From positions 21,390,001-21,454,000 of the forward strand of contig OZ024748.1 of assembly GCA_964016885.1 (NCBI GenBank): DNA of 64,000 bases, written 5' to 3'. Within the stretch, counting starts at the first letter, position 1. Each line of letters starts with the position of its first letter. This document shows positions 1 through 64,000 of this stretch, piece after piece. The notes beneath the pieces were generated by a model. The model worked only from the letters and a program-made list of their open reading frames with translations, was not told where the DNA came from and did no database searches. The stretch is from Eledone cirrhosa. Lineage: Eukaryota. The translations under genes were made by a program, and so were the position numbers.

Positions 1-14
1 CCAGACACCACCCA

Positions 15-130
15 GTCACGTGGCCTAGTGGTTAGGGTGTTGACGTTATGATCATAAGGTCATGGGTTCAAATTCTTCATTGGGTTGCACATTGTATTCT
101 TGAGCAAGACACTCCATTTCATGTTGCTTT
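15..130 (+). mobile_element. Degenerate tRNA-derived CORE-like SINE head (family C)
   Basis: A-box TGGCCTAGTGG and B-box GGTTCAAAT, followed by CTTGAGCAAGACAC. Similar copies or fragments at about 8883-8980(+), 10790-10900(-), 39760-40230(+), 42880-43000(+), 43435-43760(+) and 44120-44300(+). Confidence 0.7.
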
Positions 131-497
131 TCATGAAAACATCCAATAAACCTCTCATAGGATATAAGCTCTATGGAGGTTAGCTGTAAGATTCATTTTA
201 CCAACTCCTCTTGCAATTTGAAGTTCATTTCCCACAAAAGCAACAACAGTAACAACAAAAATATATGATATAGTAACAAATATCTAATTGCTAGAACAGA
301 CTTTCTCAGCTGATAGCATTTTACATTAAAAAATATAAAATGGAATTGATTGGACATTTTTTTCTTAAGACCACATTTGCCATTGGCTTCTCTTGAATCA
401 CAAAAATAAATTACAGAAGCTTTATCGTCTTAGAGTATCTTTGTGAAAAACATATATTTCACAATTTATTGATGATCTAGCTAGATAAAGCTGTTGA

Positions 498-985
498 GTT
501 TAACCCACTCATTATTATATTTCTAATGAAAGACACAGTCTATGCCATTAACATATTCATTACCATATTTCTAATGAAAGACACTGCCTATATATCATTA
601 ATATATTTCTAATGAAAGACACTGTGTCATTAACATATTCATTACTATATTTCTAATGAAAGACACTGCCTATATATCCTTAACAAATTTCTAATGGAAG
701 ACACAGTCTGTCATTAACATATTCATTCCCATATATATCATTAACATATATTACTAATAAAAGACACTGTCTTTAACCCTTTCATCACCATATTTCTAAC
801 GAAAAATACGGTCCATGTCATAACCCTTCCATTACCATATTTCTAATGAATGACACTACCTATATATCATTAACATATTTCTATTGAAAGATGCTGCCTA
901 TGTTATTAACCCTTTCATTACGATATTTCGAATAAAAGACACTTGTCGGAGTTTCAAATCATTTTGAAAATATTCAGGATTATGA
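498..985 (+). repeat. Degenerate tandem array of MITE-terminus-like units
   Basis: Repeated (TT)AACCCTTTCATTACCATATTTCTAATGAAAGACAC units. The same terminus recurs at about 33695, 47545-47990 and 48588. Confidence 0.65.
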
Positions 986-1136
986 GGTTCATAAAAAATG
1001 TTGGAAGACCTAGACACAGAAACTAGCTTTAAATGCAGCTTAGAAAATCGGGTAAATACCCCTTAAAGATGGAAAAAATGTGCTGGCTACTTTTTCTAAT
1101 TTTCTAAGCAGTTATTTTCTTCATCTGACTTTCCTA

Positions 1137-1748
1137 CATCATCACCGTTTTACGTCCGTTCTTCCACGCTAGCATGGGTTAGATGGGTTGTCCTGTTGTG
1201 GGCAGTGTCTGGTCGGCTGACCATGCCTTGCTCATACAGGAACTGATCTGGCTTGATTTCTACAGCTGGATGCCCTTCCTAACACCAACCTCATTTACAG
1301 TGAGTGCTGGGTGCTTTTTCGTGGCGCCTACACGTCCACTTTACAGTGTGGGCTGGGTGCTTTTTTGCCGTGGCACCTCCACGACCACCTTGCGGTGGGG
1401 GGGGGGGCATATTGTTTATATGCTTCAGCATGTACCCATGGGAGGTCGGGTACCCTGTATTACTGCGTGACGCCAGAAGTCACGGTCGTGTGTCATTGAC
1501 TTTGAGAGGTGTAGTTGGGTAAGGTCGGCTTTTATCACCTCATCCCAAGTCATCTTGGGTCTCCCCACTCCGCGGTTTCCATCAACTTCTAGTGCTCTGC
1601 ACCTTTTTATGCAGCTGTCATCCTTCATACGCATCACATGTCCATACCAGCGTAACCGCCTCTCCTGCACGCAGCATTTGATTCCTCTTATGCTCAGTCT
1701 CTCTCTCAATTCCTTTATGCTTTGTCGTTCACGTATATTACTGTTACA
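1137..1748 (-). mobile_element. RTE-clade LINE 3' fragment (ORF C-terminus plus 3' UTR)
   Basis: ORF 1425-1709(-) has ERRLRWYGHVMRM...GRPKMTW, typical of the RTE C-terminus. (GAT)n tail; homologous to the 34 kb copy. Confidence 0.9.
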
Positions 1749-1777
1749 ATATATATATAAATATATATATATAGAGA

Positions 1778-1975
1778 GAGAAGTAGTTTCACCTCAGCTA
1801 GATCATCATCGAGCTGATGATCCATTTGAGGTGAAATAAGTTGTTCTCGCAAATGGTGTACTAACTGTTGTGGAACTACTTTTACCAAACTTGTCCCATG
1901 GGCTGAGTGCTCTACAACTACGAATATAACACACCAGTGTTCTTCCCTCCCCCCCCCCTCTCTCTCTCTTATTTA
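1778..1975 (+). mobile_element. Small TA-embedded fold-back element with a 3' bulged-hairpin variant
   Basis: Inverted repeat TTTCACCTCA..GATCATCA / TGATGATC..TGAGGTGAAA containing CTGATGA (1814) and GAAA (1833). Motif variant ACTT-GTCC-cat-GGGC-T-GAGTGCT at 1889-1911. Flanked by (TA)n. Confidence 0.55.
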
Positions 1976-1986
1976 TATATATATTC

Positions 1987-2215
1987 GTCATCATCATCAT
2001 AAATCTGTTAATCGACACTTGCATGGGTTGGACAGGTCGTTCTCAGCACAGCAACTCTCCACTTTTTGCGTTTCTTCGCCATCTCCTCCGTGAGCTTTAG
2101 CAAACTGAGACCAGCTTTCACCACTTCCATCCGGGTCTTCCTTGGTCTTCCTCTACTACGGTTTCCTTCCACGTGGATTACTTGGCTCTTCTTCACCTAG
2201 CAACTCTCCTCCATT
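1987..2215 (-). mobile_element. RTE 3' fragment, second subfamily
   Basis: VEGNRSRGRPRKT..EVVK..LTEEM..WRVAV followed by a (GAT)n tail. Related to 59705-60007, 30475-30585 and 40350-40750. Confidence 0.8.
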
Positions 2216-2514
2216 AATAGTACCCTACATAGTATTTTGGGGTGGCCCTTGAAATGTAAAAATGTAAGGTGTACTGTCTTAGTAAACATATTTAGCTACA
2301 GTGTGAAAAGTTTACTTTCCGTAACAAGTTTGCATTGTAATTTTATATAAAATGTTATGCCTTACACTTCCTGTAAGAGGATAAAGCTGCCATAACTCCC
2401 TGTGGATCTTAGGGGCACCATCATACGGCATGTCTAGGGCACTTTTAAACCTAGCAGAGCCCAACCCTCTCCAGGTCTGAACACAGCCGATTTTTTTTCG
2501 ATAAAGGAAGAATC

Positions 2515-2605
2515 GGCCCCAGTACTGGACTGGTACCTTTTTTTTATTGGCCTCGAAAGGATGAGAGGTGCAAGTTGACCACGGTGGGATTTGAACTCAG
2601 AGCGT
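2515..2605 (-). mobile_element. Nin-domain SINE fragment (family B)
   Basis: Reverse complement of GAGTTCAAATCC..GGTCAACTTG..TCATCCTTTCGAGG..AATAAAA..GTACCAG. The adjacent CCCTCTCCAGGTCTGA segment is shared with 61240-61300. Confidence 0.7.
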
Positions 2606-2689
2606 GCAATGAGGTGGGATGAATGCTGTAAAGTGGTTGTGGTGATTGGTGAATGTGGTGATGGTGCCATGGTGATGGTGTGGGGGTGC

Positions 2690-3300
2690 TAGTAGTTGTG
2701 GTGATGGTGCCGAGGTGATGGTGTGGAGGTGATGGTGTGGAGGTGATAGTGGTTGTGGTGATGGTGTGGAGGTGGTAGTGGTTGTGGTGATGGTGTGGAG
2801 GTGGTAGTGGTTGTGGTGATGGTGTGGAGGTGGTAGTGGTTGTGGTGATGGTAGTGGTTGTGGTGATGGTGTGGTGATGAGGTGGTAGTGGTTGTGGTGA
2901 TGGTGTGGAGGTGGTAGTGGTTGTGGTGATGGTGTGGAGGTGGTAGTGGTTGTGGTGATGGTAGTGGTTGTGGTGATGGTGTGGAGGTGGTAGTGGTTGT
3001 GGTAGTGGTTATGGTGTGGAGGTGGTTGTGGTTGTGGTGATGGTGTGGAGGTAGTAGTGGTTGTGGTGATGGTGTGGAGGTGGTAGTGGTTGTGGTGATG
3101 GTATGGAGGTGGTAGTGGTTGTGGTGATGGTATGAAGGTGGTAGTGGTTGTGGTGATGGTATGAAGGTGGTAGTGGTTGTGGTAAGGGTGTGGGGTGGTG
3201 ATGGTATGGAGGTGGTAGTGGTTGTGGTGATGGTATGAAGGTGGTAGTGGTTGTGGTAAGGGTGTGGGGTGGTGATGGTATGGAGGTGGTAGTGCTTGTG
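2690..3300. repeat. ~29-bp GT-rich minisatellite
   Basis: Unit GTGGTGATGGTGTGGAGGTGGTAGTGGTT in tandem; explains the His/Thr/Pro ORFs. Confidence 0.9.
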
Positions 3301-3854
3301 ATGTATCAGCAACAATATTGGTGTTTTAATAGTGGTGTGATGATAGTGGGGTGATTGTATTGCAGAGACAAAGGTATGGTGAGGGAGGATGACAGTGTGG
3401 TGGCAGTGGTGGGGGTGGCTGTGTGGTGATGGTGAGGATAGTTGTGTGGTTGGAAATGGTAGCGGTGGTGTTGGTGGGGGATAGCTGTGTGGTTGTAAAT
3501 GGTGGTGATGGTGGTGGTAGTGGTGGGATTGCAGTGACACTTGTAGTATGATATTGGTATATAGTGTCTTTCAGTGGCAGCGGTGGTGTGGGTGTGGTTC
3601 TTCTGATGCTGTGATGCTGGCAAGAACAGCATTGTGCCATGTATGAGTGTGTATGAGTGTGTGTGTGTGTGTGTGTGTGTGTGTTGAGAAGTTGGGTTGG
3701 GTTGGGTTGGGATGAGGGTGAGGCTGGGAAGTGGAGGGGGTGGAATAATTGTTCTATAAACTTTGATATGGTTACATCCTGCTTTCTCATATAAAAGTCC
3801 TCATGACATACAACCACTGGTGCCTCTGTTAACACTTTACTCACTAGATTCCTA

Positions 3855-4025
3855 ATAGTTGTTTCTATTTTTAGGCACAAGGGCCAGCAAATTACTCAGT
3901 ACATTACTGGTACTTTATTTTATCGACCCCCCGTAAGGATGAAAGGCAAAGTTAACCTCGGCGAGATTTGAACTCAGATCATAAAGGGACGTAACTCTAT
4001 GCTTCAAAGCATGGTGTCCGACTCT
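3855..4025 (-). mobile_element. Nin-domain SINE (family B)
   Basis: Reverse complement matches the full copy at 16449-16635. Confidence 0.85.
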
Positions 4026-4267
4026 CTGAGAGATCAGGTAGGCAGGAGAGACAAGGTGATGACAGTGGGAGTTTGGCTCAGCTGTGTTCGGATCTGGTAT
4101 AAATGTGTGTGTAATGTTACACTTATTTTCAGCTTTCACAGGTATTGCTAATCCCGAACTTACCACTAATAACTAAATATGTCCGCTATGAATCACAAAC
4201 TCAGTTTATCTAATTGAGCTTACTTAATGAGAAACACAAAATTCTAAACATATCTGTTATGTTTTGA

Positions 4268-4621
4268 TATGTATATGTATGTGTATATATATATATATGT
4301 GTATATATATATATATATGTGTATATGTATATATATATATATGTGTATATGTATATATATATATATATGTGTATATGTATATATATATATATATGTGTAT
4401 ATGTATATATATATATATGTGTATATGTATATATATATATATGTGTATATGTATATATATATATATATGTGTATATGTATATATATATATATGTGTATAT
4501 GTATATATATATATATGTGTATATGTATATATATATATATATGTGTATATGTATATATATATATATATATATGTGTATATGTGTATATATATATATATAT
4601 GTGTGTATATATATATATATA

Positions 4622-4658
<37 letters not shown>

Positions 4659-4721
4659 GTGTGTATATATATATATATATGTGTGTATATGTATATATAT
4701 GTGTATATGTATATATATATA

Positions 4722-4766
<45 letters not shown>

Positions 4767-5150
4767 ATATGTATATATATGTGTATATGTATATGTGTAT
4801 ATGTATATATATATGTGTATATGTATATATATATGTATATATATATATATATGTGTGTATATGTATATATATATATATGTGTATATGTATATATATATAT
4901 ATATGTGTATATGTATATATATATATGTGTATATGTATATATATATATGTGTATATGTATATATATATATGTGTATATGTATATATATATATATATGTGT
5001 ATATGTATATATATATATATATGTGTATATGTATATATATATATATATATATGTGTATATGTATATATATATATATATGTGTATATGTATATATATATAT
5101 ATATGTGTATATGTATATATATATATATATGTGTATATGTATATGTATAT

Positions 5151-5184
<34 letters not shown>

Positions 5185-5193
5185 GTGTATATG

Positions 5194-5231
<38 letters not shown>

Positions 5232-5285
5232 TATGTGTATATGTATATATATATGTGTATATGTATATATATATATGTGTATATG

Positions 5286-5321
<36 letters not shown>

Positions 5322-5351
5322 TGTGTATATGTATATATATATGTGTATATG

Positions 5352-5408
<57 letters not shown>

Positions 5409-5487
5409 GTGTATATGTATATATATATATATATATGTGTATATGTATATATATATATATATATGTGTATATGTATATATATATATA

Positions 5488-5520
<33 letters not shown>

Positions 5521-5543
5521 GTGTATATATATATGTGTATATA

Positions 5544-5582
<39 letters not shown>

Positions 5583-5609
5583 ATATGTATATATATATAT
5601 ATATGTGTG

Positions 5610-5646
<37 letters not shown>

Positions 5647-6405
5647 ATATGTATATATATATATATATATGTGTGTATATGTATATATATATATATGTGT
5701 ATATGTATATATATATATGTGTATATGTATATATATATATATATGTGTATATGTATATATATATATATATGTGTATATGTATATATATATATATGTGTAT
5801 ATGTATATATATATATATATGTGTATATGTATATATATATATATATATATATGTGTATATGTATATATATATATATGTGTATATATATATATATATGTGT
5901 ATATGTATATATATATATATGTGTATATGTATATATATATATATGTGTATATGTATATATATATGTGTATATGTATATATATATATATGTGTATATGTAT
6001 ATATATATGTGTATATATATATATATATGTGTATATGTATATATATATATATGTGTATATGTATATATATATGTGTATATGTATATATATATATATGTGT
6101 ATATGTATATATATATGTGTATATGTATATATATATATGTGTGTATATGTATATATGTATATATATATATATATATGTGTATATGTATATATATATATAT
6201 ATATGTGTGTATATGTATATATATATATATATATGTGTGTATGTGTATATATATATATATATATATGTGTGTATATGTATATATGTGTGTATATGTGTAT
6301 ATATATATATATGTGTGTATATGTATATATGTGTGTATATGTGTATATATATATATATGTGTGTATATATATATATGTGTGTATATGTATATATATATAT
6401 ATGTG
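4268..6405. repeat. 2.1-kb compound (TA)n/TG microsatellite
   Basis: Recurring (AT)n-GTGTATATGT unit; the YI/CV ORFs are artefacts. Confidence 0.97.
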
Positions 6406-7077
6406 GTGTTTATATTGATAGTAGTGGTGGAGGTGGTCGTCGTTGTGGTGAGCATGGTGTTAATATTCATAGTAATGATGGTGTTTTTAGTGGTAGTGGT
6501 TGTGGTAATATTTATATTGGTGGTGGTCGTGGTGGTATTGGTGGTGTGGTGTTTATATTGATAGAAGTGATGGTGTTTTAGTGGTATTGGTAGTGGTGTT
6601 GGTGGCTGTGGTGATGGTGGTGTTTATGTTGATAGTAATGGTGCTGTTTTTAGTGGTTGTACTGGTCAATAGTGCATAGTTAACTATATATATATATATA
6701 TCATCATGTTTATGTCAACTTTGCCATGCGGCATGAGTTAAGCGAGATGGTTTGAGACAATATTTTACAGCCAAATGCCCTGCCTGACGCCAAACCTTTT
6801 TAGTCACATCTGACGATACATACATACATACTACATACTTACATGCCTGCATATATACATACATACATACATACTTACATGCCTGCATATATACATACAT
6901 ACATACATACACACACACACATACATACACACATACACACACATACATACACACACATACATACACATGCACATTCATATACACATACAGACGTACATAT
7001 GAAAGAAAGTGTGTGCGTGTCTTGCACTAAAATATATTGTGGGTTAAAACTAGTGGTGTTGGTAGTGGTAGTAGCAG

Positions 7078-7117
<40 letters not shown>

Positions 7118-7509
7118 CTTTTTATTATCATTTTTTTTTTTTTTTGGTATTGTATTTAAATGATGAATATGAGTTTAAATAGAAAACCTACATTGGAAAA
7201 AAGATAGAAAGAAAGAACCAGAAAAGTTACAACTGCAAACATCACTTAGTACATGTGTACGGGGGTGGGAGTGGGGACAGGAAAGGATGAGAGGGAAGAA
7301 GAGAAAGAAAGAGGATAATGAAGTAGGTGGTTAAAAATAAGCAGAGGAGTGGCATGTGAACTGAATTGGGGGATTATGAGATGTGGATTAGAAGCCACTG
7401 CCATCCACCATATCTGTCCTACCTCCACTCCAATCCTCCCTTTAGCAGTTCCGGTGGGGGGGGGGGGCACATTTTTCACCCCTACCCACCATACTCCCCC
7501 ATCATTTCT

Positions 7510-7920
7510 ACCAACACCACACTGCCACCTCCAACACCACTACTACCACCACATCCACTACCACCACCATTACCAACACCTGCACTACCATTACCAACAC
7601 CTCCACTACCATGACCAACAACACCACTATCACTAGCACCACCACTACCATTACCAACATCACCACTACCAATACCACCACTACCATTACCAACACCACC
7701 ACGACCAACACCACCACTACCATTACCAACAAAACCACTACCAACGCCACTACTACCATTACCAACACCACCATTAACACTACCATAACCAACATAGTCA
7801 TTACCACTGTTACCACTATCACTGCCAATTCCACCACCTCCGCCACCACCATCATTATCAGAACTACCCCAACATCCCTGTTATTACCATAACTACCAAC
7901 AACACTACCACTACCACCAC
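7510..7920. repeat. (ACC/ACT)n degenerate trinucleotide repeat
   Basis: Direct inspection. Confidence 0.9.
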
Positions 7921-8113
7921 CAGACCTATCCAATAGATCAATGGTTCCAAACCATTTTTGCTCAGTTGCCCTTCCCGTCTTTACTCTTGGCCTTTTGATC
8001 TTGTAAATTCCCTAGTGAACCCTATCAAATGAAGCAGTTATTTTTCTCCCATAATCTTGTATATATTAATAATTATCAATGTAAAACATAGATGTGACAG
8101 TTCAAAATCTAGT

Positions 8114-8551
8114 TAACCCTTTTCATACCAATCAGCACAGAAGGGTTTCTTCTCTTTATTATAAAAGCATGAAACAAAATCACTCATTTTCAAGGATTTT
8201 TCCTCATTATATTAAAGTTTGAAAGAAAACCACCCATTTTAAAGGTTTGCTTCTCTTTATATTAAAGTCTCCCAACATAATTTGATATAAGAACCTTTTG
8301 TTCAGTTATATTACATAAACCAATTAAATAAGAAGATAATTAATAATTTTAGTAAATCCCTAAAAAATGTTTCATTAATTAATTGAAATAGAGTATATTT
8401 CTAATCATCCAACATAATTTGATATAAAAACCATTTGAGTCAATATCTTAGTTAGAAAATAATTAATTATATTAATAAATACCTCAAAAGTCTTCATTAA
8501 TTAATTGAAATATTGTGTACTTCATTAGAAATACAGTCATGGAAAGGTTAA
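8114..8551. mobile_element. TTAA-flanked MITE-like element (piggyBac-type ends)
   Basis: Begins TTAACCCTTTTCAT and ends ATGGAAAGGTTAA; contains internal duplications. Confidence 0.5.
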
Positions 8552-9269
8552 GTTAAAATGAATCCTCAAGAATTTGTGGGGGTTGAGGGGATGTTACTGC
8601 CCCTTTCCTCCCTTCAGAAACACTGTTCCCATGACTGTTACAGACCCTCTGAGATTAATGGGGGTTGGGCTGAGGTGAAATGATGTTTCATGGGTCACTA
8701 CTTAAGTAAACAACACATCAAGCTATCTTCAGTTTGGAGACCCAGGTGACCTTATCAAAATGGTTGTAAGAGTGTGCACCTCTGCTGAAGCCTCTCAAAA
8801 ACCACATGGTGGCGGTGTTGGTAGTAATGGTGGTAGTGGTTGGAGTTGTTTTTTTTGTTGTTGGTAGTGGTGGTGTTGATGGTGGAATGCTCAGCCACTT
8901 ACACCTTATTGTCATGTGCAGGCTGTTCCATTGATCAAACTGGAACGCCCATCATGGATACAACAGAAGTTCATTCCTCCATTGTGTGTATGTGTGTCTG
9001 TGTATCAGTGTGTGTGTATGTCTGTGTGTTCTCATATGTGTGTAACCGTGGTGACAGTGTGTTTACATTTAGCTCTAAATCTAGAAATTAAAATGTTCTT
9101 TGAATAAGAAAATATCAAAGACAATACAAGTGGACAAAAATGTATAAAAAATATGTTAAAAATATGAAAATATATAAATAAATGAAGAAAAATCAGATAT
9201 GTTAAATATAGAATTTTATTATTTTAGCTTAAACAATAGCATCACCTAACCAGCACCCCTACATTACTT

Positions 9270-9570
9270 CACAACCACTACAACACCACCTCACAACCAC
9301 CACTACAACACCACCACATTACCTCACAACCACCTCATCACTATCACCACAACACCATCTCACAACCACCACAACACTATCGCAACCATCACCATCTCAC
9401 AACCACCACAACACTATCACAACCATCACCATCTCACAACCACCACAACACTATTGCAACAACACCATCTCACAACCACCACAACACTATTGCAACAACA
9501 CCATCTCACAACCACCACAACACTATTGCAACAACACCATCTCACAACCACCACAACACCATCACCACTG
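9270..9570. repeat. ~36-bp minisatellite
   Basis: Unit CCATCTCACAACCACCACAACACTATTGCAACAACA. Confidence 0.85.
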
Positions 9571-10107
9571 ATGCATATTAGTTATTCTGAGTTCCCTTTA
9601 TATAGTAAGAAGATGGGATGGCCATGACTGGACTATATTTCATCATAGGTCTGCCTACAGGATCTGGTTTGAACAGCAACCTCACCACCTCCACCGTCTC
9701 TGCCACCGTCCCCACTGCCATGTCCACAACCTTTACACCACCGTCATCTCCACCATCAACAGCATCACCACCATCACCACCATCACCACTGCCATCATCA
9801 CCATCACCACTGCTTTGTTCATAACCTTTACATCCACACCACCTCCACCACCTTTTCCACCATCCTCACTGCCATCACCACTACCACCATCCCCACCACC
9901 ATCGCCATCATCACCACCACCACCATCCCCACCATCCCCACCACCATCACCATCCCCACCGCCACCACAATCTTGTAAAAAAAAAATACATAAGTTCCTT
10001 TCATTTATTAGACAATTGCAATGAACCACAATTTTCTATTAACGTTCAAATTTGTGTCTCTTCACTTTCAATTTTGTTTTTGTACCTAGAAGATAATAAT
10101 AATAATG

Positions 10108-10140
<33 letters not shown>

Positions 10141-10701
10141 GCAACAACAACACCACAACAATATTAATAATCATATTTTATTTTATTTTATTTTATTTTA
10201 TTTTTTAATAATAAATTGTGACTTATTGATTTAACGTACCTTACAACATACGATTTCCATTTCTAGACATACTGAACAATAATAATAATAACAACAATAA
10301 TAATAACAATAATAATGGTAATAATAATAATATTGTCATAATTAACCTGCTATTTGATTTTAATATCTTATTTTACTTTTGTACATTTTTACTAAGTCTT
10401 CTGCTATATTATGGAAAGAAAAGGAATGTTGTGTCATGTTATTACACAGTCAGAAACACACACATAAGTGTGTGTGCATACATATATGCATGCATATAGA
10501 TATATATGCACATATATATATATCTATATATACATATATATATATGTGTATATCTATATATACATAGGTGCGTATATAAAGATGATGTTTTTGAAGACTT
10601 CGCCCGTTCCCTTGTGAAAGCTTCAAAAACATCATCTTTGTCCGTTCCCTTGTCATTTTGGTTTGGATTGCTTCGAGAACGTAACCTTATTATATAAGGA
10701 A

Positions 10702-10776
10702 GCTGTCTGATGAGATCATGGCACTGGTTACGCAAAATCGCGTGGCCACTGTCATCATTGAAATGTGTATCACAGT
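10702..10776 (+). ncRNA. Type I hammerhead ribozyme with intact core
   Basis: GCTGT-CTGATGA-[20-position stem II, loop AAAATC]-GAAA-TGTGTA-TC-ACAGT. Predicted cleavage after AUC at 10771. Confidence 0.8.
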
Positions 10777-11221
10777 CTTACCAAGCTTTCCACAGACACC
10801 TGCGCCATTAACGTAGTTCTGAGGGAGATTCAGTGTGACAAAATGTATGACAAGGATGGCCCCTTGAAATTCAGGTACAGCTCATTTTTGTCAGATGGGA
10901 GGACTGATGTCAGCAGGTTACGCACTTTCTACCGAGTTAAAAATCAGCTACAAATTATACACAAGAATACCCAAAGATTATATACAAGAATAAGCTACCA
11001 TTTATATACAAGAATAAGTTAAAACTTATATACAAGAGTAAGTTAAAACTTATATACAAGATGACCCTATAACGTATATACAAGAATGCCCTATATCTAA
11101 TATATAAGAATATAACATCTGAAGCTACTTCGCATTTTCGTATTCTAAATATACTCCATCATTCCTATGTGGAAAACGAACAGATAGTGCTTCAATTGAA
11201 TTGCATCAATATTTACTGTAA

Positions 11222-11270
<49 letters not shown>

Positions 11271-11273
<3 letters not shown>

Positions 11274-11605
11274 TCATCATCATCATCATCATCATCATTT
11301 TACGTCCACTTTTCCCTGCTTGCAAGGGTGGGACGGGAACTGATTCTGGCTTGATTTCTACAGCTGGATGCCCTTCCTAACACTAACCTCATTTACAGTG
11401 AGTGCTGGGTGCTTTTTTGCCGTGGCACCTCCACGACCACTTTGCAGTGGAATGATAGGGACCCGGTCCCTATCATTCCACTGCTGAGTAAACTGGAGCA
11501 ATGTGAAATAAAGTGTCTTGCTCAAGGAAACAACACATCGCCCGGTCTGAGAATTGAACTCACAACCTTTCGATTGCAAGGCCAATGCTCTAACCACTAA
11601 GCCAT
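11271..11605 (-). mobile_element. tRNA/CORE-like SINE with RTE-type tail (family A)
   Basis: Near-identical to the reverse complement of 14444-14778, with a small internal deletion. Confidence 0.9.
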
Positions 11606-11912
11606 TATATATATATATATTCCACACAACCTTTCAGCAAGCAGGATGGAAGAAAATTTATTCAAACATTTGATTTTGATTTTAATTTTAAACCTTTCGT
11701 TTTTAACTCCTGTCAACTCTTTTTAATTTTTTACACCAAACATTTGATAAGATGGATTTTAACACATCGAATTCTTCATATACTGTATATACATCATAAA
11801 AAATTTTTTAAAAACAATTGTCCCTCTCATTTTTTAATAATATTATCTTTCCAATAATGTCACTTTGACAAAACAAAAAAGAATAACAGACCCTTAAATA
11901 TATCTCCCGTGC

Positions 11913-11950
<38 letters not shown>

Positions 11951-12105
11951 CACACATGCAACCGCTCCATTACAAATATACATTTTGTTAGCATTCTGAG
12001 AATTGTTGGCTCGCCTATACATTCAAACTATTTCTTACTGATGAAATTTGAGAGCAGCTGGACCATAGAAAATATTTTTCCTATTCTCTCAGTAACTTAT
12101 ATATA

Positions 12106-12136
<31 letters not shown>

Positions 12137-12149
12137 GTGTGTATGTATG

Positions 12150-12198
<49 letters not shown>

Positions 12199-12444
12199 AT
12201 GTATGTGTGTGTGTATGTGTGTGTGTATGTATATATGTATGTGTGTGTATGTATATATATATGTGTGTGTGTGTGTATATATATATATGTGTCTATGTAT
12301 ATATATATATGTGTGTGTATGTGTGTGTATGTATATATGTGTGTATGTGTGTGTATATATATATGTGTATGCATATGTATGTGTGTGTGTATGTATATAT
12401 GTGTGTGTATGTATGTACGTATATGTATATATATATATATATAT

Positions 12445-13409
12445 ATACCACTATTAGCCGCTAAAGGGTTCTCCCTAAAAATGAAAGGCAGGTTGTATGA
12501 TGCCTGCATACGAACAGCAATGTTGCATGGCAGTACAGACCTGGGCATTGTGTGCAGAGGATATACGCAGACTAGAGAGGAACGAAGCTTGCATGCTCCG
12601 CCGGATGTGTAATAGTAATATACGTGAACGGCAAAGCATAAACGAACTAAGGAAAAAATTAGAAATAAGAGGGATCAGATGTTGTTTACTCGAGAGAAGG
12701 CTACGTTGGTATGGTCACGTGATGCGCATGAAAGACGACAGCTGTATAACAAAGTGCAGGGCAATAAAGATAGACGGTAGCCACGGAGTAGGCAGACCCA
12801 GGAAAACCTGGGACGAGCTGATAAATTCCGACCTCACACACTTACACCTCTCCAAGACAATGTCACTGGACCGAGACCTTTGGCGGTACTCAGTAACAGA
12901 GAAGACCCGCCTTACCTAAATACAAAGTAAAACCTACTAGTCAGTAGGCATCTCTAACAAAATACACCCCCGTCCCACCCCATCCACACCGCCCCCTTCA
13001 ATGCAAAGTTATGTTGGTGCCACAACATCCAGGCCGAAACAAACGAGATCGTGTAGGTGTCACGACAAAAAAACACACAGTCCACGCTGTAATGTGACCG
13101 TGTAGGCAACACGGTAAAAACCTCCCAGTCCCACACTGTAAATGTGGTTGGTGTTAGGAAGGGCATCCAGCTGTAGAAAACACGCCAGACAGTCCACGCT
13201 GTAATGTGGCCATGTAGGCAACACGGTAAAAACCTCCCAGTCCCACACTGTAAATGTGGTTGGTGTTAGGAAGGGCATCCAGCTGTAGAAAACCCGCCAG
13301 ACAGTCCTATGCGAGCAAGACAATCACCCTTGCCTCAAGTGGGAAAACCCCCGTCCAAACCCATGCAAGCGTGGAACAGGGACGTTAAACGATGATGATG
13401 ATGATGATG
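12445..13409 (+). mobile_element. RTE-clade LINE 3' fragment, frameshifted, with an internal 3' UTR duplication
   Basis: PLLAAKGFSLKMKGRLYDACIRTAMLHG / TWAL..RRLRWYGHVMRM..GRPRKTW. About 113 bp duplicated at 13075-13305; (GAT)n tail. Confidence 0.93.
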
Positions 13410-13934
13410 TGTGTATGTATATATATATATATGTGTGTGTGTATGTATATATATGTGTGTGTGTGTGTATGTATATATGTGTGTGTATGTATGTATATAT
13501 ATGTATGTATGTATATATATATATATGTATGTATGTATGTATATATATATGTGTATATATACGTATGTATGTATGTATGTATATATATGTGTATGTGTAT
13601 ATATATGTATGTGTGTATGTGTATATATATATGTATGTATGTGTATGTGTATATATATATGTATGTATGTATGTATGTATATATATGTGTGTATGTGTAT
13701 ATATGTATATGTATATGTGTGTATGTGTATGTATATGTGTATATATGTATATGTATATGTGTGTATGTGTATGTATATGTATATGTGTATATATATATAT
13801 ATATATAAAACTAAATCAAAATGTGGAGACAAGAAATGTCACTGAGAAAGACAGTGTGTGTGACACAAAGAAACTCTGAAATTAAATCTGACAGTTATAT
13901 AACCATCTGCTTACTAATTTAATTAATGAATGGA

Positions 13935-14140
13935 TTAGTTTCTGATTTAGGCCAACAATTTGGGGGGAGAAGGTAAATTGGATTAAATCAACCCCAGTGC
14001 ATTACTGGTACTTTATTTTATTGACCTCAAAGATGAAAGGCAAAGCTAACCTCAACGGAATTTGAAATCAGAACATAAAGCACTGTAACTGTCATAAATC
14101 ATGTTATCTGATGCTCTACCAATTATTTTCAATCCACGGC
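13935..14140 (-). mobile_element. Nin-domain SINE (family B), diverged
   Basis: CTGGTACTTTATTTTATTGACCTC..GATGAAAGGCAAAG..ACCTC..GGAATTTGAA. Confidence 0.75.
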
Positions 14141-14328
14141 CCTTGTTACTTGAATGAAACTTAAATGAAACACAACTGGCATGAGTATTTTTATTGGCAA
14201 ACTGATCCTCCCAAATTGTAACAATGTATATTATATATCATCACCATCTCATTATTCAACATCCTCTTTTCCATGCTAGCATATATAGGTTAGATGTGTG
14301 TGTATGTATGTGTGTGTGTGTGTGTATG

Positions 14329-14810
<482 letters not shown>

Positions 14811-14989
14811 TTTTTCAAGACAAACACAGAGATGTAAAAACACAAGTCATATTAGATTAACACATGGGAAGAAGTAAACGAGGTTTTCAATGTATCAGAG
14901 ACCTTCAAGAAATATATATATAGTAATAATTGTTTCTACTTTTGGCACAAGGCCAGCAATTACCCAGTGCATTACTGGTACTTTATATA

Positions 14990-15121
14990 TATAGTAATAA
15001 TAATAAATGTGAAGACTAAAATCCGAAGAGGGCTCAATAAGGATAATAAATTTCAGAAGATCCCGTTAAGGGTGAAAGCAGCGATTCTTTGCTTAAACTT
15101 TAATGTTATTTTAATAAATAT
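14990..15121 (-). mobile_element. Deleted TA-embedded element related to 35475-35690
   Basis: Shares TGAAGACTAAAATCC.AAGAGGGCTC.ATAAGGA in the same orientation and a ~70-bp block in inverted orientation. Confidence 0.7.
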
Positions 15122-15134
15122 ATATGTGTGTGTG

Positions 15135-15290
15135 TGCGCCAAGCGGTTTTCGCTTGTGTGACAAACAAGCCGAAACCACTTGGCGCAGCAGTCAGGATTT
15201 TACACATCGCTACACCCACTCTACATCTCACCATGTATTGAGTACTCACATGATTAGTTGTCTCCTCGGTCTCACCATCACAGACTCTAT
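15135..15290 (+). mobile_element. Small fold-back element with the 3' bulged-hairpin motif
   Basis: Hairpin 15135-15187 (TGCGCCAAG..CTTGGCGCA). Motif ACTC-TACAT-ctcacc-ATGTA-TT-GAGTACT at 15218-15246, then ~41 nt to TATATA. Confidence 0.7.
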
Positions 15291-15297
15291 ATATGTA

Positions 15298-15608
15298 TCA
15301 TTTCATTTCATTTTCATTTCATTTTACGTCCACTTTACCCTGCTTGCAAGGGTGGGACGGGAACTGATGCTGGCTTGATTTCTACAGCTGGATGCCCTTC
15401 CTAACACCAACCTCATTTACAGTGAGTGCTGGGCGCTTTTTTGCCGTGGCACCTCCACGACCACTTTGCAGTGGTAAACTGAGTAAACTGGAGCAATGTG
15501 AAATAAAGTGTCTTGCTCAAGGAAACAACACATCACCCGGTCTGAGAATTGAACTCACAACCTTTCGATTGCAAGGCCAATGATCTAACCACTAAGCCAT
15601 GTGCCTCC
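15298..15608 (-). mobile_element. SINE family A
   Basis: Near-identical to the reverse complement of 14444-14778. Confidence 0.9.
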
Positions 15609-15631
15609 ATCTATATATGTATATATATATA

Positions 15632-15673
<42 letters not shown>

Positions 15674-16041
15674 GTTCGTATGCATCAGTTAATACCTTTG
15701 ATGCCAGTCTGTATTTCCATATTACAACTCATTTAATTTGATATTGCATATTAAGCAGATTATATGTAACTCCATCTCAAATTTCTGCCAAACCTCCAAA
15801 ATTTATCGCCCATGTCCTACTGTTGTATAGTATAATGTTTCTATCATTTGCCATATACTGTCTGCCTTTCATAACAAGGAAGAAACGTGTGTATATGTTG
15901 TTGCCATGCCAACAGAACTATACAGCTACACAAATATATATATACATCCACACGAAAGACTGCACACAAAAAATAGTCTTAACCCTTTTGTTTTTTTACC
16001 AAAATTCTTATAAAAGACATTACCTATCGCTTTCAAATAAT

Positions 16042-16382
16042 TTCATTCATTTCATTTCATTTTACGTCCACTTTACCCTGCTTGCAAGGGTGGGACGGGA
16101 ACTGACTCTGGCTTGATTTCTACAGTTGGATGCCCTTCCTAACACCAACCTCATTTACAGTGAGTGCTGGGTGTTTTTTTGCCGTGGCACCTCCACGACC
16201 ACTTTGCAGTGGAATGATAGGAACCCCAGTCCCTATCATCTCATTTCTACAGCTGAGTAAACTGGAGCAATGTGAAATAAAGTGTCTTGCTCAAGGAAAC
16301 AACACATCACCCGGTCTGAGAATTGAACTCACAACCTTTCGATTGCAAGGCCAATGCTCTAACCACTAAGCCATGTGCCTCC
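16042..16382 (-). mobile_element. SINE family A
   Basis: Near-identical to the reverse complement of 14444-14778. Confidence 0.9.
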
Positions 16383-16448
16383 ATGAAAATCTTGAAAATA
16401 ATCAGAAATTTGAAGGATTTAGTAAAATAATTAACTTTCTCATTACAG

Positions 16449-16635
16449 TGGATTGGCAGTATCGGTAGAGCGTCGGACACCATGCTTTGACGCATAGAAT
16501 TACGGCCCTTGCCATTCTGAGTTCAAATCCCGTTGAGGTTAACTTTGCCTTTCATCCTTATGGGGTCGATAAAATAAAGTACCAGTAATGCACTGGGTAA
16601 TTGCTGGCCTTGTGCCTAACGTAGAAACAATTATT
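16449..16635 (+). mobile_element. Full-length tRNA-derived Nin-domain SINE (family B)
   Basis: A-box TGGCAGTATCGGT, B-box GAGTTCAAATCC, Nin/Deu-like GAGGTTAACTTTGCCTTTCATCCTT..GGTCGATAAAATAAAGTACCAG. Confidence 0.85.
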
Positions 16636-16790
16636 ATCTCACATAATATTGAATCTATGAGATTTTGATATTATATATTTTGAGAACAATACCTTAACAT
16701 AAGTATGTGTGGCCAGTTACAGCCAGTTTGAACAGAAAGATATGAGAGATTTCTGGTCGGATAAAGCCGGTTTAAATGCTAAAGGGTTAA
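16636..16790 (-). mobile_element. Partial piggyBac-type MITE (family of 39875-40087)
   Basis: Ends TAAATGCTAAAGGGTTAA; internal sequence matches 39875-40087 and 48775-48995. Confidence 0.7.
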
Positions 16791-17134
16791 GCTGGTGTTT
16801 GGAACGTAACTTTAAACGATGGTTCTCCCATAAAATGGAAACATTTTAAAAATAAATATAAACACTTTAAAAGACAGTATTGTATTGTAGAACCAGGGGT
16901 GGTGTGAAGCAGTTTGGTATCAAACGGATTAATTACTTGAAATTTGTCACTTAGTTGGAGAAAGAAAACAAAACTTTATGATAATTGTTTGCAACTTTCA
17001 AAGAAAACAAGAAATAATTTCAACAAATTCATAATTTGTGGCTTATTAGGTGCAGTTTATCTTCCTATAAAGTCTCTCAAAAGACCACTCTACTTCCTAG
17101 TTTGGAGTTCAAGCTAAAGGATGTTCAGAAGGTG

Positions 17135-18515
17135 AACACTAGACCAGGCTTGTCAAAATATTATAATCTCACTAGACCTGTCATATATTATAACCTCACT
17201 AGACCAGGCTTGTCATATATGATAACCTCACTAGATCAGGCCTATCATATATTATAACCTCACTAGATCAGGCCTGTCATATATTATAACCTCACTAGAC
17301 CAGGCCTGTCATATATTATAACCTCACTAGACCAGACCTGTCTTATATTATAACCTCATTAGACCAGACATGTCTTATATTATAACCTCACTAGACCAGG
17401 CTTGTCATATATTATAACCTCACTAGACCAGGCCTGTCATATTATAACCTCACTAGACCAGGCCTGTCATATTATAACCTCACTAGACCAGGCCTGTCTT
17501 ATATTATAACCTCACTAGACCAGACCTGTCTTATATTATAACCTCACTAGACCAGGCCTGTCATATATCATAACCTCACTAGACCAGGCCTGTCATATAT
17601 TAGAACCTCACTAGGTCAGGCTTGTCATATATTATAACCTCACTAGACCAGGCCTGTCATATTTTATAACCTCACTAGACCAGACCTGTCATATATTATA
17701 ACCTCACTAGACCAGGCCTGTCATATTTTATAACCTCACTAGACCAGACCTGTCATATATTATAACCTCACTAGACCAGGCCTGTCATATTATAACCTCA
17801 CAAGACCAGGCCTGTCATATTATAACCTCACTAGACCAGGCCTGTCATATTATAACCTCACAAGACCAGACCTGTCATATATTATAACCTGACTAGACCA
17901 GGCCTGTCATATTATAACCTCAGAAGACCAGGCCTGTCATATTATAACCTCACTAGACCAGGCCTGTCATATTATAACCTCACAAGACCAGGCCTGTCAT
18001 ATTATAACCTCACTAGACCAGGCCTGTCATATTATAACCTCACAAGACCAGGCCTGTCATATATTATAACCTCATTAGACCAGGCCTGTCATATTATAAC
18101 CTCACTAGACTAGGCCTGTCATATATTTTAACCTCACTAGACTAGGCCTGTCATATATTTTAACCTCACTAGACTAGGCCTGTCATATATTATAACCTCA
18201 CTAGACTAGGCCTGTCATATTATAACCTCACTAGACTAGGCCTGTCAGATTTTAACCTCACTAGACCAGGCCTGTCATATATTATAACCTCACTAGACCA
18301 GACCTGTCATATATTTTAACCTCACTAGACTAGGCCTGTCCTATATTATAACCTCACTAGACTAGGCCTGTCCTATATTATAACCTCACTAGACCAGGCC
18401 TGTCATATATTATAACCTCACTAGACCAGACCTGTCATATATTTAAACCTCACTAGACTAGGCCTGTCCTATATTATAACCTCACTAGATCAGGCCTGTC
18501 ATATATTATAACCTA
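17135..18515. repeat. 28-30-bp minisatellite
   Basis: Unit TATAACCTCACTAGACCAGGCCTGTCATA(TA)T. Confidence 0.95.
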
Positions 18516-18840
18516 CCCATAAATCAAACCTAACCTTATATCTGTATCCAAAATTACATATTGATTTAAATTTAGTTTGTTCTGTTTTGTGATGAATTTC
18601 TCAGAATTAGTGAGGATTTCAAGCTGAAATAAGTTAGGTTTTAAGGAGTAAATGTTATTTGGTATCAGGCAGTTATTACATAGCCACAGTCTGTAGACTA
18701 GAACATGTAATGGAGTAATAGAGAGGCACTAATTATTATTACCTTCTAAACTAAGGTGTGTCTTAGAAGCTGAGAAATAGAGTAAGAATTAATTTTAACA
18801 CAAATATTAATTATGAAGCTTAGGAGAAAATCCTATCTTT

Positions 18841-18995
18841 ATTAGCAACCAGATCTGTCCTGACTTAACAGTAACCTCCTGTAACTGTTAGCAACCAGAT
18901 CTGTCGTGACTTAACAGTAACCCCTGTAACTGTTAGCAACTAGATCTGTCCTGACTTAACAGTAACCCCTTGTGACTTTATTAACAACCAGATCA
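18841..18995. repeat. Short tandem repeat, ~45-bp unit x3
   Basis: TTAGCAACCAGATCTGTCCTGACTTAACAGTAACC..TGTAACTG. Confidence 0.85.
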
Positions 18996-19095
18996 TATAT
19001 ATATTGATGTTCATCCATCACCCCAGTCTAATTGCAGCTATTGAAATGGAAAACGGGGTTAGAGGGTTAAAAAAAATCTACTTCCATTTCTGATA

Positions 19096-22000
19096 GAGTT
19101 GGTAATAGGACATTTCAGGTGATAGTAACAGAGTTACAGAGGTAATAGGACATTTCAGGTGATAGTAGCAGAGTTACAGAGGTAATAGGACATTTCAGGT
19201 GATAGTAGCAGAGTTACAGAGGTAATAGGACATTTCAGGTGATAGTAGCAGAGTTACAGAGGTAATAGGACATTTCAGGTGATAGTAGCAGAGTTACAGA
19301 GGTAATAGGACATTTCAGGTGATAGTAGCAGAGTTACAGAGGTAATAGGACATTTCAGGTGATAGTAGCAGAGTTACAGAGGTAATAGGACATTTCAGGT
19401 GATAGTAGCAGAGTTACAGAGGTAATAGGACATTTCAGGTGATAGTAACAGAGTTACAGAGGTAATAGGACATTTCAGGTGATAGTAGCAGAGTTACAGA
19501 GGTAATAGGACATTTCAGGTGATAGTAGCAGAGTTACAGAGGTAATAGGACATTTCAGGTGATAGTAGCAGAGTTACAGAGGTAATAGGACATTTCAGGT
19601 GATAGTAGCAGAGTTACATAGGTAATAGGACATTTCAGGTGATAGTAGCAGAGTTACAGAGGTAATAGGACATTTCAGGTGATAGTAGCAGAGTTACAGA
19701 GGTAATAGGACATTTCAGGTGATAGTAGCAGAGTTACAGAAGTAATAGGACATTTCAGGTGATAGTAGCAGAGTTACAGAAGTAATATGACATTTCAGGT
19801 GATAGTAGCAGAGTTACAGAGGTAATAGGACATTTCAGGTGATAGTAGCAGAGTTACAGAGGTAATAGGACATTTCAGGTGATAGTAGCAGAGTTACAGA
19901 GGTAATAGGACATTTCAGGTGATAGTAGCAGAGTTACAGAGGTAATAGGACATTTCAGGTGATAGTAGCAGAGTTACAGAGGTAATAGGACATTTCAGGT
20001 GATAGTAGCAGAGTTACAGAGGTAATAGAACATTTCAGGTGATAGTAGCAGAGTTATAGAAGTAATAGGACATTTCAGGTGATAGTAGCAGAGTTACAGA
20101 AGTAATAGGACATTTCAGGTGATAGTAGCAGAGTTACAGAGGTAATAGGACATTTCAGATGATAGTAGCAGAGTTACAGAGGTAATAGGACATTTCAGGT
20201 GATAGTAGCAGAGTTACAGAGGTAATAGGACATTTCAGGTGATAGTAGCTGAGTTACAGAAGTAATATGACATTTCAGGTGATAGTAGCAGAGTTACAGA
20301 GGTAATAGGACATTTCAGGTGATAGTAGCAGAGTTACAGAGGTAATAGGACATTTCAGGTGATAGTAGCAGAGTTACAGAGGTAATAGGACATTTCAGGT
20401 GATAGTAGCAGAGTTACAGAGGTAATAGGACATTTCAGGTGATAGTAGCAGAGTTACATAGGTAATAGGTCATTTCAGGTGATAGTAGCAGAGTTACATA
20501 GGTAATAGGTCATTTCAGGTGATAGTAGCAGAGTTACATAGGTAATAGGTCATTTCAGGTGATAGTAGCAGAGTTACAGAGGTAATAGGACATTTCAGGT
20601 GATAGTAGCAGAGTTACATAGGTAATAGGTCATTTCAGGTGATAGTAGCAGAGTTACATAGGTAATAGGTCATTCCAGGTGATAGTAGCAGAGTTACATA
20701 GGTAATAGGTCATTTCAGGTGATAGTAGCAGAGTTACAGAGGTAATATGACATTTCAGGTGATAGTAGCAGAGTTACAGAGGTAATAGGACATTTCAGGT
20801 GATAGTAGCAGAGTTACAGAGGTAATAGGACATTTCAGGTGATAGTAGCAGAGTTACAGAGGTAATAGGTCATTTCAGGTGATAGTAGCAGAGTTACAGA
20901 GGTAATAGGACATTTCAGGTGATAGTAGCAGAGTTACAGAGGTAATAGGACATTTCAGATGATAGTAGCAGAGTTACAGAGGTAATAGGTCATTTCAGGT
21001 GATAGTAGCAGAGTTACATAGGTAATAGGTCATTTCAGGTGATAGTAGCAGAGTTACATAGGTAATAGGTCATTTCAGGTGATAGTAGCAGAGTTACAGA
21101 AGTAATATGACATTTCAGGTGATAGTAGCAGAGTTACAGAGGTAATAGGACATTTCAGGTGATAGTAGCAGAGTTACAGAAATAACATGACATTTCAGGT
21201 GATAGTAGCAGAGTTACAGAAGTAATAGGACATTTCAGGTGATAGTAGCAGAGTTACAGAGGTAATAGGACATTTCAGGTGATAGTAGCAGAGTTACAGA
21301 AGTAATAGGACATTTCAGGTGATAGTAGCAGAGTTACAGAGGTAATAGGACATTTCAGGTGATAGTAGCAGAGTTACAGAGGTAATAGGACATTTCAGGT
21401 GATAGTAGCAGAGTTACAGAGGTAATAGGACATTTCAGGTGATAGTAGCAGAGTTACAGAGGTAATAGGACATTTCAGGTGATAGTAGCAGAGTTACAGA
21501 GGTAATAGGACATTTCAGGTGATAGTAGCAGAGTTACAGAGGTAATAGGACATTTCAGGTGATAGTAGCAGAGTTACAGAGGTAATAGGACATTTCAGGT
21601 GATAGTAGCAGAGTTACACAGGTAATAGGACATTTCAGGTGATAGTAGCAGAGTTACAGAGGTAATAGGACATTTCAGGTGATAGTAGCAGAGTTACAGA
21701 GGTAATAGGACATTTCAGGTGATAGTAGCAGAGTTACATAGGTAATAGGTCATTTCAGGTGATAGTAGCAGAGTTACAGAAGTAATAGGACATTTCAGGT
21801 GATAGTAGCAGAGTTACAGAGGTAATAGGATATTTCAGGTGATAGTAGCAGAGTTACAGAAGTAATAGGACATTTCAGGTGATAGTAGCAGAGTTACAGA
21901 GGTAATAGGACATTTCAGGTGATAGTAGCAGAGTTACAGAGGTAATATGACATTTCAGGTGATAGTAGCAGAGTTACAGAAGTAATAGGACATTTCAGGT

Positions 22001-24048
22001 GATAGTAGCAGAGTTACAGAGGTAATAGGACATTTCAGGTGATAGTAGCAGAGTTACAGAGGTAATAGGACATTTCAGGTGATAGTAGCAGAGTTACATA
22101 GGTAATAGGTCATTTCAGGTGATAGTAGCAGAGTTACAGAGGTAATAGGACATTTCAGGTGATAGTAGCAGAGTTACAGAGGTAATAGGACATTTCAGGT
22201 GATAGTAGCAGAGTTACAGAAGTAATAGGACATTTCAGGTGATAGTAGCAGAGTTACAGAGGTAATAGGACATTTCAGGTGATAGTAGCAGAGTTACATA
22301 GGTAATAGGTCATTTCAGGTGATAGTAGCAGAGTTACAGAGGTAATAGGTCATTTCAGGTGATAGTAGCAGAGTTACAGAAGTAATAGGACATTTCAGGT
22401 GATAGTAGCAGAGTTACAGAGGTAATAGGACATTTCAGGTGATAGTAGCAGAGTTACAGAGGTAATAGGACATTTCAGGTGATAGTAGCAGAGTTACAGA
22501 GGTAATAGGACATTTCAGGTGATAGTAGCAGAGTTACAGAGGTAATAGGTCATTTCAGGTGATAGTAGCAGAGTTACAGAGGTAATAGGACATTTCAGGT
22601 GATAGTAGCAGAGTTACAGAAGTAATAGGACATTTCAGATGATAGTAGCAGAGTTACAGAGGTAATAGGACATTTCAGGTGATAGTAGCAGAGTTACAGA
22701 GGTAATAGGACATTTCAGGTGATAGTAGCAGAGTTACAGAGGTAATAGGTCATTTCAGGTGATAGTAGCAGAGTTACAGAGGTAATAGGACATTTCAGGT
22801 GATAGTAGCAGAGTTACAGAAGTAATAGGACATTTCAGATGATAGTAGCAGAGTTACAGAGGTAATAGGACATTTCAGGTGATAGTAGCAGAGTTACAGA
22901 GGTAATAGGACATTTCAGGTGATAGTAGCAGAGTTACAGAGGTAATAGGTCATTTCAGGTGATAGTAGCAGAGTTACAGAGGTAATAGGACATTTCAGGT
23001 GATAGTAGCAGAGTTACAGAAGTAATAGGACATTTCAGATGATAGTAGCAGAGTTACAGAGGTAATAGGACATTTCAGGTGATAGTAGCAGAGTTACAGA
23101 GGTAATAGGACATTTCAGGTGATAGCAGAGTTACAGAGGTAATAGGTCATTTCAGGTGATAGTAGCAGAGTTACAGAGGTAATAGGACATTTCAGGTGAT
23201 AGTAGCAGAGTTACAGAAGTAATAGGACATTTCAGATGATAGTAGCAGAGTTACAGAGGTAATAGGACATTTCAGGTGATAGTAGCAGAGTTACAGAAGT
23301 AATAGGACATTTCAGGTGATAGTAGCAGAGTTACAGAGGTAATAGGACATTTCAGGTGATAGTAGCAGAGTTACAGAGGTAATAGGACATTTCAGGTGAT
23401 AGTAGCAGAGTTACATAGGTAATAGGACATTTCAGGTGATAGTAGCAGAGTTACAGAGGTAATAGGACATTTCAGGTGATAGTAGCAGAGTTACAGAGGT
23501 AATAGGACATTTCAGGTGATAGTAGCAGGGTTACAGAGGTAATAGGACATTTCAGGTGATAGTAGCAGAGTTACAGAGGTAATAGGACATTTCAGGTGAT
23601 AGTAGCAGAGTTACAGAGGTAATAGGACATTTCAGGTGATAGTAGCAGAGTTACAGATGTAATAGGACATTTCAGGTGATAGTAGCAGGGTTACAGAGGT
23701 AATAGGACATTTCAGGTGATAGTAGCAGAGTTACAGAGGTAATAGGACATTTCAGGTGATAGTAGCAGAGTTACAGAGGTAATAGGACATTTCAGGTGAT
23801 AGTAGCAGAGTTACAGATGTAATAGGACATTTCAGGTGATAGTAGCAGGGTTACAGAGGTAATAGGACATTTCAGGTGATAGTAGCAGAGTTACAGAGGT
23901 AATAGGACATTTCAGGTGATAGTAGCAGAGTTACAGAGGTAATAGGACATTTCAGGTGATAGTAGCAGAGTTACAGATGTAATAGGACATTTCAGGTGAT
24001 AGTAGCAGGGTTACAGAGGTAATAGGACATTTCAGGTGATAGTAGCAA
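19096..24048. repeat. 40-bp minisatellite, ~124 copies, highly homogeneous
   Basis: Unit GGTAATAGGACATTTCAGGTGATAGTAGCAGAGTTACAGA; a single 3-bp deletion near 23125. Confidence 0.98.
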
Positions 24049-24689
24049 AGTAGCGATGATAAAACAAACAGATGAAATAAACCCCATGAACAAACAGATG
24101 TACCAGTCATTATGTAAACCTACTACTACTACTACTCTTGCTGCTAGTACTACTGTTTAATTGAGAATAATTTCCATAGTTTAGTTGATAAGTTTACTTA
24201 GTGCAAGCTTACTGTGTGGTCTTTCCTGTGTGTGTCAGTCTGTGTACGTTTGTGTGTATGTGTGTGTGTCTCGGTGTGTCTGTCTGTGTGTCAGTCTGTA
24301 TGTATGTGTGTGTGTGTGTGTGTGTGTGTCTGTTTCTATGTGTGTGTCTGTGCATTCTTCAATCACCAGGTCAAATGTTGTCACCAGGAAGCCTATAATA
24401 TTAGACACAACATGGTAATTACACCACCACCACCACCACCATCAGCACCACTATCCCCACCACCACCACCATCACTATCCCCACCACCACCACCATCAGC
24501 ACCACAACTACATTCACCTCCACACCCTCATTATCAGCACTACCATCTCTATCAGCACCACCATTACATCCACCCCCACCACCATTGTTATCAACTCCAC
24601 TACTACCATCACCATCTCTGCCACCACCATCATTAATACTACTACTGCCACCATCTTGGTCAGCAATATCACTACCCTGTCCTCCTCTA

Positions 24690-27600
24690 CTACCATCACT
24701 ACCACCACCACCACCACTATCATTACCACTACTACACCACTTCTACTACCATCAATACCACCACCACCACTATCATTACCACTACTACACCATCACTACC
24801 ACCATCAATACCACCACCACCACCACTATCATTACCACTACTACACCATCACTACCACCATCAATACCACCACCACCACCACTATCATTACCACTACTAC
24901 ACCATCACTACCACCATCAATACCACCACCACCACCACTATCATTACCACTACTACACCATCACTACCACCATCAATACCACCACCACCACTATCATTAC
25001 CACTACTACACCACCACTACCACCATCAATACCACCACTACCACTATCATTACCACTACTACACCATCACTACCACCATCAATACCACCACCACCACTAT
25101 CATTACCACTACTACACCATCACTACCACCATCAATACCACCACCACCACCACTATCATTACCACTACTACACCATCACTACCACCATCAATACCACCAC
25201 CACCACTATCATTACCACTACTACACCACCACTACCACCATCAATACCACCACTACCACTATCATTACCACTACTACACCACCACTACCACCATCAATAC
25301 CACCACCACCACTATCATTACCACTACTACACCATCACTACCACCATCAATACCACCACTACCACTATCATTACCACTACTACACCATCACTACCACCAT
25401 CAATACCACCACCACTACCACTATCATTACCACTACTACACCACCACTACCACCATCAATACCACCACCACCACTATCATTACCACTACTACACCACCAC
25501 TACCACCATCAATACCACCACTACCACTATCATTACCACTACTACACCACCACTACCACCATCAATACCACCACCACCACTATCATTACCACTACTACAC
25601 CACCACTACCACCATCAATACCACCACTACCACTATCATTACCACTACTACACCACCACTACCACCATCAATACCACCACCACCACTATCATTACCACTA
25701 CTACACCATCACTACCACCATCAATACCACCACCACCACTATCATTACCACTACTACACCATCACTACCACCATCAATACCACCACCACTACCACTATCA
25801 TTACCACTACTACACCACCACTACCACCATCAATACCACCACCACCACTATCATTACCACTACTACACCATCACTACCACCATCAATACCACCACTACCA
25901 CTATCATTACCACTACTACACCATCACTACCACCATCAATACCACCACCACCACCACTATCATTACCACTACTACACCACCACTACCACCATCAATACCA
26001 CCACTACCACTATCATTACCACTACTACACCATCACTACCACCATCAATACCACCACTACCACTATCATTACCACTACTACACCATCACTACCACCATCA
26101 ATACCACCACCACCACCACTATCATTACCACTACTACACCACCACTACCACCATCAATACCACCACTACCACTATCATTACCACTACTACACCATCACTA
26201 CCACCATCAATACCACCACTACCACTATCATTACCACTACTACACCATCACTACCACCATCAATACCACCACCACCACCACTATCATTACCACTACTACA
26301 CCATCACTACCACCATCAATACCACCACTACCACTATCATTACCACTACTACACCATCACTACCACCATCAATACCACCACCACCACCACTATCATTACC
26401 ACTACTACACCACCACTACCACCATCAATACCACCACTACCACTATCATTACCACTACTACACCATCACTACCACCATCAATACCACCACTACCACTATC
26501 ATTACCACTACTACACCATCACTACCACCATCAATACCACCACCACCACCACTATCATTACCACTACTACACCACCACTACCACCATCAATACCACCACT
26601 ACCACTATCATTACCACTACTACACCATCACTACCACCATCAATACCACCACTACCACTATCATTACCACTACTACACCATCACTACCACCATCAATACC
26701 ACCACTACCACTATCATTACCACTACTACACCATCACTACCACCATCAATACCACCACTACCACTATCATTACCACTACTACACCATCACTACCACCATC
26801 AATACCACCACTACCACTATCATTACCACTACTACACCACCACTACCACCATCAATACCACCACCACCACCACTATCATTACCACTACTACACCACCACT
26901 ACCACCATCAATACCACCACTACCACTATCATTACCACTACTACACCATCACTACCACCATCAATACCACCACCACCACTATCATTACCACTACTACACC
27001 ATCACTACCACCATCAATACCACCACTACCACTATCATTACCACTACTACACCACCACTACCACCATCAATACCACCACTACCACTATCATTACCACTAC
27101 TACACCATCACTACCACCATCAATACCACCACTACCACTATCATTACCACTACTACACCACCACTACCACCATCAATACCACCACTACCACTATCATTAC
27201 CACTACTACACCATCACTACCACCATCAATACCACCACCACCACTATCATTACCACTACTACACCACCACTACCACCATCAATACCACCACTACCACTAT
27301 CATTACCACTACTACACCATCACTACCACCATCAATACCACCACCACCACCACTATCATTACCACTACTACACCACCACTACCACCATCAATACCACCAC
27401 TACCACTATCATTACCACTACTACACCATCACTACCACCATCAATACCACCACCACCACTATCATTACCACTACTACACCACCACTACCACCATCAATAC
27501 CACCACCACCACCACTATCATTACCACTACTACACCATCACTACCACCATCAATACCACCACCACCACCACTATCATTACCACTACTACACCACCACTAC

Positions 27601-29740
27601 CACCATCAATACCACCACCACCACCACTATCATTACCACTACTACACCACCACTACCACCATCAATACCACCACCACCACCACTATCATTACCACTACTA
27701 CACCACCACTACCACCATCAATACCACCACCACCACCACTATCATTACCACTACTACACCACCACTACCACCATCAATACCACCACCACCACCACTATCA
27801 TTACCACTACTACACCATCACTACCACCATCAATACCACCACTACCACTATCATTACCACTACTACACCATCACTACCACCATCAATACCACCACTACCA
27901 CTATCATTACCACTACTACACCATCACTACCACCATCAATACCACCACCACCACCACTATCATTACCACTACTACACCACCACTACCACCATCAATACCA
28001 CCACTACCACTATCATTACCACTACTACACCATCACTACCACCATCAATACCACCACTACCACTATCATTACCACTACTACACCATCACTACCACCATCA
28101 ATACCACCACCACCACCACTATCATTACCACTACTACACCACCACTACCACCATCAATACCACCACTACCACTATCATTACCACTACTACACCATCACTA
28201 CCACCATCAATACCACCACTACCACTATCATTACCACTACTACACCATCACTACCACCATCAATACCACCACTACCACTATCATTACCACTACTACACCA
28301 CCACTACCACCATCAATACCACCACTACCACTATCATTACCACTACTACACCACCACTACCACCATCAATACCACCACTACCACTATCATTACCACTACT
28401 ACACCATCACTACCACCATCAATACCACCACCACCACTATCATTACCACTACTACACCATCACTACCACCATCAATACCACCACCACCACCACTATCATT
28501 ACCACTACTACACCACCACTACCACCATCAATACCACCACTACCACTATCATTACCACTACTACACCATCACTACCACCATCAATACCACCACTACCACT
28601 ATCATTACCACTACTACACCACCACTACCACCATCAATACCACCACTACCACTATCATTACCACTACTACACCACCACTACCACCATCAATACCACCACT
28701 ACCACTATCATTACCACTACTACACCATCACTACCACCATCAATACCACCACTACCACTATCATTACCACTACTACACCACCACTACCACCATCAATACC
28801 ACCACTACCACTATCATTACCACTACTACACCATCACTACCACCATCAATACCACCACCACCACTATCATTACCACTACTACACCATCACTACCACCATC
28901 AATACCACCACCACCACTATCATTACCACTACTACACCATCACTACCACCATCAATACCACCACTACCACTATCATTACCACTACTACACCATCACTACC
29001 ACCATCAATACCACCACCACCACCACTATCATTACCACTACTACACCACCACTACCACCATCAATACCACCACTACCACTATCATTACCACTACTACACC
29101 ATCACTACCACCATCAATACCACCACCACCACCACTATCATTACCACTACTACACCATCACTACCACCATCAATACCACCACCACCACCACTATCATTAC
29201 CACTACTACACCATCACTACCACCATCAATACCACCACCACCACCACTATCATTACCACTACTACACCATCACTACCACCATCAATACCACCACCACCAC
29301 CACTATCATTACCACTACTACACCATCACTACCACCATCAATACCACCACCACCACCACTATCATTACCACTACTACACCATCACTACCACCATCAATAC
29401 CACCACCACCACCACCACCACTATCATTACCACTACTACACCACCACTACCACCATCAATACCACCACTACCACTATCATTACCACTACTACGCCACCAC
29501 TACCACCATCAATACCACCACCACCACTATCATTACCACTACTACACCACCACTACCACCATCAATACCACCACCACCACTATCATTACCACTACTACGC
29601 CACCACTACCACCATCAATACCACTATCATTACCACTACTACACCACCACTACCACCACTACCACTATCATTACCACTACTACACCACCACTACTACCAT
29701 CAATACCACTATCATTACCACTACTACACCGCCACTACCA
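24690..29740. repeat. 53/56-bp ACC-rich minisatellite, ~93 copies
   Basis: Unit ACTATCATTACCACTACTACACCATCACTACCACCATCAATACCACCACTACC. The ~1700-aa ORFs cycle through the same peptide in several frames. Confidence 0.97.
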
Positions 29741-30262
29741 TTAACAGCACCATTCCTACCAGCAGTTCCACCACTGTTACTTTTAATACCATTACTACCA
29801 CCACCAGGGCCAGATTTAATGGGGGGGGGGGGGGTAAGGGAGCAACTGCCTTGGGCCCCTTGCAGTGGTGGGGGCAGGGACGTAGAGAGATCTGAGGCTT
29901 CAGTGTTTGGGAATGAAATGGAGATAAGGGAACCTTTAGTCTGGCTGAGCATGTGACCACCTCTTTAGTACTAGTGCGATGATAAAATGCACTCAGTACA
30001 TCCTGTAAATTGTTAGTGTTGGTACCTTGATAAAATATACCTAGTCAACTGTGTAAAATGTTTGTGCTGGTATTGCAAAAACAACACACCAAGTGAACAC
30101 TCTAGAGTGATTATGATGGAAAGGGCATCCATGCCGAATATGTAATGTATGAGCAAGATGAGGTCACTCCGATATGTTTGGTCTTGGACTGTGACAACCT
30201 GTCCAACACATACCAGTGTGGAAAGTGGTTGTAAATTGAGGATGGTTAGATATTTTTTTAAT

Positions 30263-30609
30263 TTAACCCTTTAAGCATTTAAACCAGCCATATCCAGACA
30301 GAATTTTCTCACTTCTTTCTGTTCAAACTGGATGTACTGGCTGCTCATACTGGTGGTAAGGTATTGTTCTCAAAATGAATAACATCAAAATCGTATAGAT
30401 TCGATATTATGTGAGATAATTATGTAAGATAAAACTTTTACTATGAAAATATAATAGTATATATATAGAATAATCATCATCATCATCATTTTACATCCAC
30501 TTTTCCCTGCTTGCAAGGGTAAGACGGGTCCTATTCAGCACAGCATCTCTCCACTTGTCACAGTCCTTCGTCATCTCCTCCGTGAATAATGTAAATGCTA
30601 AAGGTTTAA
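30263..30609 (+). mobile_element. piggyBac-type MITE with a nested RTE 3' tail (30475-30585)
   Basis: TTAACCCTTTAAGCATTTA ... TAAATGCTAAAGGTTTAA; the insert matches 59705-59820. Confidence 0.7.
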
Positions 30610-31519
30610 TAGCTGTATGTATAACTTTTCAATTCCAATTACTTGCACCAAGCTGCCTTTCATATGTAAAATTAGGGGTTTACTGTGTATTCTAATATTT
30701 TGTGTATGAGTACCTGCCTCCTCACCAAATGTGCCCCAGGGTCCCCAAGGTCTAAATCTAGCCCTGACCACTACTATCTCTGTCATCATCACCACTACTA
30801 CTCCACCACCACCATTACTATCAATACCATTACTAACACCACTATCACCATCACCACTACTAACAATAATAGTACTATTACATGAGTCAAGAGGGAAACT
30901 GTAGGTGGTCATATGATCCACTAGAAACAGCAGTGAAATCTGCATCAGATCACACACTACTGCTTTTAAAATGAAAAAAAGACATTGCATATGGTTTTAG
31001 ATACATTGTGTCTAGGTAGGATGGTCATGGCTGGTGTGCTTTTGATTATAGGCCTCCTGGCTAAGATCTGACCTGGAGTTAAATACCTTCCTCCCTCTCT
31101 TGAGTTTTTGAGGCCCTGAAAAAGGGTCTTGGATACTGCCCTTTCTCTCCTGATTACACAGGTGAACAATTACAATGCACAAACACGAACACACATACAC
31201 ACACAAAATCAACAGAATTATTACAAGCTTGTATTTAGTTTGATGTCCTTAATTAAGAAACAGTAATGAAGGTGTCTAATGAATGTCTCTGAGCTCTCCC
31301 CTCCACTAAACCATTCCTTCTTTCATGTACCACTACCTCCTTACCTTGTTCATACCAACACCTATACCCACAACCACCTCCTATTACTGCCACCACTGCC
31401 TATTGCTACCACCACTACTGTAATCCCCTACTACCTCCACCACCACCACCACTACTACCATCACAGCGACAACATCATCGACACTGCTTTATGCACACCA
31501 TAACACTTTCACTCATGCT

Positions 31520-32715
31520 CACACACACTACAAACACTACAAACACACACACATACACTACAAACACACACACATACACTACAAACATACATACACTACA
31601 AACACACACATACACTACAAACACACACACATACACTATAAACACACACACACACACTACAAACATACATACACTACAAACACACACATACACTACAAAC
31701 ACACACACATACACTACAAACACACACACATACACTACAAACACACACACACACTACAAACACACACACATACACTACAAACATACACACACATACACTA
31801 CAAACATACACACACACTACAAACACACATACACTACAAACACACACACACACACACACACACTACAAACACACACACACACACACTACAAACACACACA
31901 CATACACTACAAACACACACACACACACACACACTACAAACACACACACACACACTACAAACACACACACACTACAAACACACACACATACACTACAAAC
32001 ATACACACACACTACAAACACACACACACACACTACAAACACACACACACACACTACAAACACACACACACTACAAACATACACACACACACTACAAACA
32101 TACACACGTACACTACAAACATACACACACACACTACAAACATACACACGTACACTACAAACATACACACGTACACTACAAACACACACACGTACACTAC
32201 AAACACACACACACACACTACAAACGCACACACATACACTACAAACACACACATACACTACAAACACACATACACTACAAACACACATACACTACAAACA
32301 TACACACACATACACTACAAACACATACACTACAAACACATACACTACAAACATACACACTACAAACATACACACATACACACACATACACTACAAACAC
32401 ACATACACACACACTACAAACACACATACACTACAAACACACACACACACACTACAAACACACATACACTACAAACATACACACATACACTACAAACACA
32501 TACTACCAACACACAGTACAGCCACATACACACACACTACAGCCACACATACACACACACTACAGCCACACATACACACACACTACAGCCACACATACAC
32601 ACACACACACACTACAGCCATACACACACACACACTACAGCCACACACACACTACAGCCACACACACACTACAGCCACACATACACACACACACTATAGC
32701 CACACATACACACAG
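31520..32715. repeat. CA-rich compound repeat (CACTACAAACACACA)n
   Basis: Direct inspection. Confidence 0.95.
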
Positions 32716-32829
32716 TATATCTTTACATGTTACCCCCCTCCCCCCATATCAATGTCTCTTGTTACCAGTCTCTGACACAATTATATAACTATACTACTTT
32801 CATGTCATTTCTGGTGGAGGTGATGCTAT

Positions 32830-33460
32830 TCGTGGTGGTAGTAGTAGTAGTGGTGGTAGTGGTAGTGGTGGTGGTGGTGGTGGTGGTAGTAGTAGTAGTT
32901 GTAGTAGTTGTGGTGGTGGTAATAGTAGTGGTAGTAGTGGTAGTAGTGGTGGTGGTGGTAGTAGTAGTAGTAGTTGTAGTAGTTGTGGTGGTGGTAATAG
33001 TAGTTGTAGTAGTGGTGGTGGTGGTGGTGGTAGTAGTAGTTGTGGTAGTAGTAGTAGTTGTGGTGGTGGTGGTAGTAGTAGTTGTGGTAGTAGTAGTAGT
33101 TGTGGTGGTGGTAATAGTAGTTGTAGTAGTGGTGGTGGTGGTGGTGGTGGTTGTAGTAGTGGTGGTGGTGGTAGTGGTGGTTGTAGTAGTAGTAGTGGTG
33201 GTTGTAGTAGTAGTGGTGGTGGTGGTAATAGTAGTGGTTGGTTGTGGTAATAGTAGTAGTAGTTGGTTGTGGTAGTAGTAGTAGTTGGTAGTGGTAGTAA
33301 TAGTAGTGGTGATTGTGGTGGTGATTATGATAATAATGTTGGTGGTGATGATAGTAGCGGTAGTGGTTTTGGTGGGGATGATGATGGTGATGTTTATAGT
33401 AACAGTGGTGGAGGTGATCCTATTGGCCATGGTGGTGGTGGTGGTGGTGGTGGTGGTGTT
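32830..33460. repeat. (GTA/GTG)n trinucleotide repeat
   Basis: Direct inspection; the poly-V and poly-T ORFs are artefacts. Confidence 0.95.
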
Positions 33461-33917
33461 GTTGATTATATGTATTCATGTTCATTTTGGCATCAAATTA
33501 CATTAGGAGGAGCAATTAAGTCTGGTACAAGATGAGCTATAAGGATTGTGTGTTCCCACCCAACACCACCCAGCTACCTATGAAATGTTCTGGGTGCGTG
33601 AGACAAAAGTTTGGTGGGGTACTAACCCCACCAGAGAACCGCAGAGGAAGGGGGGTCCTACAGTTGTTAGTTACTAACATTCCCTAGCTTACAGAACCCT
33701 TTTATTACCATATTTCTAATAAAAGACTCTGCCAGTTTCACAAGTTTCTCAGTTATTTGAAAATTATAAGCAAAGTTATAAATTATTGTAAATAAACCTT
33801 ACAAGACTCCAGTTGCATTTTCAATTTCTTTTTCCTATATTAGAAAACCTTACTTTTGAAACAGCCGGAGCTCAACCATCAGGGTCCTGAATTTTTTCAT
33901 GTTTTCCTATATATATA

Positions 33918-35456
33918 TCATCATCATCATCATCATCAACGTTTAACGTCCGTGTTCCACGCTTGCATGGGTTTGGACGGGGGTAGTCCCACTTGAGGCA
34001 AGAGTGATTGTCTTGCTCGCATAGGACTGTCTGGCAGGTTTTCTACAGTTGGATGCCCTTCCTAACACCAACCACATTTACAGTGTGGGTCTGGGAGGTT
34101 TTTACCGTGTTGCCTACACGGCCACATTACAGCGTGGACTGTGTGTTTTTTTGTCGTGACACCTACACGATCTCATTTGTTTCGGCCTGGATGGCGCGGC
34201 ACCAACATAACTTTACATAGAACGGGGTGGTGTGGATGGGGTGGGGGTGGTGGCGGGACGGGGTGTATTTTGTTAGAGATGCCTACTGGCAAGGCGGGTC
34301 TTCTCTGTTACTGAGTACCACCAAAGGTCTCGGTCCAGTGACATTGTCTTGGAGAGGTGTAAGTGTGTGAGGTCGGAGTTTATCAGCTCATCCCAGGTTT
34401 TTCTAGGTCTGCCTATTCCGTGGCTACCGTCTATCTTTATTGCCCTGCACTTTGTTATACAGCTATCGACTTTCATGCGCATCACGTGTCCATACCAACG
34501 CAGCCTTCTCTCGAGTAAACAACATCTGATCCCTCTTATCTCTAATTTTTTCCTTAGTTCGTTTATGCTTTGCCGTTCACGTATATTACTGTTACACATC
34601 CAGCGGAGCATGCAAGCTTCGTTCCTCTCTAGTCTGCGTATATCCTCTGCACACAATGCCCAGGTCTCACTACCATGCAACATTGCTGTTCGTATGCAGG
34701 CATCGTACAACCTGCCTTTCATTTTTAGGGAGAACCCTTTAGCAGCTAATAGTGGTATAAGCTCTCTGAACTTTTTCCAACCAGTTCTGACTCTAGCTAC
34801 AGTACTTTCAGAGCACCCTCCCCCACTGCTGATTTTATCGCCCAGGTAACGGAAGCTGTCCACTATTTCTATAGAACCCTCTGCGCAATTGAAAGAGCTA
34901 GTATTTTGTGGGCACTTGCTGCTACTTATTGCACCAGAACACCGGCCACATGTAAAATCTATGTTCTTAGTTAGCTTACCTGTGATCCCACTACATCTTT
35001 TATGCACCCATACTTTGCATTTAGGACATAAAATGGAGTTTCTACCTACGCCTTTCCTACACACCGAGCACGACCATTTCCCAGAAGGGACCGCCGCCTT
35101 GTTTTCTTTCCTACAAACTAGAACTTTGGTCTTAGCCAGGTTAATTTTAAGTCCTTTTGACTCTAGGCCGTGCTTCCATGATTGGAATTTCTTCTCTAGC
35201 TCGGCCATTGATTCCGCTATGAGTGTCAGGTCGTCTGCGTATAGGAGTTCCCATGGGCAGCCTGTCTTGAACTCCTCTGTTATAGCCTGAAGGGCAATAA
35301 TAAATAGTAGGGGGCTGAGAACAGAGCCCTGATGGACGCCAACTTTTACGCTAAACTCTTCACTATATTCGTTGTTAATTCTAACCTTGCTGACTGTTTC
35401 TTTATACATGGCTTGTATAGCCCTCACAAGCCATTCGTCAACGCCTAGTTTTCTAA
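33918..35456 (-). mobile_element. RTE-clade LINE, 5'-truncated
   Basis: Contains the RT ORF below, a 3' UTR and a (GAT)n tail; (TA)n on both sides. Confidence 0.96.
34273..35427 (-). pseudogene. Truncated RTE reverse transcriptase ORF with an inserted PHD-like zinc finger
   Basis: GVHQGSVLSPLLF, LLYADD, GLKINLAKTK, FRYLG, RRLRWYGHVMR. CSVC..C.KC..WVHKRC..CGRC lies between RT domain 7 and the FRYLG motif. No endonuclease or RT N-terminus. Confidence 0.93.
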
Positions 35457-35474
35457 TATATATATATATATATA

Positions 35475-35690
35475 GTAATAATAATAAAATTGAAGACTAA
35501 AATCCAAAGAGGGCTCGATAAGGAAAATATATATCAAATATATAAGAACCGTAGAGCAAATATTTATTAAAATAACAGATTAAAGTTTAAGCAAAGAATC
35601 GCTGCTTTCACCCTTAACGGGATCTTCTGAAACTAACAAAGTCAATCTGTAAACGCAGAACTGGATATTTCAAAAAACGTTGCAATATAT
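35475..35690 (-). mobile_element. TA-embedded element with a GCTC/GAGC variant of the 3' motif
   Basis: Minus strand reads GCTC-TACGG..CCTTA-TC-GAGC-CCT (35510-35557), ~35 nt from (TA)n. Homologous to 14990-15121. Confidence 0.6.
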
Positions 35691-35737
35691 ATATTAATTC
35701 AAAATATTAACAAAATAGATATTCTTGTGATCAAGTA

Positions 35738-35804
35738 TATTTTATTATACATATTTCAGAGGTACTGAGTTAACTTCAACAGTACGTCCTCATCAGATAA
35801 AATA
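35738..35804 (-). ncRNA. Type I hammerhead ribozyme with intact core
   Basis: TATTTTAT-CTGATGA-GGACGTACTG..CAGTACCTCT-GAAA-TATGTA-TA-ATAAAATA. Confidence 0.8.
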
Positions 35805-35832
35805 AGATGTCAGGGTATGTCATGCATCATCT

Positions 35833-35899
35833 TATTTTATCTGATGAGGACGAACTGTTGAAGTTAACTAAGTACCTCTAAAATGTGTATAATAAAATA
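35833..35899 (+). ncRNA. Hammerhead copy with mutated core (GAAA to AAAA)
   Basis: Mirror of 35738-35804 with G12 changed to A and two stem II substitutions; predicted inactive. Confidence 0.65.
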
Positions 35900-36036
35900 T
35901 ACTTGATCACAAGAATATCTATTTTGTTAATATTTTGAATTAATATTAATAACTCCGGAAAACCACAACTGTTGAGTGCTTCCAATCTATTGTAAAATTC
36001 ATTCTTTGATTTATTCATTGAACCTTGTTTAACCTT

Positions 36037-36083
<47 letters not shown>

Positions 36084-36189
36084 CGTTGAAAGAGATAGAA
36101 GGCTGAACAATGTAAAATGGACTGTAAGATGAGGTAACAAAAAGTAAAAGTTACTTGGTAATATTTGTTTTGTTGTTTTTTTTATCTGT

Positions 36190-36231
36190 CCAATATTTCG
36201 GGACATAAAAGATAAAGTCCCTTTATCAGGG
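36190..36231 (-). ncRNA. Degenerate minimal (Penelope-type) hammerhead
   Basis: CC-CTGATAA-A-GGGAC..GTCCC-GAAA-TA-TT-GG; core G8 is mutated. Confidence 0.45.
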
Positions 36232-36422
36232 TTTAAGGAACCTTCAGTGGATAACGTTCCAATTTATATATATTCATCATCATCATCACCGTTTTAACAT
36301 CCAGTTTTCCACGCTAGCATAGGTTAACGTTTAGACCCTCTTCCTGCTATATCAAGCGTTAACCTAATATATACCTTCCATATACTGTACCGATTGTGTT
36401 GTTATTTCTGTTTACCTTTTAC

Positions 36423-36471
<49 letters not shown>

Positions 36472-37264
36472 AGTGTCATGGAAACTGCTGCGATGCAGGT
36501 GGTGTTGTAAATATTAAGGTAAGAAAATCAGTTGAGAAATGAGAAAAAAAGGTGGCTTGGAGAAGAGGGGGAAAAAAGACACAGAAACCTTCAATACTTC
36601 TATGTGTCTCGTATTAGAAGAGTTCTACATCACAGATGCATAGAAAGGCCATCTTCTTTTGTTGTTTCCCTCATCTACACTTAAGCTCCCTTTACTTGAT
36701 AAAGGATGATTCATCCGAAATATATAAGGACTAATGAATATTTCCAAGACAACATTATCTCTGGTTATTGTTTTTCTTCTTCTTCTTTTCTCCTTCCTCA
36801 CCTGGTTCTGTTACAGACCCCCCGCCCTCCTGCCTGCATTGTAGCAGCTTCCAACACATAACCACACACACATATACACACACACACATACATATACACT
36901 CACACACACACACTCCCACACACACACATATATATATATGTGTGTGTGTTATTATGTAGATATTTGTATGCAGCATGTATTTTTGTTATATATATATATA
37001 TATATATATTACGTATTGTTGCATATATTGTGTATATTATTGTATATGAAGTGTATATAGATATATATAATTGTGTGTGTGTGTTGTAATGTATATAATC
37101 CCCCACCATTATATTTACAAATTAGGTAGAATGCTTTTTTGTTTATATTTTTTCCACTTTTCACCCTCCAGATTCATCTGAACGTGCAGCTTTATAATAA
37201 TAGGAATATTTCCGACCCTCTCGCTCTCTTGTTCCTAACTTACTCTTTATCTATCCCTCAGTGT

Positions 37265-37770
<506 letters not shown>

Positions 37771-38121
37771 TCTTAGTTTTATATTTGTATCTATCTCTTT
37801 TGATAGTATATATCATTCTCTCCCTCCCTCTCTCTCCTTCCCTCTCCCTTCCTTTCTAAATTGATAATTATAATTGGAATAATAATATTAATAATTTATT
37901 TTGCCCCAAGGGCTGCAAAGTAAAAGTATAAATATAACAACAACAACAAGAAGAAAACAAGCCCACTTCTAAACCAAAAACAATGTGAATTTGTATGTGT
38001 GCCTATGTATGTATGTGTGTTTGTGCGTGTTTGTATGCATGCGTGTTTGTATTTGTGTACAGGCAATTGTAAAACATTTAGTAAATTGAAAAGTGTAATT
38101 TATAAATGTGTATTAGATTTA

Positions 38122-38156
<35 letters not shown>

Positions 38157-38813
38157 TACCCCCCCCCCCCCACACACACACACATATATATATATACACA
38201 CATAAATATTTCATAGAATTAAATTAATAAAAATACACTGAAAAGAAAAAGGAATTTAACTATGTGCTCCTTTCCCGCCACACTTACTCACGGGACCCTA
38301 GGGATATAGAATCAAACAACCCTAAATTTCTCATCTTGTTCACATATGATCTGGTCCCTCAAACCCTCACCTCATCTCACCTCACATCTAATACAATCTA
38401 CAGCCTATCATTGTGACTTTATAGATATGTATTGATCAATTTAGCAACATCATTCTTACCTCCCTTGTTTACCCACCTCTCCTCAAATATTCTCCAAGGG
38501 CTGTTCTTATCTCTCTCTCTCATCCTCTATTTCACTCTCCCTCTCTCTTCCTGTCCCTCTCTCTCATGCTCTCTCATGCTCTCCCTCTCTCTCATGCTCT
38601 CTCTCTCTTTCTCTCATGCTCTCCCCCTCGCTCATGCTCTCCCCCTCGCTCATGCTCTCCCCCTCTTTCATGTTCTCCTCCTCTCTATTGTGCTCTTCCA
38701 CATTCTTTCCATAATATATATCTCCTTTTAGTCTTTTTTCTCAACCTCTTCTTCATCAAGTCTTTCTCTCTCTCCTCTCACTTCTCTTCATAATATTTCT
38801 CTCTCTTCCCATC

Positions 38814-38879
<66 letters not shown>

Positions 38880-38992
38880 TTCTTTCTTCTATCTCTTCTC
38901 TTCTGCTCTCTTTCTTCTCTCTCCTCTCCCCTTCATAATCACTCTCTCTCTCTCTCTCTCTCTGATAATAACAATACTAATCACCATTATTG

Positions 38993-39180
38993 TGGATTGG
39001 AAGTATCGGTAGAGGGTCGGACGCCATGCTTTCCAGCATAGAGTTACGGCCCTTGCCATTCTGAGTTCAAATCCCGCCGAGGTTAACTTTGCCTTTCATC
39101 CTTACAGGGTCGATAAAATAAAGTACCAGTAATGTACTGGGTAATTGCTGACCTTGTGCCAATAGTAGAAACAATTATTA
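38993..39180 (+). mobile_element. SINE family B
   Basis: Matches 16449-16635. Confidence 0.9.
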
Positions 39181-39874
39181 TGAAGGATGATTTGATGGCA
39201 GAATCATCAGAGCAGTGGTTAGATATCTTGTGGTATTAGGTTACATCCTTTAACATTTACAGTTCAAATCTTATGGAGGTTAACTTTGCCTGTCATTCTT
39301 CCACTTGGCTTTCTTTCAAATGAAATACAAATATCCTGCTTTTGTTTCTCTTTCCTTCTCATGGATTATATAAAGTCACTTTCTTTCAATTTCACCATTT
39401 CTAGCTGTCTTTCTTAAAAATGAAATATTAATGTCCTCCCATTGTTTTCCCTTTCTTTCTTATGGATTATATAAAGTCAGTTTTTTATTGTTTTGTTGGT
39501 TTTTTTTTGGGGGGGGGGGGGGGGTCAGCACCTAACTGATATTTCATCTGGATACATTCCCTCATTCCAGCATCTTTCTTTGAAATTAAATCACCATTAT
39601 TATTATTATCATCATCATCATCATTTAACATCCGTTTTTCCCTGCTATCAAGTATTGGACATATTGTCAGTACTCAAACAAAGTCTTTGACCTACAAGGT
39701 GGTCCCTCACAATCATAAGACAATTAATTCACTTCCCAGAACAGTTGATGCATTGGGTCTTTAGACATGACACGTTATTTTACATTACTTCAGTCCACTT
39801 AGCTGGCAAAAATGAGTTGCATCTGTAATTTGGGGGGGCAGCTATGTGACACACTACGTGTCACACTGATCCCC

Positions 39875-40087
39875 TTAACCCTATAGCATTTAAACCAGCC
39901 ATATCTGTCCAGAATTCCCTCACCTCTTTCTGTTCAAACTGGCTGTAACCAGCTGCTCATACTGATGTTAAGGTATTGATCTCAAAATAAATATCAAAAT
40001 CTCATCGATTCAATGTTATGTGAGATAAAGCCTTTCCCACAAAAATACAATAGTAAATATAGAGTAATGTAAATGTTAAAGGGTTAA
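39875..40087 (+). mobile_element. Complete ~205-bp piggyBac-type MITE inserted in a family C SINE
   Basis: TTAA-CCCTATAGCATTTA ... TAAATGTTAAAGGG-TTAA; SINE sequence continues on both sides. Confidence 0.75.
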
Positions 40088-40349
40088 GAAAAATATTAAG
40101 GGTGCACATGTCTGTGGAATGCTCAGTCACTTACTAGCACATTAATTTCACAAGTTGGTTGGCAGTTCTATTGATTGAAACAACAGGAGCACTCATCATC
40201 ATTGTAAATGACTGGGATCCAACAACCTTATTTCTTACATGCCATAATAATGTTTTCTATTCAATATTTATGATTGGCAGTATTGGTAGAGTGTCAGACA
40301 ACATGCTTTATGGCATAGAGTTACAGCCCTTTACGATCTGAGTTCAAAG

Positions 40350-40750
40350 GCTGGAGAGAAATGAAATGAGTATGCTCCATTGGATGTGTAATGTTAATGT
40401 TTATGAATGATGAAACACAAGTGACCTAATAGAAAAACTGTGCATAAGATGCATTAGATATAGTGGTATGAAGAACATGTGATGTACATGGATGATTGCT
40501 GAGTGGAGAAATGTCCGGAAATCCCAGGAGAAGGAATCTGTAGAAGAGGAAGACCAAGGAAGACTGAAAAAGACAGAAGAAGAACTTGGCAGACGTGGTG
40601 AGAGGTGATTTCAAAATATTGAACATCACTGAAGAGATGACAAAGGGATGTAAAAGGCAGTGGGGGAAGGGGAACTGTGCTGGAAAAGGCCTGTCCAACC
40701 TAAGCAAACATTGTAAAACAGATGTAAAATGGTGCTGCTGCTGATGATGA
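40350..40750 (+). mobile_element. Degraded RTE 3' fragment
   Basis: Remnants RLERNEMSMLHWMCNV and RGRPRKT; (GAT)n tail. Confidence 0.7.
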
Positions 40751-41024
40751 TGATAATATAAACATAAATTTCATGAAATTTAATAAAATATATATTGAAA
40801 TACATGCAGATAATGCATAGATTGTATAAAACTTTAACATATAGATGGAATGGCAGTTTGCTAATGACAAAAAAGACTGGATTTATCTATGCGATAAAAA
40901 TAAAAACAAAAGGGACATTAATATATTAATAATTGAAGTAGCAATACTGACTGACTCATTTCTTCTTCTAATGTTGTGCCATAAACAACCTGAAAAACTA
41001 AGGAATTACTCCAACATAAATATA

Positions 41025-41416
41025 GGTTTCTGATTTAGATACAAGGCCAGCAATTTGGGGGGAGTAAAAAGTCGATTACATCAACCCCAGTGCATTTCTG
41101 GTACTTTATTTTATCAACCCCATAAGGATAACCTCAACAGGATTTGAACACAGATCGTAAAGGGACGTAACTCTATGCTGTAAAGCATGGTGTCCAACGC
41201 TTTACCGATACTGCCAATCCACCATCCTATAATATTTTATGAATATATTAATAATAAAACAATAATTGTTTCTACTTTAGGCACAAGGCCAGCAATTACC
41301 CAGTGCATTACTGAAAGGCAAAGTCAACCTCGGCGGGATTTGAACTCAGATCGTAAAGGGACGTAACTATGCTGGAAAGCATGGCGTCCGACCCTCTACC
41401 GATACTGCCAATCCAT
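41025..41416 (-). mobile_element. Two SINE family B copies
   Basis: 41025-41225 and 41262-41416 match the reverse complement of family B, each with an internal deletion. Confidence 0.85.
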
Positions 41417-41781
41417 TAATAATTTATTTCTAGGATATAATTATATAAATGTTCAGCATATATGTACAACTGACATGAATAACTTTGTCAAAATAACGAT
41501 TAACATGGTCAAATGTAGGGGTTAGAACACTGGGCTTTATTGTCGGAAAACAACTTCTTATTGTAACAGCATTACTGAGATGGGGGAAATACATTATGTG
41601 TATATATATGTTTGTGTATATAAATTTTAAAGAATTACAGATGTATATATATATATATATATATATTCACATATATGGTGTATTTTTATGGTTAATATAT
41701 ATATTTTTTTATAATATTTTAAAGAATTACAAACACACACACATAAATATATATAACCACAAACATATGGCATATTATTAT

Positions 41782-41834
<53 letters not shown>

Positions 41835-41874
41835 GATATTAAACAAATGGAAATTACATTTATAAAACCATATT

Positions 41875-41939
41875 TATTTCATTATATATATTTCAGGGAT
41901 ATCATATTAAAATATGGTATGCCCTCTTCAGACAAAATA
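41875..41939 (-). ncRNA. Type I hammerhead ribozyme with CUGAAGA core
   Basis: TATTTTGT-CTGAAGA-GGGCATACCATAT-ttta-ATATGATATCCCT-GAAA-TATATA-TA-ATGAAATA. The plus-strand 3' motif ACTC-CAA-aac-TTG-TT-GAGTGCT lies at 41983-42004. Confidence 0.75.
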
Positions 41940-42071
41940 CAATATATAGACAGTTTTATAAATAAATTTGACCCAAATAAATACTCCAAAACTTGTTGAG
42001 TGCTTTTATATCAGTTATAAAATATTTACTCGTTGTAACCTAACATTTTAAATAAAACTTTTGCATATATA

Positions 42072-42123
<52 letters not shown>

Positions 42124-42718
42124 GAAATTTCAATACTTTCTTAACTTAATCTAATCAGTTATTTAGATTATTCTTCTATGGTTTCTTCTTTTCAACAATT
42201 TTACAATTTTTTTTTATATTGATTTTATATCATATCTCATTTCATATTTTTGTACCGTTTTTTTCTTCTTTTTTTTTGTTTTTGCTTTTTTCTGTTTTCA
42301 TTTTCGTTTTCAATTGTAATTTTGTCTTTTTGAAGTGGATATCCTTTTTATTTGATGCCTTGATCTCTAGCACTTGTGATGCTACATCTAGCCTCACAAA
42401 TTAGATTTTGGTAGGGGATGTTTTCTTTCCTTTTTTTTCTTTTTTTTTTTTCCTCAATTCTTCTTTCTTTTACATCACTAACACACACTTAGTGAAGACT
42501 GCAGCACAGACAACCAACATACTAACATACTACCTATGTCATTATTGGACATGTAGTTGTTTAGTTTGTTCTCTGTATCTGCCCCTATCTCTCTATCACT
42601 CTCTATCTCTCTATCTATGTGTGTGTGTGTGAAAAGTCAATAAGGAAAAAAATACATGGAACAATACTGCACAATGAGGATATATATTAGTTTAATACGT
42701 TTTATAGTAAGGAAAATA

Positions 42719-42756
42719 GTCTTAATGTTTCAGATGTTAGTCCTTCATCAGCAGAT
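42719..42756 (-). ncRNA. Degenerate minimal hammerhead
   Basis: CTGATGA-A-GGA-ctaaca-TCT-GAAA-CA-TT; stems I and III pair poorly. Confidence 0.4.
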
Positions 42757-43759
42757 AGATTGAGAGAGAAGAAACAGAAAAATAACTTTTACAAGAGAAA
42801 TGTGCTTGTGTGTGTGTGTGTGTATGTCAAACCCATGCTAGCTTGGACAGTGGTTGAAAACTAATTATATATATCTAATGTATGGTGAACTCGTGGTTCG
42901 TGGTGTTGAACTCATGATCATAAGATCTTGGGTTTGATTCCTAGGCTGGATGGCATGTTGAGCTTTTGAGCAAGACACTTCATTTCACATTGCTTTTCAT
43001 GATAGGACTGGGGGGGCCCTGTCATTAAAACATATGACCTCCCACTCCACCCCACCTATAAGATAACACCTTGTAGGAGGTCAGCAAAACCTGTATGAGT
43101 GTGAAGAGTAACAACATGATACAACTGGAACCTGATATCATTATAACTCCTGAGAAACCTCATATGAGATACAACCTTGTGGGAGACCAGTAAAACCTGC
43201 AGAAGTATGAACTGTAATAACATGATAGGACTGGAGACTCCTATCATTAAAACACCTGAGAAATTTCCTATGTGACTGCAATCTGATAGGTCAGCTAAGC
43301 TTGCATAGGTGTGATCTGTAAAATTCTTTTTCTGTATTTCAAAACCCAGTAAAATCATATTCCATAGTTAATGCTATGCCTTGCTGGCACTAGCTTTGGT
43401 TTTGTATTTTGTTGTAGTTCGTTGAGGTTGTGTGAAGACATGTAGCCTTGTGGTTAGGATGTTTAGCTCATGATTCTAAAGCTGTGAGATCAATTTCCAT
43501 AAGTGTATTGTATCCTTGAGCAAGATGCTTTATTTCACATTCCTCCAGTCCACTCAGCTGGAAATAAAATTAGTTGTATCTATAATTCAAAGGGCCAGCC
43601 TTTTCACACTCTGTCACTCTGAATCTCTGAGAGAACTATATTTAGGGGTCATGTGTCTGTGGAGCCCTCAGCCATTTTCATATTAATTTCATAAACAAGT
43701 TGCTTCATTGTTCAAACAGCTGGAACACTCTTCATTGGAACCAAGGGAGGTCCAACAAT

Positions 43760-45090
43760 ATTAGTACTGTATTTGCAGTAGTCCATTAGTACTCTAGTTG
43801 ATGTAGTCCACTGGTACTCTATTTGCTGTAGTCCACTGGTACTCTATTTGCTGTAGTCCACTGGTACTCTATTTGCTGTAGTCCACTGGTACTCTATTTG
43901 CTGTAGTCAATTGGTACTCTATTTGCTGTAGTCCATTGGTAGACTATTCGATGTAGTCAATTGGTACTCTATCCGATGTAGTCCATTGGTACTCTATTCG
44001 ATGTAGTCCATTGGTACTCTATTTGCTGTAGTCAATTGGTACTCTATTTGCTGTAGTCCATTGGTACTCTATTTGCTGTGATACATTGATACTGTATTCG
44101 CTTTAGTCCATTGGCACAGTGGAGACATGGGACCTAGTGGTAAGCGTGTTGGACTTACCCCTGGTCTGGGTCGTGTGTTGTGTTTTTGAGCAGAACACTT
44201 CATTTAACATTGCTCCAGTATACTCAGATGGAAATGAGTACCAGCAATAGCTGGGGGTTTAACCCTGCAATGGACTGGCGTCCTATCCAGTGGGAATTGA
44301 GACAGACTTTAGACTTTTAGGTTGGTTGTGTACATGCTGTGGTACATTGGTATTGTACTTCCTATAGTCCATTGGTATTGTACTTGCAATAGTCGATTGG
44401 TAGTGTACTTGCTGTGGTAGATTGGTAGTGTACTTGCTATGGAAGATTGGTAGTGTACTTGCTGTGATACATTGGTATTGGTACTTGCTGTGGTACATTG
44501 GTATTGGTACTTCCTATAGTCCATTGGTATTGTACTTCCTATAGTCCATTGGTATTGTATTTGCTATGGTAGATTGGTAGTGTACTTGCTATGGTACATT
44601 GGTAGTGTACTTGCTATGGTACATTGGTAGTGTACTTGCTATGGTACATTGGTAGTGTACTTGCTATGGTAGATTGGTAGTGTACTTGCTATGGTAGATT
44701 GGTAGTGTACTTGCTATGGTAGATTGGTAGTGTACTTGCTGTGGTACATTGGTAGTGTACTTGCTATGGTAGATTGGTAGTGTACTTGCTATGGTAGATT
44801 GGTAGTGTACTTGCTATGGTAGATTGGTAGTGTACTTGCTATGGTAGATTGGTAGTGTACTTGCTATGGTAGATTGGTAGTGTACTTGCTATGGTAGATT
44901 GGTAGTGTACTTGCTATGGTAGATTGGTAGTGTACTTGCTATGGAAGATTGGTAGTGTATTTGCTGTGGTACATTGGTATTGGTACTTCCTATAGCCCAT
45001 TGGTAGTGTACTTGCTGTGGTACATTGGTAGTGTACTTGCTATGGTACATTGGTAGTGTACTTCCTATAGTCCATTGGTATTGGTACTTG
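43760..45090. repeat. Two related 25-bp minisatellites split by a SINE (44120-44300)
   Basis: Units CTGGTACTCTATTTGCTGTAGTCCA and TTGGTAGTGTACTTGCTATGGTAGA. Confidence 0.9.
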
Positions 45091-45639
45091 TCACAGTTTC
45101 TAATATTTGCTGTTTTTGTTGTTGATTTTTAATTCTTTCAAATCATTTATTTTGTTGATTATTCAATAAAGATGATATAAACATTATATCTTCACAGTTC
45201 TCAATACTCTCTCCCCCCCCCTCTTTCTCTCTCTATCCCCCCTCTCTCTCTCTCTCCCTCTCTCTCTCCCTCTCTCTCCCCCCATCTCTCTCTCTCTCTC
45301 TGAGAAAACTCTTCATTACCATCCTCATCATACATAATTACCATCCTCCTCCTCATCATCTCCCTCTGCCTCCCCCCTCATCATCATCAGCCTCATCATA
45401 CATGATTACCATCCTCATCATTTATAATCACTCATCATAATCATCACAGTTATCACTATCTTCATCACAATTATCCTTGCAATTATCATCCTTTCCACCA
45501 CTAGCATCATCATCATCTCAATAATTATCATAATTATCATCTTCATCCTCACAAGCATCATCCTCATCACCATCACCATCACCATCACCATCATACTCTC
45601 CACTAACACTTTCATTGGCCCCACCATCAGCATCATTGT

Positions 45640-47285
45640 CACCATCCCCTCTCTTGGCCACCACTACCACAACCATCCCTACCACTACCACCATCACCAT
45701 CACCACCTCCTCTCTTGGCCGCCACTACCACAACCATCTCTACCACCACCATCACCATCACCACCACCAGCTCCTCTTGGCCGCCACTACCACAACCATC
45801 CCTACCACCACCACCAGCTCCTCTCTTGGCCACCACTACCACAACCATCCCTACCACCACCACCAGCTCCTCTCTTGGCCACCACTACCACAACCATCCC
45901 TACCACCACCACCATCACCACCACCAGCTCCTCTCTTGGCCACCACTACAACAACCATCCCTACCACCACCACCATCACCACCACCACCTCCTCTCTTGG
46001 CCACCACTACCACAACCATCCCTACCACCACCACCATCACCACCACCAGCTCCTCTCTTGGCCACCACTACAACAACCATCCCTACCACCACCACCATCA
46101 CCACCACCACCTCCTCTCTTGGCCACCACTACCACAACCATCCCTACCACTACCACCTGCTCCTCTCTTGGCCACCACTACCACAACCATCCCTACCACT
46201 ACCACCATCACCACAAGCAGCTCCTCTCTTGGCCACCATCACCACAACCATCCCTACCACTACACCATCACCACAACTATCCCTACCACTACCACCATCA
46301 CCACACCTACCATCCCCAGCACCACCATCAGCAGCAGCTTCCCTCTTGACCTCCAACACCACCACCAGCTCCTCTCTTCACCACCATCACCACAACCATT
46401 ATTACCACCACCATTGCTATCAGCAGCAGCTCCTCTTGGCCACCACCACCACCACCTGCTCCTCTCTTGGCCACCACCATCATCACCATCACCACAACCA
46501 TCCCTACCATCACTGCCATCAGCAGCAGCTCCCCCTCTTGGCATCCATCATCACCACCACCAGCTCCTCTCTTGGCCACCACTACCACAACCATCCCTAC
46601 CACTACCACCATCACCACCACCTGCTCCTCTCTTGGCCACCACTACCACAACCATCCCTACCACTACCACCATCACCACCACCAGCTCCTCTCTTGGCCA
46701 CCACTACCACAACCATCCCTACCACTACCACCATCACCACCACCAGCTCCTCTCTTGGCCACCACTACCACAACCATCCCTACCACTACCACCATCACCA
46801 CCACCAGCTCCTCTCTTGGCCACCACTACCACAACCATCCCTACCACTACCACCATCACCACCACCTGCTCCTCTCTTGGCCACCACTACCACAACCATC
46901 TCTACCATCACTGCCATCAGCAGCAGCTCCCCCTCTTGGCATCCATCATCACCACCACCTGCTCCTCTCTTGGCCACCACTACCACAACCATCCCTACCA
47001 CTACCACCATCACCACCACCTGCTCCTCTCTTGGCCACCACTACCACAACCATCTCTACCATCACTGCCATCAGCAGCAGCTCCCCCTCTTGACATCCAT
47101 CATCACCACCACCTGCTCCTCTCTTGGCCACCACTACCACAACCATCCCTACCACTACCACCATCACCACCACCTGCTCCTCTCTTGGCCACCACTACCA
47201 CAACCATCTCTACCATCACTGCCATCAGCAGCAGCTCCCCCTCTTGGCATCCATCATCACCACCACCTGCTCCTCTCTTGGCCAC
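45640..47285. repeat. ~61-bp ACC-rich minisatellite with a higher-order ~154-bp unit
   Basis: CTCCTCTCTTGGCCACCACTACCACAACCATCCCTACC... repeated. Confidence 0.92.
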
Positions 47286-47551
47286 CAATTTTAAATATAG
47301 TTAAATTTGTCTAGAAATCTTGGCAGGAAATTATAACCAATTAAATAATAAGTGTCCTTCATTTACAGCATGTGTACTATGGTTGGTAGGACTGCACCCC
47401 TTAGATAACAGACAAGTGCATTCTATTATAATAATGATTTGTCATTATTATGTAGCTAGGGCAGAGGCTAGTTTGGCACAAACGCCACATAGTTTCTCTA
47501 ATTACTTTCAATTATATTGTTAGTTTATTTCACTTTTTACAGTTTAACCCT

Positions 47552-47553
<2 letters not shown>

Positions 47554-47586
<33 letters not shown>

Positions 47587-47919
47587 TTCATTTAACGTCC
47601 GCTTTTTCCCTGCTTGCAAGGGTGGGACGGGACGGGAACTGATTCTGGCTTGATTTCTACAGCTGGATGCCCTTCCTAACACCAACCTCATTTACAGTGA
47701 GTGCTGGGTGCTTTTTTGCCGTGGCACCTCCACGACCACTTTACAGTGGAATGATAGGGACCCCAGTCCTTATCATCTCATTTCTACAGCTGAGTAAACT
47801 GGAGCAATATGAAATAAAGTGTCTTGCTCAAGGAAACAACACATCACCCGGTCTGAGAATTGAACTCACAACATTTCGATTGCAAGGCCAATGCTCTAAC
47901 CACTAAGCCATGTGCCTCC
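47554..47919 (-). mobile_element. SINE family A inserted in a MITE terminus
   Basis: Matches family A. Flanks TTAACCCTTTC and ACATATTTCTAATGACACTCTGCC rejoin as a MITE end. Confidence 0.9.
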
Positions 47920-48024
47920 ATTCCTTTACATATTTCTAATGACACTCTGCCAGTGCTTTTCAAATAATTTTGAAAATGATTAAGAATTTGGAAGGATTTA
48001 GTATCCCTCTCATTATTAACCTTT

Positions 48025-48418
48025 TCGGTAGAGGGTCGGACATCATGCTTTCCAGCACAGTTACATCCCTTTACGGTCTGAGTTCAAATCCCGTTGAGGT
48101 TAACTTTGGCTTTCATCCTTACGGGGTCGATAAAATAAAGTACCAGTAATGTACTGAGTAATTGCTGGCCTTGTACCAAAAGTAGAAACAATTATTAACC
48201 TTTTGATTGGCAAAATCATTAGAGCGTCGGACATCATGCTTAGCGGCATAGAGTTATGGCCCTTTGTGTTCTGAGTTCAAATCCTGCTGAGATTAGCTTT
48301 GCCTTTCATCTTTACGGGATCGATAAAATAAGGTAGCAGTAATGAATTGGGGTCGATTTAATCGACTTTTCCCTCCCCAAAAATTGTTGGCCTTGTGCCT
48401 AAATCAGAAACCATTATT
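48025..48418 (+). mobile_element. Two SINE family B copies
   Basis: 48025-48195 and 48205-48418 match family B. Confidence 0.85.
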
Positions 48419-48774
48419 AACGCTTTTGTTGTCATGACACTCTGTTACGTGTTCCAGCTAACAGACTGAGGCCATGCTGGGGCACCACCATTGATTTTTT
48501 TTTTTATTTTTTTTTTTTTTTATTGATTTTTCATATAGCTTTGAAAAGTATCAAGAATTTGGAGGGAATTAATAACTTTCTGCATCATTAACCCTTTCCT
48601 TGGCATATTTCTAATGACAGACTCTGCCAGTGGTTTTCAAGTAATTTTCAAGAATTTCAAGGGATTTAATAAAATAACAAATTTTCTCATTAATAACATG
48701 TTTGTGGCACAAAAGTTCTTACATAAAATTATAATGGAAGGTTTTTAGATAAATATAAACACTTTTGCTAGCCC

Positions 48775-48995
48775 ATTAGCATTTACATCACTCTACTACT
48801 ATATTTTCATGGTAAAGGCTTTATCTCACATAATTATCTCACATAATATGGAATCTATGAGATTTTGATGATGTTATTATTTATTTGAGAACAATACCTT
48901 AACGTCAGTATGAGTGGTTGGTTATGGCTGGTTTGAACAGAAAGAGGGGAGAGAATTATGGCCAAATATGGCCAGTTTAAATGCTAAAGGGTTAA
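48775..48995 (-). mobile_element. piggyBac-type MITE
   Basis: TTAGCATTTACAT ... TAAATGCTAAAGGGTTAA; same family as 39875-40087. Confidence 0.7.
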
Positions 48996-49869
48996 AACAA
49001 ACAGTTTGTATCATAAAACCAAGGGCCATTTCAGACAGTGTTGGTACCAAAAGGATTAAGTTGGTGTTTAAAACATTAGTTAATGAAGGTTCTTACATAA
49101 AATTATACTGGAAGGTTTTAAGATAAATATAAACACGTTAAAACAAAGTTTTACATCATAGAAGGTGGGTGGTTTGGTCTCAAGAGGGTTAAATCCTGTT
49201 GAGGTCAACTTGACATTTCACACACATCTATGGTTGGTTAAAATAATTACCAGTTATATATTTTCTATTCAATCTGCCTTTGATCCTCTATTAATATCAT
49301 CATCACCATCATCATATTACCACCATCATCAACATCACTAACACCATCATCATTATCAACATCATGATGTTGATCTTACTGATTTTTATGGCAATGATAA
49401 TAATGTTGATGTTGCTGATAATGATGGTGATGATATTGATGATAATGATGGTTATGTTGATGATGATGTTGAAGGTGATGATGATAGTGATAGTGATGGT
49501 GATGATGGTGGTGATATTGATTATGGTGGTGATGATAGTGATGGTGATGGTGATGGTGATACTGATTATGGTAGTGATGATAGTGATGGTGGTGATATTG
49601 ATTATGGTGGTGATGATGATAATGGCGATGATATTGATGATGATGATGATGTTGAAGATGATGATGTTGATAGTTATGATGATGTTGATTCCTAAGAACA
49701 ATGCCAACCAAACCAATAATAGAAGACAACAACAGTTTGAGAGAAATGGTGCCTCTAGATGTTTACCATCATCTTTGGAACAGAAATGGAATCATTGGAG
49801 TTTACACTTGGAACAATGTACGGCTTCCTTCAAACACTTTCACCCTATCTCTATGTGGAGTATTAGTTC

Positions 49870-50790
49870 TGTGTGTGTTGTTAGTTGTGTGTCTGTGTGT
49901 GTGTTGTTGGTTGTGTGTCTGTGTGTGTTGTTGGTTGTGTATCTGTGTGTTGTTGGTTGTGTGCCTATTGTCTGTCTGTGTGTGTTGTTGGCTGTGTGCC
50001 TGTGTGTGTTGTTGGTTGTGTGTCTGTGTGTGTTGTTGGTTGTGTGTCTGTGTGTGTTGTTGGTTGTGTGCCTGTGTGTGTTGTTGGTTGTGTGTCTGTG
50101 TGTGTTGTTGGTTGTGTGCCTGTGTGTGTTGTTGGTTGTGTGTGTGTCTGTGTGTCTGTGTGTTGTTGGTTGTCTGCCTGTGTGTGTTGTTGGTGTGTGT
50201 CTGTGTGTGTTGTTGGTTGTGTGTCTGTGTGTCTTGTTGGTGTGTGTTGTTGGTTGTGTGCCTGTGTGTGTTGTTGGTGTGTGTCTGTGTGTGTTGTTGG
50301 TTGTGTGTCTGTGTGTGTTGTTGGTTGTGTGTCTGTGTGTGTTGTTGGTTGTGTGTCTGTGTGTCTGTGTGTGTTGTTGGTTGTGTGTCTGTGTGTTGTT
50401 GGTTGTCTGCCTGTGTGTGTTGTTGGTTGTGTATCTGTGTGTTGTTGGTTGTGTGCCTATTGTCTGTCTGTGTGTGTTGTTGGCTGTGTGCCTGAGTGTG
50501 TTGTTGGTTGTGTGTCTGTGTGTGTTGTTGGTTGTGTGTCTGTGTGTGTTGTTGGTTGTGTGTCTGTGTGTGTTGTTGGTTGTGTCTGTGTGTGTTGTTG
50601 GTTGTGTGTCTGTGTGTGTTGTTGGCTGTGTGTCTGTGTTGTTGGTTGTGTGCCTGTGTGTGTTGTTGGTTGTGTGTCTGTGTGTGTTGTTGGTTGTGTG
50701 TCTGTGTGTGTTGTTGGCTGTGTGTCTGTGTGTGTTGTTGGCTGTGTGTCTGTGTGTGTTGTTGGCTGTGTGTCTGTGTGTGTGTTGTTA
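49870..50790. repeat. ~22-bp TG-rich minisatellite
   Basis: GTGTCTGTGTGTGTTGTTGGTT repeated. Confidence 0.93.
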
Positions 50791-51499
50791 CTAGTTTGTG
50801 TGTGTGTATGTGAATGTTTCTATGTATATATGTGTGCGTATATTGTATCTATTTAGGTATGTATGTGTGTGTGTGTGTGTGTGTCTGTGTTGTTAGTTGT
50901 GTGTCTGTGTGTGTGTTGTTAGTTGTGTGTCTGTGTGTGTGTTGTGTGTATGTATATGTATGTATATATATATATATGTGTGTATGTATATGTATGTATA
51001 TATATATATGTGTGTATGTATATGTATGTATATATATTTATATGTGTATGTATATGTATATATATATATATATGTGTGTGTGTGGGTATATATATATACA
51101 TGCATACATATATATATACATATATATATATATAGCAGAGAGGTAGGGAGAGGGGCAGGGAAGAGATCAAAAGATAAGATAAATGCATTTACAGATGTGT
51201 ATGTTTGTTTCTTTGGTTTCATGTATGTGTTTTATATGCGTTTACATGGAAATGTGTGCGTGTGTGTGTCTGTACTTGTATAGTGTGTGTGTGTATCTGA
51301 TATTTTCATACTAAAGATAGGTAAAAGAAGAACTTAGATTCCATCTGAGATGAAACATGTCAAACCTCTCCAACTATGCCCACCACACACCACCTTCACT
51401 CAATCTACTACCACCACCACTATCACAAATTGCACTCGATGCCCCCCCCCCACCACCACCACCACCACCACACACCACCACCACCCTCCCAACTACCAC

Positions 51500-52040
51500 C
51501 ACACACCACCATCACCACCACCATCACCCTCCCAACCACCACCACACACCACCATCACCCTCCCAACTGCCACCACACACCAACACCAACCCCCACACAC
51601 CAACACCACTCACCACCTAACCAATCCCCTTCCCCTGCCACGTCCCAACCACTATCATCCACACATACTACCATCCACACACCCAACCACCATCCACACA
51701 TGCAACCATCATCACCACCACACAACCAACTCCCTTCCCCTGCCACACACCACCATCCACACACACTACCACCACCACACACCACCATCACCCTCCCAAC
51801 CACCACCACACACCACCATCACCCTCCCAACTGCCACCACACACCAACACCAACCCCCACACACCAACACCACTCACCACCTAACCAATCCCCTTCCCCT
51901 GCCACATCCCAACCACTATCATCCACACATACTACCATCCACACACCCAACCACCATCCACACATGCAACCATCACCACCACCACACAACCAACTCCCTT
52001 CCCCTGCCACACCACCATCCACACACACTACCACCACCAT
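51500..52040. repeat. ~264-bp tandem duplication of CA-rich sequence
   Basis: TCCCAACTGCC at 51561 and 51825, with matching downstream sequence. Confidence 0.85.
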
Positions 52041-52300
52041 ACACCACCATCCCCACCTTTACTTTCAATCAATTCACTAAGGATTTTTTTTATAACAGGT
52101 GATATTAAAAACACTGCCATGCATGCCAGCAGGTGTGTGTAGTTATGCACACCTGTTGTATGTAGGTATATATATATGGATATATGTTTGTATATAGCTA
52201 TATATACATATATGTGTGTGTGTAATATATATATATATATATATATATAAACTACACCCACAAATACATTCATAATATGCATATGCACAAATATATATAT

Positions 52301-53610
52301 CATCCTCATCGTTTAACATCCATCTTCCACGCTAGCATGGGTCTGGACGGGAATTGTCCCACTTGAGGCAAGATTGGTTGTCTTGCTCAGGGCTGTCTGG
52401 CAGGTTTTCTACGGCTGGATGCCCTTCCTAACACCAACCACGTTTACAGTGTGGACTGGGAGGTTTTTACCGTGTTACCTACATCACCACATTACAACGT
52501 GGACTGTGTGTTTTGTTTGTCGTGACACCTACACGACCTCATTTATTTAGGACTGGATGTTGTGGTACCAACATAGCTTTACATCGAAAGGGGCGGTGTA
52601 GATTGCGGTAGTGGGACGGGAGTGTATTTTGGTTAAGAGGTGCCTACTGACTGTAGGTTTCGTTTTGTACTTAGGCAAGGCAGGTCTTCTGTATTACTAC
52701 GTAGCTCCAAAGATCTCGGTCCAGTGACATTGTCTTGGAGAGGTGTAAGTGTGTGAGGTCGGATTTTATCAAGTCGTCCCAGGTTTTTCTGGGTCTGCCT
52801 ACTCCGTAGCTACTGTCTATTTTGATCGCCCTGCGCTTTTTTATACAGCTGTCATCTTTCATGCGCATCACATGGCCATATCAACGTAGTCTTCTCTCGA
52901 GTAAACAGCATCTGATCCCTCTTATTCCTAATTTCTCACTTAGTTCGTTTATGCTTTGCCGTTCGCGTATATTACTATTACACATCCAACGGAGCATGCA
53001 AACTTTGTTCCTATCCAGTCTACGTAGATCCTCTGCACACAAGGCCCATGTCTCTCTGCCATGTAACATCACTGTTCGTATGCAGGCATCATACAGCCTG
53101 CCTTTTATTTTTAGAGAGAAACCTTTAGCGGCCAATAGTGGTATAAGCTCTCTGAACTTTTTCCATCCCGTTCAGACTCTAGCTACAGTACTTTCGGAGC
53201 ACCCTCCACCACTGCTGATTTTGTCACCCAGGTAACAGAAGGTGTCCACTATTTCTATAGAACCATTTGGGCACTAGAATGAGCTAATATTCTGTGGGCA
53301 TTTGCTGCTACTTATTGCACCAGAGCACCGGCCACATATAAAATCTATATTCTTAGTTAGCTTACCTGTGATCCCACTACATCTTTTATGCACCCATACT
53401 TTGCATTTGGGACATAAAATGGAGTTTCTGCCTACTCCTTTCTTACACACTGAGCATAGCCATTTCCAAGATGGGACCAGTACCCTATTCTCCTTCCTGC
53501 ATATTAGGACTTTAGTCTTAGACAAGTTAACTTTAAGGCCTTTTGATTCTAGGCCATGCTTCCATGTTTGGAATTTCTTCTCTAGTTCAGCCATTGATTC
53601 GGCTATGAGC
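52301..53610 (-). mobile_element. RTE-clade LINE 3' fragment with stops
   Basis: ORFs 53274-53594, 52881-53135 and 52671-52871 are consecutive pieces of the 34-kb RT protein. Confidence 0.95.
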
Positions 53611-53722
53611 GAATGTCTCTATATGTATGTATATATAGACACACATATATTATGTGTCAATGTGTGTGTGCATATATGTATTTATATATGTAAACCTACA
53701 CACACAGATACATGCATCCATG

Positions 53723-53779
<57 letters not shown>

Positions 53780-53962
53780 ATAGAGGATAACAAGATATCA
53801 TTATAGGTAATCCAGTTAGAGGTTGTGAATACTTCTTATCATGGATAGTTTTAGCGTACGGCGTTGCTTGACTAAACAAGAGGTTTACGTAGATGGCGAG
53901 TTTATGATTTAACTTGTATTCCTATGTATATATATATAAAAGATGGTTAAAGGAGTTCCATG

Positions 53963-54033
53963 TATTTTATTATGCGCATTTCAAAAACAAATATCATCAT
54001 GCAATAACATTTGTGTTTTCATCAGATAAAATA
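53963..54033 (-). ncRNA. Type I hammerhead ribozyme with intact core
   Basis: Exact mirror of 54152-54222. Confidence 0.8.
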
Positions 54034-54151
54034 GGAAGACATGATATGAAGGTTAAAAAACACTTGTGAATAGTGCAGTTTTAAATCAACATATGTTGAT
54101 TTATACCTGCACTATTCACAAGTGTTTTTTAACATTCATATCATGTCTTCC

Positions 54152-54222
54152 TATTTTATCTGATGAAAACACAAATGTTATTGCATGATGATATTTGTTT
54201 TTGAAATGCGCATAATAAAATA
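54152..54222 (+). ncRNA. Type I hammerhead ribozyme with intact core
   Basis: TATTTTAT-CTGATGA-AAACACAAATGTTATT..GATGATATTTGTTTTT-GAAA-TGCGCA-TA-ATAAAATA. Predicted cleavage after 54214. Confidence 0.8.
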
Positions 54223-54345
54223 CATGGAACTCTTTTAACCATCTTTTGTTCTTATATATTATGTATACTCCAGTCCTACAAACTGTAGAGTGCTTCTTAT
54301 CCGATATCTGCATTGCTTTATTGTACTACAATAAAACTCACCTCC

Positions 54346-54396
<51 letters not shown>

Positions 54397-54659
54397 TATG
54401 TGCATATGGCAAGTAACAATTAAATGTGAACAATCACTAGTGATTGTTGACAATATATATATATATATATATTGTGAACAATCACTAGTAATTGTTGACA
54501 ATATATATATATATATGGGGGAGGGGACATGTGTGTGTGTGTGTATATGTTTGTATGTATCTATTATATATTTAACCTGGCTCTCTCTTAATATGCATAT
54601 TTACAAGTTTGTAATAATTCAGCCACTTTTCTATCAAGAGCCTTTTCTATTTCTAGTGT

Positions 54660-54700
<41 letters not shown>

Positions 54701-55502
54701 TTATATATATATAGTGTTATATATATATAGTGTTATATTTATATATATATATATATAACACTAACCCTCTGTTTGCAGAGGGCTGGCAGAAGGCAAAGCC
54801 ATCTTACACATGAGAATATCATGTATTCCATCACACCCTTGGCCATCCTCAAGGGTGTTATTAAGCTGGTTGTTATTATTAGTGGAGCATCAGCAGCTCG
54901 TCGGAGGTGGGGGTTGTTGTTGCAGCGGGTGTGGCTGGCCATTGTCTGCAGGAATGCTTTTGCGGTCTCGTCCACAGGGTGCAGCTCCTCAACCGCCACG
55001 CCCTAGCCCCAGAGCCCAATCATCCTCCCCTCCCCTCACCATTCTTCTATGACACTAAAGTTATTGCCATTCTCTCCGTTTTTCCTTTCTTTTTCTCTTT
55101 CTTCCCTATATTTCCTGTTTTACATTCCATTCTTCTCAATCTATTTTTTTTCCTGTTCTATTAAACTATATTTACATATATTCCATGAATAAGATAATAT
55201 TATACTTTTGAGGTCCTGTGAGTGGGCAAGCATTCCACTCCAATGTTACAAGGCTATTGTCTACTATTGTTGTTGTTTTTCTCTGGTTCTGTTTAGTCAT
55301 ATTATTCTCCAGTAGTTATGAGCTGTGTGTATCCAGTTTAGAATAGGGACATCATGTCCCTCTATGTCCCTATGAAGCAACTAAAATATTTGGTGTCAAG
55401 GAAGGCATCCGTATGTAAAATATTGCCTCAAAAAGTCCCCTCCAACTCATGCCATGGAAAAGTCAATATAAAAACGGTGACAACATTGATGATGATGATG
55501 TT

Positions 55503-56470
55503 ATCATCATCATCATCATCACCGTATTACATCCATTTTCCACGCTAGCATGGGTTAGACGAGTTGTCCTGTTGTGAGCAATGCTAGGGCGGGTGACCAT
55601 ATCGTGCTCATACAGAACTGATTTTGGCTTGGTTTCTACAGCTGGATGCCCTTATTAACACCAACCTCATTTACAGTGCGTACTGGAAGCTTTTTTGTCA
55701 TGACACCTGCATGACCATTTTACAGTGTGGGCTGGGTGCTTTTTGTTGTACCACCTACACGACCACTTTACAGTGTGGACTGAGTGCTTTTTTGTTGTGA
55801 CACCTACACAACCACTTTACAGTGTGGACTGAGTGCTTTTTGCTGTGATACCTACACAACCACTTTACAGTGTGGACTGAGTGCTTTTTGCTGTGATACC
55901 TACACAACCACTTTACAGTGTGGACTGAGTGTTTTTTGCCGTGATACCTACACAACCACTTTACAGTGTGGACTGAGTGTTTTTTGCCGTGATACCTACA
56001 CAACCACTTTACAGTGTGGACTGAGTGCTTTTTTGCCGTGATACCTACACAACCACTTTACAGTGTGGACTGAGTGCTTTTTGCCGTGATACCTACACAA
56101 CCACTTTACAGTGTGGACTGAGTGCTTTTTGCTGTGATACCTACACAACCACTTTACAGTGTGGACTGAGTGCTTTTTGCTGTGATACCTACACAACCAC
56201 TTTACAGTGTGGACTGAGTGCTTTTTTGCCATGATACCTACACAACCACTTTACAGTGTGGACAGTGTTTTTTTTTTGTCGTGGCACCTACACGACCACT
56301 TTACATTTTGGACTGGGTGCCTTTTGTCATGACACCTATACGACCACTTTACAGTATGGACTGGGTGCTTTTTTTTGTCATGACATCTACACAACCACTT
56401 TACATTGTGGACTGAGTGCTTTTTTTGTCATGACACGACCACTTTACAGTGTGGGCTGGGGGCTTTTGAT
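55503..56470 (-). mobile_element. RTE 3' UTR with a 48-bp internal unit amplified in tandem
   Basis: 55503-55760 matches 1137-1390. Unit GTGATACCTACACAACCACTTTACAGTGTGGACTGAGTGCTTTTTGCT is repeated about 15 times, counting diverged copies. Confidence 0.88.
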
Positions 56471-56679
56471 GTGTTATGTAAAATATGTCAGTATCTACTA
56501 ACTCTTCATATTCTGTAATGATTTAGCAGAAAATATCTAAATATAGTTTTGTTTATTTAAATGTTTATAGTATCTTTACTGGTCTTATTTCAAATAGTTA
56601 CAATATTTCATTGTCGCTATTTCATGTTTTTAGTAGTTTATTCAAATAGTTAATTCAATAGAAGGAGGGGGAGAATGTT

Positions 56680-57073
56680 AATGATGATGATGATGATGAT
56701 GATGATGATGTTGTTGATTATGATGAATGGTGATGTTGATCATGATAATGATGACGAGGAGGGGGAGGTTAATGAGGATGAGGAGGAGTATGATGATGTT
56801 GATTGTGATCATCATGATGATTATGATGAATGGAAATGTTGATCATGATGATGAATGGTGGTGGTGGTAGTGGTGATGATAATGGTGATGGTTATAGTGA
56901 TGATGATGATGATGATAATGGTTATGGTGATGATGATAGTGATGATGATGATGATAATGATGATGGTGATGATGATAATGATGATGGTTATGGTGATGAT
57001 GATGATAATGGTGATGGTTATGGTGATGATGATGATGATAATGGTGATGATGATAATGGTGATGGTTATGGTG

Positions 57074-57105
<32 letters not shown>

Positions 57106-57250
57106 AACGGTGATGGTTATGATGATGATAATGGTGATGGTTATGGTGATGATGATAATAATGGTGATGATGATGATAATGGTGATGGTTATGGTGATGA
57201 TGAGGATAATGGTGATGATGAGGATAATGGTGATGGTTATGGTGATGATG
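56680..57250. repeat. (GAT/GGT)n trinucleotide repeat
   Basis: Direct inspection. Confidence 0.93.
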
Positions 57251-58057
57251 TTCCAATTTTCAATGTAACATTTCTGTTTGTACTCCACAGATGTTTCATT
57301 CAGAACAACAGGACAACTCAGTACTCAATGTGTGCACGTGTGTGTGTCTATCTGCACATGTGTGTGTATGTGTGTATGTGCACATGTATGTTCACATGTG
57401 TGTGTGTACACGTGTGTGTATGTGTGAACGTGTGTGCCTATATTCACATGTCTGTATCTGCATGTATGTGTGTGTACATGTGCATGTGTGTGTATGTGCA
57501 CATGTGTCATATCTGTGTTTGTGCATGTGTGTATGTATGTGCACATGTCTGTATCTGCACCAATGTGTGTATCTGCACCAATGTGTGTATGTGCACATGT
57601 GTGTATGTGCACGCATGTATGTATGTGCACGGATGTGTGTATATATATGTATAGTTGTATACATATATGTATGTACATATAGTTCTTTGTTTAAGTTTAT
57701 GTATGTGTGTGTTTGTGTAATTGTGTGTGTGTGTGTGTGTGTGTGTAGAGGGAGATTATGTGAGTCAGTCTCTGTTGTTCCTATTGTTGCTGTTGTTATT
57801 GTTGTTTAACCTAATATCAACTCTGATTCAGGTGACCTATTATCAAAGGGATTTGATGGAGTGGGTCTGTGATCAAAGACATTCCAACCTTGTGATCCCT
57901 TTTGTTTTCCAATGTGCAAGGGACCAACAACCTCATTATCCAATATGTCCTCTTTGAAGATGGATGGCAAAGATTTGAGGACACTTTGGCTGCTATTTCT
58001 AACAGGTCGAATGACCATGTAGAGGCTCTCTCATTTGGTTCAAACGCCATGTGTGAA

Positions 58058-58115
<58 letters not shown>

Positions 58116-58599
58116 TGCGTGTGTGCACATGTGTATGTATCTATTCTCAGTGAATATGTGTGAGTTTGTGTGTGTGTTTTCAGCAAGTATATGTGTGTCC
58201 TTGTGAATCTATGTATATGTCCAGAGTGAATATATGTGCATGTGTATATGTATCTGTCCACGTTGATTATATGTGTATGTGTGTTTGTTCACAGTGAGTG
58301 TGTGTGAATGTACATGCCTGTCTATATGTATCTGTCCACGTTGATTATATGTGTATGTGTGTTTGTTCACAGTGAGTGTGTGTGAATGTACATGCCTGTC
58401 TATATATTTCTATATAGTACTAAAACTCTGTGATTGTGTGCTTGTCTGTAATTTAATACAACCAAAATGGTGCATAATGGGAAAATACTTTGAAAGGAAG
58501 TTGCCCCTGAAATGGGAGTACAAATGGAATAAAAGAAGCTTCGCATAAATTGGAGCATGGGTTTCCGAGATAAGGGGTTTTTCCGGGTACTTTGATAAA

Positions 58600-58782
58600 T
58601 AGAGTTTCTACTTTTGGCACAAGGCCAGCGATTACCCCAGTGCACCACTGGTATTTTATTTTATCGACCTTGTAAGGATGAAAGGCAAAGTTAACCTCAG
58701 CGGATTTGAACTCAGAACGCAAAGGGCCATAACTATGCTGCAAAACATGGTGTCTGACGCTCTACCAATACTGCCAAACCAC
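58600..58782 (-). mobile_element. SINE family B
   Basis: Reverse complement of the family B consensus. Confidence 0.87.
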
Positions 58783-58875
58783 TGGAGAGAAAGATAGAGT
58801 GAGAGAGTATATTGAAAGAGAGACATAGAGAGAGAATATGTATACACACACACACACAGACACATATATATATAT

Positions 58876-59256
58876 GTGTGTCTGATGGTAGCTAAGATGC
58901 TTCCATAGTCGGTATGCCGGTTGAGCACTCTATGCTCTTACAGAGCAGAGTATGATATAATAGAAAACGACAAATCAGTGATGCATCTGAACTCAATTTG
59001 TTGTGAGTTACAATTGTTTCGCTGGCGGACAGCTCGAGACGCGATCGATGTGTAGATTTGTCTGATCCTGGACCCACAGGTTCGACAGACACGTCTAATG
59101 ATTTCAGAGTGAATTCTTTCACTCCGTCGAACCTGCGGGTCCGGAATCAGACAGATCCACACAATGATGGCGTCTTGGGCTGTTCGCCGGGGGAAACAAT
59201 TGTAACACACAGTAAATTGAGTTCAGATGCATCACTGATTTGTCGTTTTCTATTAT
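58876..59256 (-). mobile_element. Fold-back element: ~130-bp imperfect arms plus the 3' motif on the minus strand
   Basis: Arms 58957-59086 and 59126-59256. Minus-strand motif ACTC-TGCTCT-gta-AGAGCA-TA-GAGTGCT at 58924-58951; (TA)n flanks. Confidence 0.82.
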
Positions 59257-59277
59257 TATTATATATATATATACATA

Positions 59278-59532
59278 GGGCGGTGGATTGGCAGTATCGG
59301 TAGAGGGTCGGACGCCATGCTTTCCAGCATAGTGACGTCCCTTTACGATCTGAGTTCAAATCCCGCCGAGGTTGACTTTGCCTTTCATCCTTACGGGGTC
59401 GATAAAATAAAGTACCAGTAATGCACTGGATAATTGCTGGCCTTGTGCCTAAAGTAGAAACAATTATTACATATATATAGTACCAGTAATGTACTGGGTA
59501 ATTGCTGGCCTTGTGCCAAAAGTAGAAACAAT

Positions 59533-59535
<3 letters not shown>
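59278..59535 (+). mobile_element. SINE family B with a duplicated 3' end
   Basis: Full copy 59278-59468; tail repeated at 59480-59535. Confidence 0.9.
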
Positions 59536-59579
<44 letters not shown>

Positions 59580-59704
59580 CCTTTCAATTTGTATGTCTGT
59601 GTGTGTGTATATATATATGTCTACGTGTATGTTTACATGTGTATATATCATCATCATCATCCTCGTTTAACGTCCACTTTCCACGTTAGCATGGGTTAGA
59701 CCGC

Positions 59705-60007
59705 CATCATCATCATCATCATCATTTTACGTCCGCTTTTCCCTGCTTGCAAGGGTGGGACGGGTCTTATTCAGCACAGCATCTCTCCACTCGTCACGGT
59801 CCCTCGTCATCTCCACCGTGAGCTTCAATGATCTGAGGTCTGTTCTCACCACCTCCGCCCATGTTTTTCATGGTCTACCTCTACCACGTCTTCCTTCAAC
59901 TGGCATTTCCTGGCACTTTATCACCCATCGGTCATCCTCCATACGCATCACATGTCCATACCACCTCAGTCTCCTCTCCCGTACACTACATTCTATCCCT
60001 CTCAGAC
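59705..60007 (-). mobile_element. RTE 3' fragment, second subfamily
   Basis: Minus strand encodes ERRLRWYGHVMRMEDDR..VEGRRGRGRP.KTWAEVVR. Its terminal CCCACCCTTGCAAGCAGGGAAAAGCGGACG is identical to the SINE A tail. Confidence 0.9.
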
Positions 60008-60009
60008 AC

Positions 60010-60890
60010 CGCCATATACATATATATATGTATATGTCTATATATGTGTGTCTGTGTATATATATGCCTATATATATGTGTAAGTGTGTGTGTATGTGTG
60101 TATATGTAGATGTGACTGTAGATGTATGTCTGTGTGTGTGTATAAATGTCTCTATATATATGTGTGTGTGTGTATATGTATATGTCTCTGTGTGTGTAAA
60201 TGTCTCTCTATATGTGTGTGTGTGTGTGTATGTATGTGCGACTATATGTATATATATGTGTGTATGTGTGTATGTGTCTATATGTCTGTGTGTGTATAAA
60301 TGTCTCTCTATATATATGTGTGTGTGTGTCTCTGTGTGTATAAATGTCTCTCTATATGTGTGTGTGTATGTATGTGCGACTGTATATGTATATATATGTG
60401 GGTGTATGTGTGTGTATGTATGTATGTGTCTATATGTCTGTGTGTGTGTATAAATGTCTCTCTATATGTGTGTGTGTGTGTATGTATGTGTGACTGTATA
60501 TGTATATATATGTGGGCGTATGTGTGTGTATGTATGTATGTGTCTATATGTCTGTGTGTGTGTGTATGTATGTGCGACTGTATATGTATATATATGTGGG
60601 CGTATGTGTGTGTATGTATGTATGTGTCTATATGTCTGTGTGTGTGTATAAATGTCTCTCTATATGTGTGTGTGTATGTATGTGCGACTGTATATGTATA
60701 TATATGTGGGCGTATGTGTGTGTATGTATGTATGTGTGTGTGTATAAATGTCTCTCTATATGTGTGTGTGTATGTATGTGCGACTGTATATGTATATATA
60801 TGTGCGTATGTGTGTGTATATATGTATGTGTCTATATGTCTGTGTGTGTGTGTGTATAAATGTCTCTCTATATATATGTTGTGTGTGTGT
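60010..60890. repeat. TG/TA-rich degenerate higher-order repeat
   Basis: Recurring TATAAATGTCTCTCTATATG and GTGCGACTGTATATG blocks. Confidence 0.88.
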
Positions 60891-61077
60891 ATTCATGGTG
60901 GAAAATTACCTCATTAAAATCTGTTGCAACCAATACATATATCTGTGCAGTGAAGAGGTTAATGTGTTTTGAGTGGTCAATGGTGGGATATTGTCTCTCT
61001 AGTGGACATTGATGGGATATACTCTCTCTCTCTCTAGTGGACAGTGGTGGCATGTTGTCTCTCTCTAACTCCCATTC

Positions 61078-61159
<82 letters not shown>

Positions 61160-61354
61160 GTATATATGGTTCCCCCCCCCTCCCCGTAACGTCTGATATA
61201 GTCGTAGAAGTACGATGTTGACATAAGGCATTTCTTGGGTATTTTAAGCCTGGCGGAGACCATCCCTCTCCAGGTCTGATTACAGCAGGTTTCTTCCAGA
61301 GAGAGATAGAAAGTAAGAGAGAGGAAATGAGATAGAGATATTAGAGGAAGAATT

Positions 61355-61505
61355 TACCCCAGTACTTGACTGGTACTTTTTTTATCGACCTCGAAAGAAT
61401 GAAAGGCAAAGTTGACCTCGGTGGGATTTGAACTCCAAAAGCAGGGAGCCGGAACGAATACCATAAAGTATTCTATCCGACGTTCTACCGACTCTGCCAA
61501 TTCGC
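61355..61505 (-). mobile_element. SINE family B variant
   Basis: Reverse complement of the Nin-like domain and B-box. Confidence 0.8.
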
Positions 61506-61509
61506 TGCT

Positions 61510-61541
<32 letters not shown>

Positions 61542-61958
61542 AAGACCCGCCTGTAATACAGGAGAGCCGCCTTGCCTAAGTACAAAGCGAAACCTACAGT
61601 CAGTAGGCACTTCCTAACCAAAAATACACCCCCCATACCACTACCCTTACCCCCACCCCCATCTACACCTAAAGTTATGTTGGTACCACAACATCCAGTC
61701 CTAAATAAATGAGGCCCTGTAGGTGTGACGACAAAAAAAAAACACACAGTTCACGCTGTAATGTGGCCGTGAAGGTAACACGGTAAAAACCTCCCAGTCC
61801 ACACTGTAAACGTGGTTGGTGTTAGGAAGGGCATCCAGCCGTAGAAAACCTGCCAGACAGTCCTATACGAGCAAGACAACCAATCTTGCCTCACGTGGGA
61901 CAATTCCCTTCTAAACCCACGCTAGCGTGGAAGATAGACGTTAAACGATGATGATGAT
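61542..61958 (+). mobile_element. RTE 3' UTR fragment
   Basis: Matches 12900-13409; (GAT)n tail. Confidence 0.88.
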
Positions 61959-61982
61959 GGATATATATATATATATATATAT

Positions 61983-62186
61983 ATAGGAAAAAGTATGACC
62001 CCGACGGCAGAGCTCAAGCCGTTTCAACGCCTATTTCTGGACTCAGAAATGTCCAGAAATAGCCGTCGAAACGGCTTGAGCTCTGCCGTCGGGGTCATAC
62101 TTTTTTCTATTACCCACTCTACTACCCTAAGTATTAAGTACTCGGTGCGTTATGGTCCATCTGGTTCCTTACCACAATTCCTTTGT
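61983..62186 (+). mobile_element. Fold-back element: 60-bp arms plus the 3' motif
   Basis: Arms 61983-62042 and 62051-62110. Motif ACTC-TACT-acccta-AGTA-TT-AAGTACT at 62116-62142; (TA)n flanks. Confidence 0.8.
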
Positions 62187-62299
62187 TATATATATATATA
62201 TATGCATAAATGCACTAATACTCACATACATATATACACTCACAGACTTGTACACACACACATAGTCTAAGACACACACATAAGTATATACACTCTGTG

Positions 62300-63175
62300 T
62301 GTGTGTATTTATGTGTGTGTGTGAGTACATATACGTAAGTTGTGTCAGTGTCTGTATATGTCAGTGTGTTTGTATACATCAGTGCTTGTGTGTATGGGTG
62401 CATATGTGTGTATGTCATTGTCTGTATACGTATGTATATGCCAATGTGAGTCAGTGTGTGTATATGCCAGTGTGTGTGTGTGTGTGTGCATATTTGTCAG
62501 TGTGTGTGTGTGCATATATGCCAATGTGTGTATATATGTCAGTGTGTGTGTGTGTATATGCCAGTGTATGTGTATATGTCAATGTGTCTATATATGCCTG
62601 TGTGTGTATATGTCAGTGTATGTCAATATGTCTATATATGCCAGTGTGTGTGTGTGTCAATGTGTGTATATGCCAGTGTGTGTATATGTCAGTGTATGTG
62701 CATATGTCAATGTGTCTATATATGCCAGTGTATGTATGTATGTATATGTCTGTGTATATATGCCAGTGTGTGTATATGTCAGTATGTATATATGCCAGTG
62801 TGTGTATATGCCAGTATGTATATATGCCAGTGTGTGTATATGCCAGTGTGTGTATATGCCAGTGTGTATATATGCCAGTGTGTGTATATGTCAGTGTGTA
62901 TATATGCCAGTGTGTATATATGCCAGTGTGTGTATATGTCAGTATGTATATATGCCACTGTGTGTATATGCCAGTGTGTATATATGCCAGTGTGTATATA
63001 TGCCAGTGTGTGTATATGTCAGTGTGTATATATGCCAGTGTGTATATATGCCAGTGTGTGTATATGCCAGTGTGTGTATATGCCAGTGTGTATATGTCAG
63101 TGTGTGTAAATGCCAGTGTGTATATATGCCAGTGTGTGTATATGCCAGTGTGTGTATATGTCAGTGTGTATATGT
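62300..63175. repeat. ~16-bp minisatellite (ATATGCCAGTGTGTGT)n
   Basis: Direct inspection. Confidence 0.92.
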
Positions 63176-63609
63176 CATCCATTGGTCTGTGAAACTAAAT
63201 GGAACAAGTTGATGGTAATTCCACCAGCAAACGTTGGTTAGTTCAATTCCAAGCCTCAGTAAACACACTAATTGCTCATCTGTCTGGCTGGCTGTTTCCA
63301 GTCATACACAAACAGATGACACACACACACACAGATGACACACACACACGGACACACATAGCCGACACACATACTGACACACAGACACATACAGACATTC
63401 AGACAACACACATACAGACATACACCAACAGACATACAAAAACATATAAATGACACACAAACATACAAATGTCACACACATATGACACACAGATAGGCAT
63501 ACAAATGAAACACACACACACACACACACAAATGATACACACACAGACATACAAATGACATACACAGACATACAGACACAATAACTGCTGCAAATTGTTC
63601 TTTCGCCAT

Positions 63610-64000
63610 CAGCATCATCACTGCCATCACCACCACCACCATCACTATCACCACCACTGCCATCACTATCACCACTGCCACCACCACCAGCACTATCACT
63701 ATCACCACCATCACCACTATCACCACCACCATCACCATCACCACTATCACCACCACCATCACTATCACCACCATCATCACCACCATCACTATCACCACTA
63801 CCATCACTATCACCACCACCACCATCACTATCACCACCACCACCATCACCACCACTGCCACCACCATCACCACCACTGCCACCACCATCACCACCACTGC
63901 CATCACCACCTCAACCACCTCTCTCTCTCCCTCTTTGTCCCTACCTTTATCTCTCTTACTGTCTCTCTCTTACTGTCTTTCTCTTTCTCTCTCTCCCTCT
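63610..64000. repeat. (CAC/CAT)n repeat followed by a CT-rich tract
   Basis: Direct inspection. Confidence 0.9.

Follow-up and report, generated by a model that had tools for sequence, protein, structure and literature searches.

The closest described relatives of the element analysed here are the Hydra-clade EN+ Penelope-like elements (PLEs), including Hydra-1_Obim of Octopus bimaculoides (Craig et al., 2021, PMC8557442; this and the other papers are cited from their accessible parts). Features in common are a C-terminal GIY-YIG, DKT, CxCx5C, CxxC and CxH around the E and N, a canonical hammerhead at the 3′ end, a (TA)n target and inverted 5′-truncated copies; hammerheads are called universal in the clade, and for Penelope-13_HM one is listed on each strand (PMC8557442). 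Truncated PLEs with dual minimal hammerheads on opposite strands, about 100–700 bp apart and with a palindromic helix III, have been described together with a dimer model (Cervera and de la Pena, 2014, PMC4209133). The Poseidon element PAc of Anolis likewise has two internal start sites bounding a tail; both strands of its AT-rich target are cut and extended, and insertion proceeds without need for the hammerhead (Frangieh et al., 2024, PMC11167929). Transcription of D. virilis Penelope begins inside the pseudo-LTR (pLTR), from an internal promoter (PMC2377424), and the metazoan non-LTR retrozymes are also short, non-coding, pLTR-derived and provided with a type I hammerhead (10.64898/2026.07.22.740005). 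Inverted copies, tails, (TA)n targeting and opposite-strand hammerheads are already published (PMC8557442, PMC11167929, PMC4209133, PMC3846280, PMC2377424, PMC13282606, 10.64898/2026.07.22.740005), and the origin of the inverted ends of PLEs and the role of their hammerheads are called open (PMC8557442, PMC11167929).

The window, a stretch of 64,000 nucleotides from Eledone cirrhosa (contig OZ024748.1, positions 21,390,001 to 21,454,000), contains a palindromic element of 411 bases (53938–54348). Two short cDNAs are inserted here head to head, a structure already known from PLEs, and the element is a truncated, inverted insertion from a new, abundant Hydra-clade family, set apart from Hydra-1_Obim by eye. 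The near-perfect, loop-less palindrome of the original prediction, centred at 54092/54093, was borne out, its 155-bp arms (53938–54092 and 54093–54247) differing at 4 of 155 positions. Its parts are:

53938–54092, minus strand: inverted, tail-less pLTR arm (second cDNA), which enters (TA)n about 13 nt before the usual short end.
54093–54348, plus strand: sense, tail-bearing pLTR arm, 96–98% identical to the pLTRs of the autonomous element that are contiguous with its 3′UTR.
54091–54094, no strand: arm junction with a 4-nt self-complementary overlap; 54091 is the putative transcription start of the sense arm (C/A).
54152–54222, plus strand: type I hammerhead motif whose helix III is palindromic, with cleavage predicted after 54214.
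53963–54033, minus strand: mirror copy of the hammerhead motif, a descriptor match.
54250–54266, plus strand: TA-rich tract directly 5′ of the hairpin, the first (short) end site; the G at 54263 is almost never present in short ends.
54267–54294, plus strand: conserved tail hairpin (RCUC, inner helix, 2-nt bulge, GAGY, RCU), a putative RT/EN binding site.
54295–54348, plus strand: remainder of the tail of about 81 nt, up to the long end site, the second of the two; the ORF of tandem copies begins 17 nt further on.
54349–54396, no strand: (TA)n target, right side; the left side is 53926–53937.

The predicted type I hammerhead in each arm was matched by descriptor at 54152–54222 (plus strand) and, in mirror image, at 54033–53963 (minus strand), the plus-strand copy comprising an 8-bp stem I, CUGAUGA, a 36-nt stem II region with a 12-bp helix, GAAA and UGCGCA; the ACUC...GAGUGCU hairpin also stands where it had been placed, 54 nt ahead of (TA)n. 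Since the two hammerheads lie on opposite strands, any single transcript holds one sense copy and the two cannot meet within one RNA; a transcript spanning both arms is predicted to fold into a 155-bp hairpin (−244 kcal/mol), in which the ribozyme would be blocked. No target duplication is readable in the (TA)n flanks of this insertion.

A distinct non-autonomous system had been proposed, along with a search for autonomous elements carrying RT and GIY-YIG; such elements were found in the same genome, with intact ORFs, and the arm proved to be the pLTR of one of them. The search of the species' own genome (3.0 Gb) gave 83 matches out of 40 scored candidates; among ten loci examined for a close match to one arm only, the arms at L022 and L024 flank RT plus GIY-YIG coding sequence. 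All 130 scored genome matches to a piece of the RT were 92–100% identical. An open frame of 806–908 codons was found in 13 of 20 fetched parent loci, which were selected mostly for long frames, and seven 821-codon copies are 0.4–1.9% apart. The unit is arranged as pLTR, 17 nt, ORF, 3′UTR of 0.8–1.1 kb and pLTR, and its intact ORF product, with RT and GIY-YIG, is about 800 aa long. The arm is not single-copy: an exact 16-mer from it occurs 17,477 times in the genome (control, 0), so that there are at least 17,477 arm copies.

Judged by the diagnostic sequence motifs in section 11 of PMC8557442, the parent is a Hydra-clade autonomous PLE. Its 821-codon protein P0003, absent from the window stub, has YRDD at 378, SDKTN at 143 (DKT replacing DKG), RLRWTA at 56 (a variant of RWK with K changed to T), the CxCx5C linker CNCRIKNKC at 680, a C-terminal GIY-YIG-like motif at 699–716, CNLCLNE at 780 and N..CLH at 799–810; CX2-5CxxC is absent from it, as is CCHH by eye, and by eye it also agrees motif by motif with the reference Hydra proteins (PMC8557442 supplement). 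The pLTR contains a hammerhead by descriptor match, a putative ribozyme, and nearly all listed ends enter TA or CA repeats. Parent element and motifs together support the original view of the palindrome as the product of a Penelope-like, (TA)n-targeting, hammerhead-bearing retroelement. At 3.7–3.9 kb the unit exceeds 3 kb because its 3′UTR is long and internally duplicated; Hydra elements are described as 'generally short', with no length criterion (PMC8557442).

Twenty-five protein homologues are 31–42% identical, one of them from Argonauta hians, and 11 of the 25 have precomputed Pfam matches. A Pfam search with two partial proteins gave 0 families, a PDB sequence search gave no significant match, two diagnostic strings of the family were not found in the accessible part of the PMC8557442 supplement, and the element was not among the matches listed from public RNA runs. 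From the RT thumb to the endonuclease (about 590–675) P0003 carries an Asn/Pro/Thr-rich low-complexity insert, which the N-rich inserts of rotifer Penelope resemble (PMC3846280). Four near-identical RT copies in the L048 region (G000 C4, 352.20–352.28 Mb), spaced at about 27–28 kb, suggest a large tandem segmental repeat.

Insertions were sampled at the first 30 places and in 40 further regions (L066–L135) from the first 100 listed, with about the last nine left out. They consist of two segments joined head to head, and their outer ends are bimodal, falling at arm position 173 or 256–258 in 75 of 96 arms; two fixed end sites lie 81 nt apart, on either side of the hairpin. Three other families show the same bimodality, and loose ends occur at the same places in public runs X1, X4, X5 and X6, which include runs of other samples and organisms (X1 is perhaps the source of the assembly). 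The two kinds of end accord with the tail that PLEs may have or lack and with the pair of internal start sites of the anole element in vitro (PMC11167929). A scripted count covering 62 position-ordered loci scored 34 insertions, which comprise 31 long+short, 2 long+long and 1 short+short pairs (p = 4e-7); the one short+short pair involves an arm truncated at the edge of the locus, which is long in L095. The G of the TA-rich tract is kept in 58 of 63 long arms, but of 67 other ends no more than 4 have it, and two of these are mutated long arms; the loss of this G from short ends would be expected if a (TA)n primer anneals over the tract. In 16 of the 31 long+short pairs (14 of them secure, that is, without L113 and L120) each arm holds sequence missing from the other, the tail-less arm reaching further upstream. 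An apparent difference between long and short arms at arm position 42 was rejected as a selection artefact, as it occurred in 0 of 62 long arms at loci unselected for likeness to the window.

The inner ends are similarly concentrated. By pattern count, 4,205 arms with a base other than C in front begin at the A of C/ATATG, 867 sites have exactly the palindromic centre of the window copy, and 5,070 arms run into 3′UTR; about half of the arms thus start at the C/A site, an approximate figure because the pattern lengths differ. Among sampled arms, 31 of 103 start within −9 to +8. The base preceding the start, counted manually in the first 100 listed rows, is G in 43, T in 41 and A in 16 (p = 6e-7 against an assumed baseline of 21% G); for six of the 43 G rows a short templated duplication is an alternative to a cap copy. 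An untemplated G is a signature of RT copying an RNA cap, and the C/A hot spot with its preceding G is likely to mark a capped transcription start. The site is pyrimidine/A and initiator-like, and three other families also have pyrimidine/A hot spots, each its own. cDNAs ending at C/A have self-complementary 4-nt ends, the annealing of which gives exactly the observed centre.

The 3′ hairpin, already noted as conserved, covaries across about 15 families. The fetched loci hold 273 instances in 15 clusters; 13 of the 15 have an inner helix of at least 3 bp behind the 2-nt bulge, against 20% for cross-family pairings, a comparison that is no formal covariation test, the clusters being related and one of them mis-registered on a nested match. 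At the base of the helix A-U and G-C alternate among clusters, and the motif is also recognisable in the terminal sequences of Hydra-2_Amil, Hydra-1_Ajap and Hydra-2_Ajap, from coral and sea cucumber (PMC8557442 supplement). Minimum-energy folding of the whole tail does not give the conserved hairpin, and folding of the isolated motif recovers it. Because the hairpin lies between both end sites in every family examined, it is likely to be a protein-binding site, presumably for RT/EN.

The window element is thus probably a head-to-head pLTR pair of an autonomous Hydra-clade PLE in (TA)n, likely produced when both cut strands primed RT on a likely capped, pLTR-initiated RNA. Built on the observed parent family, its layout, the outer ends 81 nt apart, the covarying hairpin, the one-long-one-short rule and the C/A inner end, the scheme would run as follows: the protein would bind the tail hairpin; one (TA)n strand would pair with the TA-rich tract on the 5′ side of the hairpin, and the other target strand would start about 55 nt 3′ of the hairpin; with the bound hairpin just downstream of the transcription start, the two cDNAs would be only about 170 and 256 nt long on reaching the cap; and annealing of their 4-nt ends, which are self-complementary, would give a loop-less palindrome. 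Arm divergence has a median of 1.3% within a locus against about 5% between loci, and the low within-locus value could alternatively come from conversion between arms. Twin priming is favoured by the anole PLE, which in vitro cuts and extends both strands, is predicted to be a dimer and uses uncleaved RNA (PMC11167929), and an RNA start in the pLTR by the pLTR promoter of D. virilis Penelope (PMC2377424). Against the scheme, the short arm of the window copy stops 13 nt short of the usual end, and the start sites of the anole PLE are not homologous to its target, unlike the annealing proposed here for the short end (PMC11167929). A palindromic stub keeps the putative start site and could itself be a template.

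This last point touches the original view that the palindromes are a self-propagating non-autonomous family, in which short copies are transcribed, mobilised in trans and descend from one another, a reading that appears unlikely. It would accommodate the 867 exact centres, the start site and hairpin retained in each stub, some haplotypes found in solo arms only and the non-autonomous PLE derivatives already known (PMC8557442; 10.64898/2026.07.22.740005); the solo label is also more clustered than in shuffles (24 changes against 36), although the label shared by the two arms at each locus exaggerates this clustering. In a weakly resolved arm tree of 124 rows (L031 onwards plus the window, with duplicates and L002–L030 left out), however, solo and UTR-linked arms are interleaved, 18 identical rows comprise 10 UTR-linked and 8 solo arms, and solo arms form one group in 0 of 200 bootstrap trees. 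Nor do the arms divide into a left and a right lineage. Descent of stub from stub is also opposed by the two extra bases that the pLTR–ORF junction has templated in 5 of 23 non-tandem start-site long arms and in 4 of 14 UTR-linked ones. The interleaving and the shared identical rows argue that stubs are mostly recurrent products of each active subfamily, with perhaps a minor share for self-propagation. Were the inverted arm instead made by one cDNA folding back and priming itself, or by self-priming of an antisense template as proposed for rotifer PLEs (PMC3846280), loop-less centres on a short natural palindrome and nearly identical arms at the same locus would follow, but in 14–16 of the 31 pairs each arm holds sequence that the other lacks, so that neither templated the other, and the start-site hot spot is present in asymmetric junctions too; fold-back is largely refuted for the asymmetric copies and is quite improbable as the general route.

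Very little weight can be given to the idea that hammerhead cleavage, perhaps with circularisation as in retrozymes, defines the copied RNA. The hammerhead core is conserved in at least 135 arm instances, an 8-bp dimer duplex is possible at helix III (predicted −10.5 kcal/mol), a few copies begin at 122–124 (L038, L040, L088), and a re-ligated circle is a possible template for tandem copies; matches to the cut-site pattern number 57 and those at a control site 8 nt from it 14, with 37 and 8 left once internal deletions are removed by reading, perhaps a slight excess of ends at the cut site. These ends, at most 57, nevertheless stand two orders below the start-site class of about 5,900 arms, about one in three of the 57 ends (and half of the remaining 37) begins with TAT and fits joining to (TA)n, only 3 of 103 sampled arms start at 118–128, and two related families without the core reach thousands of candidates. 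The hammerhead cut, considered as the definer of 5′ ends from L038 and L040, was not upheld by the end counts. Rfam hammerhead or other ribozyme models were not among the matches listed for the window, which were simple-repeat miRNA noise only, and the isolated hammerhead folds no better than shuffles (z −0.7), so that the ribozyme call draws on core motif and conservation, not on energy. From the distribution of sequence ends, the hammerhead here would be a passenger of the pLTR and the copied RNA mostly uncleaved; the few cut-site ends agree with uncleaved RNA as the main in vitro substrate (PMC11167929). That the element is a MITE-like DNA transposon, or a fold-back artefact of assembly, as a short, non-coding inverted repeat with TA flanks might suggest, is scarcely credible, since the repeats are internal, head-to-head and diverged, the tail is asymmetric, the sequence is the pLTR of an RT element, and the same ends and the opposite-strand joint at the start site are found in contigs from another sample.

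The architecture had also been said to recur in the window, and the combination of palindrome, tail hairpin and (TA)n does so; a complete hammerhead core in each recurrence does not, being present in one arm at 35.7 kb and one arm at 41.9 kb only. A descriptor scan of the whole window found none at 1.8, 15.1, 58.9 or 62.0 kb, its five matches being the two mirror copies, the single ones in the 35.7 and 41.9 kb stubs and, unrelated to these, one at 10.7 kb. The other stubs are:

35690–36040, plus strand: stub of a second Hydra-type family; intact hammerhead in the inverted arm only (35738–35804).
41835–42066, no strand: stub of a third family; hammerhead at 41875–41939 (minus strand), tail hairpin at 41983 (plus strand).
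58875–59256, minus strand: stub of a fourth family; tail hairpin present, complete hammerhead core absent.
61983–62190, plus strand: stub of a fifth family; tail hairpin present, complete hammerhead core absent.

All three other window families tested have RT/EN-coding partners of their own. The RT partner of the 35.7 kb family is about 50% identical to P0003 (L178, L195), and the 58.9 and 62.0 kb families are linked to Hydra-type endonuclease sequence in L180, L186, L153, L188 and L190. The CUGANGA core is absent from the copies of these last two families that were read; at the same five loci their pLTR retains a GAAA..GUH-like half without that core. It is an evenly balanced question whether an undescribed, covarying hairpin found throughout the Hydra clade, from corals and sea cucumbers to Eledone, positions an asymmetric RT dimer with strands priming on either side, so that twin priming up to the capped start would make the inverted and palindromic structures of all EN+ PLEs, several families having shed the hammerhead and kept the hairpin.

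Several further repeats were noted. A further type I hammerhead motif, distinct in its stems, lies at 10702–10776 (plus strand), preceded by another inverted repeat at about 10.58–10.64 kb, and similar motifs occur in L115 and elsewhere; additional small hammerhead families, at least four in number and with helix III loops CUAG, UGCA and GAAC, lie in the flanks of L077, L097, L144 and L151. Two related TA-embedded fragments of yet another repeat lie at 14984–15120 and 35474–35640, the latter being the partial site noted earlier at 35.5 kb. A tRNA-headed, SINE-like repeat occupies TA tracts in long inverted pairs (14442–14774, 15314–15638, 16052–16384, 11547–11604), and long, homogeneous minisatellite arrays with units of 32, 40 and 53 bp extend over 17137–18514, 19101–24051 and 24704–29721. 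In L143, L179, L181, L183 and L184, stubs of different Hydra-type families are nested adjacently in shared TA tracts, so that each insertion seeds the targets of the next.

The thousands of natural products of this family carry three countable footprints, namely the pairing of ends, a start-site hot spot preceded by an extra G and near-absent ribozyme-cut ends, which make the insertion mechanism of PLEs testable. The family offers intact young ORFs from a little-studied clade, along with a compact hairpin that is a candidate for protein binding, and with them a ready in vitro system for a (TA)n-targeting retroelement related to telomerase; such stubs are also prone to mis-annotation as MITEs or miRNA hairpins. 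A literature search covering few subscription journals gave no paper on the family, its tail hairpin, its pairing rule or the cap-like G, and the accessible part of PMC8557442 likewise gave nothing on the hairpin, the start-site hot spot or the rule.

Compared by eye with Hydra-1_Obim, the hammerhead stems and the protein differ, and relative to the listed Hydra elements (about 1.1–3.0 kb) the unit of about 3.7–3.9 kb has RWT for RWK, a very long stem II and at least 17,477 arms (PMC8557442). The tail is 81 nt long here and lies wholly before the ORF, against 30–40 nt in PAc, and the short site is TA-rich, unlike that of PAc, which makes primer annealing likely (PMC11167929). Retrozymes form head-to-tail tandem arrays and lineages of their own, whereas the stubs described here are head-to-head, dispersed and interleaved with the autonomous family (10.64898/2026.07.22.740005); they are neither head-to-tail nor, by the arm tree, an independent non-autonomous lineage. 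Relative to the dual hammerheads of truncated PLEs (PMC4209133), the parent element and both ends are mapped here.
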